From assembly GCA_004292595.1 (NCBI GenBank), contig RDXM01000119.1, positions 1,270-65,269 on the forward strand: a stretch of DNA of 64,000 nt. The letters are read 5' to 3'. The DNA comes from Candidatus Kapaibacterium sp. (GTDB taxonomy: Bacteria > Bacteroidota > Ignavibacteria > Kapaibacteriales > UBA4661). Numbering within the stretch: position 1 is the stretch's first letter; every line of letters begins with the position of its first letter. A program made the position numbers and the translations under genes. Positions 1 to 64,000 of this stretch are shown here, in pieces. The notes beneath the pieces were generated by a model that was not told where the DNA came from, ran no database searches, and saw nothing but the letters and a program-made list of their open reading frames with translations.

Positions 1-182
1 AAGTACGGTAAGGTTTTTTGTTCACTAGCCGCATGAATGCTTGTATTCGTGCGACTTTTTTCGCTTGAAATATTAGCGGACAAAGTCATAGATTCGGTCT
101 GTAGGATGCGCAGGTGGTTATAAATGCGAACTTTAGCTACTGACGACTTGGGAGCTTCCGCGTTGTGTACGACCTCTTGCAT
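1..182 (-). CDS. hypothetical protein, N-terminal part only (frame runs off left edge)
   Basis: ATG at 182-180 on the minus strand opens a stop-free frame to position 1 (MQEVVHNAEAPKSSVAKVRIYNHL...). No motif recognised. Absent from the ORF track because there is no stop in the window. Confidence 0.2.
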   Translation of the reverse strand, partial: MQEVVHNAEAPKSSVAKVRIYNHLRILQTESMTLSANISSEKSRTNTSIHAASEQKTLPY

Positions 183-194
183 ATTTACTACATC

Positions 195-1025
195 TCACCC
201 ATTTTTCAAACCAATAAAAGCAACCATGCGTCCTGCTGCTGCGCCGTCCCGCCGGTGCGAGTGATAGCGCGTGTGCGTCATCGTGCAGCCCTGTGAAAGC
301 TCTACTTTCCTGCATTTCACGCCAGCAGCGACAAGTTGATGGAGGATTTTTACACGATTATCAAATAAAAATTCTTCTGCATTCATGCGCCGAATCACTG
401 GTTCGCAGAAGTCGAATTCTTTCGCAACATCTTCTCGAACAACGTAGCATTTTCCCGAAGCACAGGGCGAGATGTACGCAAGCAATGATGCGGGGTCTGT
501 GCCATATCGGTTATACATTTTTTGAATACCTTTCTGCACAATATTTGTCGCCGTGCCGCGCCAACCCGAATGAATCGCAGCAATCGCCTTGTGCTGAGGG
601 TCGTAGAGCAGAATTGCCGCACAATCAGCAATACCTACACAGAGCGTCAAATCAGGTGTTTGAGGAGAATTTGCTTGTGCGCAATACATCAGCCCGTCTG
701 ATTCGATAAACGGCTCGTGCGTGGGGTCGTCCAGCAACGCCTCGCAGACGCAATCGCCATGCACTTGCTGCTGAAAGCGCACCGTTTCTCGTTTCACGCC
801 GAGATAGTGTGCAAACAAAGCGCGATGCTGCTCTACTTCTTCCACGCTCAAAATCTGCGCTTTCAAGAGCGAAAAACCTGTGGTGGGAAAAAGCTCTGCA
901 TTACGCTCGGTTACGCCCGCGACAACGTTTGACGGGAAAATATGTGGTCGTTCAATGCGCACACGAGCCGTAAATTCTTGCTGAGAAGGTATCATATTTT
1001 TTGTGAAAAAGCGGGCAATCCCCAA
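195..1025 (-). CDS. pgeF: YfiH/PgeF family (DUF152, laccase-domain) purine nucleoside phosphorylase-like protein
   Basis: 276-aa ORF with the HSGWRGT motif and a C-terminal CT..YHSHRRDG..GR signature typical of YfiH/DUF152. Confidence 0.85.
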   Translation of the reverse strand: MGIARFFTKNMIPSQQEFTARVRIERPHIFPSNVVAGVTERNAELFPTTGFSLLKAQILSVEEVEQHRALFAHYLGVKRETVRFQQQVHGDCVCEALLDDPTHEPFIESDGLMYCAQANSPQTPDLTLCVGIADCAAILLYDPQHKAIAAIHSGWRGTATNIVQKGIQKMYNRYGTDPASLLAYISPCASGKCYVVREDVAKEFDFCEPVIRRMNAEEFLFDNRVKILHQLVAAGVKCRKVELSQGCTMTHTRYHSHRRDGAAAGRMVAFIGLKNG

Positions 1026-1064
1026 TGACGGAATGTGAACAATAGTCTTTCACGTTGTGTCCGC

Positions 1065-1964
1065 TTATCCTTGAATTTTTTGACGCTTTGCTAAATACTG
1101 CACAAGCGCGGTATCGAAGGGTTCTGCGGTGTCCAAGAGGGCATAGTCGATGTTGCGCTCGCGGCAGGTCATTTTGAGCGTTTCGGTGAAGGTTTGGAGG
1201 GCTTCTGCGTAGGATTGCTTGATTTGATACGGCTGCGTGGTCAGTTCTTCGCCGCTTTCCATATCGCGGAAAACGGCATCCAGACCGAAGTTAAAATCGC
1301 GTTCTCTGGGGTCGAGAATTTGAAACGCCAAGACTTCGTGATTATTGTGGCGAAAGCGTTTAAGCGCGGTTGCGATAGTGTGCACATCGTCAAAAAAATC
1401 GCTGAGAATAATAACCAAGCCGCGCCGCGAAATGCGCTCGGCAATGTGGTTCAGCGCAAGCCCAGTGCCAGTTGCGTTGCTGGGTGTGGTGTTGCCTAAG
1501 GTGCGCAGAATTTCTTGGATGTAGGATGTTTTCGAGCGCGAGGGCAAGTACGTCCGCACATCGGTATCATAGAGTGCCAGCCCGACGGCATCTTGCTGTT
1601 TCATCATTAAAAAAGCCATTGCCGCCGCCAGATAGCAAGCGTACTCGAACTTGGTGATGTTGCCCTTTGAAGCGTAGTTCATGGACGCGCTGGAATCCAC
1701 GATAATCGTGCAACGCAGGTTCGTTTCGTCCTCGTATTGCTTCACATAATAGCGGTCGGTGCGGGCAAAGACCTTCCAATCAATGAACTTAATTTCATCG
1801 CCTGGCATATACTGACGATGCTCGGCAAACTCAATACTGAAGCCATGATAGGGCGATTTGTGCAAGCCCGTAATGAAGCCCTCCACAACAAGCCGTGCTT
1901 TCATTTCAATGCCCTGAATCTTTGATATAGTCTGGGGTTGGAGATATTTTCGATGGTCGGTCAT
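1065..1964 (-). CDS. DUF58 domain protein (vWA-like, usually MoxR-associated)
   Basis: KSPYHGFSIEFAEHRQYMPGDEIKFIDWKVFARTDRYYVKQYEDETNL is the classic DUF58 core. No MoxR ATPase gene is adjacent. Confidence 0.85.
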   Translation of the reverse strand: MTDHRKYLQPQTISKIQGIEMKARLVVEGFITGLHKSPYHGFSIEFAEHRQYMPGDEIKFIDWKVFARTDRYYVKQYEDETNLRCTIIVDSSASMNYASKGNITKFEYACYLAAAMAFLMMKQQDAVGLALYDTDVRTYLPSRSKTSYIQEILRTLGNTTPSNATGTGLALNHIAERISRRGLVIILSDFFDDVHTIATALKRFRHNNHEVLAFQILDPRERDFNFGLDAVFRDMESGEELTTQPYQIKQSYAEALQTFTETLKMTCRERNIDYALLDTAEPFDTALVQYLAKRQKIQG

Positions 1965-2010
1965 GGTGTGGAATGATTAAAGGAATAATTGAGCTGTCTG
2001 CACGATAAAT

Positions 2011-2050
2011 AAAAAAAAGCGGCTACTTTCTGCAAGTACCCGCTTTCTTT
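2011..2050 (-). terminator. intrinsic terminator downstream of rplI
   Basis: Minus strand reads GCGGGTAC-N9-GTAGCCGC followed by T8 (A8 at 2011-2018 on plus). It lies 30 nt after the rplI stop. Confidence 0.6.
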
Positions 2051-2080
2051 TTGTATTCGCGCAAATGCCCGAAAAGATAA

Positions 2081-2527
2081 TTACGCTGCGCTCGTAACCC
2101 AGATTTTAAGCGGTGCGTGAACTTCGGGATGCAATTTTACTTTTACTTCAAATTCGCCAATGCTCTTAATCGGCTCGTCGAGCATAATAGTACGACGATC
2201 GATGGTAAAGCCTTTATCGGTCAGTTCTTGCGCAATCATTTGATTGGTTACGCTACCAAAGAGGCGACCTTCTTCGCCAACTTGCATGGTGATAGATACT
2301 TGCGTATCGGCAAGCCGTGCTGCGAGGTGTTCGGCTTCGGTTTTGAGTTTCGCCATACGTGCTTCGTATTGCTTTTTCTCAGATTCCAAAACGCGCATTG
2401 CTTTCGGCGATGCATAGTACGCCAAGCCGCGTGGAATAAGGAAGTTACGAGCATAGCCGTCGCGGACAAGAACTGTCTCGCCGACAGTGCCTAAATGCTC
2501 AACATTTTCACGGAGAATGATTTTCAT
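2081..2527 (-). CDS. rplI: 50S ribosomal protein L9
   Basis: MKIILRENVEHLGTVGETVLVRDGYARNFLIPRGLA is a canonical L9 N-terminus. Length 148 aa. Confidence 0.95.
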   Translation of the reverse strand: MKIILRENVEHLGTVGETVLVRDGYARNFLIPRGLAYYASPKAMRVLESEKKQYEARMAKLKTEAEHLAARLADTQVSITMQVGEEGRLFGSVTNQMIAQELTDKGFTIDRRTIMLDEPIKSIGEFEVKVKLHPEVHAPLKIWVTSAA

Positions 2528-2602
2528 GATAGAATCCTTCGCTTTGAGTTTTCGGGTGTATGATTCAGAGTGTATGATACGAGTAAATGAACAAGGCGGG
2601 AA

Positions 2603-3016
2603 CTACGACGCAACGGCTTCGGTGCTTGTCGCTGCCACTGGAGGCGCAGCAGGTGCATCGTTGCCAATCGTCATGCGCTCTAAGCGATTTTGCAAGAATG
2701 TTTTGCGGAATTCAATCGCATGACTATTCATTTTCAAAGTCAAGTGGCGCAAAACATTTTCTTCCAACTGAAAATACCGCTCTAATTGTGGAATCAGGGT
2801 TCCAGGTGCATCATACATCACATACACATAAAAGCCGTTGTGCTTTTTTTGAATCGGGTAGGCAAGACGACGACGACCCCATTTGTCGAGCGTGGTAATC
2901 GAACCGCCATTGTTTTGGATAAATTCTACCGTGCTGTTGATAATCGGCTCGATAGTTGCGTCCTCAAGCGCAGCATTGACGATAATCGTCGTTTCGTAGG
3001 TATATTTTGAATTCAT
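2603..3016 (-). CDS. rpsF: 30S ribosomal protein S6 with a C-terminal A/P-rich extension
   Basis: YETTIIVN...DKWGRRRLAYPIQKKHNGFYV is the S6 signature. Length 137 aa. Confidence 0.9.
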   Translation of the reverse strand: MNSKYTYETTIIVNAALEDATIEPIINSTVEFIQNNGGSITTLDKWGRRRLAYPIQKKHNGFYVYVMYDAPGTLIPQLERYFQLEENVLRHLTLKMNSHAIEFRKTFLQNRLERMTIGNDAPAAPPVAATSTEAVAS

Positions 3017-3046
3017 TGAAGGAATAAACTCCTATGGGTGTTTGAG

Positions 3047-3078
3047 AAAAAAACAGCTTTTACCAATCGGGTAAAAGC
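3047..3078 (-). terminator. terminator-like hairpin plus U7 inside the rpsF 5' leader (possible attenuator)
   Basis: Perfect 9-bp stem GCTTTTACC (3056-3064) / GGTAAAAGC (3070-3078) with a 5-nt loop. On the minus strand it is followed by TG+T7, about 30-60 nt upstream of the rpsF ATG. Confidence 0.4.
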
Positions 3079-3320
3079 AGGAGCAAAAATGCTTTCGAGT
3101 TGTATAAAAATCACCGAAGATTGAGCTTGGCAGAAATTCTGCACAAGAACAGCGAAATTAGCGGATTTTTCTATTTTCTCCAAAAGAAATCTATGAAGTG
3201 CATCAGCTTTTGCAAAAATGAATGCTCTGTGCAACTTTTTTCGGAGCGTGTGCATCTTCCTTCTAAACACAAACAACGCAAAAAAATCTTCCATAAATCG
3301 CCCCGTGAACGCTTGGATAC

Positions 3321-3854
3321 ATGACCGAAACGCCCGTTCATACACTCCCTAAAAAAGCAGACAGCGACCAACACGCCCGCTTTTGCGCACTCGTTGAGCC
3401 ACATATCGAAGCCGTTGGACGCTTTGTTCATGCCCTTACGCGCAACCGTGAGGAAGCACGGGATATTGTGGGCGATGTACTTTTGCGAGCATTTGAAAAA
3501 CTAGACACGTTGAAACACGAGCAAGCATCAGCCTCCTGGCTGTTTTCGATTGCACGAAATATTGTGTACGAGCGCAAACGGCGCACAAAGTTTTGGGGCA
3601 TTTTCGACGAAACAAAAGCCATAGAACGCCCTTCTGATGCGGCTTTGCCCGACGTTTCTGCCGATGTTGCGCTTTTGCATGAAGCACTCGCAAAACTTTC
3701 CGCAGCGCAGCGCGAAGCAATCACGCTGTTTGAAATTGCAGGGCTTTCGTTGGAGGAAATCCGCCAGATACAAGGCGGGACGGTCTCTGGCGTAAAATCT
3801 CGCGTTACTCGGTCCCGCGAACAACTGAAAAAATGCCTCACCAATGACGAATGA
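3321..3854 (+). CDS. ECF-type RNA polymerase sigma-70 family factor
   Basis: 177 aa. Region 2 reads ARDIVGDVLLRAFEKL..SWLFSIARN and region 4 reads LSAAQREAITLFEIAGLSLEEIRQIQGGTVSGVKSRVTRSREQLKK. Confidence 0.9.
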   Translation: MTETPVHTLPKKADSDQHARFCALVEPHIEAVGRFVHALTRNREEARDIVGDVLLRAFEKLDTLKHEQASASWLFSIARNIVYERKRRTKFWGIFDETKAIERPSDAALPDVSADVALLHEALAKLSAAQREAITLFEIAGLSLEEIRQIQGGTVSGVKSRVTRSREQLKKCLTNDE

Positions 3855-5797
3855 CCAAGCACCAAGCACCAAGTAACCAAGCACCAATGACGAATCTTGA
3901 CGAATACTTCGACCGCGCCCGCCGCGAACAAGCACCTCTCCAAAAGAATGACGTGAGCAGCATTCTTTCCGAGAAGCTCGCAGTGCGTACTCTCAGCGAC
4001 GATGCTCACCGTCGCAGAAAGCGCGTATTTCCTCGTAACGTGGGGCGATTTCCCTCACTTCTTTCTCCACTTCTTTTCCCAAAAGGTTGGATTATGTTTT
4101 CCATGCTCACTGCCGCTCTTGTGGCATTATTCTTGACATTCCCAAACACAAGGAATACTGCGCCTTCTGGCGTTGTTCGCCCTCAACAATCTTATTCACA
4201 ATCTCTTCAACAGCAACAAATTCAAGCAACCAAATCTTCCGTAACAAAACCCCATGCAACGAAGCACCAAGCACCAAGTAACCAAGTACCAAGTAACCAA
4301 GTACCAAGTAACCAAGCCACTGACAGCCTTCCCACGCCCTACGATGTTGTAGAAATTGACGACGAACCATTTGTGGACGCAAGCGAACTCACCAAACACA
4401 CGCACTATCCCGAAGAATACAAGAAACTCGGCATCGAAGGACAAGTAACGGTGCGGGGGTTGGTGTTGCCGAATGGAAAAATTTCACCACGTTCTTTTGT
4501 GGAATATTCCGATGGCAAGGTGCTTGATTCCGCCGCACTTACGGCAATGTTTGCTTCGCGCTGGCAGCCCGCTACGCGAGGTGGCAAGCCTGTTGCCTGT
4601 TGGGTGAGTGTGCCGTTTCACTTTCGTTTGAATGAGCGTGCAGGAAAAAATCGTATTGAAAAGGCGCAAATGCTCACTTTGAGCGATGAAGAGCTGCGGA
4701 AGATAGGTGTGGAGCGCGATACGGCGGATATTCTGCGGATTTATGGCTGGGATAAAGCACATGAGAATTTGTACCAAATGAAAACCAGCATCACGTCTGC
4801 CATTACGCCCAAGCTCATGCCAGATAGCGTTTTTAAGGAGTATATTCGCACTCTTCGCAAGCAAGGGAAAGAGGCACTTGCTGATAGATGGGAGCTTACT
4901 CAGTGGGAACACGGTAAACAAGCGTTGCGAGATTTGTTTTCTGATAGCATTCACAACATCAGCAAAACAGGATTGGTGAGTATTGTTTCTGCACAGCAGC
5001 AAGAGCATGAAAAAATTGAGCGCATTCGTCATCATATCTTCCCTCGCTTAGTTACGGACGGACATAATTTTCGTTATTCGATTGATGTTTCCGATGCACC
5101 GCATTTACAAGTGTTGCGCGAAATTCATGCAAAAGCCGATTCTGCATGGCAGCAAGCAAAAGCACAAAAGCTAGATTCTGCGCAGGTTGTCGCTAATTAT
5201 GAAAAAGTGTGGAGTTCGTACAGAGATAAACTTGTCACTCCAGAGCAAGCGAAAAAACTTGAACATCAATTCGAGCAAGAAAAATCTGACATCAGCAAGC
5301 TCATCGGTATTCGCGTACAATCAGCGCAAAAACGCTCCGAAGGCGATGAATACTTGCTTTGGTACGACCCCGCGCCTGAGTTTATCGCGCTTTTGCCAGA
5401 GCGGTATCGTGTGGGTTTGCAGCGCGAAGTCGAAACGGCGAAGAAGTACGCTACCACGTGTGAAATCCCCACCGAAGAAGAAAAGAAGGCAGTTGCAGGC
5501 TATTTCGATTCGTGGCGGTCATGCGATGGCGTTTTGAAAATTACGAATCTCTATCCGAATCCCGCAAACATTCAAGCAACGGTGCGCTTTACGCTGCGCG
5601 AGGCACGAAGCATCACGCTCACGCTGCACAATTTGAACGGTGAACGCCTCGCAATCCTTGAACCTACGCCCCTTCTACCTGCAGGAGAACATGACTTGCC
5701 GCTCGATTTCACAGGACGAAATATAGGAGTGTACCTGCTCGCCCTTTCCACTGACAAAGGCGAAACCGCTATCAAGCGTGTGATGATTGTGCGCTAG
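3851..5797 (+). CDS. sigma-coupled membrane protein with a TonB C-terminal-like domain and a T9SS C-terminal sorting domain
   Basis: ATGA overlap with the sigma stop (an alternative ATG lies at 3887). One TM helix (IMFSMLTAALVALFLTF). TonB_C-like stretch YPEEYKKLGIEGQVTVRGLVLPNGK...SVPFHFRL. C-terminus LYPNPANIQATVRFTL...GVYLLAL matches the Por secretion tail pattern. Confidence 0.75.
   Translation: MTKHQAPSNQAPMTNLDEYFDRARREQAPLQKNDVSSILSEKLAVRTLSDDAHRRRKRVFPRNVGRFPSLLSPLLFPKGWIMFSMLTAALVALFLTFPNTRNTAPSGVVRPQQSYSQSLQQQQIQATKSSVTKPHATKHQAPSNQVPSNQVPSNQATDSLPTPYDVVEIDDEPFVDASELTKHTHYPEEYKKLGIEGQVTVRGLVLPNGKISPRSFVEYSDGKVLDSAALTAMFASRWQPATRGGKPVACWVSVPFHFRLNERAGKNRIEKAQMLTLSDEELRKIGVERDTADILRIYGWDKAHENLYQMKTSITSAITPKLMPDSVFKEYIRTLRKQGKEALADRWELTQWEHGKQALRDLFSDSIHNISKTGLVSIVSAQQQEHEKIERIRHHIFPRLVTDGHNFRYSIDVSDAPHLQVLREIHAKADSAWQQAKAQKLDSAQVVANYEKVWSSYRDKLVTPEQAKKLEHQFEQEKSDISKLIGIRVQSAQKRSEGDEYLLWYDPAPEFIALLPERYRVGLQREVETAKKYATTCEIPTEEEKKAVAGYFDSWRSCDGVLKITNLYPNPANIQATVRFTLREARSITLTLHNLNGERLAILEPTPLLPAGEHDLPLDFTGRNIGVYLLALSTDKGETAIKRVMIVR
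4265..4316 (+). repeat. in-frame tandem repeat (15-bp unit TAACCAAGTACCAAG, about 2.5 copies, plus CACCAAG x2)
   Basis: Read directly from the sequence. It encodes HQAPSNQVPSNQVPSNQ. The 25-nt string AAGCACCAAGCACCAAGTAACCAAG also occurs at 3856-3880. Confidence 0.9.
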
Positions 5798-5829
5798 AAG
5801 TTTGTCAAACAAGTTTTTAGCGTCTCGTG

Positions 5830-5908
5830 GTTTGAGACAAGAGTGGTCTGTGCTACCGATAAATACTGGCTTCGGTAGCACAGACACTCCTGTCTGTGCC
5901 GCTTCAGA
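5830..5908. repeat. family A palindromic element, degenerate copy (A-1), between convergent genes
   Basis: Right end CACAGACACTCCTGTCTGTGCCGCTTCAG matches the family A terminus. Internal perfect 14-bp stem at 5847-5860 / 5872-5885. Confidence 0.7.
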
Positions 5909-5930
5909 TACTTTTAGCGGATTATTCCAT

Positions 5931-7079
5931 TCACCGCACCGCTTCCCACCACGCTTCTTGCGGCAACGTACGCGCACTATTCAAGAATACTGTTTCGCCA
6001 ATGCGTGGCGTAGCAATGGGTATTCCACGCTCTTTTGCAGCTTTTGTTATGCGGCGAATCGGCTCGTCCCACGCATGAAGCGCGAGGGTAAATTTCCCCC
6101 AGTGAACAGGCATTAATGCCTTTGCGCGAAGGTCTTGTGCGGCTTGCACGACTTCTTCTGGCATGAAGTGAATCAATTTCCAGCCAAGATTATATTGCCC
6201 GCATTCTAAAAGAGCGAGGTCGAAAGGACCGTATTTCGCGCCAATTTCGGTAAAATGCGTATCGTAGCCAGAATCACCGCCCAGATACAAACTGTGCGTT
6301 GCTGTTTTCAGAACAAACGACGACCACAGCGTTTGAGCGCGAACAATCCCGCGTCCTGAAAAATGCCGCGCCGGAGTAGCAATGATGCGGATTTCGTTGT
6401 TTTCTTCCGCACTAATTTTTCCTTCTTCCCACCAATCGTACTCTGAGATTTTCTCCTCTGCAATCCCCCAATGTTCCAAATGCTCGCCCACGCCCAGCGA
6501 CGTGTGGAAATGCGCGGTTGTGGGGGCAAGTTTGAGAATTGTTTCGTAGTCCAAATGGTCGTAGTGGTCGTGAGTAATTATCACGGCATCAAGCGGCGGC
6601 ATATCGGAAGCCGCATAAATGCTTGTTCCAGCGTATGCCGCGCTTCCTGCAAAGCTCAAGGGCGAGGCGCGTTTGCTAAACACAGGGTCAATGAGCAAGG
6701 TTTTTCCAGCAATGCGAATCAAATACGACGAATGCCCGAACCAGACTACAAGCGGCGTTGCGGGGTTTGCACTTGCCACAAGTGCCTTCAAATCTTGCTT
6801 GTGGCTGGGCAAAGGCTTTGGCGGCTCTGTTTGTGCGCCATTGCCGAAAACGTACTCCTTCAATAAATCCACCGACGAAACATCGTCCGACATCATCGGC
6901 GTTTCCGACGCATTTTGAAATTGACCATCGCGGTATTGTTTCGATTTTTTCACCCGCTCCAAACGCGCACCGCTTGGGTGCTTGCCGAAAACGGCTTGTT
7001 GCAAAAAGAAAAACGCGCCCGTGCCGACGATTGCGAGAAGTATCACGAATATCACCATAATTTTTTTGAAGAATTTCAT
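5931..7079 (-). CDS. MBL-fold metallo-hydrolase (NAPE-PLD-like) with N-terminal membrane anchor
   Basis: HxHxDH motif (ITHDHYDHLD) and an N-terminal hydrophobic helix. Length 382 aa. Confidence 0.8.
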   Translation of the reverse strand: MKFFKKIMVIFVILLAIVGTGAFFFLQQAVFGKHPSGARLERVKKSKQYRDGQFQNASETPMMSDDVSSVDLLKEYVFGNGAQTEPPKPLPSHKQDLKALVASANPATPLVVWFGHSSYLIRIAGKTLLIDPVFSKRASPLSFAGSAAYAGTSIYAASDMPPLDAVIITHDHYDHLDYETILKLAPTTAHFHTSLGVGEHLEHWGIAEEKISEYDWWEEGKISAEENNEIRIIATPARHFSGRGIVRAQTLWSSFVLKTATHSLYLGGDSGYDTHFTEIGAKYGPFDLALLECGQYNLGWKLIHFMPEEVVQAAQDLRAKALMPVHWGKFTLALHAWDEPIRRITKAAKERGIPIATPRIGETVFLNSARTLPQEAWWEAVR

Positions 7080-7182
7080 TCAATGTTCCCCTGTAATGAA
7101 GCTGTGTTCAGGCTTTTTGTTCAGACTTTCTGTCTAGGCTTTCTGTTTAGGAATGGAAGAACAATAAGTGATAAAAGTTCAT

Positions 7183-7260
7183 AGTGGCTTGAGACTTCTT
7201 GTCTGTGTTTGTCGCTTGAAACCCGCACTAACACTCACAGACAAGAATGTCTGTGCCACT
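7183..7260. repeat. family A palindromic element (A-2)
   Basis: AGTGGCTTGAGACTTCTTGTCTGTG...CACAGACAAGAATGTCTGTGCCACT. It lies 40 nt downstream of the dcd stop. Confidence 0.85.
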
Positions 7261-7299
7261 AATATTTTGAAGTTTATCCACTTAATTTTTGAGCCTTCC

Positions 7300-7845
7300 T
7301 TAGGCTTTTTTCTCAAAATTTTTCCACATCATGGATTCGACGGGAAGCCCCGTGCGCCCGTTGTATTTCGCGCTTTGTTTGGTGTTGTAGGGCGTGAGAA
7401 TTTCTCCCTCAACCACAAAGTAAATAAGCTGTCCAACGGGCATTCCTGCATAGACACGCACGGGTTGTTTTACCGAGATTTCCAGCGTCCACGTGTTGCA
7501 AAAGCCCACGTCGCCCTTGCCCGCCGTTGCGTGAATGTCAATTCCCAAGCGTCCGATACTGGATTTTCCTTCCAAAAACGGCACGTGTTCATGCGTTTCG
7601 GTGTATTCTTCCGTTACGCCGAGATAGAATGTATGCGGCTCCAAGACGTATCCTTCGTCGGGAATTTCAAAGGTGTCAATCAGATTATGCTTTTTTGCAT
7701 CCAAGACGGTATCGCGGTAGCAGGCGAGCGTTTTTCCCAAATGCACATCGTAGCTGTTCGAGCCAAGCGATTCGCGGCGAAAAGGCGTAACCACGATGCT
7801 TCCACGTTCAAGATGGCGTAAAATTTCTGCGTCGGAGAGAATCAT
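7300..7845 (-). CDS. dcd: dCTP deaminase
   Basis: MILSDAEILRHLERGSIVVTPF N-terminus and the GKSSIGRLGI motif. Length 181 aa. Confidence 0.9.
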   Translation of the reverse strand: MILSDAEILRHLERGSIVVTPFRRESLGSNSYDVHLGKTLACYRDTVLDAKKHNLIDTFEIPDEGYVLEPHTFYLGVTEEYTETHEHVPFLEGKSSIGRLGIDIHATAGKGDVGFCNTWTLEISVKQPVRVYAGMPVGQLIYFVVEGEILTPYNTKQSAKYNGRTGLPVESMMWKNFEKKA

Positions 7846-7854
7846 GTTTTTTTA

Positions 7855-7888
7855 AGTGTTGAGTTTTAAGTTGTAAGTTTTAAGTGTT
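7855..7888. repeat. 14-bp-period tandem repeat (GTGTTGAGTTTTAA / GTTGTAAGTTTTAA / GTGTT) in the dcd leader
   Basis: Read directly. It lies 10 nt upstream of the dcd ATG. The mRNA-sense leader contains no G. Confidence 0.8.
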
Positions 7889-7898
7889 CCTTCGTGCA

Positions 7899-9290
7899 TC
7901 AATCCTTATTTCTTGGTGGTTCCGCTCGCCAAAGAAGCGAGGAATCTCCATAGCTCAAAAAGCGATACTCATTGGAAAGTGCTGCCTCGTACACGCTGCG
8001 CCACGCAGAAGAATGTGTGCCTGATGGCGATGGCGAATGCTGTAAAAATGCTGCAACAAGAAGCATCAGCGTACTTTGCGGCTGATGAAAGTTCGTGATA
8101 AGTCCATGACAAATTTTGAAGGAATATCCAGGCGCAATCATAATCTGTGTGCTGCCGGTGAGCGTTTCCAAGTTGTGTTCCTGCATCCAGTCCAGAAGCC
8201 GCTTCATTGCTTGCGATGGCGTTGGTAGTTCTTCAAAACGGGTATCCAATTCTCCCGAAAAGCCGTCCCATTGCCGCACGGAAAGTTCGTATGTGCTTGT
8301 TAATGAAAAACACTGCAACGCCCACCAATACAGGGATTCCAGTGTTCGCATGGAGGTTGTTCCAACAGCGACGACGGGCGCGTCGCCTGTCTGCTCATGG
8401 CGTTCAAGTTGCATGGCAAGGGCAGCAACGGTGCTGCGTTGCACGAAAATGCGCTCTTCGTGCATTTCATGGTCGGCAATTTTTTCGCTTGTCATCGGCT
8501 TGAACGTTCCCGCGCCAACGTGCAAGGTTACGCGCTCTTTCCGAATACCTTTTGCCTGAAGTTCTTGCAGGACGCGGCTTGTGAAGTGCAGCCCAGCCGT
8601 AGGCGCAGCAACCGAGCCATCGTGCGCGGCATAGACGGTTTGGTAGCGTTCTTTGTCGCTTTCTTCGTCGCTGCGTTTCAAGTATGGTGGCAGAGGAACG
8701 TGTCCCACAAAGGCTAAACACTCTGCAAAGCTCATATTTGCTGGTGTCCAGCGAAATTCGATGTCTGCTTCTTGTCCTGCTTTGCGCATAATCACGGCTT
8801 CCATACGCAAGGCGCGTGGCTGTTTGCTTGGCAGCGACATTTCCAGAAACAGCGTATCGCCCGCTTGAATCCTGCGCCCGCCGACCATGCAGCACCATTG
8901 CACGGAGCCTTCTTGCTGAAAAGCGCGAATGTAATTGGGCGATTCGTGCGGAACAATGGAAATAGGCTGCAAGCACAGCACTTCTGCGCGTCCGCCAGAG
9001 AGCTTGTTCATTTCAATTCGCGCCGCAATCACGCGGCTGTCGTTCATCACAAGCAACGCAGAATCGGGCAATTCTTCAACAATATTGTGAAAATGCCGAT
9101 GGCGAATTGCTCCGCTCATGTTCGTATTGGTGCTACCTCCACGCATATCGGCAATAAGCAGCTTGCTTGCATCGCGCTCCGAGAGAGGATAAGCAGCGAT
9201 GCGACTTTCGGGCAATTCGTAGGCGTAATCTTCCGAGCGAATATCAGGCGGAATAAAACGCAATAATGATGAAATTTTTTGCACAGGCAC
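7899..9290 (-). CDS. queA: S-adenosylmethionine:tRNA ribosyltransferase-isomerase (enlarged, 463 aa)
   Basis: VPLPPYLKR, HVGAGTFKP, GTTSMRTLES, TNFHQPQSTLMLLV and YRFLSYGD motifs. Confidence 0.9.
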   Translation of the reverse strand: MPVQKISSLLRFIPPDIRSEDYAYELPESRIAAYPLSERDASKLLIADMRGGSTNTNMSGAIRHRHFHNIVEELPDSALLVMNDSRVIAARIEMNKLSGGRAEVLCLQPISIVPHESPNYIRAFQQEGSVQWCCMVGGRRIQAGDTLFLEMSLPSKQPRALRMEAVIMRKAGQEADIEFRWTPANMSFAECLAFVGHVPLPPYLKRSDEESDKERYQTVYAAHDGSVAAPTAGLHFTSRVLQELQAKGIRKERVTLHVGAGTFKPMTSEKIADHEMHEERIFVQRSTVAALAMQLERHEQTGDAPVVAVGTTSMRTLESLYWWALQCFSLTSTYELSVRQWDGFSGELDTRFEELPTPSQAMKRLLDWMQEHNLETLTGSTQIMIAPGYSFKICHGLITNFHQPQSTLMLLVAAFLQHSPSPSGTHSSAWRSVYEAALSNEYRFLSYGDSSLLWRAEPPRNKD

Positions 9291-9327
9291 AGCAAATAAA
9301 ATGAAGAGAGGACGTGAAAATCTGAAT

Positions 9328-9362
9328 AGAAAAAACGCGATGAAAGCAAGGTTTCATCGCGT
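9328..9362 (-). terminator. intrinsic terminator downstream of rplT
   Basis: Perfect 11-bp stem ACGCGATGAAA (9335-9345) / TTTCATCGCGT (9352-9362). A T-run follows on the minus strand. Confidence 0.65.
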
Positions 9363-9460
9363 TTGTAAGTGTCGTTGTTGTGAGGAAAGGAAGAGAATAC
9401 GTGCGATAATGATAGAGCTTTGAACCTTTTTCCTTTTGCCCTTATCCCTTTGCCTTGCTC

Positions 9461-9808
9461 TTAGCCTTTCGCCATTTCCACAACTTTTGCAAATGCTGCG
9501 GGTTCGTTCATTGCAAGGTCGGCGAGCATTTTGCGGTCAATTTCGATATTTTTCTGCGTCAGAAGGTGCATGAGTTTCGAGTAGCTCAGACCATTCAAGC
9601 GAGCAGCCGCATTGATACGGGTAATCCAAAGGCTGCGGAATTCGCGTTTTTTCGCTTTACGGTCGCGGTAGGCATACTGCCAGCCTTTTTCGATGTGGTG
9701 CTTAGCAATCGTCCAGACTTTACTGCGTGCACCCCAGTATCCTTTTGCGTGTTTGAGCATCTTTCTGCGGCGTTCGCGCGATGCTACTTTATTTTTTGAA
9801 CGTGGCAT
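9461..9808 (-). CDS. rplT: 50S ribosomal protein L20
   Basis: [30 protein letters not shown] is canonical L20. Confidence 0.95.
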
Positions 9809-9989
9809 TGTTCAATCTTCCTGAAAATGAAATGTTGGAAAGGCAGTGTTGGAGTTTTGAGCGAGCATCATTTTATTGGTAAAATACTGCTACTCAACAT
9901 TTAGCTTGGCACTACAACACTGTGTTGCCGCCTGAAGGTGGCGTAGTATCTTGATTCTCTATCTTTCGCAGCGTAAAGGCTTAGAGAAA

Positions 9990-10184
9990 TTAGAGATTCA
10001 AAAGATACTTGATATTCGCCATATCGCTCTCTGCAACAAGTGCAGATTGACCCAAGCGACGACGGCGTGTCGCGCTTTTGCCCATGAGGATATGACGATG
10101 AAAAGCGCGTTTACGCTTGATTCTACCAGAACCAGTAACGCTGAAGCGTTTTTTTGCGGCGCTATTCGTTTTAATCTTTGGCAT
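9990..10184 (-). CDS. rpmI: 50S ribosomal protein L35
   Basis: The internal ATG at 10184 gives MPKIKTNSAAKKRFSVTGSGRIKRKRAFHRHIL (64 aa). The upstream part of the tracked ORF is non-coding leader. Confidence 0.9.
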   Translation of the reverse strand: MPKIKTNSAAKKRFSVTGSGRIKRKRAFHRHILMGKSATRRRRLGQSALVAESDMANIKYLLNL

Positions 10185-10243
10185 GATGACGAAGAAGTGA
10201 GTATTAAAAAGAAACGTGGTTTTGACAACTACATTTAGAAGAA

Positions 10244-10271
10244 GTGCTAAGTTTTGAGTGCTAAGTTTTGA
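10244..10271. repeat. tandem repeat, 2 x 14 bp (GTGCTAAGTTTTGA), in the infC-rpmI spacer
   Basis: Read directly from the sequence. Confidence 0.85.
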
Positions 10272-10303
10272 ATTGCTTGGCACATAAACTGTCCATCTTA
10301 GTC

Positions 10304-10867
10304 TTAGTTTTTTGCTGCTGTGGGAGCTGCTCCAGTGGTCGGTACTTTCTTTTCTGGCGTGAGAATTACCGTACAGTTGTTGCCTTCCATTTTAATTTCT
10401 TGGTCAAGTTTAGAAACGTCTGCAAGTGCAGCAACGAAGCGTTTGAGCATCTCAATACCGAGCGCGGAGTGGACAATTTCTCTGCCGCGAAAGAAGACGC
10501 TTGCTTTTACTTTATCACCATCAAGCAAGAATTCGCGGGCGTGGCGGGTTTTAAAGTCGAAATCGTGCGTGTCGGTGGCAGCTTTGAAGCGGATTTCTTT
10601 CAGTTGTTGCTGATGCTGATTTTTCTTCTGCAACTTCTCGCGTTTTTGCTGCTCGTAACGGTATTTTCCCAAATCAATAATTTTACACACCGGCGGCTCT
10701 GCCTTCGGCGCGATTTCGATGAGGTCAATACCTTGGTCAAGTGCAATACGCATCGCTTCTTGCGGCGACATAATGCCCAACATTTGCCCGTCTTCGTCCA
10801 CAACACGGAGCTTCGGTGCATCAATTTCTTCGTTCACACGAACATTTAAGTCGTGTTTTTTGTTCAT
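10304..10867 (-). CDS. infC: translation initiation factor IF-3
   Basis: VRVNEEIDAPKLRVVDEDGQMLGIM...PPVCKIIDLGKYRYEQ. The start is taken at the MNKKHD ATG; the true start could be non-canonical, as is common for infC. Confidence 0.9.
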   Translation of the reverse strand: MNKKHDLNVRVNEEIDAPKLRVVDEDGQMLGIMSPQEAMRIALDQGIDLIEIAPKAEPPVCKIIDLGKYRYEQQKREKLQKKNQHQQQLKEIRFKAATDTHDFDFKTRHAREFLLDGDKVKASVFFRGREIVHSALGIEMLKRFVAALADVSKLDQEIKMEGNNCTVILTPEKKVPTTGAAPTAAKN

Positions 10868-11033
10868 CGGCGGTCGCCGTGTGCTTCTAAATTTACCCAA
10901 GTACAATCTGCTCGATAATGAAAAAACATTGGTTTAGGAACTTTTTTGACAAGCCCCAAATATCGGAGTTTTTTATGAATTTTTCAAACATTTTTTCTAA
11001 GAAATCTGTAATTTTGTGGAGTGTTACACGAAA

Positions 11034-11066
11034 CATTTTTGAGAAGCATTTTTGAGAAGCATTTTC
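11034..11066. repeat. tandem repeat, about 2.5 x 13 bp (CATTTTTGAGAAG), in the lysS leader
   Basis: Read directly from the sequence. Confidence 0.8.
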
Positions 11067-11119
11067 AACAAACTACTTTGTCACGCAAAGAACCATCATC
11101 TTTCCTATTTTCCCACAGT

Positions 11120-12619
11120 ATGCCACACGAACTCAACGACCTCGAACGCCGCCGCCGCGAAGAACTCCAGCATTTGCGCGAACTCGGTGTAAATCCATAT
11201 CCATATTCTTTCGACAAAACCCACGATTCCACCGCTATTCTCAGCACGTTTACTGATGAAACGGCGGAGAATTTTAAGAATATTGCCGTCGCAGGGCGTA
11301 TTATGGCGATTCGGCGCATGGGAAAGGCGAGTTTTTGCCACATTCAGGACGCACAAGGTCGTATTCAGGTCTATTTGCGCACGGGCGATATTCCAAACTA
11401 TGATGATTTCAAGCTCTACGACATTGGCGATATTGTTGGCGTGAAGGGCTATGTTTTTCGCACGAAAGTTGGCGAAATCAGCGTTCATGCGACGGAATTA
11501 ACAATGCTCTGTAAATCGCTTTCGCCCATTCCGATTGCCAAAGAAGTGGAAGATGAAGCGGGCAATAAAATTATGTACGATGCCTTTCAAGACAAAGAAC
11601 TACGCTACCGCCAGCGTTACACCGACCTTGTTGTAAATCCCCACGTGCGCGAGGTGTTTGTCAAGCGAAGCCGCATCATTTCGACCATGCGCCGCTATTT
11701 CGATGAGCGCGGCTGGCTGGAAGTGGAAACGCCCGCCTTGCAACCCTTGTACGGAGGCGCGTCGGCGCGTCCTTTCATCACGCATCACAACACGCTCGAC
11801 ATGGAATTGTACTTGCGTATTGCGAATGAACTCTACCTCAAACGCCTGATTGTCGGCGGCTTCGAGGGCGTGTACGAGATTTGCAAAGATTTCCGCAACG
11901 AAGGCATGGACAGGACGCACAATCCTGAATTTACCATGATGGAAATTTACGTTGCCTACAAGGACGTGTATTGGATGATGGAAATGGTCGAAACCCTGCT
12001 TGAAACCATTACGCGCGAGGTGCATGGCGGAACGGAAATCACCGTCGGCGAGCATCAAATTTCAATGAAAGCTCCGTTTCGCCGTGTAACGATGTTGGAT
12101 GCAATCAAAGAGCATACAGGCAAGGATTTACGCGGGGTTTCGCTGGAAGAAGCAAAAGCGATTGCGAAAGAACTGCACGTGGAAATTGACGGCAAAACCA
12201 GTGTTGGTGCGATTATTGGCGAAATTTTTGGCACAAAAGCTGAACCGCACCTCATTCAACCAACCTACGTGATTGACCACCCGCTTGAAGTCTCGCCGCT
12301 TGCGAAAATTCACCGCTCCGAAGCAGGCGTTACCGAGCGTTTCGAGCTGTTCATCAATGGCGCGGAGTTTGGCAATGCGTACTCGGAGTTGAACGACCCC
12401 ATTGACCAACGCGAGCGTTTGGAAGCGCAATCGCGCCAACGCGCTGGCGGCGACGAAGAAGCAATGACGCTGGATGAGGACTTCTTGCACGCGCTGGAAA
12501 TCGGAATGCCGCCCACAGCAGGACTTGGCATCGGTATTGACCGCCTCGTGATGTTACTCACGAACCAAGATTCTATCCGCGATGTACTGTTCTTCCCGCA
12601 AATGCGGCGTTTAGAATAA
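11120..12619 (+). CDS. lysS: lysine--tRNA ligase (class II)
   Basis: [28 protein letters not shown] and [11 protein letters not shown] motifs. The ATG at 11120 ([12 protein letters not shown]) is preferred over the GTG at 11021. Confidence 0.93.
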
Positions 12620-14254
12620 TTATTTTGTTTGATACAGCGTTTGAAAAGCTGACTCGTACTTATCGCCCGCGAACCAACGCGGACGCTCTTGGGCATCAGC
12701 AATGAGGCGGCTTACGCTCAGATAGGCATTGACAAAGCGGGTGAAATAGCCAAAATTAAAATCTTCGCCCGCTTCGTCGCCGAGTTGATGATAGTACTTG
12801 AAAATATCGGCATCGAAGGCTTTTAAGCCGGGCGCGAAGGTTGGTGCGGGAATGCCTTTTGCGGCGAAACTCACATTGTCCGAGCGGTCAAATAAATTCT
12901 GCTCTGGTGCGGGGTCTGCCGTTGCACGAAGCCCGATTTTTTGCGCTCCTGCTTCAATCAAACCACGCGCTGTTGTGCGCTCTAGCCCGATAATCGTTAC
13001 AGCAGTTGTATCGTTAAACCCTGCCCCGTCGATATTCAAATTGTACACGGCTTTGTTGAGGGGCAAAAGTGGATTCTCTGCATAATAACGGCTTCCGAGC
13101 AAGCCCATTTCTTCGCCCGTAAAGGCAAGCAGCAGCAAGGAACGGCGTGGCGGCTTGGCAGCAAAGGCTTTTGCAGCAGCAAGAATTGCGCTTGTTCCCA
13201 TTGCATTATCGCGTGCGCCATTGAAGATGCTATCTTTTTGTCCTGTGCCGCTCACCGAGCCAATGTGGTCGTAATGTGCCGATACAATCACATATTCCTG
13301 CGCAAGTGCCGTATCTGCGCCCTGAATCATACCCGCCACGTTTTGCGAATACACTGCCTCAATCTTCATGCCCGCAGTATTGATGACGGCTGCGAGCGGT
13401 TTTTTTGTTGTGGCAATCGCCTCGCATTGCACGGTAAAGCGTTTGTCGAAATCTTTGACAAAAAAGTACGGCATGGTAGATTTGGTGCGGTTGTCGGGGA
13501 TTTGCAGCAGTGGACGCTTGGTAAATTCGTTCAACTGCGCCCAGAGCGGTGGTGCCGGAAGGTTCATCAGTTCGATGAATGCCAGTGCGCCGCGTGATTG
13601 CGCCATTTCGCGCTTGCGCCGCGAAAAGCTGAGTGCTTCACGGGCTTTCGTACTGTCGGTCGCGCCAATTTTCGCAACAACAATTTTTCCACGCACATCC
13701 ACGCCTGCGCTTGCATAGTCATCACGCTTTGCGGCGGAATCAACAATACCAAAGCCTACATAGACGACATCAGCATTTGCGCTCAGAGCCTCTCCTGCGG
13801 TCATCAGCGCATCAGTGCCGACACGCAGGGTATCTTTGCCCAAGGTCAATACAAACACGCTCGGCGGCGTTGTACGGCGAAATTCTATCGGCTGCAGATA
13901 TGTGGTTTGCGCAGGAAGCATTTTCACACCACAGGCTTTGAACGTGTTGGCAATGTATTCTGCGGCTTCGTTGTTGCCCGCTTCGCCGGTCATGCGTCCT
14001 TTGAGCTTATCGGACGCAAGAAATTGCAAATGCGCTTTGCATTCTTGTTCGCTGGCAAGCGGGTCGGGTGGCGTGGCGCGTGGCGGAGTGCTTGGCATCG
14101 CTTTGGTTGCTGCTTGCGAAGCAGCTGCGGTGCTTGGTTTGGGAGCATTTGGAGCATTTGCTTTCTTCTGAGAAAATGCGTTTGCGCCTGAAAGTGCCAT
14201 TACACCAAGCGTTGCGGCGATAAATGTGTATTGTGGGAGTTGAAAATGCTTCAT
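12620..14254 (-). CDS. M28 family aminopeptidase with PA domain, secreted
   Basis: Signal peptide, then SAHYDHIGS, DNAMGTSAILAAAKAF and FTGEEMGLLGS motifs. Confidence 0.85.
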   Translation of the reverse strand: MKHFQLPQYTFIAATLGVMALSGANAFSQKKANAPNAPKPSTAAASQAATKAMPSTPPRATPPDPLASEQECKAHLQFLASDKLKGRMTGEAGNNEAAEYIANTFKACGVKMLPAQTTYLQPIEFRRTTPPSVFVLTLGKDTLRVGTDALMTAGEALSANADVVYVGFGIVDSAAKRDDYASAGVDVRGKIVVAKIGATDSTKAREALSFSRRKREMAQSRGALAFIELMNLPAPPLWAQLNEFTKRPLLQIPDNRTKSTMPYFFVKDFDKRFTVQCEAIATTKKPLAAVINTAGMKIEAVYSQNVAGMIQGADTALAQEYVIVSAHYDHIGSVSGTGQKDSIFNGARDNAMGTSAILAAAKAFAAKPPRRSLLLLAFTGEEMGLLGSRYYAENPLLPLNKAVYNLNIDGAGFNDTTAVTIIGLERTTARGLIEAGAQKIGLRATADPAPEQNLFDRSDNVSFAAKGIPAPTFAPGLKAFDADIFKYYHQLGDEAGEDFNFGYFTRFVNAYLSVSRLIADAQERPRWFAGDKYESAFQTLYQTK

Positions 14255-14330
14255 GGAATGTGCGAAAAAATTGTAAAAATGCTCCAGTATTCAAACCGAT
14301 ATAGGACTTTCGCAAAATGTGTTTTTGAAG

Positions 14331-14408
14331 CTCACAGACAGGAATGTCTGTGCCACCAAAGCCAGTATCTATCAGTTTTGTAGTGGCACAGGCATTCTTG
14401 CCTGTGAG
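14331..14408. repeat. family A modules in swapped order (A-3)
   Basis: The right-end module CACAGACAGGAATGTCTGTGCCAC precedes the left-end module AGTGGCACAGGCATTCTTGCCTGTG, separated by a 15-nt spacer. Confidence 0.75.
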
Positions 14409-14581
14409 GTTTGCGAACGTCATATGATATATTCAAACCGATATATTCAAACCGAAGCGAGACTCTCACGACAAAAGCAAGAGCCTCGCATACACGACAA
14501 AAGCAAGGTACAAAAAGGTACAACGTAGCGTAGCTTGCAGCCTCGAACCTTCATTTCTCAGCCCTCAACCTTCATCCTTCC

Positions 14582-15622
14582 CTAGTAGTTTTCTCCTGCT
14601 GGAAGCGGCGTAATTCCCACCCAGCCTTTTTCGGCGAGCTTTTCTGCAATTTGCACTGCGTTTGTTGCTGCGCCTTTGCGAATATTGTCCGATACCACCC
14701 ACAAATACGCACCATTCTCGACGGAATCATCTGTACGGATGCGCCCAACAAAGACTTCATCGCGTCCATCGCTTTTTTGCGGTGTTGGATAGAGGGCGTT
14801 CTGCGGTTCGTCGTGGACAATTACTCCTGGAGCGGCTTTCAGAGCGTTGGTCATTGCTTCGGGTGAAAGTGCTTTTTCCGTTTCGATGTTCACTGATTCC
14901 GCATGACCGCCCAGCGTTGGGACGCGCACACAGGTTACGGCAAGTTTCAGGCTTGGCAATTCCATGATTTTCCGAATTTCGTTCAGCATTTTCGTTTCTT
15001 CTTCGGAAAAACCGTATTGCTCTTTGATGGTGTGAAACACGGTATTGAACGCCATTGGTGCGGAAAACGGTGATGCAATTTTTTCACCTCTCAATTCCGC
15101 TCGCAGCACCTCCACGCCTTGATTGCCCGCGCCGCTTGGCGACTGATACGTGGAAACAACAACACGCTTCAAGCCAAACGCCTCGTGGAGCGGTTTCAAG
15201 GCAACAACGAGCTGAATTGTGGAGCAATTTGGATTTGCAATGATGCCATGATGCCCCTGAAGGGCGTGGGGATTGACTTCTGGCACACCAAGCGGCACAT
15301 TTTTGTTCATGCGCCATGCGCTGCTGTTGTCAATCGCCACACAGCCTGCTTTTGCGGCGGAGGGCGCAAATTCTTTGCTCGCCGCGCCGCCAGCCGAGAA
15401 GAGCGCAATATCCACGCCTTGGAAAGAATCGTGGGTAAGTTCTTCAACGGTATAGGTCGTGCCTTTGAAGGTCATGGTTGTGCCGGCAGACCGCTTAGAA
15501 GCAAGAAGTTTGAGGCTTTTGATGGGGAAATTGCGTTCTTCCAGAACCTTGAGCATCGTGCGCCCAACAAGCCCTGTTGCGCCCGCAACGGCAACAACAT
15601 ATTCAGATGATGCTTGACTCAT
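14582..15622 (-). CDS. asd: aspartate-semialdehyde dehydrogenase
   Basis: VAVAGATGLVGRTM Rossmann N-terminus and the NPNCSTIQ active-site Cys motif. ATG at 15622. Confidence 0.92.
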   Translation of the reverse strand: MSQASSEYVVAVAGATGLVGRTMLKVLEERNFPIKSLKLLASKRSAGTTMTFKGTTYTVEELTHDSFQGVDIALFSAGGAASKEFAPSAAKAGCVAIDNSSAWRMNKNVPLGVPEVNPHALQGHHGIIANPNCSTIQLVVALKPLHEAFGLKRVVVSTYQSPSGAGNQGVEVLRAELRGEKIASPFSAPMAFNTVFHTIKEQYGFSEEETKMLNEIRKIMELPSLKLAVTCVRVPTLGGHAESVNIETEKALSPEAMTNALKAAPGVIVHDEPQNALYPTPQKSDGRDEVFVGRIRTDDSVENGAYLWVVSDNIRKGAATNAVQIAEKLAEKGWVGITPLPAGENY

Positions 15623-15850
15623 AACAAGAAAAAAATGTGTAAAAAAGTCTTGCAGTGGTGAAGCATTGAGGCTACACGGCATAGCAAGACTCGGAAAATT
15701 TCTATAAAAAAGTGTGTATTCTTTTCACAAATGTAGGAAATCTGCGTGTGCAATAAAACGAAAATCCGTGAAAACTTCGCTTGGGAAGCATATATTGAAA
15801 AAAATAGACCAACGTTTCTTCGCAATGGCAAGTACGAGAATCATTTTACC

Positions 15851-15906
15851 ATCAAGTGTTTATCATCAAGTGTTTATCATCAAGTGTTTATCATCAAGTG
15901 TTTATG
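15851..15906 (+). repeat. 4 x 14-bp perfect tandem repeat (ATCAAGTGTTTATC) ending in the kinase start codon
   Basis: Read directly. The last unit reads ATCAAGTGTTTATG, and its ATG (15904) starts the MQFPLSQRFF... kinase. Confidence 0.9.
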
Positions 15907-17970
15907 CAATTTCCACTCTCACAACGCTTTTTCCTTTGGGCATTTGCTTTGTCGCTTATTGCGGTGACGACGGTGTCGCTGTGGTACGACCGCAAAGCCG
16001 AAGCAGCTATCGTGCAACGCACGTTTGACCAGCTTGCATCGGTGCGGGCATTGAAAAAAAGTAAGGTGAAGGATTACCTTCATTCCGTGCGCACCATGCT
16101 TTCTGTGGTAGCGGCACATCCAGCAACTATTCCGACAACAGCACGAGAAATGCAAACGAAATACGGCATTCAGGATGTGTATGTGGTCGCGCCGACGGGA
16201 GAAATCCTTTCTACTTTTCAGAATTCTTCCCCTCGCACCAATTCTTTGCCAGCACGTGTTTCTGCGACATTCCAAGCAATACAGAGGCAAGCTACGCTGG
16301 CGCAACAACAAAAAATATATTTCACGGATATTGTACAAGAACAAGGAACGCAGGATATATGCGCTTTTGGAATAGTGCGGATAGATTCGCTTGCTGCTGC
16401 AAGCGTCGCAGACGATGCAGGGCAAACCGTCGTGAAGGCTGATATTCCCTTGCGTGAGGGGAATTTTATCTTCGCCAAAATATCGGCACACACTATAAAC
16501 CAAATCATGTTGGAGAATGAGGGTTTTGGTGCAACGGGGGAAAGTTATTTGGTGGGTGAGGACAGCCTCATGCGCACAGAGTCGCGCTTTTTTGCCAAGA
16601 TATCAACGCTCCAGCGTCCTGTCCGCACCGAGCCGCTTCGCCGTGCTTTTGCTAATGAAACAGGATTTGCCGTTGCACTAGACTATCGTAATGTCGAGGT
16701 TTTAAGCGCATTCACAGTGATTTCTGTCGAGCAAGTGCGGTGGGCATTGCTTGTGGAGCTAGATGTTGCCGAGATTACCAGCCCAATCAATGAAACACGG
16801 CGCGAAATCGCATTTCTGGGCTTGAGCATAACGATTGTTCTTGCGGCTCTCAGTTGGTATGGTGCGCGGCGGTTCTCGCGCCCAATCGTGCAGTTGCAGG
16901 AGCAATTATCCGCTCTGGCGCAGGAAGGGCATTTACCCGAACAACCGCTTGTCATGCGGCGTTCCGATGAAATTGGCGCAATGGTTCAAGAATTGAATAG
17001 CATGATTTCTTCCCTGCGCCAAGCAAGCTACTTTGCGAAGGATATTGGTGCGGGCAGATTTGATACCGTCTTCACACCACGTAGCCCTCACGATGTCTTG
17101 GTCATTGCACTCAATGATATGAAAAGAGAATTTCAGAAACTTCTCGCTGAACGCCAAACACAAGCCTTACAGCGCACACGAGCTTTGGTCGAAGGCGAAG
17201 AACGAGAACGTTTGCGCATTTCGCGAGATGTTCACGATGGTGTGGGGCAGATTTTGAGTGCCTTGCGCTTCAATTTGAAGCGCATCCCCGACGAGCAACT
17301 ACGCAGCGAAGCGATTGATTTAGCTGATGATGCAATTTCGGAAGTACGCGCAATTTCCCACAATCTCATGCCTGCTGTCCTTGTGGATTTTGGTATTGTG
17401 GCAGCATTAGAACAGATGTGCAGAAAAATTTCCGAGCGAACCCACGTGCGCATTGAGCGAGATATTCTCACGCTTGCAGAGCTACCAGAACGCTTGGAAT
17501 CAGCAAAAGAAATCGCACTGTATCGTATTGCGCAGGAAGCTCTCAATAACGCTTTGCGCTATGCCGATGCCACAATGATACAGCTCGTTTTTCGTCTGAA
17601 ATCGGGGGAGTCGCATAATGAAGAACACTCTGAAGAACACTCTGAAAAACACTCCGAAGAACACTCTGAAGAACACTCTCCACAAAGCGTCGTCGTGCTG
17701 TGCATTCAGGACAATGGCAAGGGGTTTGATGTTGCACAAACCGTTGATGGAAATGGGATAGTGAATATGCGTGAACGTGCCGCACTCTTTAGTGCAACCT
17801 TGCGACTTCGCTCTGCAATCGGCACAGGAACACGTATTGAGTTGGAAATGCCGATTACATTGAGCAAGGATACAATTGCCGATTACATTGAGCAAGGATA
17901 CAATGCACGATGTTACATGAGAATTATTCTTCACAAAAAAGCCCGCAAGCCATATGAATACTATTGCTGA
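15904..17970 (+). CDS. sensor histidine kinase (extracytoplasmic sensor domain, HAMP, HisKA_3, HATPase_c)
   Basis: Two TM helices flank a periplasmic domain of about 280 aa. H-box RISRDVHDGVGQ, N-box EALNNALRYA, G-box DNGKGF. It overlaps the downstream response regulator by 17 nt. Confidence 0.85.
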   Translation: MQFPLSQRFFLWAFALSLIAVTTVSLWYDRKAEAAIVQRTFDQLASVRALKKSKVKDYLHSVRTMLSVVAAHPATIPTTAREMQTKYGIQDVYVVAPTGEILSTFQNSSPRTNSLPARVSATFQAIQRQATLAQQQKIYFTDIVQEQGTQDICAFGIVRIDSLAAASVADDAGQTVVKADIPLREGNFIFAKISAHTINQIMLENEGFGATGESYLVGEDSLMRTESRFFAKISTLQRPVRTEPLRRAFANETGFAVALDYRNVEVLSAFTVISVEQVRWALLVELDVAEITSPINETRREIAFLGLSITIVLAALSWYGARRFSRPIVQLQEQLSALAQEGHLPEQPLVMRRSDEIGAMVQELNSMISSLRQASYFAKDIGAGRFDTVFTPRSPHDVLVIALNDMKREFQKLLAERQTQALQRTRALVEGEERERLRISRDVHDGVGQILSALRFNLKRIPDEQLRSEAIDLADDAISEVRAISHNLMPAVLVDFGIVAALEQMCRKISERTHVRIERDILTLAELPERLESAKEIALYRIAQEALNNALRYADATMIQLVFRLKSGESHNEEHSEEHSEKHSEEHSEEHSPQSVVVLCIQDNGKGFDVAQTVDGNGIVNMRERAALFSATLRLRSAIGTGTRIELEMPITLSKDTIADYIEQGYNARCYMRIILHKKARKPYEYYC
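17620..17679 (+). repeat. 5 x 12-bp in-frame tandem repeat (GAAGAACACTCT) encoding (EEHS)n
   Basis: Read directly. It lies between the N-box and G1-box of the kinase ATPase domain. Confidence 0.9.
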
Positions 17971-18658
17971 GAATATCACAATCATTCTCGCCGATGACCA
18001 CCGTCTTGTGCGGGAAGGTATTCGCTCGCTTCTTAGTCGTCATGGGGATATGCGTGTGATTGCCGATGTCGCCAGCACGGACGCGCTCTTGAGCCACCTC
18101 GAAATGCTTTCCTTGCGTGGAGAATTGCCCAATCTTGTCCTTCTTGATATTTCGATGCCGCACCCTGAAAGTCTCATCAAAAATGGTTTTGAGGCGGCTT
18201 CGTTCATTAAAGAACGTTTTCCTTCTGTCCAAATCCTTTTTCTGTCCATGCACGAAGAAGCCGAATACATCATTGCGGCAATGAAAACAGGTGCGCTGGG
18301 ATATGTTCTCAAAAATGCGGAGCAGGACGAGCTTGTACAAGCAATTCAGACGGTGGCAAGCGGCAAACGCTTTCTTGGTAATTCTCTTGCTGACAAGGTT
18401 TTCAGTAGTTTCGCACCTTCCCCAAGTGAAGCTCCTGCACAGACCACAAGTGGAGACATCCCCATGCTGACGCAGCGTGAAAGCCAGATTATACGCCTTG
18501 TTGCGCAGGGACTTTCGACGAAACTTATTGCGGAAGAACTTATCATTAGTCCGCGCACAGTTGAGACGCATCGCACGAATATTATGCAGAAACTGAAGGC
18601 ATCAAATACGGCAGAATTGGTGCGTATCGCTCTCCAATACGGTCTTGTGAAGGGGTAA
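17954..18658 (+). CDS. NarL/FixJ-family response regulator (REC + LuxR-type HTH)
   Basis: ILADDH...LLDISMP receiver domain, then LTQRESQIIRLVAQGLSTKLIAEELIISPRTVETHRTNIMQKL as the HTH. Confidence 0.92.
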   Translation: MNTIAENITIILADDHRLVREGIRSLLSRHGDMRVIADVASTDALLSHLEMLSLRGELPNLVLLDISMPHPESLIKNGFEAASFIKERFPSVQILFLSMHEEAEYIIAAMKTGALGYVLKNAEQDELVQAIQTVASGKRFLGNSLADKVFSSFAPSPSEAPAQTTSGDIPMLTQRESQIIRLVAQGLSTKLIAEELIISPRTVETHRTNIMQKLKASNTAELVRIALQYGLVKG

Positions 18659-18735
18659 CAATGTGCAGACGATACTCGCACCCATTTTGACAAGCTCTTT
18701 TCATACAATTTTTCATACCAAACCTGCCTCACCTA

Positions 18736-18812
18736 TCCGTACAAATACGGAGACGGCTCTTCAGTAAAAAATACGGATTTCCCTTGATTGTACGCGCCCG
18801 CATAAATCCGTA
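18736..18812. promoter_or_regulatory. two inverted repeats built from TACGGA half-sites (candidate operator)
   Basis: TCCGTAcaaaTACGGA at 18736-18751. TACGGATTT (18772-18780) pairs with AAATCCGTA (18804-18812). The site lies between the response regulator stop and the next gene. Confidence 0.4.
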
Positions 18813-18888
18813 GTTTTGCTTCAGAAAACAGAATGATTTTTTGTTGAAGATTTCTCTTCACATTCACCAACATTTTCGGAGTACAACT

Positions 18889-19338
18889 ATGAAAACGTTC
18901 TCGCTCTTCCGCACCTTTGCTGCTCTTGCAAGCCTAGCAATGACGAGCAATGCAGCCTTTGCACAAGAAGAAACACCCACCGCGCCAACGCACAAACAAA
19001 CAAGTATCCGCCAGACGACGACCATGCAGAATTCTTTTTCTGCTCTGGAGAAAATTCACGCATTGGAAATGGATTCGCATTCTCAGCACAAAACACCGCA
19101 CTTTACACTCTCGGCAGATAAATTGCAGAAAATTGCGCCAGAATTTGTGAAAACGCGGACAGAAACAACACCAAGCCCCCATGTACGAATGCCGCATTTA
19201 GTTCAGCAGAAAATGGTTTATACGGTGGATTATGCAGCAATGATGCCGCTTTTCCTGAAAGCACTACAAGAACAGCAAGCAGAAATTGAGCGTTTGCGCA
19301 CTGAGGTTGTGCTTTTACAAGCACGTACTCAAAAGTAG
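18889..19338 (+). CDS. small secreted protein resembling the C-terminal peptidase_S74 / tail-fiber chaperone domain
   Basis: Signal peptide MKTFSLFRTFAALASLAMTSNAAFAQ. ...LQKIAPEFV...VYTVDYAAMMPLFLKALQEQQAEIERL fits the S74 domain pattern from memory. GGAG lies 9 nt upstream of the ATG. Confidence 0.5.
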   Translation: MKTFSLFRTFAALASLAMTSNAAFAQEETPTAPTHKQTSIRQTTTMQNSFSALEKIHALEMDSHSQHKTPHFTLSADKLQKIAPEFVKTRTETTPSPHVRMPHLVQQKMVYTVDYAAMMPLFLKALQEQQAEIERLRTEVVLLQARTQK

Positions 19339-19435
19339 GAATGTGAGGATAGCCAAGACATAGACGGTAGTGTGTATTTTTCAGTTGCTACCGTGAGAGC
19401 AGCATACCGCCTTGTGTAGCCAAATGAGCAGCAAC

Positions 19436-19540
19436 TATACTAAAAGTGGATAAGAATTGCATGTTGAAAAATGAAGGAAATGAGATGTAGTCCACCTTTG
19501 AGGTGGACTACATCTGAAGCAACAAACCTTTTTTAGTATA
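19436..19540 (-). mobile_element. family B MITE-like element (B-1), 105 bp
   Basis: TATACTAAAAGTGG...GATGTAGTCCACCT-ttg-AGGTGGACTACATC...CCTTTTTTAGTATA. Imperfect 14-bp terminal inverted repeats. Confidence 0.85.
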
Positions 19541-19791
19541 ATTTTCGACATTACCGGAATAGACTTTAATCTGTTCTATGCTTTTGCTACGTTTTTGTGG
19601 GAGTATAGCAGAATTTTTGAGGAATGCAATGTTCATATTTATTCTACGAGCAAGCTGTGATAGTGCTTCGGGCATTCTTCTCTAGTAAAACAACACAACG
19701 CCGATACGACCCAGTGTTCTCTATAAAATACTTGAGAAACGAGATTGTATCGGCGTTGTGCATTCTTGCAAAGAAGGGTCAATCTTCGCGC

Positions 19792-20361
19792 TTATTTTTT
19801 TACAGCAACAATTCTATCAACACCATCCTCTGGGCAGCGTTTACGGAGCTTGTAGGATGCTGATTGCGTCGTTATCGGCACAGCGAGGAGTCGCTCTTTT
19901 GCAATCAAAATACCACACATTTTGCAAATCCCATACACCTTGTCATTGATGCGTTGTAAGGCTTCATCAAGTTTCTTGATGTAATCCGAAATGCGCTGCA
20001 CGTGTGCATAGAGCTTTTCTTTTTCTTGGGCATCAGTGCCTTGCTCTGCCATATGCATTGAGTACGAAGAGTTTTCGTCCGCCATCTCAGAATTGGTAAG
20101 GTCTTCAAGATTTTCACGCAACATTTGAAATTCTTCCATCGCCTTCTGACGTTCTGATTCAATATGCTTACGAAACATTGCTAAGTCAGCATCCGCATAG
20201 CGCACTGTTGGGCGTTGCAAGCGAGAAGCCATCGGCACGGGAGCGAATTGCTCTGGTGCTGCTACTTCCGTATCATCGTTTACTTCTTCGTTTTTTACGG
20301 GTTGGTCGAAGGTACGTGTTATCGAAACTGTTTGTCCTGGACGGAGCGTAGGCGCGGGCAT
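19792..20361 (-). CDS. TraR/DksA-family zinc-finger protein with N-terminal extension
   Basis: DksA-like coiled coil (FRKHIESERQKAMEE...LEDLTN...) and a C-terminal CKMCG...C zinc-finger region. It sits downstream of ileS, as is common in FCB genomes. Confidence 0.8.
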   Translation of the reverse strand: MPAPTLRPGQTVSITRTFDQPVKNEEVNDDTEVAAPEQFAPVPMASRLQRPTVRYADADLAMFRKHIESERQKAMEEFQMLRENLEDLTNSEMADENSSYSMHMAEQGTDAQEKEKLYAHVQRISDYIKKLDEALQRINDKVYGICKMCGILIAKERLLAVPITTQSASYKLRKRCPEDGVDRIVAVKK

Positions 20362-20567
20362 TATCCTCGGTGCCGACGATTTTGCTTGTTTTGCTCTCGC
20401 CGATGCCGATACTCTGCTCGCTTTTTTCTTTACTACTGTGACTTTTACGGGAGCATTGGAGGGTTCAACTTTCGCTGGGGCTTGTGGGATAGGAGCAGCT
20501 TTTGCAGGAGCAGCTTTTGCAGGAGCAATTTTTGAAGAGGGTGAAGTTTTTGATGGAGATTTTTCAA

Positions 20568-21020
20568 CTATACTTGCTTTACCTGCTTTTTTTTTTCAGC
20601 AGTCTGCGCCTTTGATACGGGTTTTGCCGTAACTTTCGGTGCAGACACTTTTTTTACTGTTTCCTTGACGGCGGGTTTTGCAGCCGCTTTCTTTGGTGCC
20701 GCTTTGGAGGCAGTCGCTTTTTTTGCTGTTTCCTTGACGGCGGGTTTTGCAGCCACTTTCTTTGGTGCCGCTTTGGAGGCAGTCGCTTTTTTTGCTGTTT
20801 CCTTCACGGCGGGTTTTACAGCCGCTTTCTTTGCTGTTTCCTTCACGGCGGGTTTTGCAGCCGCTTTCTTTGCTGTTTCCTTCACGGCGGGTTTTGCAGC
20901 CGCTTTCTTTGGTGCCGCTTTGGAGGCAGCCGCTTTCTTTACTGTTTCCTTGACGGCGGGTTTTGCAGCCGCTTTCTTTGGTGCCGCTTTGGAGGCAGCT
21001 GCTTGATTGGTTTTTGCCAT
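20568..21020 (-). CDS. histone H1-like lysine/alanine/proline-rich DNA-binding protein
   Basis: 150 aa made of repeated AAKPAVKETAKKA and ASKAAPKK units. No other domain. Confidence 0.7.
   Translation of the reverse strand: MAKTNQAAASKAAPKKAAAKPAVKETVKKAAASKAAPKKAAAKPAVKETAKKAAAKPAVKETAKKAAVKPAVKETAKKATASKAAPKKVAAKPAVKETAKKATASKAAPKKAAAKPAVKETVKKVSAPKVTAKPVSKAQTAEKKKQVKQV
20657..21000 (-). repeat. nested in-frame tandem repeats (69-nt units and 39-nt units) inside the H1-like gene
   Basis: Units at 20657-20725 and 20726-20794 (69 nt), then 20795-20833 and 20834-20872 (39 nt), then a longer unit again. Read directly. Confidence 0.85.
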
Positions 21021-21150
21021 AATATTTCTCCTGAAACTTCGATAGCGTCAGAAAATAGACTATCGAATGTGAATAACTCGTTATGCTGCGTTGTTTATAG
21101 ACTTGTCGTGATGAGACCCTCCATTGTGAGAGGACTACATGAAAAGGACA

Positions 21151-24100
21151 TTAGGTAGAGAACTTTTGAATATTCACGGAAATTATTTCTTCATTCAATT
21201 CAATGGTATTGGAAAATGGATGTGGACTAAAGCTGAGGCTCTGGCACAAGGTTTCATCCTGCACGTAGGACAGCATCGCCTCAAGTGCGCTTTGTACCGT
21301 GCTTGGCACGTGCGCCTCCAGCGTAATGCGGTCGGTTACTTCAAAGCCCGAATCTTTGCGAAGGTTCTGAATGCGGCTTACAAACTCACGTGCAATGCCT
21401 TCATTTACCAAATCCTGCGTCAGTTCCGTATCAAGCGCGACCGTTACGCCGCTTCCTGAAGCCACAAGCCAACCTTCAATGTCCTCGTTCACAATCTCCA
21501 CATCGTTGAGTTCAATCGTAAACGACGAACCGTTTGTGCCAACGGTGAGAGATTTATTCCGCTCGAGTTCCTTGATTTGTGCGGCATTCAGCATTTTTAT
21601 TGTGTTGGCTACCGTCTGCGTTTCTTTGCCGAATTTCTTACCAAGCGTCTTGAAATTTCCTTTTGCCGACTTCTGCACAATATCGTTATCGCCCGTCATA
21701 AATTCCACCGCTTTCACGTTAATTTCTTCCGTGATAATATCTTGCACGGCTTGGATTTGACGGCGTTCATCGGGCGACGAAACTGGCACCATAATACGTT
21801 TAAGTGGTTGCCGCGTCTTGAGTTTCGACTTCTCTCGGAGAGAACGCGCCAAAAATACGATATTTTGTGCTTTTTCCATGCGAAATTCTAATGCCGTATC
21901 AATTTGTTGTTCATTCGGCGTGGGCATCGGCGCAAGGTGAATAGAATCATGCGACGCTGTGGGGCGAAGGCGTTGATACAAAACCTCTGCCAAAAACGGC
22001 GCAAGCGGAGCCATCATGCTCGAAATCGTCATCAACACTTGGTGCAAGGTCTGATATGCGGCAATTTTATCGGCATCTTTTTCGCCTTTCCAGAAGCGGC
22101 GGCGGTTGCGGCGCACATACCAGTTCGAGACGTCGTTAATTTCAAATTCCTGCACAAGACGCATTGCCCGCGTGATTTCGTACTCATCCATCAAACGCAA
22201 GTATTCACGCAGGGTTGAGTGTGTTTTGGATAAAATCCACCTGTCAATTTCGGGACGCTCGGCAAAGGGGATTTCCGCTTCCACGCCCGTAAAACCGTCA
22301 ATGTTCGCATACAACGTGAAGAAGGCGTAGGTATTCGTGAGCGAACGGAAAAAGTCTGCAATGACCGTCTTTGCTATATCTTCGCCATTAAACAGCGTCG
22401 GTTTCCAAGGCGGATTGTTGGTGATAAAATACCAGCGAACCGCGTCCGCACCGTATCTTTCCATCACATCAAACGGATCCACGACGTTGCCTTTCGACTT
22501 CGACATTTTCTGACCTTCTTTGTCCAAAATCAGCTCGTTCACAATCACGTTGCGGAAGGACGGCGTACCAAAGACCGCCGTAGCGATGTTGTGCAGCGTG
22601 TAGAACCAGCCGCGCGTTTGGTCAACAGCTTCACAAATGAATTGTGCCGGAAATGCTTTGTCGAAAAGCTCTTTATTTTCAAATGGGTAATGAAGCTGCG
22701 CAAACGGCATCGCGCCTGAATCGTACCACACGTCAATTACTTCTTTCACGCGGCGGTAGGTTTTGCCATTCTTCTCAAACACAACATTATCCGCAAATGG
22801 GCGGTGCAAGTCCAGTTCTATGCCGCTTGCAAGTGCCTCCGCAACGGGAACGCGCTTGCCGCCTTGAGGATTGTTTTTTTCTTCTGGATGCTCATACAAA
22901 CCTTGTTTCAATTCTTCCACCGAACCGATTGCAAAAATATCGGTTTCATTTCCTTCGCCCTCTGCAACCCAGAGCGGAAGCGGTGTTCCCCAATATCGGT
23001 CGCGGGAAATTGCCCAATCTTTCACTTCCTCCAACCAGTTTCCGAAGCGTCCAGCGCCGATTTCGGGCGGTTGCCAGTTAATCGTATTGTTGTTGGAAAC
23101 AAGCTGCTCTTTGTACGACGACGATTTGATAAACCAAGATTCACGGGCATAGTAGATGACCGGATTGCCCGTGCGCCAGCAATGAGGATAGCTGTGGAGG
23201 TAGTCGTTTGTTGAACGGTAGATTTTATCAGCTTTCTTGAGTGCAATCACGATGTCTTTGTCCGCGCCTTCTTCGGTGCGAGTGCCATTCGTTGCGGGGT
23301 CGGGATAGGTGAAGGTTTTTACTGTGCGACCCGCGAATTCACGGGCTTTGTCCGTGAAACGTCCACCAGGAGAAACGGGATTGAAAAAAGGCAAATTGAA
23401 TTTTTTGCTCATCTCGAAGTCGTCCGCACCAAACGCGGGTGCGAGATGCACCACGCCTGAGCCGTCGCTTGCCGAAACAAATTCGCCAGCAAGTACGGTG
23501 TGAAGGTCGCTAAATTCCTCACGTGTGGCGGGAATCATGCCCGGAAACGGTGCTTCGTAGCGCGTTCCAAGGAAATCCGCGCCTTTGAATTTCGCCAAAA
23601 TTTCATAACTGCCGTCTAATTTTCCAAGTAATGCTTCGGCTAGAACCAGCTTGTCTTCTACGGTTGCCTTGCTTTCGCCTTGCTTTACCTCGCGGGTATT
23701 TTGCACGAGAACGTAGTCGAGTTCTGCGCTCACGGCAAGGGCGGTGTTGGAAAGAAGCGTCCAAGGAGTTGTCGTCCAGACGAGTATTTGTGCGCCTTCC
23801 AGAGCTTTGAGCGGCGAAGATTCGACGGGGAGTTTGATATAGCAATTCGGGTCGCGCACGTCCTTGTAGCCGAGCGAGAGTTCATGCGAGGAAAGCGGGG
23901 TTTCGAGCGTTGGTGATTGCGGCGTAATGCGGAAGGACTTGTAAATAAGCCCTTTGTCGAAGAATTGCTTGAGCGACCACCACACGGATTCGACGTAATC
24001 ATTCGTGCAGGTAATGTACGGATTGTCGAGGTCGAGCCAATAACCCATGCGGTTTGTAAGCTCGCGCCAGCCTTGATTTTGCTCAATGTTCGCATACACA

Positions 24101-24468
24101 AACTTGCGGCATTCGGCGTTAAATTTCGCCACGCCAAGTTTGTCAATTTCTTGCTTGTTTGCCAAGCCAAGCTGCTTTTCCACAGCAAGCTCGACGGGCA
24201 GCCCGTGCGTGTCCCAACCCGCCTGACGCGGCACACGGAAGCCGCGCTGCGTCTTGTAGCGGCAAATCATGTCCTTAATCGTGCGTCCCATGACGTGATG
24301 AATGCCTGGGCGACCATTCACGGTCGGTGGACCTTCATAAAACATGAAAACATCCGCACTCGAGCGTTCTTCAAGGGAGCGTTGGAACATTTTTTGCTCA
24401 TCCCAAAATTTTAGGATGTCGAGTTCGAGTTCTGCGTATGAAAAATTGTCGGGAAGTGGCGTAAACAT
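21151..24468 (-). CDS. ileS: isoleucine--tRNA ligase (long, type-2-like)
   Basis: HIGH-type GRPGIHHVMGR, KMSKS (QKMSKSKGN) and the editing domain. Start at ATG 24468 (MFTPLPDNF); the ORF is open to 24498. Confidence 0.95.
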   Translation of the reverse strand: MFTPLPDNFSYAELELDILKFWDEQKMFQRSLEERSSADVFMFYEGPPTVNGRPGIHHVMGRTIKDMICRYKTQRGFRVPRQAGWDTHGLPVELAVEKQLGLANKQEIDKLGVAKFNAECRKFVYANIEQNQGWRELTNRMGYWLDLDNPYITCTNDYVESVWWSLKQFFDKGLIYKSFRITPQSPTLETPLSSHELSLGYKDVRDPNCYIKLPVESSPLKALEGAQILVWTTTPWTLLSNTALAVSAELDYVLVQNTREVKQGESKATVEDKLVLAEALLGKLDGSYEILAKFKGADFLGTRYEAPFPGMIPATREEFSDLHTVLAGEFVSASDGSGVVHLAPAFGADDFEMSKKFNLPFFNPVSPGGRFTDKAREFAGRTVKTFTYPDPATNGTRTEEGADKDIVIALKKADKIYRSTNDYLHSYPHCWRTGNPVIYYARESWFIKSSSYKEQLVSNNNTINWQPPEIGAGRFGNWLEEVKDWAISRDRYWGTPLPLWVAEGEGNETDIFAIGSVEELKQGLYEHPEEKNNPQGGKRVPVAEALASGIELDLHRPFADNVVFEKNGKTYRRVKEVIDVWYDSGAMPFAQLHYPFENKELFDKAFPAQFICEAVDQTRGWFYTLHNIATAVFGTPSFRNVIVNELILDKEGQKMSKSKGNVVDPFDVMERYGADAVRWYFITNNPPWKPTLFNGEDIAKTVIADFFRSLTNTYAFFTLYANIDGFTGVEAEIPFAERPEIDRWILSKTHSTLREYLRLMDEYEITRAMRLVQEFEINDVSNWYVRRNRRRFWKGEKDADKIAAYQTLHQVLMTISSMMAPLAPFLAEVLYQRLRPTASHDSIHLAPMPTPNEQQIDTALEFRMEKAQNIVFLARSLREKSKLKTRQPLKRIMVPVSSPDERRQIQAVQDIITEEINVKAVEFMTGDNDIVQKSAKGNFKTLGKKFGKETQTVANTIKMLNAAQIKELERNKSLTVGTNGSSFTIELNDVEIVNEDIEGWLVASGSGVTVALDTELTQDLVNEGIAREFVSRIQNLRKDSGFEVTDRITLEAHVPSTVQSALEAMLSYVQDETLCQSLSFSPHPFSNTIELNEEIISVNIQKFST

Positions 24469-24641
24469 TGGGCGTAGTCTTTTCTGAATCTCTAACAAAC
24501 TAACGAGTTTTTATGTGATTTTTTGATAAAAAAATCAAGCTCGTAGTATAGCACTTTTTATGGAACGAACCAAATATTTTTTTAATTGTATGGAAAGATG
24601 AGGTTTGTGATTGTTGGAGGTTTGTTATCGTTGCATATTTC

Positions 24642-24684
24642 CGTGAAACCCATTCTACCGTTCAGAAACGGTAGGACGGGAAGA
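24642..24684 (-). repeat. family C conserved hairpin motif (copy 1)
   Basis: CGTGAAACCCATTCTACCGTTcagaAACGGTAGGACGGGAAGA. It lies between the GNAT stop and the ileS start. Confidence 0.7.
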
Positions 24685-24705
24685 TAACTGGCTCGTTCGA
24701 TAATT

Positions 24706-25182
24706 TTACAACGAAAGCGAATAGAAATAATGCTCTGTATCCCGCTTCCAGCCGAGCTTTTCGTACAATGCTTGTGCAGAAGCGTTTGTTTGTGCGGTTT
24801 CCAGCGTGAGATATGCCGCATTGGTTTGTTTGGCAAAGGTACGCGCTTCTTCCATCAATGCCTCTGCAACGCCCTGTTTGCGGGCTTCTGGCGCGACAAA
24901 TAAATCGTTCAAAAGCCATGCACGGCGCATACCAACGGACGTGAACACGGGGTACAACTGCGTGAAGCCTAACCCTTCGCCATTCACACCAAGCGCAAGA
25001 AAAATTGTTGATTCTTGAGCGGTGATGCGGCTCTCAAGGAAAATCCGTGCGCCTTCGACATCGGCTGTTTGCTCGTAAAATTGCCGATAGCCGTCGAAGA
25101 GTGGCGCAAGAACGTCCAAATGCTCTAGTTTTGCACGGACAATGTTGATGGAAGCGTCTTGATTGCTTGGTTGGTTGCTCAT
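24706..25182 (-). CDS. GNAT family N-acetyltransferase
   Basis: 158 aa with an acetyl-CoA binding motif (ARKQGVAEALMEEA). Confidence 0.85.
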   Translation of the reverse strand: MSNQPSNQDASINIVRAKLEHLDVLAPLFDGYRQFYEQTADVEGARIFLESRITAQESTIFLALGVNGEGLGFTQLYPVFTSVGMRRAWLLNDLFVAPEARKQGVAEALMEEARTFAKQTNAAYLTLETAQTNASAQALYEKLGWKRDTEHYFYSLSL

Positions 25183-25196
25183 GTGATTACTCCAAT

Positions 25197-26225
25197 TTAC
25201 GCGCTTTCTTGCGCCAGTTTTTCAGAAAAAGGTGTGGAAGCTATGTTTGTCGTCGGTGGCGCGACAACGCGATTGCGGAAGCGGGCAATGATTGCCACAC
25301 CGCATAAAATCACGACCATTGCCAGCAACATCAGTGCAGTAACTTTTTCGCCGCCCAGCGTAACGGCAAGAATCATTGCTACAATCGGGTTTACGAAGGT
25401 GTAGGACGAGGCAAGTGCCGCCGAAACATTGCGCAAAAGCCATGAATACGCCGTAAAGGCGACGATTGAGCCAAAAATAATCAGATACACAAAGGCGAGC
25501 AAGGACTTTACGCTGAATTGTTCGGGATGTACCGAAGAAAGTTCGCCGCTTGCTGCGCCCCAGACCAGTGCCACAATCCCGCCAATACACAACTGCACGG
25601 CAGTATTCATCTGCGACGAAGCGGGCAAACTCGTATGCCGCGCAAAGATTGACCCCACCGCCCAACCGACCGTTCCTGTGAACATCATTGCCAAGCCGAG
25701 AAAGTCAATATGCACCTCGTTACTTGCGGCAACAGCATTTGGCAGAAAAACTTTCCAAGGCTGCACAAGAAGAATAATGCCGCTAAAGCCAATGACCACG
25801 CCGAGGAGAACGCCTTTGTGCGGGCGAATACCGTTTGGGCGCAGCCAATCCAGCACGACCATCCAGATGGGGAGCGAGGTGGCAGCAAGCGCACCAATGC
25901 TGGAGGGAACACGCCCCATTGCCAAGGTAAACAGCCCATTGCAGACCGTTACGAGCATCAAGCCAACAAATCCTGCCGAACGAATTTGCTTCCACGACGG
26001 CATTTCTGCTTTTGCTAGAACTGCCCAAATAAACATGATGATTCCAGCTGTTGTAAAGCGCACACCCGCCATCAAAAGCGGCGGCAGCGTTTCAATCGCA
26101 AAGCGCACACCGAGATACGTCGAACCCCAAATCAGGCAAACGGCAGTGTAGGCGAGGATAAGTTTGATGCGGAAATCGCGGCTTTCCAGCGAAGCCGTTT
26201 GCGGTGTGGAAGATGCGTTTGTCAT
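25197..26225 (-). CDS. EamA/DMT-family transporter
   Basis: About 10 TM helices forming two EamA-like halves. Length 342 aa. Confidence 0.85.
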   Translation of the reverse strand: MTNASSTPQTASLESRDFRIKLILAYTAVCLIWGSTYLGVRFAIETLPPLLMAGVRFTTAGIIMFIWAVLAKAEMPSWKQIRSAGFVGLMLVTVCNGLFTLAMGRVPSSIGALAATSLPIWMVVLDWLRPNGIRPHKGVLLGVVIGFSGIILLVQPWKVFLPNAVAASNEVHIDFLGLAMMFTGTVGWAVGSIFARHTSLPASSQMNTAVQLCIGGIVALVWGAASGELSSVHPEQFSVKSLLAFVYLIIFGSIVAFTAYSWLLRNVSAALASSYTFVNPIVAMILAVTLGGEKVTALMLLAMVVILCGVAIIARFRNRVVAPPTTNIASTPFSEKLAQESA

Positions 26226-26381
26226 AATTACTTCCCTTTCAAAAAAATCGTATCAGATGAATAGTTCGGAGTACCCCAAAATTTACGCAAAATTTGTACT
26301 ACAAAACAGATACAGTAATCTTGATTTGCTATGAGTACAGTTTTCTTCAAATCTTCTCCTTCAGCCCTCAGCATTCATCCT

Positions 26382-28817
26382 TTAAAATGCGTGTCCCAAG
26401 CCAATTTGGATATTTGGCAATAAATTCGCTCGGTCGAAAAGCCACTGCTTTGATGCGGGGTCGAAAACGCGCCAAGCAAAATCTACGCGGAAGGGTCCGA
26501 CTGACGTATCGTAGCGAATGCCGATGCCTGCCGCCAAAGCAAGATTCTGTGCGATGTCGGCAAGGCTCAAGGTACGCTGCGGCTCTAAATAGCTGTTGTA
26601 GGCATTGCCCCAATCCACGAAGCCGCTAATGCCTAAGCGTGCGAACTGGCGTTCAAAAAAATCACCGTATTCGTTGTACTGCTCGGCGAAGTTATATCGC
26701 CATTCTGCGCTGCCTTCCAGCACCGTTCCACTGCCGACAAACTGCCCAACAAAGCGTAGTTCTTGCGACACGCCCGTTTGCTCGGCAACAGCACTGTAAC
26801 GAAGTTCGCGCACATTCCACGCACGGACGCTGTTGCTGCCGCCAGCAAAAAAATGTCGGTCGAGCGGCACAAATGCTGTTTCGGGACGAAATAAGTACGT
26901 GTAGCCCGCACGAATCCTCGCTGCAAAGACGGATTGCTTAGAAAGTGCCTCGTACCACCGCGCTTCGCCCGCAATACGCACAAATTCTGACGCGCCGATG
27001 AGTCCTGCGCCATCCAGCGAGGCATCCACGAAGTAGCCTTTGCGCGGGCTGAAGACGTTATCGCGGTGGTCGCCGCGCAGACCGAAGCTAATAATTGAAC
27101 TTGTGAGAAAGGGCGTGGTGGTCAGGCTGTACAAGTTGTTCAGGAGTTCGTATTGAAATAATTGCTGACGAACAATCAAGCTATCTGAAGGTAGGCGAGC
27201 GAGCTTTAATGCTTCTTCGCGGGTTTGGAGGAAATTGATAGGGCGTTGGCGGTCGAGGTTTATATCGGCAAAGAAGCTCGTAAATACGCCACTTTGCGGT
27301 AATTGTACGGGAAAGGAAAGCGACAATTTGAATGTTTCCAGCAAGAGCGGCGACTGCAATGCCAAAAATGCCAAACTTTGTAGCGAATATGAGAGCTGCC
27401 CATTGAAATCCACGCGCCGCCCCAGCACCTTTGCAAAGAGCGGATAGGCAAAGCGTCCACTCAAAAGAAACTCCAAGCGAGTATTCACAGCGCGTCCAGC
27501 GAAAAGATTATTGATGAAGGTGTTAATATCAACAACTGTAACCTGTGTTTGCAAGTTCAAAATTTGTGCATTGCCAAAGAGATTTTTGTTTTCGTAGCGA
27601 AAGCTGCCACCTGCTTCCAAAAACGATGTGCCGGGAATCTGCCCCACAAACAAGCCAGCATCGGTGTTTTGTGTGCGGCGTGTGCGCGTGAGAACCCGCA
27701 TAGAGAGGCTTGTGTCGGTGTGTGGCGTGATGCGCGAACTTGTGTCCACGAGCGCGAGGTCAAACAAACCGAAATTGTACAAATTGTTCACCGAGCGCAC
27801 GATTGCTGCTTCGTTGTACCAATCGCTCTCCTTAATTTCCACAAACGCAAGCGGCACTGCGGGCGACAAATACGAATACGTCGCGCTGCTATCCACGTAA
27901 GAAATTGTGCCAAACCGCTTTCGCGCACCTGGCTCGAAAAGAACCGTTACGCTATCGCGGCTCTCGCTCTCGCGGCTACTTGTAGCTTGTTTGCTGGTGT
28001 CGAGGGGATTATTGCTGAATGAATTTTCATTTTCAATCAGCGAAAGAATGGGCTTTTTGTAGCGAGCCGTGTAGTAGCCGTTATCGCGGAGAGCCGCTAG
28101 AATACGCTCGTTCTGGGTGGTGATGTCGGATTGATTAAAGCGTGTGCCGCGCTGGAGCGTTATGCAGCGTTGGATGGTTTCGCGCAACTCTGGTGCGATA
28201 TTCTCTAAACCGTAGTAGGCAATGGTATCAAGCAGGGTTGGGGCGTTTTCTTGAATACGAAAGAGAAGCGTATTTTGGCGGGTTTGCGTGTTGGGCAAAA
28301 ATTCAAACTCGACGGTAACGCGATGAAATCCATTACGACGATAATACGCTGCAAGCAAGGCTGTATCGGCTGCTGCGGCAAGTTTATCGAAATAGCGAGC
28401 ATTCTCGCTGGATTCTTTTTGTAGGCGTTGGACGGCTTGCAAAGCGTGTTTTGGCGTGGCGGGATTGCGGCGCAGTTCGGTTGCCAAATACGAGACAAAT
28501 TGTCGTCCCAACGTTTTTTCGCTTGGGCGCGAGGAAATGACGGCTGCCAGAAGGTCGTTTGGAAATGCGGTATTGCCAGTAAAGCTGATATTATCTACTT
28601 CGTAGCGGGTAATCGCGCCGAGCAAGGGCTCGCCCGTTACGGCGGCATCGCGCTCGCGGACTTGCGCGGAAAGGGGAATTTTAGCACAGCAGCAAGCAAC
28701 GATGAGCATTGCAACAACAAAGTAGTATTGCCACTGCTGATGTCGAAAAGAAAAAAAAAGCCCGACACGTGCGAATGGCAGGTCGGGCGAACCTTCAAGT
28801 GGTCGTTCATTATACAT
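26382..28817 (-). CDS. BamA/TamA-family outer-membrane protein (POTRA repeats + surface-antigen beta-barrel)
   Basis: C-terminal barrel with ...GGSNSVRAW..., ending in ...IQIGLGHAF (terminal aromatic residue). Start placed at ATG 28817. Confidence 0.8.
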   Translation of the reverse strand: MYNERPLEGSPDLPFARVGLFFSFRHQQWQYYFVVAMLIVACCCAKIPLSAQVRERDAAVTGEPLLGAITRYEVDNISFTGNTAFPNDLLAAVISSRPSEKTLGRQFVSYLATELRRNPATPKHALQAVQRLQKESSENARYFDKLAAAADTALLAAYYRRNGFHRVTVEFEFLPNTQTRQNTLLFRIQENAPTLLDTIAYYGLENIAPELRETIQRCITLQRGTRFNQSDITTQNERILAALRDNGYYTARYKKPILSLIENENSFSNNPLDTSKQATSSRESESRDSVTVLFEPGARKRFGTISYVDSSATYSYLSPAVPLAFVEIKESDWYNEAAIVRSVNNLYNFGLFDLALVDTSSRITPHTDTSLSMRVLTRTRRTQNTDAGLFVGQIPGTSFLEAGGSFRYENKNLFGNAQILNLQTQVTVVDINTFINNLFAGRAVNTRLEFLLSGRFAYPLFAKVLGRRVDFNGQLSYSLQSLAFLALQSPLLLETFKLSLSFPVQLPQSGVFTSFFADINLDRQRPINFLQTREEALKLARLPSDSLIVRQQLFQYELLNNLYSLTTTPFLTSSIISFGLRGDHRDNVFSPRKGYFVDASLDGAGLIGASEFVRIAGEARWYEALSKQSVFAARIRAGYTYLFRPETAFVPLDRHFFAGGSNSVRAWNVRELRYSAVAEQTGVSQELRFVGQFVGSGTVLEGSAEWRYNFAEQYNEYGDFFERQFARLGISGFVDWGNAYNSYLEPQRTLSLADIAQNLALAAGIGIRYDTSVGPFRVDFAWRVFDPASKQWLFDRANLLPNIQIGLGHAF

Positions 28818-28891
28818 AAAAGTGGACAGCTTGTTGATGCACGATGAATCACTTGTGAGGATAGTCAGAAAAATTTCTACAACAAGGCATC

Positions 28892-29128
28892 TCAATAGTA
28901 GCCTTCGTCGTCTTCTTCATCGTAATATAAATCATCATCTTGATTGATGAAGTCGGGCCAAATGTCTTCAATTCCCTCGTAGAGAGCTTCCTCTTCTTCG
29001 AGTTCTTGGAGATTGTCGATTACTTGCATGGGCGCACCACTGCGTTCCGCAAAGTCAATAAGTTCTTCTTTTGTTGCGGGCCAAGGTGCGTCTTCGAGAA
29101 AGGAAGCGAGTTCCGGCGTCCAAATCAT
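28892..29128 (-). CDS. DUF2795-like small acidic protein
   Basis: MIWTPELASFLEDAPWPATKEELIDFAERSGAPMQVIDNLQEL followed by an acidic tail. ATG at 29128. Confidence 0.65.
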   Translation of the reverse strand: MIWTPELASFLEDAPWPATKEELIDFAERSGAPMQVIDNLQELEEEEALYEGIEDIWPDFINQDDDLYYDEEDDEGYY

Positions 29129-29265
29129 ACTGCGTAGCGAAAATGAAGGTGAAAAAATGTCGTGATGGCGGTGGAATAATGAACTGCGATGTGCAGCCTC
29201 ATTGTTTAAGCGGAATGCAAAAATAGAATTTGAGCGAAGGGAAATCAAGGGAAATTTCTTTGACT

Positions 29266-29364
29266 CTACACAAGACGATAATATTCTTGCATATCAAAAA
29301 TTGTACCAGCAAGCATCAGAGCAAGGAGAGGAGGCAATATTGCCCAATCGTATTTTTTTTTCAT
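29266..29364 (-). CDS. possible 32-aa membrane micro-protein
   Basis: MKKKYDWAILPPLLALMLAGTIFDMQEYYRLV has one hydrophobic helix. It is below the ORF-track cutoff and has no supporting homology. Confidence 0.2.
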   Translation of the reverse strand: MKKKYDWAILPPLLALMLAGTIFDMQEYYRLV

Positions 29365-29370
29365 AATACC

Positions 29371-29403
29371 GAAAAATAGCTACACGACGTGCGGCTATTT
29401 TTC
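29371..29403. terminator. long perfect hairpin, candidate bidirectional terminator
   Basis: GAAAAATAGC (29371-29380) / GCTATTTTTC (29394-29403), with an inner CACG/CGTG stem. Confidence 0.4.
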
Positions 29404-29758
29404 AATGTTAGTTTTTCCTAGCGGCATTGTTCCCTGCAAGCAAGGAAAGATGCCATTATTCATCCAGTGCTAGGCTTCTCTCTCGCTTGCGTACGAGCTT
29501 TCGTGCGGCTTTGTTCAGTTTTTTTTCATTGGAAAAAAAGGTATGCGCAATGTCAAAGGCAACGCCAACACCCCAACCAAGTATTGTTGCGAGCGATCAC
29601 GTAAGGTGTCCGTTTTCGAGTATGACATTCAATCCCGCCAGAGGAGGAAGCACACTCCCCAAACGACAAGCAGCACCGCGCTTTACGCACAGTGCTGCAA
29701 CTAAAAACATTTGTATCTGCAATAATATCAACCGTTTAAGACATAAGCGTGTTGCCCA

Positions 29759-30385
29759 TTACTTCGCAAATTTTGTAAATCGCTCGTTAATGCGCCCCCA
29801 GTGAAGGTTGGCGAAGAAATTATCCAGATATTTCGGGCGTACTGGACCGTCTTTGTGGTAATAGGCGTGTTCAAACATATCGCACGAAATAAGCGGAATA
29901 CCGCCCCAAATTGCGCCGTAGTGGTGTTCGTCCACCAGCACGTTCAGCAAGCGTCCACTATACAACTGGTCGAGTGTGAGAACGCCCCAACCCGAAAGTT
30001 TTGCGGCGAGACACGTTGCCTTGAAGTCTGCTTTCCATGCGTCTATCGAACCAAACTCTTTTTCGATTGCTGCCACAACGTCCGCACCTTTTGTCGTGTC
30101 GCCGTCGCCGCCCAGCACTTCCCAATAGACATCGTGCAGCACCGTTCCACCGTGATTCCATGTTTGGCGACGTTTTAATTCGCCAAAATCCGACCAGTTG
30201 CCGTTTGCAGCAGATTTATCAGCATTTGGTAAGGCAGCTTCGATTTTGTTCAAAAAGGTAACGTAGCCTTTGTGGTGTGTGTTGTAATGCCAATCCGTTG
30301 TTTCTGGCGACAACACATCGTTCAAAAGACTTTTTGCTTCTTCGTCCGAGTACGGACGCGGGTTAAATTTCCATTCGTACGCCAT
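29759..30385 (-). CDS. Fe/Mn superoxide dismutase
   Basis: HYNTHHKGY and DMFEHAYY metal-ligand motifs. Length 208 aa. Confidence 0.92.
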   Translation of the reverse strand: MAYEWKFNPRPYSDEEAKSLLNDVLSPETTDWHYNTHHKGYVTFLNKIEAALPNADKSAANGNWSDFGELKRRQTWNHGGTVLHDVYWEVLGGDGDTTKGADVVAAIEKEFGSIDAWKADFKATCLAAKLSGWGVLTLDQLYSGRLLNVLVDEHHYGAIWGGIPLISCDMFEHAYYHKDGPVRPKYLDNFFANLHWGRINERFTKFAK

Positions 30386-30454
30386 TGAAATAGCTCTCCA
30401 ATTTGAAAAGTAAGAAAAATTAGGTGCGGTGGTAGAATGTTTCGGAAATGGTTC

Positions 30455-30564
30455 TACACTGAAAAAGGTTTGCTGCTTCAGATGTAGTCCACCTTTAAGG
30501 TGGACTACATCTCAACGCAACGCCTTCACTTTTTGATATGCAATTTTTACCCATTTTTAGTATG
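30455..30564 (+). mobile_element. family B MITE-like element (B-2)
   Basis: TACACTGAAAAAGG...GATGTAGTCCACCT-tta-AGGTGGACTACATC...CCCATTTTTAGTAT. Confidence 0.85.
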
Positions 30565-30618
30565 TCACTGGTTCTATCGCTCAGAAACGACCGCTCGGAA
30601 ACGATAAGATGGGAAAAA

Positions 30619-30897
30619 TCACGCATCATAGTCAATGACAACATCATCCGTCGTGGGATGTGCCTGACACGTCAAGATATAACCGTCGGCAATTTCGTCG
30701 TCGGTGAGAGCCTCGCGGTCGTCCATAACGACTTCGCCAGAAAATTTTTTAGCACGACAGGTGCAGCACGAGCCGATTTGACACGCATATGGCGGGTCGA
30801 GATTCTGACGAATAGCAGCCGCAAGAATGTTTTCATCCGGCTCAACGGTAATAATTGATTTTTTTCCGTAAAGGCTGAGGGTAACAGTTCGAGACAT
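30619..30897 (-). CDS. plant-type 2Fe-2S ferredoxin
   Basis: Cys ligand pattern CQIGSCCTC...LTCQ. Length 92 aa. Confidence 0.85.
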
Positions 30898-31004
30898 TGA
30901 AGAAAAAAATTGATGAAGAGAGAAGTTGAATTCAAGTTGTTATCTGCGAGCAAGCATTGATGAGGCTTTGTATCGGTTGCTTTCTATCTTGTGCTTTCTG
31001 CTTG

Positions 31005-31373
31005 CTACATGAAACCCAGTTCTAAAAGCGCGACCTCCGACATCATGGATTTGTCCCATGTTGGCTCGAAAACAACATCCACCATCGCGCTCACAACGCC
31101 GTCAATATTGCGCAATCGGTCTTCTACCTCACCTGGGAGCGTTCCAGCAGACGGGCAATTTGGTGAGGTAAGCGTCATCTCGGCAAAAATAGAGTTATCG
31201 GGCTTGATTTCAACTTTGTACATCAAACCAAGCTCATAAATATCTACGGGGATTTCGGGGTCATAGCACGTCTTTATCGCGGCAATAACACGCTCTTCCA
31301 TATTCGGAAGCGTACCATTATCGAAAAATGCCATGCCGTGTTTTGTTTCGGGCAATGTAGGGAAAGGAAACAT
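31005..31373 (-). CDS. DUF59 / SufT-like Fe-S assembly protein
   Basis: CYDPEIPVDIYELGLMY and LTSPNCPSAG motifs. Confidence 0.8.
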   Translation of the reverse strand: MFPFPTLPETKHGMAFFDNGTLPNMEERVIAAIKTCYDPEIPVDIYELGLMYKVEIKPDNSIFAEMTLTSPNCPSAGTLPGEVEDRLRNIDGVVSAMVDVVFEPTWDKSMMSEVALLELGFM

Positions 31374-31397
31374 ACAAAACTGATGGGGAATAAAAAT

Positions 31398-31859
31398 TTA
31401 TGCTGCTTTTTGCTCGTGCATTTGCTCTCGCGTTTGCTGCTGTGCAAGCACCGAAAATCCAATGGCATACATCTTGATTTGCTTAATCATTGCCGCAAAC
31501 CCATTGGTGCGTGTGGGTGAAAGATGTGTATCTAAGCCGATTTGCGAGATGAAATCTGGCGCAGTGGCGGTGATTTCTTCCGATGTTCGCCCTGCATACA
31601 CACGCAAGGCAAGCGCAACTAAGCCCTTGACAATAAGCGCATCAGAATCGCCCCAAAAATGCACACGACCGTCCTTGAACTCCGCATGAAGCCACACCTG
31701 CGACTGACAGCCACGCACTTTATTCGCATCGGTGCGATGCTCTTCGGGAAACGGCGCAAGGCTCCGCCCCAAAGCAATGATGTGGGCGTATTTTTCTTCC
31801 CAGTCAAAGAAATCAGCAAATTCCTCAACAATTTCCTGCTGTGTGGCGTGAATGCTCAT
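31398..31859 (-). CDS. sufE: SufE-like cysteine desulfuration protein
   Basis: KVRGCQSQVWL active-site motif. ATG at 31859. Confidence 0.85.
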   Translation of the reverse strand: MSIHATQQEIVEEFADFFDWEEKYAHIIALGRSLAPFPEEHRTDANKVRGCQSQVWLHAEFKDGRVHFWGDSDALIVKGLVALALRVYAGRTSEEITATAPDFISQIGLDTHLSPTRTNGFAAMIKQIKMYAIGFSVLAQQQTREQMHEQKAA

Positions 31860-31967
31860 GGTAGAAGGGTCGAGATGAAAACGGGCATTTGAAATAAGGC
31901 GTTCAGCAAAGCTACTCTGGTGAAGACGCAAAATGCGCTGTGAGATTGTACGAACACAAACCGTAAA

Positions 31968-32200
31968 TATACTAACAAAGGTTTGCTGCTTCAGATGTAG
32001 TCCACCTTGAAGGTGGACTACATCTCATTCTTTCACTTTTTGATATGCAATTTTTACCCGTTTTGTAACTGGTCAGGTCATGATTTTTTAGGACGCAGAT
32101 GAAGATGATTGAATGGATGAAGATGATGAAAATGCAGAAAACATCAACAACGGATGAAGTCTGCATTCACGACCTGACCAGTTACCCCGTTTTTAGTGTA
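31968..32200 (+). mobile_element. family B element (B-3) interrupted by a nested insertion
   Basis: The normal B sequence runs to ...TTTTTACCCGTTTT (32064) and resumes as CCCGTTTTTAGTGTA (32186-32200). Confidence 0.85.
32065..32185. mobile_element. 121-bp nested MITE-like element (family D) with 15-bp perfect TIRs and an 8-bp target-site duplication
   Basis: TIRs are GTAACTGGTCAGGTC (32065-32079) and GACCTGACCAGTTAC (32171-32185). The flanking duplication is CCCGTTTT at 32057-32064 and 32186-32193. Confidence 0.8.
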
Positions 32201-32245
32201 TCAGAGGCAATCGTGAGAGATTCACAAGCAAAAATTCCGACACCA

Positions 32246-33457
32246 TCACATATCCAGCAAATGCCCCATTTTTGTTTTTTTTGTGCGCATATAGTCAATA
32301 TTTCGCTCATTGTGAGGAACTTCAATCGGAATGCGCTCAACTACTTCCAAGCCATAGCTTTCCAGTCCCACGCGCTTTGTTGGATTATTGGTCATCAGCC
32401 GCATTTTCCGCACACCCAGATCCACGAGGATTTGTGCGCCAATGCCGTAATCACGAACATCAGGCTGGAAGCCAAGTGCGACGTTTGCTTGCACGGTGTC
32501 CATGCCTTGTTCTTGCAGCGCGTAAGCACGAATTTTATTCAACAAGCCGATGCCGCGTCCTTCTTGGCGCATATACAAAACAACGCCTTTGCCTTCGTCC
32601 GAGATTTTTTTCATTGCCGCAGAAAGCTGCAAGCCGCAGTCGCAGCGCATAGAATGGAACACATCGCCTGTCAAACATTCCGAATGAACCCGCACCAATA
32701 CTGGCTCGTCGGGCTGCCACTCGCCTTTGACCAGCGCAACGTGTTCTTTGCCGTCCACCACATTTTGATAGCCAATAATTTTGAACTCGCCAAATTCTGT
32801 TGGCATCGCCGCTTCGGCAAATTTGCTGACCAGCTTGTCGCTCTGAACACGATAAGCAATCAGGTCTTTCACGGTAATAATTTTCATGGTGTGCTTGCGA
32901 GCAAAGGCAAACAGGTCGTCGCCACGCTTCATTGTGCCGTCGTCGTGGAGAATTTCGCAAAGAACACCGCACGGCTTGAGACCTGCAAGACGCATTAAAT
33001 CTACGGTTGCTTCGGTGTGTCCTGCGCGGCGCAGCACTCCGCCCTCAACGGCAACAAGCGGGAAAATATGCCCAGGTCGCCCTAAATCGCTGGGCTTTGT
33101 GGTTTCGTCTATCATTGCGCGAATAGTGGCGGCGCGGTCGAATGCAGAAATGCCCGACGTAGTTTTGTGGATGTAATCCACCGAAACGGTAAATTTTGTG
33201 CCGTGCAAGGCAGTATTGGAGCGCACCATTGGCTCAAGCTCTAGCTCTAGTGCGCGTTCTGGCGTTACCGACACGCACACCAAACCACGCCCTTCTACTG
33301 CCATAAAATTCACCATTTCGGGTGTGCAGAGTTCGGATGAGCAAATAAGGTCGCCTTCATTTTCACGGTCTTCATCATCAACAACAATAATCGTTTTGCC
33401 GTTTTTGAGGTCTTCAACAGCTTCGGGAATCGTATTAAACGCGGGATTGAGAGCCAT
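32246..33457 (-). CDS. ribBA: bifunctional 3,4-dihydroxy-2-butanone-4-phosphate synthase / GTP cyclohydrolase II
   Basis: [11 protein letters not shown] (RibB) and a C-terminal RibA half with the CxC...C zinc site ([18 protein letters not shown]). Confidence 0.95.
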
Positions 33458-33529
33458 AGCGGGTGGTAGGTGAAAAATGGAAATTTTATTTTACAGCAAT
33501 TTCCCTAACTGGGAAACAAAACACTGTAG

Positions 33530-33612
33530 TCGTGGCACAGACATTCCTGTCTGTGAGTGTTGGTGATGAATTCAGGCGACAACAAATACAGACAAGAATG
33601 AACTGTGCCACT
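33530..33612. repeat. family A palindromic element (A-4)
   Basis: GTGGCACAGACATTCCTGTCTGTG...ACAGACAAGAATGAACTGTGCCACT. It lies 70 nt downstream of the yajC stop. Confidence 0.8.
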
Positions 33613-33680
33613 GAAGACTGAGCCAACGTGCTTCGCAGAATTTTTGTATAAAAGAGATATTGCTATAAGGCGCGTACAAT

Positions 33681-34010
33681 CTACGCTTTTGGCACAATCG
33701 TTGCCACAGCAGCTTTATTGACGCGAATTTTTACATTGTCGGAAATATTGACATTGACAACATTATTATCATTATCTACCGACGCAATAGAACCATGAAT
33801 ACCAGACGAAAGAATAACTTTATCGCCTTGTTTTAATGCTTCGAGGAGTTTCTTTTGCTCATCTTCACGCTTTTTTTGTGGACGCAAAATCATGAAGTAA
33901 AAAATTGCCATTACCGCGCCAAACATAATCACGGTAGAAAGCATCTGCTGTGTGGGGTCGCCGCCTTGCGCTGGCGAAAATGCGAGAAGGAAACTCATGG
34001 AAAAATTCAT
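33681..34010 (-). CDS. yajC: preprotein translocase subunit YajC
   Basis: MFGAVMAIFYFMILRPQKKR...LKQGDKVILSSGIHGSI. ATG at 34010. Confidence 0.85.
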   Translation of the reverse strand: MNFSMSFLLAFSPAQGGDPTQQMLSTVIMFGAVMAIFYFMILRPQKKREDEQKKLLEALKQGDKVILSSGIHGSIASVDNDNNVVNVNISDNVKIRVNKAAVATIVPKA

Positions 34011-34224
34011 TGTATCAAGAAAAGAAAAGTGAAATATGACTATCGGCACACATACTTTACTTGCACCAATGCGTGAGCGAAAAAACGCAAAGGGAAATAT
34101 CTGTGCTGTTGAAGCCGAAATTTTTAAAATCTTTACCAAAACCTCTGCTAAAATCTTTGCCAAGATTTTTACCAGTACAGCCCAAAAATTACGGAAAAAT
34201 GCTGGATAAGTTATGCAGAAATTT

Positions 34225-34584
34225 TCACAATACGTTTTCCAGTTCTGCGCGTACTTTCTTTGGCAAAGCAGCAACAATACAGTTGTATGAATCATCCACC
34301 CACAAAAAGAGGGTTCTACGAGGCACAGAGCCATTCAGGGGGACGCTCACCCAGTGCTTTTTATTCATATGATAGCCAGGCTGTACGTCTTCGTGGCGAG
34401 CGCGGCGTTCCAAAAGTATATCGGGGTTGCCTTTCAGATTGACCGTGCTGGCATCGTTTCCGCCAGCAATAGCAAAAATTTTGCCGCCGACTTTGAAAAC
34501 AGATGTAATATCATCGAAAGGAAGTTCTTCCGTTGCGCCTCCTTTTTGAAGGCAGTATTCGCGGAATTCTTGAAGTGTAAGCAT
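34225..34584 (-). CDS. MmcQ/YjbR-family DNA-binding protein
   Basis: 119 aa. ...KVGGKIFA...PGYHMNKKHWVSV... is the family signature. Confidence 0.8.
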   Translation of the reverse strand: MLTLQEFREYCLQKGGATEELPFDDITSVFKVGGKIFAIAGGNDASTVNLKGNPDILLERRARHEDVQPGYHMNKKHWVSVPLNGSVPRRTLFLWVDDSYNCIVAALPKKVRAELENVL

Positions 34585-34587
34585 TGT

Positions 34588-34689
34588 GTGAAAAATTGAG
34601 AAATGAAATTATCAAAAAGCGAAGGCGTTGAGATGTAGTCCACCTCAAAGGTGGACTACATCTGAAGCAACAAACTTTTTTCAGTATAG
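34588..34689 (-). mobile_element. family B MITE-like element (B-4), one terminus eroded at the mmcQ-like start codon
   Basis: ...ATCAAAAAGCGAAGGCGTTGAGATGTAGTCCACCT-caa-AGGTGGACTACATCTGAAGCAACAAAC...TTCAGTATA. Confidence 0.8.
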
Positions 34690-34923
34690 CCCAAAACTCT
34701 CATTTTTTCTCAAAAACTCTCATTGCTCTCACGGGAAGCGTAGCCTCTCATTTTCAAGAGAGATATTTGAGAGCTAAAAATAAAAATGCACCAAAATTGA
34801 CAAATAAAAGCAAAAAAAATCTGGCATGAGTTTTTGACAGATATTTAGTATGGCAACCAAACACACTTTGGAAATTTTAGAAACTTTAGAACACATCCAT
34901 CTTATTTTTTGAAAAGAACAATC

Positions 34924-35352
34924 ATGACAAAAAGACGCGCTCTGGCTTTAGCATTATCAGCGTTGTGGATTATGGTATGCGCAATTTCCGTTTTTGCAGC
35001 CGATAAGCCCAGCACTCAGGCACTTCCAACACGTACTACAACAACAGCGTGTGTGCGCCTTGATTGTTCTCGCTCCGACCTTGAGCGCATTCCAGCAGAA
35101 GCCTTCGACGAAATGAGCTTGACCGAATTGCTCACTATCACGATGGAAACGGATGCTGATTCGCTTACTATGACCATGACAACAAATGCTCAAGCGACCA
35201 ATGATTTCATGCACCTTCTTGATGCTAATACAACAGCAACAAAGATAACAGAGCAAATGGTGAACACAAGGACACCAGCTGCTGTCGCGCTTTCGACCAA
35301 TGGTGATACAGCCCACCGCAAAACAAGCGCACCAATGCTTCGGCGCAAATAG
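34924..35352 (+). CDS. hypothetical secreted protein
   Basis: Signal-peptide-like N-terminus (RRALALALSALWIMVCAISVFA). T-rich and low-complexity, with no known domain. Confidence 0.4.
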   Translation: MTKRRALALALSALWIMVCAISVFAADKPSTQALPTRTTTTACVRLDCSRSDLERIPAEAFDEMSLTELLTITMETDADSLTMTMTTNAQATNDFMHLLDANTTATKITEQMVNTRTPAAVALSTNGDTAHRKTSAPMLRRK

Positions 35353-35492
35353 TACGCAAGCCTTTTGGGGGAACAACCACACGCCAAGCAAGCCTATAAG
35401 GGCTTCTCAGCATCACTGCTTCGGCGCATCACGCTTCACGTGCATTCTGCTCATTCTGCAATAATCCACAACTTGGATTCCTTCTTTTGGGA

Positions 35493-35532
35493 ACAAAAAA
35501 CCTCTTCAATGCCAGCATTGAAGAGGTTTTGT
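35493..35532. terminator. bidirectional intrinsic terminator between convergent genes
   Basis: Perfect 13-bp stem AACCTCTTCAATG / CATTGAAGAGGTT with loop CCAG, flanked by A6 and TTTGT. Confidence 0.7.
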
Positions 35533-35567
35533 GCTGATACAGCCATTCGTTTCAAAAATGCTATTCA

Positions 35568-36545
35568 TCAAACATGACGCTCTGCGTGGTACGACGAGCG
35601 CACAAGCGGACCCGATTCAACAAGGTTAAAGCCCATTTCTTCGCCAATGTGCTTTAATTCTGCAAACTCGTCGGGATGCACAAAGCGCTCAACGGGCAAA
35701 TGCCCTTTTGTGGGCTGAAGATATTGCCCCAGTGTGAGGATATCTACCTTAATCGCGCATAAATCCTGCATGACGGTTAATAATTCCTCGCGCGTTTCGC
35801 CCAAACCCAGCATGATTCCTGTTTTGGTGCGCATTCCTTGTTTTTTTGCTTCTTCCAAGACCGCCAGCGTCCAAGGATATTTCGCTTGCGGACGCACACG
35901 GCGATATAAGCGCGGAACGGTTTCGGTGTTATGATTCAACACGTCAGGGCGAGCATCAATAATGCGCTGGAGCGATTCCATTTTTCCTTTGAAATCGGGA
36001 ATCAATACTTCAATCGTAATGCCTGGATTTACTTCGCGCACGGCAAAAATCGTCTCGGCAAAAATTCCAGAGCCGCCATCGGGCAATTCGTCCCGATTCA
36101 CCGACGTAATGACCGCGTGTTTCAAATTCATTGACTGCACTGCTTCTGCCACACGGCGCGGTTCTTCTTTGTCCAAGACAAGCGGGCGACCCGTTTTGAC
36201 TGCACAAAAACCGCACGAGCGCGTACACGTATCGCCCAGAATCATAAACGTTGCCGTGCCTGCGTTCCAGCACTCGCTGATATTCGGGCAACGCGCTTCC
36301 TCGCACACGGTGTGAAGCGTTTTTGAGCGCATCATCGTTTTGACGTTGGCGTAGGTTTCTCCGCCCGGAGCGCGTACTTTTAGCCATTCAGGACGGCGTT
36401 CCACCTCGCTCTTGAGTGCTGACGCGCTTTCTGGCGTTTCCACATCCGCACTGTTGTTGGTCGTATCGGAAGAAATTGTTGCAATATTTTCAACATCAAC
36501 TGAGGGCTGAATACGCTGAAATCCCAGTATTGGTGAGCTTTCCAT
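35568..36545 (-). CDS. lipA: lipoyl synthase
   Basis: [12 protein letters not shown] and radical-SAM CTRSCGFC clusters. Confidence 0.95.
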
Positions 36546-36693
36546 AGAGAAAAAGGTAATGGTGAATGAGCAAAATCACGCTTGAGGGCAATAATTCTTG
36601 GTTAGGAAGAACGAGATTCCAAAAATACGGAATTTCCCACCCAGACAAAATTGCTGTGCTAAGATGCTCCAAATGCAGGAATTACGGGCTTGC

Positions 36694-37392
36694 TTACGTT
36701 GCACTTTCTTGGCTTGCACCGACATCTTCCAGCCCGTGCATCGGAATCATTTTCACAAGTTTCGCTTCCACAAGGAAAATCACATTTTCGCAAATGTTTG
36801 TGGCTTGGTCTGCCATGCGCTCTAAATTCCGCAAGACCATGAGCATCCCAACGCAAGCATCTATCGCATTTACATCGGTTTTCATGTACGCGACCGTTGC
36901 ATGAAAAATATCTCTCGTCATGGCATCAATCTGGTTGTCGGTGCGCATGATTTGGTAGGCGAGTTCGGGGTCGTTATTTACGAAAGCATCTAAGCTACCT
37001 TTCACCATCGTATGTACCCCATGCGTCAGACGCTGAAGCTGCATCTGCTCGGCAATGCGCGGCAAATCGGGCTGTTCAAGCACATTCCGCGCAACGTTGT
37101 AGGCAAGGTCGCCCGTGCGTTCTAGCTCGTTGTTGATTTTCAGCGCAGCGAGCAACAGCCGTAAATCGCTCGCCACTGGCTGATGCAGGGCAAAAATTCT
37201 CTGGCATTGTTTATCAATTTTCATGTCCAATTTATCAACTTTATCATCGCGATCCATGACCAGTTGTGCAACTTCGCGGCTGCCATCCAGCGTGGCACGC
37301 AGAGCGTATTCTACCTGCTCTTCAACAATACTCCCCATGCGAATAAGCCGTGTACGCAGCTTGTCGAGGTTATCTTCAAAGGAACGGTGCAT
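36694..37392 (-). CDS. phoU: phosphate signalling regulator PhoU
   Basis: Two PhoU repeats (E..D..ID motifs). ATG at 37392. No pst genes are adjacent. Confidence 0.88.
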   Translation of the reverse strand: MHRSFEDNLDKLRTRLIRMGSIVEEQVEYALRATLDGSREVAQLVMDRDDKVDKLDMKIDKQCQRIFALHQPVASDLRLLLAALKINNELERTGDLAYNVARNVLEQPDLPRIAEQMQLQRLTHGVHTMVKGSLDAFVNNDPELAYQIMRTDNQIDAMTRDIFHATVAYMKTDVNAIDACVGMLMVLRNLERMADQATNICENVIFLVEAKLVKMIPMHGLEDVGASQESAT

Positions 37393-37505
37393 AATTGTGT
37401 GCCGATTGAGTGTGGAAGAATGAATGTTTGGGAGATTGAATACAAACAATCCGTACAACCTTTGTACACGATAAAACCTGTGTAAAGCGCGTCAAACCAG
37501 CCTTC

Positions 37506-37583
37506 AGTGGCACAGACATTCTTGTCTGTGTTTGTCGTCTGAAACCTGCACTAATACTCACAGACAAGAATGTCTGTGCCACT
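37506..37583. repeat. family A palindromic element (A-5), 78 bp, near-perfect 24-bp arms
   Basis: AGTGGCACAGACATTCTTGTCTGTG-N28-CACAGACAAGAATGTCTGTGCCACT. Confidence 0.9.
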
Positions 37584-37754
37584 ATGAAAAAAGTTTTGTC
37601 GTGTACAGAGCCGTACAACATACAAGTAGCGAAAATACTGCTTCTCGAACGGATTTCCTTACAAAAACACCGACGTTCCAGAGCAAGGTGTGTAAACTTT
37701 TCGTAAACTATCCACATTCCTTCAGCTTTCATATTTCAGCCTTCATCCTGCGCT

Positions 37755-38960
37755 TCACGTTCCCAAGCGCATGAACTGTTTTCCCGCCATTTGCCGCACC
37801 AAACCTCGAAACTCAAGCTGAAGCAAAAGAAAGAGCAAGTCCTGAACGGCATAGCCCGTGCGCTCGGCGATGGTTTCGATATGGATAGGGTCGCCAGAAA
37901 GTGCTTGATACACTTTCTTTTCGCCTTCATCCAGTTCCGATGCGGTGTTTGGCTGCTCTGCGCTTGTGAAATCCACGCCCAATGCTTGCAACATATCGTG
38001 CGGATGCAGTGTCAATCGGGCTTCGGAGCGTTGGATGAGCATATTCGCGCCTTTGCTGCGCTCGGAATAAATTCTGCCAGGAATCGCAAACAATTCACGG
38101 TTTTCATCGTGCGCAAAACGGGCTGTAATCAAGGAACCACCACGCTCGCCGCTTTCCACCACCAAAATAGCATTAGAAAGTCCAGTAATGATGCGGTTTC
38201 TGCGCGGAAAATATGCTCGCTGCGCCACAGTGCCGCATGGATACTCGCTCACAACCGCGCCGCGTTCATTGGAAATTTCTTTCGCTAATGATGCCGAAAT
38301 TTGCGGGCTAATTTTATCAATGCCACTCGCAATGACCGAAATTGTTACGCCGCCCGCTCGCAAACTTGCTTTGTGCGAAAAGGTGTCAATTCCAGTCGCC
38401 AAGCCGCTTACAACCGCTATGCCTGCTTCGGCAAAACACCGCGCGTACTGCTCGGCAGCCATGCGCCCGTAGTCGGTGCAGTGCCGTGTGCCGACGATGC
38501 CAATATGCAAAGGATTTGATTGTTCGGATTGCTCAGAACCGCCAGAGAGTGCGTCAATACTGCCTCGCACAAAGAGCAAACTCGGCGGATAAAAAATTTG
38601 TTTCAGCAGTTCGGGATAGCCTTCGCTCCAAAACGAAACAAGCTGCACATCCTCAAGGGCGCATACACGCTCTTGTTCGTGGGCTTGGCTCATTAGTTCA
38701 TCGTACACACTTGAAAGGGAGCGGAGTTTGGGGGAATAGCTTTGTTCGGTATCGGTAAAAAGCTCATTTTGCGGAATTGCGGATACATCAGGAAGCGCGA
38801 GGGATGCAACGTGGTCGAGGATTTTTGCTTTGCGCACTTCAGGCGGCGCAGCGTGCAGCAATGCGGTCAGCGAGGCGTATTCATCCACAAAGCGGCGCAA
38901 ATCCACCGAGCGCATTTTAGGAACAAGCGACAATGCAAGAATTTCCGATTGCGACCACAT
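37755..38960 (-). CDS. dprA: DNA-processing protein DprA
   Basis: GIVGTRHCTDYG and GLATGIDTFSHKASL Rossmann-like core, plus a C-terminal winged-helix-like tail. Confidence 0.88.
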   Translation of the reverse strand: MWSQSEILALSLVPKMRSVDLRRFVDEYASLTALLHAAPPEVRKAKILDHVASLALPDVSAIPQNELFTDTEQSYSPKLRSLSSVYDELMSQAHEQERVCALEDVQLVSFWSEGYPELLKQIFYPPSLLFVRGSIDALSGGSEQSEQSNPLHIGIVGTRHCTDYGRMAAEQYARCFAEAGIAVVSGLATGIDTFSHKASLRAGGVTISVIASGIDKISPQISASLAKEISNERGAVVSEYPCGTVAQRAYFPRRNRIITGLSNAILVVESGERGGSLITARFAHDENRELFAIPGRIYSERSKGANMLIQRSEARLTLHPHDMLQALGVDFTSAEQPNTASELDEGEKKVYQALSGDPIHIETIAERTGYAVQDLLFLLLQLEFRGLVRQMAGKQFMRLGT

Positions 38961-39027
38961 GAGCGGAGAGAAAGAGTAAAAAGATTTCTTGGAGCTATAT
39001 TTTTAAGAGAGATCTCTCAAAACAAAA

Positions 39028-39105
39028 AGTGGCACAGACATTCCTGTCTGTGTTCTCCACCTGAAAACTGCACTAACACTCACAGACAAGAATGTCTGTG
39101 CCACT
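39028..39105. repeat. family A palindromic element (A-6)
   Basis: AGTGGCACAGACATTCCTGTCTGTG...CACAGACAAGAATGTCTGTGCCACT. It lies 34 nt downstream of the carboxyltransferase stop. Confidence 0.9.
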
Positions 39106-39138
39106 ATTGAAGAAAAACAAGCGCGAACCGAGATTCCA

Positions 39139-40803
39139 TCACACTTGCAGAACACCCGATTTCCACTCAGGAAAATCCTTATTATGCGAGGCAACAGCCA
39201 GCGAGCGCGAGACCACTTCACGAATCGCCGTTGGCGGAATGATGCCATCCACCCACAAACGCGCTGCGCCGTAGATTGGGTGCATCGTTTCCTCGTATTT
39301 GCCTTGAATTTCCTTCAGCATTTTTGTTTGCTCGTCTGTACTCAGCTTCTTTCCTTGCTTCTCAAGCGATGCAGTGCGAATAGTGAGCAACGTTTTCGAG
39401 GCTTGCGCTCCGCCCATGACGGCAATTTTCGCCGTCGGCAGACTGAAGATAAAACGCGGGTCGTATGCTTTGCCACACATGGCGTAGTTGCCCGCTCCGT
39501 AGCTATTTCCAAGAATAAACGTGAGTTTTGGAACAATCGAATTTGCAACCGCATTCACCATTTTCGCGCCGTCCTTGATGATGCCGCCTTGTTCGGCGCG
39601 TGTTCCCACGATAAAGCCCGTTACGTCTTGCAAAAAAACGAGCGGAATTTTGCGCTGATTGCAATTCATAATGAACCGCGCCGCTTTGTCGGCACTGTCG
39701 GAATAAATCACGCCGCCCACCTGAATTTCGCCCTTGCCAGACTTCGTAATAGCGCGGTTATTCGCCACAATGCCCACCGCCCAGCCGTCAATCCGCGCAT
39801 AGCCGCACAAAATGGTCTTTCCGTAGTCGGCTTTGTATTCATCAAAAGCGGAATCGTCCACGATGCGGGCAATAACTTCGTAGGTGTTGTAGGGTTTTGT
39901 GCGCTCAGAGGGAATCACGCCCCACAGCTCGTCGCTATCGAACTTTGGCGGCTTTGAAACTTCGCGGGAAAAGACATTTTTCTGCCCTTTTTCTGGTGAA
40001 AATTTCTCCACCAATGAGCGAATAACACGGAGGCATTCTTCATCGTCTTTCACTTTGTAATCCACCACGCCACTAATGGTGCTGTGCATGACCGCGCCAC
40101 CAAGCGGCTCAATCGTTGTTTTCTCGCCGATAGCGGCTTCCACAAGCGCGGGACCTGCTAAAAATAAGCTCCCTTGACCTTCCACAATAAGTGCCTCATC
40201 GCTCATAATGGGCAAGTACGCGCCGCCCGCCACGCAGGGACCCATAATTGCTGCAATCTGCGGCACACCAAGCGCGGAAAGCTGTGCATTATTGCGGAAT
40301 TGCCGTCCGAAGTGTTCTTTGTCTGGGAAAATTTCGTCTTGCATCGGCAGAAAAACGCCCGCCGAATCGACAAGGTAAATAATTGGCAAGCGGTTTTCTA
40401 ATGCGATTTCCTGCGCTCGCAGATTCTTTTTTGCCGTCATCGGAAACCACGCGCCTGCTTTCACGGTGGCATCGTTGGAGACAATCATACACTCGCGTCC
40501 GTGAATGATGCCAACGCCAGCAACTACGCCCGCCGAAGCTGCTCCGCCCACCTCGCTGTACATATCTTCAGCAGCAAATAAGCCAATTTCCAAAAAGTAC
40601 GATTCCGCATCCACAAGCGTGTAAATGCGCTCTCTGGCGGTGAGCTTGCCTTTTGCTTTGTGCTTTTCCAGCGCAGAGCGTCCGCCACCAAGTTTGGTGC
40701 GGTCTGCGCGTCCGTCAATCATGCGCCAGAGTTGTTTATTTGCATCCGCATTTTGCTCAAACACGAGGTCGTGTGCGATTTCTGAGCCAATCGTTGTTGC
40801 CAT
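39139..40803 (-). CDS. acyl-CoA carboxylase carboxyltransferase (beta) subunit, methylcrotonyl/propionyl-CoA type
   Basis: 554 aa. LGGGRSALEKHKAKGKLTARERI N-terminal motif and two crotonase-like CT halves. Confidence 0.9.
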   Translation of the reverse strand: MATTIGSEIAHDLVFEQNADANKQLWRMIDGRADRTKLGGGRSALEKHKAKGKLTARERIYTLVDAESYFLEIGLFAAEDMYSEVGGAASAGVVAGVGIIHGRECMIVSNDATVKAGAWFPMTAKKNLRAQEIALENRLPIIYLVDSAGVFLPMQDEIFPDKEHFGRQFRNNAQLSALGVPQIAAIMGPCVAGGAYLPIMSDEALIVEGQGSLFLAGPALVEAAIGEKTTIEPLGGAVMHSTISGVVDYKVKDDEECLRVIRSLVEKFSPEKGQKNVFSREVSKPPKFDSDELWGVIPSERTKPYNTYEVIARIVDDSAFDEYKADYGKTILCGYARIDGWAVGIVANNRAITKSGKGEIQVGGVIYSDSADKAARFIMNCNQRKIPLVFLQDVTGFIVGTRAEQGGIIKDGAKMVNAVANSIVPKLTFILGNSYGAGNYAMCGKAYDPRFIFSLPTAKIAVMGGAQASKTLLTIRTASLEKQGKKLSTDEQTKMLKEIQGKYEETMHPIYGAARLWVDGIIPPTAIREVVSRSLAVASHNKDFPEWKSGVLQV

Positions 40804-40864
40804 ATTCAGACCTTAAATTCGTCGTAATTTTTTGGAACACACAGAAATAAATATCACATTCAAT

Positions 40865-40956
40865 AGTGGCACAGACTTGAGGGCTTCCCTCAACTTGTCT
40901 GTGTTTATCGCCTGAAACCTGCACTAACACTCACAGACAAGAATATCTATGCCACT
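40865..40956. repeat. family A element (A-7) with an extended left hairpin
   Basis: The left module reads CACAGAC-TTGAGGG-cttc-CCTCAA-CTTGTCTGTG. The extra 7-bp stem replaces the usual TTCT loop. Confidence 0.85.
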
Positions 40957-40970
40957 GAAACCAGATTCAT

Positions 40971-41016
40971 ACTCAAAACTTAACACTCAAAACTTAACAC
41001 TCAAAACTCAACACTT
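40971..41016. repeat. tandem repeat, about 3.3 x 14 bp (ACTCAAAACTTAAC)
   Basis: Read directly. It is the reverse complement of the 14-bp units at 7855 and 10244. Confidence 0.85.
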
Positions 41017-41019
41017 CTT

Positions 41020-42300
41020 TTAATGCGCTTCCACCGTCGCACCCGCACCGATACTTGGGTCGTCGAAATTTGCTTCGCCTAACTCGCCTTCCCACCGTGC
41101 CATCACAGCCGAAGCCAAGCAATTTCCGACCAAATTGACCGAAGTACGTGCCATGTCCATAAACGCATCCACGCCCAGAATGATTGCAATTCCTTCCAGT
41201 GGCAAGCCGAATTGCACGAGCGTACCCGACAAAATGACCAAGGAAGCCCGCGCGACTGCTGCCACGCCTTTGCTGGTAATCATGAGTGAAAGCATCATCG
41301 TCATTTGCGTTGCAAAGGAAAGCTCGACATTTGCTGCCTGCGCGACGAAGAGTGCCGCCACAGCCAAGTACAAGGTCGAACCGTCGAGATTGAACGAGTA
41401 ACCTGTCGGAAGAACGAAGGAAACGATGCGCTGCGGTACGCCGAACTTCTGCATATTCTGCAAGGCAATCGGCAGCGCGGCTTCGCTGGAAGCGGTTGTA
41501 AAGGCGATGATTGCTGGGTCTTTCACGGCGCGGATGAAATTTTTCAAATTTAAGCGAGCAATGAGCGCAATCGGCACAAGAACAAACAAAATGAACACGA
41601 CAAGTGCGCCGTAGAGCGTGAGAACGAGCTTGCCCAGATTCCACAACACGCCCAAACCGCTTTGCCCAACAACATAGCCAATCGCAGCACCAATGCCGAT
41701 GGGCGCGTAGTTCATCACAATTCCCGTGAACTTGAACATCGTTTGCGACAAGCCTTCGCAGAAATGCAGAATCGTATCTTTTGCGGGACTAGGTTTTACC
41801 TGTGTGAGCGCGATTGCAAAAATCACCGCAAAAAAGACCACTTGCAACACCTCGTTATGCGCCGCCGCCTCGAAGAAACTTTGCGGAATCATATGCTCCA
41901 ACACGCCAGAGAAGGTGACTTGTGTGGCGTTCGAGGCGAATTCCTGTGCTTCGCTCGCAGGGCGCGTAAGTGCTATTCCTACGCCAGGCTGCACCAAGTG
42001 TGCTGCTCCCAAGCCGACAAAGAGCGCAACAGTCGTAACCAATTCAAAGTAAATGAACGAGCGTCCCGCCAAACGACCAATTTTCTTTACATCGTCGCCA
42101 TGACCAGCGATGCCGACCACAAGCGTCCCGAAAATCATCGGCGCGACGATAGATTTTATCATGCGCAGAAAGATGGTCGAGAAAATTTTAAGATTGATTG
42201 CTTCTTTTGGGAAGAATGCACCAAAGGCAATGCCGAGTATGAGGGCAATAAAAATCCACTGAACCAGCGAAATTCGGCGTAGAAAACTCCACATAAACAA
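41020..42300 (-). CDS. dicarboxylate/amino acid:cation symporter (DAACS, GltP-like)
   Basis: TASSEAALP and DAFMDMARTSVNLVGN motifs. About 8 TM helices plus hairpins. Confidence 0.9.
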   Translation of the reverse strand: MFMWSFLRRISLVQWIFIALILGIAFGAFFPKEAINLKIFSTIFLRMIKSIVAPMIFGTLVVGIAGHGDDVKKIGRLAGRSFIYFELVTTVALFVGLGAAHLVQPGVGIALTRPASEAQEFASNATQVTFSGVLEHMIPQSFFEAAAHNEVLQVVFFAVIFAIALTQVKPSPAKDTILHFCEGLSQTMFKFTGIVMNYAPIGIGAAIGYVVGQSGLGVLWNLGKLVLTLYGALVVFILFVLVPIALIARLNLKNFIRAVKDPAIIAFTTASSEAALPIALQNMQKFGVPQRIVSFVLPTGYSFNLDGSTLYLAVAALFVAQAANVELSFATQMTMMLSLMITSKGVAAVARASLVILSGTLVQFGLPLEGIAIILGVDAFMDMARTSVNLVGNCLASAVMARWEGELGEANFDDPSIGAGATVEAH

Positions 42301-42514
42301 TCCTTTGTGAGAAATCTTGGAGGGAAATTCTTCGTGAGAAATTGAGAAAAGAAAATACTACGAAAGGCGCAAAGCCTCTGAACACAAACCGCGAAAGATA
42401 CGCTAAATTCCACGTTTTTTACAAATGTTTCTTTGAAAGAATAGAAAAGTTCTCTCAAGAGTGCGTAGATACTTGATATTTAACGACTTTATATCATGCA
42501 AAAAAACATCAAGT

Positions 42515-42592
42515 AGTGGCACAGACATTCTTGTCTGTGAGTATTGGTGCGGGTTGCAGATAGGAAACACAGACAATAAGTCTCAAGCCACT
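42515..42592. repeat. family A palindromic element (A-8)
   Basis: AGTGGCACAGACATTCTTGTCTGTGAGTATTGGTGCGGG...CACAGACAATAAGTCTCAAGCCACT. It is the reverse orientation of A-2. Confidence 0.85.
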
Positions 42593-42638
42593 GAAGCCCA
42601 ATGTTATGAGGCGAATAAAGGTTCGTGAATACTAGTTT

Positions 42639-45596
42639 TTACGGCGTAATCGGCACAAGAACAAGCCGTTTCTCAAAGCTCGGATGCGCTTCGCGGCTCA
42701 TCGAAAGTGGAATCATCACGTTGTTGAGCCAAAGCGGAAGCTGATTAGAAGCGGCTTTGGTGAAAATTTCCCCGCTATTGCCGCCCGCCAGTGCCACATA
42801 GACAAGCGTGTCCTGCATATCGCAGACAAAGCGGGCTGTCGAGCCAAGCACAGGCTGGAAGCGGGTTTCGGGGCGTGCGCTCATTTGCCATTCGCTGCCA
42901 AAAAGCGTATGCGCATCGCCAGAAAGCTGATATTTCCTTGATTCGACGGCATTTTTGATGCTTTGGGGAACACTTGGGGAAAGCGATTCGCTGAGAGGAT
43001 GACGGAGCGTGAGCGTGTGCAGTTTTCCGTACTGCCAAGCAGCGACGGAATCAGTATTCATGCGGCGCAGAAGCACATCTATTGCTTCGGAATAACTTTG
43101 GCGCATAATCTCCGATGCAGTCTCTGTGCGGCTTGTCGCCTTGTTATCGAACCACCACGCATTTTTGCTCATGCTGCTGCTATCGGCATTTTCCTTTCTT
43201 GCTTCGGCGGTCAGATGGAGCATTGCTCGCACGGGAAGGCGCGATATTGCTGCAAATTGGTTGTACAATGCTTCGCCAAGCTCGTCAGCAAGGGTGTTGT
43301 AAGCGTAGCGTTCCAGAAAAACCGCGTAAATGCTTGCGGCTGCGGAGGTCGCACTCATTTCGCCATTCCATGCGCGGAGCAGTTTTACGCCTTCGCGCTC
43401 GCTTTGAAGGCGGAGTTGTGCGCTTGCAGAAGTCGTTGAAAATTCCTTCACAAGCTGGGCTGCAAACATTTGTGCAACGTGCGAGACCACATCGGTTTGC
43501 ATAATGGTCATATTTTTTGCCGATAAATGCTCAAAGTCTTGCAGATACTCGCTTGCGCGGGCAGCGCGGGCGGGCGCATCCCACAACAACGACGACGAAA
43601 TACGTCCGTCAGTGCCAGTGCCGCGCTGAAGATGATTATTTGCCGCAATCACGCGCCCCGATGTAGGATTGATGAGGCTTCCAAGCTCTTGTGCGTTGAT
43701 GACACCTGTGCCTTGCCATGCATCGTTTGTATCTGCGCCATTGCGAAAGAAATTTGGATGTGTGCTGCTTGCAGAGCGCACTGGTACTGCGCCGCAGGGC
43801 ATCATGGCGATATTTCCTTCGGTGTCGGCAAGGGCAACGTTCAGCGCAGGTGCGCCAATTGTTTGCAAGGCTGTCCGTGCTTCTGCAAGGTTTTGTGCCT
43901 TGTTCAGGCGCAAGTATGCGGCGGCATCATCGCTCATGTAGTGTCCTGTCCATGAAAAGGTGATGCACTGGTATCGAGGTTTTTGCTGCTGAAACAAGGT
44001 TTGAAGCGGTTTCTGAGAGATGTTTTGCACTGAATCATTCAGCAAGCGCACAACTTCGCCAGAGCGCAGCCTCACGCCACGCAAAAGCCCGCTTTGTAAA
44101 GTTGCAAAGTCCGAAACCACGCATGAACGCTTGGTGTAGCGGGCATCCAGTACGGCAATGCTGGAATCTTTCACGTAAATTGTATCGGCAATAAAGAAAA
44201 ATTTTTCCTTTCCAGCACCGCTCGCACTGCCGCCAAATGCCATGCTGGGCGTGAGATATTGCTTGAAGTCGGCGGAATCTATTGTTTCAAGAAAATAGTC
44301 GGTGTCGTCGAGCATCATATTTGCTATGCCCCATGAGCATTTATCGTTGCGCCCCGACAGCACAAAGGGCATTCCGGGCAGCGTAAAACCGACAACGTTC
44401 AGCGAAGGCGAGGTAATATGCGCTTCGTAGAACATTGCAGGATTGGAAAAAGGCGTGTGGAGGTCGTTTGCCAGCAGTGCGCCATGCTTGTAGCGGTCGG
44501 GCAGAAGGCGCGGCACGACGAGTGTTTGCGCCGTTGTGGTGTCGCGTAAGGTATCGGTTTCTTGGTGAAAGATGGCGGAAGGGCGCGTTGCCCATGTATT
44601 CGAGCCAATCGCTGAACCCCGCATCTGTACTGCTTCGCGGGTTGTGCGAATGCGCTGGGCGAGAGCGGAAATGCTGGTAGCGGAAATGCTGGTAGCGGAA
44701 ATGCTGGTAAATGCAGAAGATGTGAAAGGCGCATGAATACTGCGATTGCGCATACTTACTGTTCCTGCGCTCACGCTTGCCGTCGTGCTTGCTGGCGCGA
44801 GAGAATCAATGCTGGGAAGCGGCATCATTACAGGGTTTGCAGTATTGCCGCTCAAGCCAAACGACGCGGGTTTTGTAGGAAGAAGCGAATCCAAAACTGC
44901 TGGAGCGTAGTAGGCATCGCTGTTGTAGGGCGTATTGGCAGTGGTGGGAAGAAGTTGCAGGACGCGCTCTTTGCCGAGCGAATCGGCAAGCGCGGAGAGC
45001 GTAAGGTCGAGCGTGAACGCGCTACTCATTTCCCATGCCCAAAGACGCTGCAACAGCAAGCAATCTTCAGGCTTCCAAGCATCGGGTTCGTAGTCGAGCG
45101 CGTCAAATTCAAACGCTAAACGTCCTTTATTTGCCGTCAAGTACGCATTTACGCCGCGTGTGTATGCTTCCAGCGCAGCGCGGGCTTCGGGAGCAGTCTG
45201 GCGGTATAATTGCGCCGACAAGCTGTCGAAACGCATGGTGCGCAAGAACATATCATGCTCCAACAGAGAACGCCCAAACAAGGCTGCAAGCTGTCCCTTC
45301 GCCACGCGACGGCGAAAATCCATTTGCCAAAGGCGGTCTTGCGCGTGGGCGTAGCCGATGCCAAAGTACGCATCGTGGTCGTTTGTCGCAATCAGATGGA
45401 CAATGCCGTATTTATTGCGAAACAAGGAGACTTCGCCCTGAATACCGCTTACATCCTCGCTGCCGTTGGTTTTGGGTGCGGAGCGCGTCATCACAACAAA
45501 AGAGAACAGTGCGCCACACGCACACAAAACAAGAAGAACAAGCAAAATACCCACAACATGGCTCGGTGTGCGGCGTGCAAAGGAAAATCGCTTCAT
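42639..45596 (-). CDS. penicillin acylase-family Ntn hydrolase (985 aa, long S/T/A-rich spacer)
   Basis: FGIGYAHAQDRLWQMD in the alpha part and a GSNTWAT nucleophile motif at the start of the beta part. Confidence 0.85.
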   Translation of the reverse strand: MKRFSFARRTPSHVVGILLVLLVLCACGALFSFVVMTRSAPKTNGSEDVSGIQGEVSLFRNKYGIVHLIATNDHDAYFGIGYAHAQDRLWQMDFRRRVAKGQLAALFGRSLLEHDMFLRTMRFDSLSAQLYRQTAPEARAALEAYTRGVNAYLTANKGRLAFEFDALDYEPDAWKPEDCLLLQRLWAWEMSSAFTLDLTLSALADSLGKERVLQLLPTTANTPYNSDAYYAPAVLDSLLPTKPASFGLSGNTANPVMMPLPSIDSLAPASTTASVSAGTVSMRNRSIHAPFTSSAFTSISATSISATSISALAQRIRTTREAVQMRGSAIGSNTWATRPSAIFHQETDTLRDTTTAQTLVVPRLLPDRYKHGALLANDLHTPFSNPAMFYEAHITSPSLNVVGFTLPGMPFVLSGRNDKCSWGIANMMLDDTDYFLETIDSADFKQYLTPSMAFGGSASGAGKEKFFFIADTIYVKDSSIAVLDARYTKRSCVVSDFATLQSGLLRGVRLRSGEVVRLLNDSVQNISQKPLQTLFQQQKPRYQCITFSWTGHYMSDDAAAYLRLNKAQNLAEARTALQTIGAPALNVALADTEGNIAMMPCGAVPVRSASSTHPNFFRNGADTNDAWQGTGVINAQELGSLINPTSGRVIAANNHLQRGTGTDGRISSSLLWDAPARAARASEYLQDFEHLSAKNMTIMQTDVVSHVAQMFAAQLVKEFSTTSASAQLRLQSEREGVKLLRAWNGEMSATSAAASIYAVFLERYAYNTLADELGEALYNQFAAISRLPVRAMLHLTAEARKENADSSSMSKNAWWFDNKATSRTETASEIMRQSYSEAIDVLLRRMNTDSVAAWQYGKLHTLTLRHPLSESLSPSVPQSIKNAVESRKYQLSGDAHTLFGSEWQMSARPETRFQPVLGSTARFVCDMQDTLVYVALAGGNSGEIFTKAASNQLPLWLNNVMIPLSMSREAHPSFEKRLVLVPITP
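44665..44709 (-). repeat. 3 x 15-bp perfect in-frame tandem repeat (plus strand GCGGAAATGCTGGTA) encoding TSISATSISATSISA
   Basis: Read directly. It lies just upstream of the predicted autoprocessing Ser, i.e. in the spacer peptide. Confidence 0.9.
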
Positions 45597-45647
45597 ATAA
45601 AAAGATGGAGAATGGAGGGAATTTCAGAGGATGATGAAGGGATAACA

Positions 45648-46421
45648 TTACTCCGCCGCCACAAGCTCTTCCTCCGCGCTTTCGCGCAGACTGCCCGCTT
45701 CCTGCGCATTTCGATAGAGCAGAATTTCGCCAAACTGTTCGGCTTGGCGCAGCACGAGTGCTTGGCTGCGCATCATTTCTAGCACGGCGAGGAAGGTTAC
45801 AAGCAGCGTAGAGCGGTCTTGCTCCTGCACTAATTCCCGAAAACTAATGCTTGGGCGATGCTCGAAAATTGCCAAAATATATGCCGCTTGGTCTTCAATC
45901 GTCACGGGTTCGCGCTCGATTTGATGCGGCATGGAGGCTTTCGGAGCTTTCTGCAAGGCTTTAGAAAATGCTGCCAAAAGGTCGAACAACGTCAGATGCG
46001 CAAGTTCATCGTGTGGGGTTTCGGCAGTTTTTTCGTCTGCTTCAAAAAACTGCCGGTAGTAGATGTACCGTTGGTTGTCCGACATGACGTTGAGCTGCTC
46101 GGCGGCTTCTTTGTAGCGCGTGTATTCGAGCAAACGCCGCACCAGCTCTGCGCGGGGATCTTCTGCGGGCAGACCGTCGGCATCCGTTTTCTTGTCGTCG
46201 GGCAGCAACATTTTTGCTTTGATTTGCATGAGCGTCGAAGCCATCACAAGAAATTCTCCCGCTAATTCGAGGTCGAGAAGCTCCATAAGCCGTGTGTATT
46301 CAAGAAATTCGTTTGCTAATCGTGCAATCGGAATATCGTGAACGTTGATTTCGTCGCGGCGAATAAAATACAGGAGAAGGTCGAAAGGACCTTGAAAATT
46401 CGGGAGTTCTATGCGATACAT
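45648..46421 (-). CDS. scpA: segregation and condensation protein A
   Basis: FQGPFDLLLYFIRRDEINVHDIPIA N-terminus. Confidence 0.88.
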   Translation of the reverse strand: MYRIELPNFQGPFDLLLYFIRRDEINVHDIPIARLANEFLEYTRLMELLDLELAGEFLVMASTLMQIKAKMLLPDDKKTDADGLPAEDPRAELVRRLLEYTRYKEAAEQLNVMSDNQRYIYYRQFFEADEKTAETPHDELAHLTLFDLLAAFSKALQKAPKASMPHQIEREPVTIEDQAAYILAIFEHRPSISFRELVQEQDRSTLLVTFLAVLEMMRSQALVLRQAEQFGEILLYRNAQEAGSLRESAEEELVAAE

Positions 46422-46463
46422 GAAAACGTTTTTGGTGAGAAGTTTTTTGTGGACAGTGCCTTA

Positions 46464-46506
46464 CGTGAAACTCGTTCTACCGCGAAGAAGCGGTAGGACG
46501 GGAAGA
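46464..46506 (-). repeat. family C conserved hairpin motif (copy 2)
   Basis: CGTGAAACTCGTTCTACCGCgaagaaGCGGTAGGACGGGAAGA. It lies between the HIT stop and the scpA start. Confidence 0.7.
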
Positions 46507-46521
46507 GCGGGAGAAAGTATT

Positions 46522-47025
46522 TTAGCCAAATGTCTCTGCGAGCTTATTCCACGTGCTTTCCAGCGTTTCGGAGACAATTTTAATATCCGCCAAAACGGGC
46601 ATAAAATTCACATCGCCATTCCAGCGCGGGACTAAATGCACGTGCAGATGGTCGGGAACGCCCGCGCCGGCTGCCGTGCCGAGATTCATCCCAACATTGA
46701 TTCCATGCGGCTTATAGACGCGGTGCAGCACCTCTTCAGCTTCGCGTGTTGTGAGCATGAGGTTTGTCAATTCTTCATCGCTAAACAAACGCAACTCGCC
46801 ACAATGCCGATTCGGTACAACCATGATATGACCGTTATTGTAGGGGTAGCGATTCATTATCACAAAGCAGTGTTCGCGCCGCGCAACGACGAGGTTTTCG
46901 TGGTTGTGTTCGGCATCCAAAAGCGCGTGGCACAAGAAGCAATCGCTCTTTGCGGGCGTTGCTTCGCTTTTTTCGCTGAAGGTCTGGATGTATTCCGACC
47001 GCCACGGAGACCAGAGATGCTGCAT
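46522..47025 (-). CDS. HIT-family nucleotide hydrolase/transferase
   Basis: Histidine triad HLHVHLVPRW. ATG at 47025 (MQHLWSPWRSEY). Confidence 0.88.
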   Translation of the reverse strand: MQHLWSPWRSEYIQTFSEKSEATPAKSDCFLCHALLDAEHNHENLVVARREHCFVIMNRYPYNNGHIMVVPNRHCGELRLFSDEELTNLMLTTREAEEVLHRVYKPHGINVGMNLGTAAGAGVPDHLHVHLVPRWNGDVNFMPVLADIKIVSETLESTWNKLAETFG

Positions 47026-47090
47026 AGTTGGAAGGATGAGGGATGAAGTTTGAGGGATGAAATCTGGAAGAAACAAAACGTGCAATTTTG

Positions 47091-47336
47091 CTATTTCATC
47101 ACGCCAAAGAGTTTGAGCCAGAATGAGACAGCATCAGGGTTGGTAAAGAAAATTGCGCCCATGATGAGAATCATATACATTGTTAGTTTTCGCTCCAAAC
47201 GCGCTTCCACTAAGCGAATTTCGCCCAAAAGTTCATTGCGTACAGATTTTATTTCGCCCAAAAGTTCGTTGCGTACTGATGCAAGGTCTGCCTTAACGAC
47301 AGCCACATCTGCTTTAGAAGCGAGTTCTTTACTCAT
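47091..47336 (-). CDS. DUF1640-like protein, C-terminal half (coiled coil + TM helix)
   Basis: LASKADVAVVKADLASVRNELLGEIKSVRNELLGEI, then TM helix MYMILIMGAIFF. ATGA overlap with the upstream ORF. Confidence 0.55.
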   Translation of the reverse strand: MSKELASKADVAVVKADLASVRNELLGEIKSVRNELLGEIRLVEARLERKLTMYMILIMGAIFFTNPDAVSFWLKLFGVMK

Positions 47337-47497
47337 CTCGTCGCGTATTTCAATCTTTTTTGCTGTGCAAGTTGATTCGCTTCCTGTTGCACAGCCGCAG
47401 CTGCCTGCTCGACTGTGCGAGCAAGATTTAATGCGGCTTCCTGACCAAGTTGCTTCTCAAGAATCGCGTAGGTTTCGATAGGAAATGTGAATGCCAT
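47333..47497 (-). CDS. DUF1640-like protein, N-terminal half
   Basis: MAFTFPIETYAILEKQLGQEAALNLARTVEQ... resembles the N-terminal part of DUF1640 proteins. It ends at the TGA overlapping the next ATG. Confidence 0.45.
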   Translation of the reverse strand: MAFTFPIETYAILEKQLGQEAALNLARTVEQAAAAVQQEANQLAQQKRLKYATR

Positions 47498-47510
47498 AGC
47501 GTTTTGTTGT

Positions 47511-49910
47511 TTACGATTCCATTGTTTGTATTGTCTGTTGAAGCTCATCATTACTTGCTTGCTGGCTTGTCTCTGGCTTCATTGCTCGCTTCAATTCATC
47601 CTGACGGCGAATAATGGAAACAAAAAAGCCCAGCACCATGAAAATCACCCCGCCCCAAACCAAGTTGATAAACGGCTTGTAGGAAAATTCCACTGTGAAA
47701 ACCTCGCGCGGCTGCGTTTCGGGCTTGCTCGCATCGGCAAAAGCAAGGACGGCTTTGGATTTTGCGAGGGCTTCTTTGTTGGCGGCAATTTTACGGAAGG
47801 CAAGGAAATACTTGGTTCCCGGAATGTTGAACGGCTCGGCAGTTTGCGCACTTGCGTCGCCATCAATGCCCGCTTTGCCTTTGAAGGTCGTGTAAATGGC
47901 TTGAACAGTGGTGTCTGTGCCATGCACGACTTCGACAATCGCACCAAGCCGCAGATTCTCTGGGTTTCCGCCCGATTGCTGTGCTGCCATTGCGCCCGAC
48001 ATATCGAATTTTTTCAGCATAATTTTGTAGGTGGAATCGTACGGAAGCGGCGTGTATTCTTCCTTCGAGACGGCAGCCGTTGGTGCTTCGCCTTCTACTT
48101 CGATAGCTTTCGGCGAAACGTACATATCATTCGACCACGACCATTTTATGCCAGGTTCGAGGAAAGCAGACTGGCGCTTGTTGAAATCGCTCCAGTACAG
48201 CACGGGTGCGACCACGCTTTGTTTGCCGTCTTTTTCGAGCGCGACGTAGTATTTGTATTTTTCGCGGTCTTTGTAATCTTTTTCAACTTGTTCGCGCCCA
48301 ACGTACATCATTTTGTAGCCCATTGCGTACTTTGCCACGCCTTGCGGCAAAGCAATATGCTCGGTTACAGAATAACGCGAGGTTGCGACAATTCCTAAAA
48401 ACAAGAGCGCGACCCCGAAATGCGAGATGTACGCGCCTGTGTGCGAAGGCTTGGCAGACAATAAACGTCCCGCCATTTCAACATTTACAAACAAGGCAAA
48501 GAACGAACCCAGTACCAATGCGAGGTACGCGGGGTCATGCACACCAAACGACACGCACGCAATCGTGGCTGCGATTGCCAATCCTGCTGGAATGGGCAGT
48601 TTGCGCAGGAACTCTTTCGTCGGCGTAGAACGCCAGCGAAGCAGTATTGTTGCGGCATTCAGGAAAGCAACGGCAATCACAAGCGGCAAGTGCATTTTGT
48701 TGTAATACGAAATATCAATCGCTACTTTTGGCTGCTTCAGAATTTCGGTAAAAATGGGCCAGCTTGTGCCAATCGTAACAATCACCGCGCTTGCAAGCAC
48801 GAGTGCAGCACCGATGGACAAACCAAATTCCCGCGATGTAGGATGAAAATTTACTTTTGCTGCTTCAATATCTTTGCGGCGCATCAGCAAAATTCCAAAG
48901 CCTAACAGCGTGAAAATTCCCATAAAAACCAAAAGCAGCACATATGCAAACAAGCCCGGATCCACGAAGGAATGCACCGACGTATCGCCCAGAACACCGC
49001 TTCGGGTCAGGAAGGTAGAGTAGAGAACAAGCAAAAAGGTCATTATCGCCAGCACGAGGTTTGTTTTCACCAAACCGCCTGTTTTCTTTTGTGTGAGCAT
49101 TGTGTGAACAAGCGCAACTGCCACCAGCCAAGGAATAAGCGAGGAATTTTCAACGGGGTCCCAGCCCCAGAAGCCGCCCCAGCCCAAGGTTTCGTATGCC
49201 CAGAAGCCGCCCAGCATAATTCCAAAACCCAGCACAGCCGTTCCGAAAAGAACCCACGGCAGCGAAACGGAAATCCAGTTGTGATAATCGCGTTTCAGAA
49301 GTGCCGCCATTGCGAAGGCAAACGGCACGGACATAGATGCAAAGCCCGTGAAGAGGATGGGAGGATGAATCGTAATCCAGATATTTTGCAGAAGCGGATT
49401 TAAGCCTTTGCCGTTAGCGGGCATGAAGCCATCAGTGATGCCGTCTTTTGCGAAGGATTCCCAGACCATTGCAAAGGGACTTTTCGCAACGAGCATGAGC
49501 AGCAAAAAGACGAGAATGAGGCTGTAAAACGCCATTACTTCGCCTTCGTACTTGTGCCGCCGCACGTAGGGGAGGAGGCTTACGCCAATCACCGAGACCA
49601 GCACCGTCCAGAGCGTGAAGCTACCTTCCTGTCCGGCGTAGAAGGTTGCAACAAGGAGCGGTTTGGAGAGTTCGCGCGAGGAATGTCCCCAAACGTAAGT
49701 GTATTGGAAGTTGTGCGTGAGGATGTTATACATCTGCATCCCGCTTGTTATCAGCATTCCAGCGAAAATGAGGAGAAAAAATACGCGCCCGATGCGGCGA
49801 AATTCTTCTTGCCATTGCTCGCCGCGAGCAGTGTGCAAAGAAAGGAAATACGCGCCCGAGGCAACAACCGACGAGGCGAAAAGGAGATTGATGAGATATT
49901 GTCCGAACAT
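47511..49910 (-). CDS. CcmF/NrfE-type cytochrome c maturation (heme lyase) membrane protein with C-terminal extension
   Basis: WWD motif WGGFWGWDPVENSSLIPW and many TM helices. ATG 49910 (MFGQYLINLL) is preferred; the ORF is open to 50156. Confidence 0.85.
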   Translation of the reverse strand: MFGQYLINLLFASSVVASGAYFLSLHTARGEQWQEEFRRIGRVFFLLIFAGMLITSGMQMYNILTHNFQYTYVWGHSSRELSKPLLVATFYAGQEGSFTLWTVLVSVIGVSLLPYVRRHKYEGEVMAFYSLILVFLLLMLVAKSPFAMVWESFAKDGITDGFMPANGKGLNPLLQNIWITIHPPILFTGFASMSVPFAFAMAALLKRDYHNWISVSLPWVLFGTAVLGFGIMLGGFWAYETLGWGGFWGWDPVENSSLIPWLVAVALVHTMLTQKKTGGLVKTNLVLAIMTFLLVLYSTFLTRSGVLGDTSVHSFVDPGLFAYVLLLVFMGIFTLLGFGILLMRRKDIEAAKVNFHPTSREFGLSIGAALVLASAVIVTIGTSWPIFTEILKQPKVAIDISYYNKMHLPLVIAVAFLNAATILLRWRSTPTKEFLRKLPIPAGLAIAATIACVSFGVHDPAYLALVLGSFFALFVNVEMAGRLLSAKPSHTGAYISHFGVALLFLGIVATSRYSVTEHIALPQGVAKYAMGYKMMYVGREQVEKDYKDREKYKYYVALEKDGKQSVVAPVLYWSDFNKRQSAFLEPGIKWSWSNDMYVSPKAIEVEGEAPTAAVSKEEYTPLPYDSTYKIMLKKFDMSGAMAAQQSGGNPENLRLGAIVEVVHGTDTTVQAIYTTFKGKAGIDGDASAQTAEPFNIPGTKYFLAFRKIAANKEALAKSKAVLAFADASKPETQPREVFTVEFSYKPFINLVWGGVIFMVLGFFVSIIRRQDELKRAMKPETSQQASNDELQQTIQTMES

Positions 49911-50200
49911 AATGCAGTGAGATTGTGGTGTGAGGGCAAAATGTGGTGAAGCAATGTTGGTGGTTGCACGTGCAGCCAGCACAAGCAGCACCACAAAAAT
50001 ACAGGAAAAGCTGGTTTTATCAAAGCAGATAGGAAGAATCGTCTGGGTCAGAAACGCCGCCGCAGACAGAGGCATTTTTTTCGCCCCGTGCGAATGCCTC
50101 TGCGAAATATCCGCAGAAAATCGTAATTTTGTATTCTGTTCACAGTTGTTCTCCACACTGCTAACTCCTTACTATTTAATCTTTAACAAAGGAACGTACC

Positions 50201-51436
50201 ATGTCTGCCGCAACCATGACCGCACCGAAAACCAACGGCGTTCACAAAAACGGAACAGCCCCGAAGCAAAGCCCAAATAATCCGTTTGATTACTACAACC
50301 TTGACGGACTTTTTGCAACTGAAGAACGCCTCGTGCGAGATACGGTGCGGGATTTTGTGAGTGCTGAAGTTTTGCCCATTATCGAAGACCATTACCAAGC
50401 AGGCACATTTCCCAAACACTTGGCAACGAAAATGGCGGAAATAGGTGTGTTCGGCATAACGCTTCCAAGCGAGTACGGATGCGCTGGAGCGAGCTACACC
50501 GCCTACGGACTGGCAATGCAAGAGCTTGAGCGCGGCGATTCTGGCTTACGTTCCTACGCTTCGGTGCAAAGTTCGCTCGTGATGTACCCGATTTACGCCT
50601 ACGGCAATGAAGAACAGCGCAAACACTGGCTTCCCAAGCTGGCTTCGGTGGAAGCAATCGGCTGTTTTGGCTTGACCGAACCCGATTTTGGTTCAAATCC
50701 AACGGGCATGATTACCAACGCAAAAAAGACCAGCAACGGCTTTCTGCTGAACGGCGCAAAGATGTGGATTACCAACGGCAACGTGGCTGATGTTGCGGTC
50801 GTCTGGGCAAAGCTGGATGGCGTTGTGCGCGGCTTCATCGTTGAAAAAGGCACACCAGGCTTCACCGCACCCGAAATGAAGGGCAAACACTCGCTTCGCG
50901 CCTCTGCAACGGGCGAACTCGTTTTCCAAGATTGCGAAATTCCTGAGGCAAATCTGCTCCCGAATGTGGAAGGCATGAAAGGACCGCTCGGCTGCTTGAA
51001 CCAAGCCCGCTACGGCATTTCGTGGGGCGCAATCGGCGCAGCAATGGCGTGCTACGAATCGGCATTGAACTACGCAAAAACGCGCATTCAATTTGGCAAG
51101 CCGATTGGCGGCTTCCAGCTTGTGCAGGAAAAATTGGTCTGGATGCTGAATGAAATTACCAAAGCGCAGCTCATGGCATTCCGCTTGGGGCAAATGAAAG
51201 ATGCTGGCGAAGCCACACCACAACACGTGTCGATGGCAAAACGCAACAACGTGTGGATGGCATTAGAAATTGCACGAATGGCACGCGACATTCACGGCGC
51301 GAACGGCATTTTGGGCGAATATCCGATTATGCGCCATATGGCAAATCTTGAATCGGTGAAGACCTACGAAGGCACACACGATATTCACACGCTTATTCTC
51401 GGTGCCGATATTACGGGTATTCAAGCCTTTGAGTAA
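50201..51436 (+). CDS. gcdH: glutaryl-CoA dehydrogenase-type acyl-CoA dehydrogenase
   Basis: GCFGLTEPDFGSNP, KMWITNG and YEGTHDIHTLILG motifs. Confidence 0.88.
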   Translation: MSAATMTAPKTNGVHKNGTAPKQSPNNPFDYYNLDGLFATEERLVRDTVRDFVSAEVLPIIEDHYQAGTFPKHLATKMAEIGVFGITLPSEYGCAGASYTAYGLAMQELERGDSGLRSYASVQSSLVMYPIYAYGNEEQRKHWLPKLASVEAIGCFGLTEPDFGSNPTGMITNAKKTSNGFLLNGAKMWITNGNVADVAVVWAKLDGVVRGFIVEKGTPGFTAPEMKGKHSLRASATGELVFQDCEIPEANLLPNVEGMKGPLGCLNQARYGISWGAIGAAMACYESALNYAKTRIQFGKPIGGFQLVQEKLVWMLNEITKAQLMAFRLGQMKDAGEATPQHVSMAKRNNVWMALEIARMARDIHGANGILGEYPIMRHMANLESVKTYEGTHDIHTLILGADITGIQAFE

Positions 51437-51462
51437 GTATTGCGGTAAAAATTTTATTTGTT

Positions 51463-51502
51463 AGTGGCACAGGCAGAAATGCTTGTGCCACTGTGATTTT
51501 TT
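51463..51502 (+). terminator. intrinsic terminator built from a single family A-type arm (A-9)
   Basis: AGTGGCACAGGC-agaaat-GCTTGTGCCACT followed by GTGATTTTTT. It lies 27 nt after the gcdH stop. Confidence 0.7.
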
Positions 51503-51519
51503 GATGGATTGAATGCCAT

Positions 51520-54500
51520 ATGTTCATTCTTCGTCGCTTTCATGCCGCATTCCTGCTAGGTTTTGGGCTTATCTGCTCTGTATCGTTCCTGTGTTCTGTT
51601 TCATTTCTCTTTTCGCAATCGAATCCGCCAAACGCGCCACCACAACAAGCCTCGCGCCTTTTTTTGCAACGCTTACCGACGCATCCTGACGCGCCGCAAA
51701 GCCTTATTACCGCAATTCTCCGCGACAAGCGAGGTTTTATGTGGTTTGCAAGCGAAACAGGCTTATTTCGTTTTGATGGCACAAGCTATCGGCACTTTCG
51801 TCCTTTTCCCCAAAAACCCAGCTTCGACAACGCCATTACCGCGCTTCACGAGGACGATTCTGGTGGGCTTTGGCTCGGCACAACGGCAGGATTGTTTTTC
51901 TTCGACCGCCGTACAGAGCGCATCAATCCTTGCACGGTCATTCCTTCTTCGTCAAACATTAGCGCACTCTGCCAAAGCACCCTTTCGCACCAACAACAGG
52001 AACTTCTTTTCATTGCGGGCAATGACACGCTTTATGCCCTAAACCCAGTAACAATGAGCCTTGCAGGGCGGTTGCCGTTGAAAAACGCCATCACGCATCT
52101 TCTTCCTCTTTCGGCACAAAACACCGTAATTGTCGCCACGCTCACGGGCGTTGTGCGGGTAAATGTGCAGATGCCGCCTAAGGCGAAGAGTTGCGTGTTG
52201 AGCATTGCCGATACAATATTGCCCAACGCAAGCATTAGTGAGCTGTGCAGCGTGTCGGATGGAAGAATTGCCTTGGGAAATGCTGCTGGCGGCGTGGAGA
52301 TGTACAGCCCGCAAAGCAAGCAATTATCGCATATCCCGACGGGAAAAAACCGCATTCTCGCTCTGCAAGAAGACGCTCAAGGCAAGCTCTGGTGCGCTAC
52401 GGCAGGCGATGGCGTTCTCATACTCAATACAATCAATACCAGCACCAATACTGCCGAGCGACGACCAGAAGCAGCCTTGCAAGGGCGGTTTGTCAGTGCA
52501 ATGGCGGTTGTCCGCTCTTCTTCGCATAACCCAATACTTTGGCTCGGCGCAAGCGATGGTGCGCTCTACAAGGCAGAATATTTGCCGCAGCATTTTCAAT
52601 ACATTGTTCCTGATTCGCGCAGCATCCCACAGGCAGAGAGCCTTCTCGTGCTGGCAGTTTTTGAAGATTCCGGGCGCACACTCTGGCTGGGAACGCAAAA
52701 CGGCTTGCTGTCGTACACACCTGCAAGCAAGCAATGGAGCGTCTTTCGGCACAACTCAGCAAAAAAAAACACTATTTCTGGCAACAACATTTCCTGCATT
52801 TACGAGGATGCAAAGGGAATGCTCTGGATTGGAACAACAGGAAGCGGCTTGAATCGCTACGACCGCAAACGCGGCATCTTTACTGCCTTTCGGAATGACA
52901 GCACGAATCCAGCGAGCATTTCCAGCAACAACATTTCCTGCATCTACGAGGATTCACGCGGGCGGCTGTGGATTGGCACGTGGATAAATGGCTTGAATCT
53001 GTTTAATCCCGAAAATTCCACCTTCACACAATACCGCTCTAGTCCTGATAAAATCTCGACCCTGAGCAGCAACAGCATCAGCTACATCCGCGAAGACCGC
53101 ATGATTGCTGATGGGACGCTCTGGATTGGCACATATGAAGATGGTGTAAATGCTTTCCATCCCACAATCCAAGCATTTACGCGACATTTGAACAATCCTG
53201 CCAATCCCACGTCGCTCAGTTCCAATGCCGTTTCCGCAATTTTCGAGCAAACCGACGGTACGCTCTGGGTGACGACTGATGCGGGGTTGAACAAATTCAC
53301 ACGCCAAACACAAGGTTTTACGCGCTACGGCAACGCCGAAGGTCTGCCCGACGAGCCGCTTGGCAGCTTGCTTGGCGACGCAGAAGGCAATCTTTGGTTC
53401 ACCGCCGGAACGACGCTCTATCGCTTTCGCCCGCGAACATCTGCTTTGCAAGCCTTTCCCGCATCTGCCACGCAAGGCAGCAACGACGCGCTTTTTGGCG
53501 AATCAGCACAAAGCGAGCGTGGGAAAGATGCTGTGCGAAAAGCCGATGCACTTGCCGTGCAGTTCAGTCCCCGTGCCTATTGCGCGGCATCCGACGGCAG
53601 TTTGTACTTTGGCGCGGGCGCGGGCGTTGTGCGAGTGCAACCCGCGACAATCCACATGAATACAAGCGCACCGCCGATTGCGCTCACCGCGCTGAAAAAA
53701 TTTAACAACGCCGTTGAATTGCCCGTTTCCCTCACCGAAGCCGATGAAATCGAACTTTGGTACACGGACAACTATATTTCGTTTGAGTTTGCGGTGCTTG
53801 GCTTTTCCGCGACGGAAAAATATCATTGCCGCTACAAATTGGAAGGATTCGACAACAACTGGATAGATGCAGGAGCAAGGAATGAAGCGGTGTACACGAA
53901 TCTTGACGGCGGAGAATACTGCTTTCGTGTGCAGGTACGCGCTCAGGATGGCGCGTGGAGCGAGAAAGCAAGTATTGATAAGGTTTCGCAGGAAATATCG
54001 GTGCGCGAAACATCGGTGCGCGAAACATCGGTGCGCGTCATTGTGCATCCTCCTTTCTGGCAGCGACGGTGGTTTTTTGTGTTGGCTGCAATCAGCGTCA
54101 TTACTGGTGTTTGGGGGATTTTTCGCTGGCGTGTGCGGAGTATTGAGCGTAAAAATGTTCAACTTGAAGGACTTGTAAGCGAGCGTACAAGCCAGCTTCA
54201 GCAATCCTATCACGCGCTCGAAGCCGAGCAGCAGCGCACCGAAAACCACGCAAGCGAAGTGCAACGCTTAAACGAAGCCCTGAACGCGCACAACACTGAG
54301 CTTTCCCAGCAAACACGCCATGCGCAGCTTGAAATGTTGCGCTATCAATTAAACCCACATTTCCTGTTCAACGCACTTATTTCCATCAGCGACCTCATTG
54401 GCGAGGACCCAAAACACGCTGTGCGCACGATGACGATGCTCATGGCGTACTTGCGCTATGCCTTGCAGCCCGTAGGACTACCAACCACGCCGCTTTCAGA

Positions 54501-54951
54501 GGAAATCGTCGCGCTCAAAAACTACCTCGCTATCGAACAAGTGCGCTTTGAAGAACGCTTGCGTGTGGAAATTGATATTGCTCCCGAAGCAGCAACGGTG
54601 CGGGTTCCGAGCTTTCTTTTGCAGCCACTTGTGGAAAATGCGATTAAGTATGGAATGCGAACAAGCCAAATGCCGCTTCACATCAAGGTTTTGGGCAGTA
54701 TTCGACACAATACAAACGGAAAAACGCTTGTGCTGGAGGTTCTCAATTCTGGTTCGCTGACCATGCCCGAAGGCATCAGCAAGCCAAGCGGCACGGGGAC
54801 TGGTTTGCAGAACATTCGGGAGCGTTTGGAGGTGCTTTTTCCCAAGAAACATCGTGTTTCGTTGGAAGAAATTCGCGCTAAAGAATGTTCGTCAAAAGAG
54901 GCTGAAGTGCGAGGAATGGTGCGCTTTCGCGTGGAAATTGAGGAAGAATAG
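51520..54951 (+). CDS. large sensor histidine kinase: signal peptide, two-component-regulator propeller repeats, Y_Y_Y-like domain, TM helix, LytS/YehU-type His_kinase + HATPase
   Basis: Repeated LWIGT..GL..F/Y units, then a TM helix (WFFVLAAISVITGVWGIF), LRYQLNPHFLFNAL, and a C-terminal ATPase. No LytTR regulator is adjacent. Confidence 0.88.
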   Translation: MFILRRFHAAFLLGFGLICSVSFLCSVSFLFSQSNPPNAPPQQASRLFLQRLPTHPDAPQSLITAILRDKRGFMWFASETGLFRFDGTSYRHFRPFPQKPSFDNAITALHEDDSGGLWLGTTAGLFFFDRRTERINPCTVIPSSSNISALCQSTLSHQQQELLFIAGNDTLYALNPVTMSLAGRLPLKNAITHLLPLSAQNTVIVATLTGVVRVNVQMPPKAKSCVLSIADTILPNASISELCSVSDGRIALGNAAGGVEMYSPQSKQLSHIPTGKNRILALQEDAQGKLWCATAGDGVLILNTINTSTNTAERRPEAALQGRFVSAMAVVRSSSHNPILWLGASDGALYKAEYLPQHFQYIVPDSRSIPQAESLLVLAVFEDSGRTLWLGTQNGLLSYTPASKQWSVFRHNSAKKNTISGNNISCIYEDAKGMLWIGTTGSGLNRYDRKRGIFTAFRNDSTNPASISSNNISCIYEDSRGRLWIGTWINGLNLFNPENSTFTQYRSSPDKISTLSSNSISYIREDRMIADGTLWIGTYEDGVNAFHPTIQAFTRHLNNPANPTSLSSNAVSAIFEQTDGTLWVTTDAGLNKFTRQTQGFTRYGNAEGLPDEPLGSLLGDAEGNLWFTAGTTLYRFRPRTSALQAFPASATQGSNDALFGESAQSERGKDAVRKADALAVQFSPRAYCAASDGSLYFGAGAGVVRVQPATIHMNTSAPPIALTALKKFNNAVELPVSLTEADEIELWYTDNYISFEFAVLGFSATEKYHCRYKLEGFDNNWIDAGARNEAVYTNLDGGEYCFRVQVRAQDGAWSEKASIDKVSQEISVRETSVRETSVRVIVHPPFWQRRWFFVLAAISVITGVWGIFRWRVRSIERKNVQLEGLVSERTSQLQQSYHALEAEQQRTENHASEVQRLNEALNAHNTELSQQTRHAQLEMLRYQLNPHFLFNALISISDLIGEDPKHAVRTMTMLMAYLRYALQPVGLPTTPLSEEIVALKNYLAIEQVRFEERLRVEIDIAPEAATVRVPSFLLQPLVENAIKYGMRTSQMPLHIKVLGSIRHNTNGKTLVLEVLNSGSLTMPEGISKPSGTGTGLQNIRERLEVLFPKKHRVSLEEIRAKECSSKEAEVRGMVRFRVEIEEE
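53997..54037 (+). repeat. about 2.7 x 15-bp in-frame tandem repeat (ATCGGTGCGCGAAAC) encoding SVRETSVRETSVR
   Basis: Read directly. It lies immediately before the TM helix of the large kinase. Confidence 0.9.
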
Positions 54952-54962
54952 AGCAAAAAAAA

Positions 54963-55006
54963 TGAGAGCCTCGCTGACGGCTTTGCGTCAAAAAACAAGG
55001 CTCTCA
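54963..55006. terminator. compound hairpin between convergent genes
   Basis: TGAGAGCC (54963-54970) / GGCTCTCA (54999-55006), with A-runs flanking and inside the loop. Confidence 0.4.
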
Positions 55007-55033
55007 CGCTTGTATTCATCAGGTGTTCAGCCC

Positions 55034-55486
55034 TTAAAAGCGGAAAAGCGGGCGGCTTGCCCACGGAATAGAAACAAAAACAAGCACCATCGCAAGCCCA
55101 AAAAAGATAACAGCCATTTTGTGTTTTGCAAGGTCTGAAGCGGCTTTGCGGACACGTGCCGAGCCGATATGCGCCAGCGCGAGCGCAATCACCATTGCGG
55201 TAATATGCTCCACCGCCCAGAAGCGGAGTTGTGGGTCTTTCATAGCGGCACGGAAGTCAGGAAATACGCCTTGTGTGGTGATGGGGCTGACAAACGCATA
55301 GAGAATCAATCCCAGCAAAAATTGAAGCGTCATGCTGTGGACAAAAATGGCGTTGAAACGGCGTTCATTGGCTGTCCATGGTTTGTTGCCGAGCCATCCC
55401 AGCACACCAAAACCAATCGCGCCAATCGCGCCACCAATGACAAGCCAGCGCAAAAGCGAGTGCGCTGTCAGAAGAATTTCGTGCAT
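55034..55486 (-). CDS. conserved 4-TM membrane protein of unknown function
   Basis: MHEILLTAHSLLRWLVIGGAIGAI... plus three further helices. It resembles an uncharacterised family common in Bacteroidota (from memory only). Confidence 0.55.
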   Translation of the reverse strand: MHEILLTAHSLLRWLVIGGAIGAIGFGVLGWLGNKPWTANERRFNAIFVHSMTLQFLLGLILYAFVSPITTQGVFPDFRAAMKDPQLRFWAVEHITAMVIALALAHIGSARVRKAASDLAKHKMAVIFFGLAMVLVFVSIPWASRPLFRF

Positions 55487-55547
55487 AATCGAAGCAAAAA
55501 AGTGATAAAAAACAATAAATGTAAAAAAATGCTCTTGTCAAAACTAC

Positions 55548-56192
55548 TTACAAAGCAGCCGTAGCGCGGCGCAGAAGCTCTTCTACGTCCATCATGGGCT
55601 TGGTGTCGAAGTGCGCAAATTCCACGCGCCGCTTGCGGACAACCATCGAAACATGAAGCTCGGTTTTCGCGCCATCTTCTTCCGTATAGACCGCACCAAT
55701 GCTTCGCCCGAGCGATTTTGCGGGGTCGAAGGCAAAACTAAAGACGGCGGGGTCGAATTCATATTTTTGAAGCACAACCAAATTTTGTTCTGGCGTGTCG
55801 TCGCTAAAGGCAATGACCTTCACGCGGGCTGATTTCAAGCGGTCTGTGAGCTTTTGTAAGGCGAGAAGCTGCTCAATACAATGCGAACAGCTATAGCCAA
55901 GATAGCGAATGACAATCACGGCGTTTGCGTCCGAGAGTTCTGCGGGCGAAAGTGAGGTTTTATCGGTGTTTTGGAGCAAGGTGGCGGGAAGATTTTTTCC
56001 CGTAAGATTCGCCGCACATTGTTTGTGGTCTTCCGAAGAAGCGTGTTTATGCGGGGTCTGGGCATTCGTAGTTTCTGCAATCGCGCTTGCATCGGCGGGC
56101 TTGGAGAATTTCATAAAATATATCATGGATGCCAAACCCACCGCCACAAGTGCCATTGCGCTTGCAAAGCGTCGAAGAAGTTGCGTAAACAT
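55548..56192 (-). CDS. thioredoxin-fold (redoxin/TlpA-like) protein with membrane anchor
   Basis: CSHC redox motif in YLGYSCSHCIEQL, plus an N-terminal TM helix. Confidence 0.7.
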   Translation of the reverse strand: MFTQLLRRFASAMALVAVGLASMIYFMKFSKPADASAIAETTNAQTPHKHASSEDHKQCAANLTGKNLPATLLQNTDKTSLSPAELSDANAVIVIRYLGYSCSHCIEQLLALQKLTDRLKSARVKVIAFSDDTPEQNLVVLQKYEFDPAVFSFAFDPAKSLGRSIGAVYTEEDGAKTELHVSMVVRKRRVEFAHFDTKPMMDVEELLRRATAAL

Positions 56193-56262
56193 AAAGGAGT
56201 GTGAGAGTTGTATGGGTAAAATTTGTGGGTATTCTGCGGTGCGCGAAGTCTTTGCCGAACGC

Positions 56263-56886
56263 CTAGCGGTGCGGGCTGTGGAGCTTCATTGCAGCGGCAA
56301 TGCCTTGTTCGTTCATATTTTGTGAGGCTTCTAAGTGCGTCATAATGCTGGCGTGGCTTTCGGTATCGCGGTTCTGACTGAGTTTAAATGCTGCTTCTAC
56401 GCGCTCCACAGCAAGCTCAAAGCCCACAATACCACGCAGTTCTTTTTCCAAAAAACGCGGCGAAAGCGCATGAATGCTGTATTCTTCGGGGAGTTCGTAC
56501 TTTTCTGTGAGCTGTTCTACGTTTACCAAAAGTTCCTCGCGCTGAGTAAAGATGCGGGGTGTGCAATAGGCATGAACGGTGAGATAATTCCACGTCGGGA
56601 CGTTTTCGTGATTGTACCAGCGCGGAGAGACGTAACTATGCGCTCCCTGAAAAACGACGAGCGTGGTGCGTCCTTGCTCGAAGAGCTTCCAGTGCGTGTT
56701 TGCTCGTGCTACGTGTCCGTGGAGTGTGCGCTCATGCGCTTCTTTGGCATGAAGAATGAGCGGCAAATGCGACGCAATGGGCGTAGAATCTGCATCGGCG
56801 GTGATAATGGTGGCAAAATTATGTGCCGTGATAAACTCATTGATAACCGCATCGTCGGTGATGCGGAATTGTTCAGGAACATACAT
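56263..56886 (-). CDS. paiB: FMN-binding negative transcriptional regulator (PaiB family)
   Basis: MYVPEQFRITDDAVINEFITAHNFATII... is a typical PaiB N-terminus. Confidence 0.85.
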   Translation of the reverse strand: MYVPEQFRITDDAVINEFITAHNFATIITADADSTPIASHLPLILHAKEAHERTLHGHVARANTHWKLFEQGRTTLVVFQGAHSYVSPRWYNHENVPTWNYLTVHAYCTPRIFTQREELLVNVEQLTEKYELPEEYSIHALSPRFLEKELRGIVGFELAVERVEAAFKLSQNRDTESHASIMTHLEASQNMNEQGIAAAMKLHSPHR

Positions 56887-56910
56887 TGCGCACATTTCCT
56901 TGCAAAAAAT

Positions 56911-56950
56911 TGAAAAATAAAAGCCGCACCAATGAAGTATTGATGCGGCT
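56911..56950 (-). terminator. intrinsic terminator downstream of the desaturase
   Basis: AGCCGCA (56920-56926) / TGCGGCT (56942-56948). On the minus strand it is followed by TTTATTTTTC. Confidence 0.55.
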
Positions 56951-56974
56951 TTGAGAGCATTCTTTTACAAAAAA

Positions 56975-57898
56975 TCACATCATTTCTTCTGCAAGTTCTG
57001 TGGTCTTTTTTGCTGCTTTCGCTTCAGCATTTTTGCGAGAAAACATGGTGTAATCTTGTTGGTTTTTCACCCACGAATCATTGTGCGAATCCAGCAAATG
57101 TGCTGGGACGGGACGCAAATCCCACACTACGCCAATAAGCGAAAAGAACTTGAGCGTGTAGTAGGTGATGTCCAATTCCCACCAAAAAAAGCCATTGCGT
57201 GCTGAGGACTGAAAGCGGTGGTGGTTATTGTGCCAGCCTTCGCCAAGCGTAATGATTGCGAGCCAGAAATTATTGCGGCTCGTGTCGGTTGTTGCGTAGC
57301 GGACTTTGCCCCAGACGTGGGAAAGCGAATTGATAGTAAAGGTGCCGTGCCAGAGCAAAACGGTGCTGATGCACAAGCCCCAAATGAGGCCCGGAAGCCC
57401 CGCAATGAGAAACATACCAATTCCCCAGATTGTCGGCGGAACAAGAAAGTGTTTGTCCATCCAAACAAGCTCTGGAAAGCGCATCAAATCTCGCACGTAG
57501 CGTTCTTCGGTTTTCTCGTGGTCGTCGGAGAGAATCCACCCCACGTGCGACCACCAGAAGCCGTCCTGCGGCGAGTGTACATCGCCTTCTTGGTCGGAAT
57601 GCGCGTGGTGATGACGGTGGTGGGATGCCCACCAAATCACGCCTTTTTGCGCCGAACACATTGCCAAGAATGCTATCAAAAACTGAAACACGCGGCTGGT
57701 CGAATAGGTGCGATGCGAGAAATAGCGGTGATAACCGCCCGTTACTCCAAACATCCGCATAGCATAGCCAACAACTGCTAATGCCACATACCACCACGAA
57801 AATTCTACAAAAAACGCTCCCACACACGCAAGGTGCATGACCCAAAAGGGCCATGTATGCGGTCGGAAGTAATACGAAGCCGAATATGGTTTTGCCAT
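56975..57898 (-). CDS. acyl-CoA (delta-9-type) fatty-acid desaturase
   Basis: Three histidine boxes: HRYFSH, HHRHHHAHSD and HNNHH. Confidence 0.9.
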   Translation of the reverse strand: MAKPYSASYYFRPHTWPFWVMHLACVGAFFVEFSWWYVALAVVGYAMRMFGVTGGYHRYFSHRTYSTSRVFQFLIAFLAMCSAQKGVIWWASHHRHHHAHSDQEGDVHSPQDGFWWSHVGWILSDDHEKTEERYVRDLMRFPELVWMDKHFLVPPTIWGIGMFLIAGLPGLIWGLCISTVLLWHGTFTINSLSHVWGKVRYATTDTSRNNFWLAIITLGEGWHNNHHRFQSSARNGFFWWELDITYYTLKFFSLIGVVWDLRPVPAHLLDSHNDSWVKNQQDYTMFSRKNAEAKAAKKTTELAEEMM

Positions 57899-58290
57899 AA
57901 AGCCCCACCTCGAAAAAAGTACAACAAACAGTTAAAATTGAAATACAAGGAGGGCTTTCGCAAAAGCATTCAACCTGTGCCAGCATCTTGCTGCGTTTCC
58001 CGAACCGTGTCGCCTTGCAAAGCAAAGCATTCCGTCCAACACGAGCCAAAAAGCGAAGCCGCGCCCACAGATAAGGCTGATGCGAAAGTCCTTTCCATGC
58101 CAAAAAGAAAGAATGTTCTTCAAAGAACTGAGTTTGCGTCATTGTTGCAATTTGGGTTGCAACAATTTGAAACGAGCCTACAAAATTACATTTTTTTTGA
58201 AGATTCTCCGCGCCTTTTTTCGGTCTGCTGAGGTAACAAAGACCGTGCGTTTTTGCTCGGCAGAAAGCAGTGAGACCGCAGATGAAAAAA

Positions 58291-58395
58291 TATACTGAAA
58301 AAGGTTTGTTGCTTCAGATGTAGTCCACCTCAAAGGTGGACTACATCTCAACGCCTTCACTTTTTGATATGCAATTTTTACCCATTTTTAGTATA
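58291..58395 (+). mobile_element. family B MITE-like element (B-5), 105 bp
   Basis: TATACTGAAAAAGG...GATGTAGTCCACCT-caa-AGGTGGACTACATC...CCATTTTTAGTATA. Confidence 0.9.
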
Positions 58396-58416
58396 TGATT
58401 ATTGCGGGAGTATGCC

Positions 58417-60366
58417 TTAGCTCGTCCCCGATGTCAGAAACTTCCGCACTTCCGAGCCAGTGCTACAATGGAGCGATTCCCCTGCAAGCTGCTTTGTTTG
58501 AGCAAAGGAAGCCTTGCGAACACGCTTTTTCACTTCCAAGAGCGAACTCGGCGCGACGCTTAATTCCTCAATTCCCAAGCCAATAAGCAGCTCCGTTGCG
58601 GCGGCATGGCTGGCAAATTCACCGCAAACAGCAACAGGAATGTTGTTGAAATGTGCTGCTTCGACAATCATTTTTAAAAGGCGTAAAATAGCAGGATGGA
58701 AGGTATCGTAAATCTGCGTCGTACTCGCATTCATGCGGTCGGTGGCAAGCGTGTATTGCGTCAGATCGTTGGTGCCGATGCTGAAAAAGTCCGCAAGTGC
58801 GCCCAGTTCCCGTGCAATGAGCGCGGCGGCTGGCGTTTCAATCATCGCGCCGACGGGCATTTGCGTATCAAATTCCTCTCCGTTTTCCTTCAATTTCGCT
58901 TTGCATTCTTCCACCCATTGCAAGGCTTTTTGAAACTCCTGCACCGTCGTAATCATCGGCAGCATCAGGCGCACGTTCCGATGGCAGGAGGCGCGAAGAA
59001 TAGCGCGGAGTTGCGCCGTAAAGACTGCTTTATTTTTGAGCAAAAAGCGTAATCCGCGTAGTCCTAGTGCGGGGTTTGGCTCATTGGCAATTAAGCCAAA
59101 GGATTTATCGCTGCCAATATCGAAGGCGCGAAGCGTGATGGGAAGCGGATAGGCGCGTTCGGCAAGTTCTTTGTAAAAGGTTGTTTGTTCGTCTTCGTCG
59201 GGAACAAAATTATGCGTTAAAATCTGCAATTCCGTGCGAATCAGCCCAACGCCTTCTGCGCCAGAAGCTCGCGCCAATTCTATCTCTTCGGGCGAATCAG
59301 CATTGGCAAAAAGGTGGACCTTGCGTCCGTCGCTGGTCTGCGAAGGCAGATGCGCGAGTTTGCCTAATTTTCGTGCATGGTGCGCCAAATCTTCAATGCG
59401 CTGCTCGTAGCGAGAAATCGTGTCGGGAAGCGGGTTTGCGATGATAATTCCTGCATATCCATCAATAATGACCGTGCTGCCCGACTGAATGCGCTTGCAA
59501 ATATTCGCCAAGCCCACCACCGACGGGATGCCGAGCGAGCGAGATAAAATCGCGGCGTGCGAGGTGATGCCGCTTGTTTCTGTGCCGAAAGCGGTCATGC
59601 CGCTTTTGCGAAAAAGCATCACGTCGGAAGGCGTGAGCGATTCGGTAATCACGATGCCTTCCGCCTGCGTGGTGGTAACGGTGTTGCGTCCAGTGAGGAA
59701 ATTAAGCAGACGTTGTTTCACGTTGTCTAAGTCCACCGCTCGCTCGCGGAGATAGGAATCGCTTGCATGGCGCAGAATTGCTTGCTGGCTGTCGAAAACC
59801 TCTTGCACCGCGCTTTCCGCATAGTAGCACTTGCGGACGCGCTGCACAATCATTTCGGCAATGGTCGGGTCGTTCAAAATAAAAAGCTGTGCTTCGAGGA
59901 TTGGTGCGGCAACGGGAGCTTCGTCGTTTGCCATTGTGATAATCCGATGCAGTTCTTGCGTACATTCCTGCACAGCATGAGCAAAGCGCTCAAGCTCAGT
60001 ATCTATGCGCTCTTCAGGGATGAGCGTGTCTTTTATGGCAATAGCTTCGGTCGCAAGAATAACCGCTTTGCCAATGGCAATCCCCGACGATGCGGGAATG
60101 CCCTTGAAACGTTTTTCTTTGCGGTGTTTTTCTTTTTTGTTCGCGGCAGGGGCGGATGCAGGTGGCGGTTCGTCGGAATCTGGCACGGCAGCTTGTTCGA
60201 GAGCGTCTGTGCTGTCGCTATCGTTTGAAAACAAATGAGGATGCTGCTGAGAGGAGGAGTGCGCCATTCTGCTCTGTGGATGATGTGCCGATGCGGGTTT
60301 TCCCTGTTGAAGTAACTCCGAGAAGATGCTGTTTTTTTCAACAAAGTGCAAGAAAAAAATGGGCAA
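58417..60366 (-). CDS. ptsI: phosphoenolpyruvate-protein phosphotransferase (PTS enzyme I) with a low-complexity N-terminal extension of about 85 aa
   Basis: GIPASSGIAIGKA, TSHAAILSRSLGIPSVVG (phospho-His), GTNDLTQY and CGE motifs. Confidence 0.9.
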   Translation of the reverse strand: MPIFFLHFVEKNSIFSELLQQGKPASAHHPQSRMAHSSSQQHPHLFSNDSDSTDALEQAAVPDSDEPPPASAPAANKKEKHRKEKRFKGIPASSGIAIGKAVILATEAIAIKDTLIPEERIDTELERFAHAVQECTQELHRIITMANDEAPVAAPILEAQLFILNDPTIAEMIVQRVRKCYYAESAVQEVFDSQQAILRHASDSYLRERAVDLDNVKQRLLNFLTGRNTVTTTQAEGIVITESLTPSDVMLFRKSGMTAFGTETSGITSHAAILSRSLGIPSVVGLANICKRIQSGSTVIIDGYAGIIIANPLPDTISRYEQRIEDLAHHARKLGKLAHLPSQTSDGRKVHLFANADSPEEIELARASGAEGVGLIRTELQILTHNFVPDEDEQTTFYKELAERAYPLPITLRAFDIGSDKSFGLIANEPNPALGLRGLRFLLKNKAVFTAQLRAILRASCHRNVRLMLPMITTVQEFQKALQWVEECKAKLKENGEEFDTQMPVGAMIETPAAALIARELGALADFFSIGTNDLTQYTLATDRMNASTTQIYDTFHPAILRLLKMIVEAAHFNNIPVAVCGEFASHAAATELLIGLGIEELSVAPSSLLEVKKRVRKASFAQTKQLAGESLHCSTGSEVRKFLTSGTS

Positions 60367-60488
60367 GACAAAAAAGACTGTTTTGTCTGTTATTGTGCAA
60401 GATGCTATTTCCTTTTGGTAGCTGAGAACTTCGTAAATGCTAATGTTGTAGAGGAGAAATCAGCCTCAGGAATTATGCTGGATTTTGC

Positions 60489-60593
60489 TATATTGAAAAA
60501 GGTTTGGTGCTTCAGATGTAGTCCACCTCAAAGGTGGACTACATCTCAACACCTTCACTTTTTGATATGCAATTTTTACCCATTTTTAGTATA
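60489..60593 (+). mobile_element. family B MITE-like element (B-6), 105 bp
   Basis: TATATTGAAAAAGG...GATGTAGTCCACCT-caa-AGGTGGACTACATC...CCATTTTTAGTATA. Confidence 0.9.
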
Positions 60594-60647
60594 ATATTGC
60601 TCCGCGAAATATAACGTATCCTCTCACTATCAAACGCACTGCTGTTT

Positions 60648-63506
60648 ATGAAGTTCTCCCTCAGTTCGTACCTGTTCTCTGCTAGTATGTACGCTCTTTC
60701 TACGATATTCTTGTTTCCAAATTCGACTCTTGCTCAAATCCCTTACAACACTGCAATACAAGATTCTGCTGTCGTTTTCGGACGCTTGCCGAATGGATTT
60801 TCATATTACATTCGCAAAAATGTAAAGCCAGAAAAGCGAGCAGAGATGAGGCTTGTCGTGGATGTTGGATCAATTTACGAGGACGACGACCAGCAAGGAC
60901 TGGCGCACGTGCTGGAGCATCTCGCCTTCAACGGCACAAAAAACTTCCCCAAGCGAGAATTGGTGGGCTTTCTGGAAAGCGTCGGCATGACCTTTGGAGC
61001 GCACACCAACGCCTATACAAGCTGCGAGGAAACAGTGTATCAACTGCAAATTCCGACGAATGATACAAGCGTTGTCCGCAAAGGCGTACAGATTTTGCAG
61101 GAGTGGGCGGAACATATCCGTTTCGATACGCTTGAAACCAACAAAGAGCGTGGCGTGGTTGTAGAGGAATGGCGGCTGCAAGAACAAGGCGTGGTGGGTC
61201 GTTTGCGCCGTCAGACCTTGCCAATTCTTTGGGAAGGACTCATTCACCAAACCCGTTTACCGATTGGCAAAAAAGCAGTCATTGATACCTTTCGTCTTCA
61301 GCGTGTGCGGGATTTTTACGAAACATGGTATCGCCCAAATCGCATGGCTGCTATTATTGTGGGTGATATTGACCCGCGCCTTGTCGAATCTCTGATAAAA
61401 GCTCGCTTTGAGGGAATGCAAGCGCGAGCAAAAGAACAAACCTTCACACAGCCACAGCATATAAAACAACGCTCCGAGCCGCAAATAGCCGTGTTGCTCG
61501 ACAAGGAAATTTCCGCCTCTGCAACAGAACTTATCTGGAAACATGAAATCCATATGCGCACTGATTCCGCCTCGCGTCGCCATGAAATTCTTCGCGCTGT
61601 GTTGGTGAATTTGATGAACAATCGTTTTGCTGATATTTTGCGGAATAACCCCGCACACCCCGTCAATAGGGCGGTTCTGCAAACCGCCACTCAAACACGC
61701 CTATTGAAGACCATTACGCTGAACGTCGAGGCAAAACTTGCCGTTGTTTCTGGCTTTTCGGCTGCCCTCACGGAGGTAGAACGGGTGCGGCGTTTCGGCT
61801 TTTTGGACGCTGAAATACAACGTTTGCGGCGCGGTTTGATTGAAGGCACAGAGCAGCAATATAAACAGCGTGAAAACACGACTTCTGCCGTATTTGCAGA
61901 AATGTATGTCGCACACGCCTTGGGGCAAGGAGCGGTGCGCAGTGCGGCGGAGCAATGCCGCTTGGACAAAGCAATTCTGCAAAGCCTAACAAGCGCAGAA
62001 ATACACGCTTTTACGAAGGAAATGCTCCGTGACTCGAATCAAGTTATTCTTTGCACATATCCTGACCGCGAGGGAATGCGTGTGCCAGAAAAGCAAGAGT
62101 TTCTGGACGTGTTGAAAACTGTCCGCGCCTCAGAACTCGCGCCGTACCGAGAAACCTTTGTCGATGCGCCTTTTCTGGAACACGAGCCGAAAGCTGGAAA
62201 AATTGTCCGCACCGAAACCGTGAAATCGCTTGGCATCACGAAGTGGACGCTCTCCAACGGCGCAAGTGTAATTTTGAAGCCAACGACATGGAACAAAGAA
62301 GAAATCTTGATGCAATGCTTCGCCGAAGGTGGATATTCCGAGCATTTAACGCCAGAAAATTTCCTCGCACTCACCGAAGCCGAGCAAATACAAGCGCCGC
62401 TCACAAGCGGCGTGGGAACACTCTCTGCGGCGGATATTGAGAAAAAATTGGCGGGCATTTCGGTAACGGTCGCACCAGAAATTACGCGCTCCTTTCATGG
62501 ATTCAAGGGCGCGACGCGCCTCACGGATTTGAAAACATATTTTCAGTTCCTCCATGCAGCATTTACGCGCCCTCGCCTTGATACCGCTATCATCCAAGCG
62601 CAGCGATTCTCTAAAGGTCTTGCCGCACAAAATCGTGGTGCCGACCCTGATGCAGTCTTGAGCGATTCGGCATGGTACAATTTTTACAACTATCATTTTA
62701 TCGCAAAACCTAGTAGCAAAGCTGACTTCGACGCTTGGAATCATGCGGGAGTTGGGCTGGATTTTTACAAAGGACGTTTCGCTAACGCAAATGGTATGAC
62801 CTTTGTTTTTGTGGGTGGTTTTGCAGAGCAAGATATGAAGTCATTTGTAGAGCAGTATGTGGCTAGTTTGCCATCATTGCTCACAAAAAAAACGCGGTGG
62901 AACGATATGAACATTCGCTATGCAAAAGGCGTTCGGCGTGAGATATATGCTGGAATTGATGCGAAAAGTAGCGTTATGGTAATGTGGGGCGATACCTGCA
63001 CGTGGTCGCCCGAAAAAGACGCAGTAATGCGGGTTGCGAATGATATTTTGCAAGCAAGTTTGTCGGAATCGTTGCGCGAAGATTCTTCAGGCGTGTACTA
63101 TATTCACAATGAGCTAGAAATGAGCCGCATCCCGCATGAGGACTACACTGCCATCCTCTTTTTCCCGTGCGCACCTGCCCGCGCAAAAGAGCTTGCTCGG
63201 CAAATGTACACTGTGCTTGAAAACCTTGCCAATGCTCGCTTTCCAGACCGCTACTTGAATGACGCAAAGGCAAAACTGCTCGCAACACGCGAAACCGAAC
63301 TCAAAACAAATAGTTTCTGGCAAACAACACTCGTGGAAATGGCGCAACACCGCGATAAACCTGAGTTGCTGCTTGATTTTACAAAACGCATCAATGCCGT
63401 GCAAAAGTCGGATATTGCAGCACTCCTGCGGGCTTGGCTCAAAAAGGAAAATGCGGCGGAATTTATTTTATTGCAAGAGAAGAAAGTAGCTACTCAGAAG
63501 GAATAA
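60648..63506 (+). CDS. M16 (pitrilysin/insulinase) family zinc peptidase, double-length, secreted
   Basis: Inverted zinc motif HVLEHLAF, a downstream E, and a signal peptide. Length 952 aa. Confidence 0.88.
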   Translation: MKFSLSSYLFSASMYALSTIFLFPNSTLAQIPYNTAIQDSAVVFGRLPNGFSYYIRKNVKPEKRAEMRLVVDVGSIYEDDDQQGLAHVLEHLAFNGTKNFPKRELVGFLESVGMTFGAHTNAYTSCEETVYQLQIPTNDTSVVRKGVQILQEWAEHIRFDTLETNKERGVVVEEWRLQEQGVVGRLRRQTLPILWEGLIHQTRLPIGKKAVIDTFRLQRVRDFYETWYRPNRMAAIIVGDIDPRLVESLIKARFEGMQARAKEQTFTQPQHIKQRSEPQIAVLLDKEISASATELIWKHEIHMRTDSASRRHEILRAVLVNLMNNRFADILRNNPAHPVNRAVLQTATQTRLLKTITLNVEAKLAVVSGFSAALTEVERVRRFGFLDAEIQRLRRGLIEGTEQQYKQRENTTSAVFAEMYVAHALGQGAVRSAAEQCRLDKAILQSLTSAEIHAFTKEMLRDSNQVILCTYPDREGMRVPEKQEFLDVLKTVRASELAPYRETFVDAPFLEHEPKAGKIVRTETVKSLGITKWTLSNGASVILKPTTWNKEEILMQCFAEGGYSEHLTPENFLALTEAEQIQAPLTSGVGTLSAADIEKKLAGISVTVAPEITRSFHGFKGATRLTDLKTYFQFLHAAFTRPRLDTAIIQAQRFSKGLAAQNRGADPDAVLSDSAWYNFYNYHFIAKPSSKADFDAWNHAGVGLDFYKGRFANANGMTFVFVGGFAEQDMKSFVEQYVASLPSLLTKKTRWNDMNIRYAKGVRREIYAGIDAKSSVMVMWGDTCTWSPEKDAVMRVANDILQASLSESLREDSSGVYYIHNELEMSRIPHEDYTAILFFPCAPARAKELARQMYTVLENLANARFPDRYLNDAKAKLLATRETELKTNSFWQTTLVEMAQHRDKPELLLDFTKRINAVQKSDIAALLRAWLKKENAAEFILLQEKKVATQKE

Positions 63507-63513
63507 TGCGCCT

Positions 63514-64000
63514 TCACGGGCGTTCCCGCACCTCGACAACGATTCCCCACGCTTCCGCACATTCAATGCACTTCCAGCCCTGCAAGGCGTGTATTTCCTC
63601 ATTGCTGAAACCGTTCAGCACGGAGGCAAAAAAGACATAGCGCGTACTGCCGAGCGTTGATGCGCCGCAGCGGGTGGTGTCTGCTTGCGGCGTAAGGTCG
63701 AGGTCGCGGGCGGGAAAGGTGGCAAAATTACGCGACTGAATATCCGTCGCAGAAATACCCCGTGCTTGAATGCCGCGCAAAACCTGCTTCCTGAGACCGT
63801 CATAGGGCAAATACGCCAAGGTCGCATCCCAGCCCTTGGCAAGGGTGCGCGGATAGAACCACGCCCAGCAATGCCCTGTCAGCAAAACCACGCACACCAC
63901 CGCATAGATATGCAGCTTGTGGGCAGACAATGGTGTTCGACCAAACAACCCCAATACCGCACCAATACTTGCTAGAAACTGCATCGGCAAAAAGTAGCGA
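63514..64000 (-). CDS. hypothetical membrane-associated protein, C-terminal part (frame open to right edge)
   Basis: The tracked ORF starts at a TTG at 63990, but the frame stays open to position 64000. One hydrophobic helix and no recognised motif. Confidence 0.35.
   Translation of the reverse strand, partial: RYFLPMQFLASIGAVLGLFGRTPLSAHKLHIYAVVCVVLLTGHCWAWFYPRTLAKGWDATLAYLPYDGLRKQVLRGIQARGISATDIQSRNFATFPARDLDLTPQADTTRCGASTLGSTRYVFFASVLNGFSNEEIHALQGWKCIECAEAWGIVVEVRERP

What the first reader, a model, noticed from the sequence alone, without database searches (positions are those of the whole stretch)
20359..20600. An A10 run phased as the dnaX-type slippery heptamer A_AAA_AAG links the H1-like ORF to the DksA/TraR ORF through a 78-codon stop-free, start-free spacer
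Seen: the H1-like ORF (minus strand) ends GCT GAA AAA AAA AAG CAG GTA AAG CAA GTA TAG. The run is A10 (T10 at 20587-20596 on the plus strand). In the -1 frame the next codons (GCA GGT AAA GCA AGT ATA GTT GAA AAA TCT ...) stay open from the TGA at 20596-20598 to the DksA-family ATG at 20361. That is 78 codons with no ATG, GTG or TTG. The conceptual peptide is KKKAGKASIVEKSPSKTSPSSKIAPAKAAPAKAAPIPQAPAKVEPSNAPVKVTVVKKKASRVSASARAKQAKSSAPRI. It has the same K/A/P-rich character as the H1-like protein, so the 206-bp 'intergenic' gap looks coding. Established: A_AAA_AAG is the -1 ribosomal frameshift site of E. coli dnaX, and runs of 9 or more A are known RNA-polymerase slippage sites (Thermus dnaX). 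Inference, three readings. (i) One gene of about 410 aa encodes an H1-like::DksA fusion, broken by a 1-nt homopolymer undercall (A11 would fuse the frames). (ii) Two real products exist: a short H1-like protein, and a frameshift fusion tethering an RNAP secondary-channel factor to a DNA-binding tail. (iii) The spacer is a decayed remnant. A chance stop-free run of this length at about 50% GC is roughly (61/64)^78, about 0.02.
Basis: partly seen in the sequence, partly recalled or inferred. Interest (0 to 1): 0.72.

Follow-up and report, generated by a model that had tools for sequence, protein, structure and literature searches.

The report
Recoded histone-like/DksA fusion gene
A run of ten A's splits one gene for a DNA-binding tail fused to an RNA-polymerase-binding factor, and the same split is kept in dozens of related species, so the cell most likely slips by one base there on purpose to make both a short and a long protein.

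Summary
The two minus-strand "genes", an H1-like ORF (20568-21020) and a DksA-like ORF (19792-20361), are one gene of 409 codons. It is interrupted by a -1 frame change at an A10 run (20587-20596).

Close relatives carry the same protein as one uninterrupted ORF of 300-430 aa.

An independent MAG (L001), about 0.85 synonymous substitutions per site away, keeps the same A10, the same frame relation and an open 79-codon linker.

A separate, large Kapaibacteria clade has the same design: 56 loci, 32 of them species representatives. In 54 of those loci the run is A10 in one phase.

Across 34 distinct split loci, the 3661 codons between run and DksA domain hold no stop. The other two frames hold 164 and 162. 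Thirteen loci have no ATG there at all.

Sequencing error, decay and phase variation are therefore unlikely.

Best reading: programmed recoding gives a free H1-like protein and an H1-DksA fusion. Whether RNA polymerase slippage (A10 to A11) or -1 ribosomal frameshifting on A_AAA_AAG does it cannot be settled here; I lean towards polymerase slippage.

I found no description of this case in the searchable literature.

The parts
19792..21020 (-). Whole recoded gene. It gives a 409-aa H1-like::linker::DksA-like protein if one A is added at the run or the ribosome shifts -1.
   Evidence: The conceptual fusion aligns end to end with uninterrupted ORFs of relatives L002 (403 aa), L004 (398), L083 (412) and L164 (424). 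Relatives P0004-P0015 are single ORFs of 310-332 aa.
20568..21020 (-). Zero-frame ORF: a 150-aa K/A/P-rich histone-H1-like protein, the short product. Its stop, TAG, is at 20568-20570.
   Evidence: No Pfam or NCBIfam hit because it is low-complexity. Tandem repeats of 39/69 nt span 20641-21004.
20587..20596 (-). A10 slippery run. The dnaX-type heptamer A_AAA_AAG, in phase with the zero frame, occupies 20586-20592.
   Evidence: The same A10 followed by G is found in L001 and in L163. A convergent A10 is found in 54 loci of another clade.
20596..20598 (-). TGA that closes the -1 frame just upstream. It overlaps the first A of the run.
20579..20581 (-). TAA in the third (+1) frame, two codons after the run. 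Only the -1 frame continues.
   Evidence: frame translations.
20362..20595 (-). Linker of 78 codons read in the -1 frame (KKKAGKAS...SSAPRI). It has no start codon of its own.
   Evidence: Compared with L001: dN/dS 0.57, indels of 9 and 3 nt, and other frames full of stops.
19792..20361 (-). ORF as a gene caller would call it (189 aa). The DksA-like domain proper is about 19795-20205.
   Evidence: NCBIfam yteA E=4e-21 and DksA E=4e-12, both below the curated cut-offs. Pfam zf-dskA_traR scores 22.9 bits. PDB 6ptg E=2e-9 and E. coli DksA 1tjl E=2e-5. Core dN/dS is 0.02.
20598..20649 (-). Stable stem-loop in the mRNA whose 3' arm ends 1 nt before the A run. It is a possible nascent-RNA stimulator of slippage. 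It is specific to this window.
   Evidence: -20.9 kcal/mol, z = -4.4, 0 of 200 shuffles fold as well. z = -3.4 against local windows. Not conserved in L001 (z -0.6 and -1.2).
21021..21089 (-). Conserved 5' leader: the box GCAGCATAACGAG, a hairpin (21038-21067) and the Shine-Dalgarno sequence AGGAG (21028-21032) before the ATG.
   Evidence: Alignment with L001, L002, L004, L005-L009 and L083.
19483..19515 (-). Terminator-like 15-bp hairpin downstream of the DksA stop codon. No promoter-like or terminator-like site lies between the two ORFs on this strand.

Best explanation
The H1-like ORF, the 78-codon spacer and the DksA-like ORF are one gene, expressed through a programmed -1 frame transition at the A10 run.

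Standard decoding stops at TAG 20568-20570 and gives a 150-aa lysine/alanine-rich, histone-H1-like protein. By analogy this is a non-specific DNA binder.

In a fraction of expression events the frame changes at the run. Either RNA polymerase stutters on the T10 template and makes an A11 mRNA, or the ribosome slips -1 on A_AAA_AAG. Both routes give the identical 409-aa protein (...AEKKK-AGKAS...). In that protein the H1-like tail is tethered through a disordered linker to a DksA-like domain that would bind the RNA polymerase secondary channel.

The cell thus makes two products with the same N-terminus in a ratio set by slippage efficiency. Relatives with an uninterrupted ORF make only the fusion.

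Shown here:
- the anatomy of the site;
- conservation of the site and of the linker frame;
- homology of the fusion to uninterrupted orthologues;
- a second, larger clade with the same design.

Inferred:
- that the shift actually occurs, and at what rate;
- which machine slips. I estimate polymerase slippage 55%, ribosomal frameshifting 30%, both contributing 15%;
- DNA binding by the tail and RNA polymerase binding by the DksA-like domain.
For: 1. Orthologues are single ORFs. P0004-P0015 and others begin MAKxTKAPAK... and run into the DksA domain. L002, L004, L083 and L164 are uninterrupted. At the position of the window's run, L004 reads GCA AAA AAG TCT AAC GGC AAG GCT TCC (PAKKSNGKAS) in one frame. 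This matches the window's ...EKKK|AGKAS....

2. L001 (GCA_013298775.1) has CCC GAA AAA AAA AAG TAG, with the -1 frame open for 79 codons to the same Met. It differs from the window by dS of about 0.85. dN/dS is 0.02 in the core, 0.125 in the N-extension and 0.57 in the linker. The linker gaps are 3 and 1 codons.

3. In a distance tree of the DksA cores, a monophyletic clade of about 45 distinct sequences is entirely split. The window and L001 form a separate small clade nested among unsplit relatives. The run has the same length in both but a different phase. Two origins are the most economical reading.

4. In 34 distinct split loci there are 0 stops in 3661 linker codons, against 164 and 162 in the other frames. 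Thirteen loci have no ATG between run and DksA domain, and gene callers pick scattered, non-conserved starts.

5. In the large clade the Ala codon that carries the first A is GCA in 38 of 38 loci (background 40%). The three Lys codons are AAA in 38 of 38, although 92% of Lys codons in the same ORFs are AAG. Selection therefore acts on the whole homopolymer.

6. A10 matches the 9-10-bp RNA-DNA hybrid and the 9-or-more A/T threshold for slippage. Chlorobi dnaX genes with A10 were inferred to use slippage (PMC5009743, PMC3711429).

7. The window has a strong stem-loop ending 1 nt before the run. This is the geometry reported to stimulate slippage (PMC5009743).

8. No promoter-like or terminator-like site separates the ORFs. 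The other homopolymers in the window do not break genes.
Against: - There is no transcript, ribosome-profiling or protein data, so the shift itself is not observed.
- Only two genomes (the window and L001) represent the window's own lineage. Much of the weight comes from a convergent clade.
- In the window's lineage AAA is the preferred Lys codon (26:14). The codon-usage argument for selection on the run is therefore weak there.
- The window has an ATG at 20361 with GAGGA just upstream, which could start a stand-alone 189-aa protein. However, L001 lacks the GAGGA and L002 lacks the Met.
- The upstream stem-loop is not conserved in L001.
- Linker dN/dS of 0.57 shows only weak constraint.
- The large clade has a conserved stem-loop directly 3' of the run. 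That is a hallmark of ribosomal frameshifting rather than polymerase slippage, so the mechanism may differ from my preferred one.
Confidence: 0.82

Rival explanations
1. Sequencing or assembly artefact: the real genome has A11 and one ordinary 409-aa gene.
For: Homopolymers are error-prone, and one extra A would fuse the frames exactly. Unsplit orthologues exist.
Against: The same A10 is seen in an independent MAG at dS of about 0.85 and in a separate Logan assembly. 54 loci of another clade, from many projects and assemblers, have A10 in one phase and are out of frame. No junction-spanning protein is found among the roughly 55 closest protein clusters of that clade. The other A8-A9 runs in the window that lie in long ORFs sit in intact ORFs.
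Confidence: 0.03
2. Genuine, unprogrammed frameshift mutation. The H1-like part and the DksA part are now separate genes, DksA starts at ATG 20361, and the spacer is an untranslated relic.
For: The ATG at 20361 has GAGGA 4 nt upstream. Gene callers produce this model. Linker dN/dS is fairly high at 0.57.
Against: At dS of about 0.85 a relic would have acquired stops and non-triplet indels. Both lineages instead keep the frame open with gaps of 9 and 3 nt, while the other frames hold 4-9 stops. The GAGGA is absent in L001 and the Met is absent in L002. In the convergent clade 13 loci have no ATG at all before the DksA domain.
Confidence: 0.08
3. Phase variation: DNA polymerase slippage toggles the run between A10 (off) and A11 (on) within populations.
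For: Poly-A tracts are classic contingency loci (PMC3711429). One pair of relatives differs in run length (L021 has A11+T, L099 has A10+T).
Against: Phase-variable tracts differ in length between strains and are found in both on and off states. Here 54 of 56 loci of the large clade carry A10 in one phase, and the window's lineage carries A10 in 2 of 2 genomes; all are out of frame. This holds across species-level divergence.
Confidence: 0.05

Closest known systems
Thermus thermophilus dnaX, and Chlorobi dnaX genes with A10 (programmed transcriptional slippage)
   Same: A homopolymer run of 9-10 A in a cellular gene, with nearby stops in the alternative frames. Two products share an N-terminus. 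Some Chlorobi-type dnaX genes also need the shift for the long product (PMC5009743, PMC3711429).
   Different: The gene family is different: a DksA-like transcription factor, not a replicase subunit. Here the shift joins two functional modules (a DNA-binding tail and an RNA polymerase-binding domain). No experimental data exist.
E. coli dnaX and IS3/IS911 orfAB (-1 ribosomal frameshifting on A_AAA_AAG)
   Same: An in-phase A_AAA_AAG heptamer. As in IS911, the frameshift product is a fusion of two ORFs. The large sister clade also has a stem-loop 3' of the run.
   Different: The run is A10, not A6G, and its full length is conserved. The window lacks a clear 3' stimulator within 36 nt. No upstream Shine-Dalgarno-like stimulator was established.
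Streptomyces DdbA (SCO2075): N-terminal histone-H1-like domain plus C-terminal DksA-like domain
   Same: The same two-module architecture. In DdbA the basic N-terminal domain binds and condenses DNA, and the DksA-like part is linked to ppGpp-related phenotypes (PMC3643593).
   Different: DdbA is a single ordinary ORF, reported only in streptomycetes. Here the architecture occurs in the Kapaibacteria/Ignavibacteria and, in two lineages, is split by a recoding site. Common descent was not tested.
Shigella MxiE (a transcription activator made through slippage at a T9 run)
   Same: Synthesis of a transcription regulator depends on polymerase slippage at a homopolymer (cited in PMC3711429).
   Different: An unrelated protein family. 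MxiE has no free-standing functional short product comparable to the H1-like protein.

Membership tests
-1 programmed ribosomal frameshift site (dnaX/IS911 type) | Slippery heptamer X_XXY_YYZ in phase with the zero frame | tested here: met
   The zero frame reads GAA AAA AAA AAG, so A_AAA_AAG lies at 20586-20592. L001 is the same.
-1 programmed ribosomal frameshift site (dnaX/IS911 type) | The -1 ORF is coding and conserved, and has no start codon of its own | tested here: met
-1 programmed ribosomal frameshift site (dnaX/IS911 type) | Stimulatory RNA structure about 5-9 nt 3' of the heptamer | tested here: inconclusive
   For the window, the first 36 nt after the run give z = +1.07. A long-range stem starting at the first base after the run gives z = -2.0, and -1.7 in L001. 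The large sister clade has a 28-nt stem-loop: 90.6% of cells are paired against 49% or less when partners are slid, and 4 pairs show compensatory changes.
-1 programmed ribosomal frameshift site (dnaX/IS911 type) | Frameshift product demonstrated | not testable with these tools
   Needs mass spectrometry, western blot or Ribo-seq.
Programmed transcriptional slippage (Thermus dnaX type) | Homopolymer A/T run at least as long as the RNA-DNA hybrid (9 or more) | tested here: met
   A10 at 20587-20596. The threshold is taken from PMC5009743.
Programmed transcriptional slippage (Thermus dnaX type) | The whole run is conserved, including synonymous positions that a heptamer would not need | tested here: inconclusive
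   Met in the large clade: GCA in 38 of 38 and AAA x3 in 38 of 38, against 92% AAG usage. In the window's lineage it holds in 2 of 2 genomes, but AAA is the preferred codon there.
Programmed transcriptional slippage (Thermus dnaX type) | Nascent-RNA stem-loop directly 5' of the run (an optional stimulator) | tested here: inconclusive
   In the window: -20.9 kcal/mol, z = -4.4, ending 1 nt before the run. Not conserved in L001. The mean z in the large clade is about -1.0.
Programmed transcriptional slippage (Thermus dnaX type) | mRNA population heterogeneous in run length | not testable with these tools
   Needs cDNA deep sequencing with a gDNA control.
DksA/TraR family (RNA polymerase secondary-channel factors) | Significant match to family profiles or solved members | tested here: inconclusive
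   yteA E=4e-21 and DksA E=4e-12, but both are far below the curated cut-offs (75.7 against 134 bits; 46 against 105-115 bits). Pfam scores 22.9 against a cut-off of 24.9. PDB 6ptg E=2e-9 and 1tjl E=2e-5. A superfamily relative, not an equivalog.
DksA/TraR family (RNA polymerase secondary-channel factors) | C4 zinc finger (CxxC...CxxC) and the acidic DxxDxA coiled-coil tip | tested here: not met
   Read directly from the sequence: only CKMC plus one later Cys (RKRC). In the alignment to E. coli DksA (1tjl), the tip stretch PDPVDRAA lies opposite YSMHM-AEQG, which carries one acidic residue (E) rather than the two aspartates. This is my reading of the alignment.
DdbA-type H1-like::DksA-like bifunctional protein | Basic K/A-rich N-terminal domain and DksA-like C-terminal domain in one polypeptide | tested here: met
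   True of the uninterrupted orthologues. True of the window only after recoding.
DdbA-type H1-like::DksA-like bifunctional protein | Orthology to SCO2075; DNA binding by the N-terminal domain | not tested
   No DdbA sequence was compared. The paper reports orthologues only in streptomycetes. DNA binding needs experiment.
Phase-variable contingency locus | Tract length varies among strains, and both in-frame and out-of-frame states occur | tested here: not met
   54 of 56 loci in the large clade carry A10 in one phase, and the window's lineage carries A10 in 2 of 2 genomes; all are out of frame. The only length variants are L021 and L099.

The most novel reading that the evidence does not exclude
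The recoding site is a sensor, not just a fixed-ratio device. If the shift is made by RNA polymerase at A10 followed by G, then the yield of the H1-DksA fusion would depend on polymerase behaviour at that site: pausing when the next nucleotide, GTP, is scarce relative to ATP, as happens during (p)ppGpp synthesis, or the occupancy of the secondary channel. A factor that binds the secondary channel would then feed back on, or be induced by, the very process that makes it. This would be an autoregulatory loop analogous to the RF2 (prfB) frameshift.

Partial support: G follows the run in 35 of 38 loci of the large clade, and GreA/GreB reduce slippage in E. coli. Against it: E. coli DksA itself did not affect slippage at an A9 run (PMC4666387).
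Probability: 0.1. Interest if true: 0.85.

Novelty: new member of a known kind. Interest (0 to 1): 0.62.

Why it matters
**Annotation.** In 33 of the 80 species-representative genomes retrieved, and in many metagenome contigs, this locus is split. Where predicted proteins or gene calls could be inspected, the DksA part was called separately, with starts that are not conserved. The correct model is one recoded gene.

**Biology.** Conserved recoding in non-mobile bacterial chromosomal genes is rare; dnaX and prfB are the classic cases. Here it sits in a putative global transcription factor. It couples or uncouples a nucleoid-binding tail and an RNA polymerase-binding domain.

**Evolution.** The design appears to have arisen twice, with the same run length but a different phase. 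That is good evidence that making both products is advantageous.

**Mechanism.** The two clades form a natural comparison for separating polymerase slippage from ribosomal frameshifting: the same A10, with and without a 3' stem-loop.

Tried and rejected
- **Pfam and NCBIfam on the H1-like ORF:** no hit, because it is low-complexity.
- **Rfam and tRNA scans of the whole window:** nothing.
- **RNAalifold on a MAFFT alignment of 35 downstream regions:** no consensus structure, because hairpin geometry differs between sub-lineages. Counting a named structure on a same-geometry subset worked better.
- **Search for junction-spanning (A11) proteins in the 5.8-billion-protein collection, using a fusion from the large clade:** none among the closest clusters. 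This gives no direct evidence of A11 transcripts or of in-frame variants.
- **P0002 and P0003 (200 and 249 aa):** they looked like further split cases but are uninterrupted ORFs truncated by gene callers.
- **The idea that DksA suppresses slippage, which would give simple negative feedback:** checked against the literature and weakened. E. coli DksA does not affect A9 slippage.
- **Literature searches for DksA with frameshift, slippage, recoding or Kapabacteria:** no description of this case. The 2016 recoding review does not mention DksA in the part held.

Full report
**1. Observation**

On the minus strand, ileS (21151-24498) is followed by a 150-aa K/A/P-rich ORF (20568-21020). That ORF ends GCT GAA AAA AAA AAG CAG GTA AAG CAA GTA TAG.

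The run is A10, seen as T10 at 20587-20596 on the plus strand. It is the only A/T run of 10 or more in the window.

The -1 frame has TGA at 20596-20598. It is then open for 78 codons to the ATG at 20361 and on to the stop at 19792. Those 78 codons contain no ATG, GTG or TTG. The third frame stops two codons after the run.

**2. What the parts are**

The downstream ORF matches DksA/YteA-type profiles: NCBIfam yteA E=4e-21 and DksA E=4e-12, Pfam zf-dskA_traR at 22.9 bits, and PDB 6ptg at 2e-9 and E. coli DksA 1tjl at 2e-5. All of these are below the curated equivalog cut-offs. It is therefore a DksA-superfamily relative, with an incomplete C4 finger and a non-canonical tip.

The conserved domain starts about 53 residues into the called 189-aa ORF. 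The upstream ORF is low-complexity tandem repeats and has no family hit.

**3. Relatives show that this is one gene**

A search with spacer plus DksA found close relatives, 89-90% identical in the domain, that are single ORFs of 310-332 aa. They start MAKxTKAPAK... and carry a long K/A/P/S/T tail directly fused to the DksA domain. More distant relatives reach 375-443 aa.

Loci L002 (85% identical), L004, L083 and L164 are uninterrupted, although gene callers truncated some of them.

The window's conceptual 409-aa fusion aligns end to end with these 398-424-aa proteins. At the site of the run, L004 reads GCA AAA AAG TCT AAC GGC AAG GCT TCC (PAKKSNGKAS) in a single frame. This is homologous to the window's zero frame before the run and to its -1 frame after it.

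**4. The split is conserved in the window's own lineage**

L001 (= L003) is an independent Ignavibacteria MAG, GCA_013298775.1, with a DksA part 93% identical to the window's. It reads CCC GAA AAA AAA AAG TAG. It has the same A10 and the same phase, and the -1 frame is open for 79 codons to the same Met.

The two genomes differ by dS of about 0.85:

| Region | dN/dS |
|---|---|
| DksA core | 0.02 |
| N-extension | 0.125 |
| Linker | 0.57 |

The linker gaps are 3 codons and 1 codon. The other two frames hold 4-9 stops. An untranslated relic would not stay open with triplet-only indels at that divergence.

A Logan assembly of SRR7244341 (L163) repeats the window's sequence with A10. The window's other A8-A9 runs that lie in long ORFs sit inside intact ORFs.

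**5. A second, large clade has the same design**

I examined 160 related loci from species-representative genomes and from metagenomes. Of these, 56 belong to one monophyletic clade of about 45 distinct DksA sequences, and every member of that clade is split at an A run:

- 54 loci have A10 in the phase GCA AAA AAA AAA, most often followed by GCC AAG TAA;
- one locus has A11 followed by T (L021);
- one locus has A10 followed by T and needs +1 (L099).

All but L099 need a -1 shift.

The window and L001 form a separate small clade nested among unsplit relatives. Their run is in a different phase and the flanking peptides are unrelated. Two origins are the most economical reading.

Over 34 distinct split loci, the 3661 codons between run and DksA domain hold 0 stops, against 164 and 162 in the other frames. 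Thirteen loci have no ATG there. Predicted proteins in public collections start at scattered, non-conserved codons, and none spans the junction.

This excludes sequencing error. It also argues against phase variation, which would show varying tract lengths and in-frame states.

**6. Mechanism**

Both known routes fit, and both give the same protein.

*For polymerase slippage:*
- A10 equals the 9-10-bp RNA-DNA hybrid and exceeds the 9-nt threshold (PMC5009743).
- Chlorobi dnaX genes with A10 were inferred to use slippage (PMC3711429).
- Run length is conserved while phase differs between the two clades.
- In the large clade the four-fold site of the preceding Ala codon is A in 38 of 38 loci. 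The three Lys codons are AAA in 38 of 38, against 92% AAG usage elsewhere in those ORFs. Selection therefore acts on all ten bases, more than a heptamer needs.
- The window has a strong stem-loop (z = -4.4) ending 1 nt before the run. This is the geometry described for slippage stimulation. It is not conserved in L001.

*For ribosomal frameshifting:*
- The window's run ends in an in-phase A_AAA_AAG.
- The large clade has a stem-loop starting at the first base after the run. It is 90.6% paired against 49% or less when partners are slid, and four pairs changed in a compensatory way in one sub-lineage.
- The window and L001 show only a weak long-range stem there (z = -2.0 and -1.7).

I lean towards slippage, possibly with a ribosomal contribution. 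This cannot be resolved without cDNA data.

**7. Function (inferred)**

Streptomyces DdbA has the same architecture. Its H1-like N-terminal domain binds and condenses DNA, while the DksA-like part relates to ppGpp phenotypes (PMC3643593).

By analogy, the short product would be a free nucleoid-associated protein. The long product would be an RNA polymerase-binding factor tethered to DNA. The recoding site sets their ratio.

A feedback or nucleotide-sensing role is conceivable but speculative. E. coli DksA does not alter A9 slippage, whereas GreA/B do (PMC4666387).

**8. Novelty**

The kinds of mechanism are well known. I found no report of recoding in a DksA-family gene or in Kapaibacteria/Ignavibacteria.

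It is a new, well-conserved and probably convergent member of the class of recoded cellular genes. It also corrects the gene model at this locus in many MAGs.

**Caveats**

- There is no expression data.
- The window's lineage has only two genomes.
- The tree is a neighbour-joining tree on about 140 residues.
- The structure evidence is moderate.

Noticed in passing
window 21021-21089 (- strand): Conserved 5' leader before the H1-like ORF: the box GCAGCATAACGAG (21077-21089), a hairpin TTCGATAG/CTATCGAA (21060-21067 / 21038-21045) whose arms covary in L002, L004, L005 and L083, then AGGAG and the ATG. It could be a regulatory leader or part of the promoter region.
   Followed up: partly
L014-L159 (large split clade), first 28 nt after the A10 run, e.g. 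L024 2241-2268: A stem-loop starting at the first base after the run, e.g. GCCAAGUAAGGGUAACUCCUAACUCGGC. It contains the zero-frame stop codon. One sub-lineage (L056/L061/L080) shows compensatory changes in four pairs. The window and L001 lack it.
   Followed up: partly
window 20598-20649 (- strand): An unusually stable mRNA stem-loop (-20.9 kcal/mol, z = -4.4) whose 3' arm ends one base before the A run. It is not conserved in L001.
   Followed up: partly
L021 and L099: The only run-length variants found. L021 has A11 followed by T and needs -1. Its relative L099, on a 2.5-kb metagenome contig, has A10 followed by T and would need +1. This could be a real variant, an assembly error, or a hint of length polymorphism.
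   Followed up: no
L004 about 2375-2385; L083 about 1469-1479: Uninterrupted orthologues carry an in-phase A_AAA_AAG (GCA AAA AAG and ACA AAA AAG) at the position homologous to the window's run. A lysine pair with a shift-prone heptamer therefore predates the split.
   Followed up: no
large split clade, upstream H1-like ORFs: Extreme Lys codon bias: AAG 92% (1052 against 95 AAA), except at the run. The window's lineage prefers AAA instead (26:14).
   Followed up: partly
window 15856-17970 (+ strand): The histidine-kinase-like ORF carries an odd acidic/histidine repeat insert (…NEEHSEEHSEKHSEEHSEEHS…) near its ATPase end.
   Followed up: no
window 19483-19515 (- strand): A perfect 15-bp stem, terminator-like, downstream of the DksA stop codon but followed by only a weak T tract. 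It is probably the end of the operon.
   Followed up: no
window 20599-21018 (- strand, -1 frame): The -1 frame is also stop-free across the whole H1-like ORF. The TGA overlapping the run is its only stop there, and the antisense strand holds 64-113-aa ORFs. Both are by-products of the GCN/AAR repeat composition, and they mislead gene callers: an antisense ORF was called in L002 and in L164.
   Followed up: no
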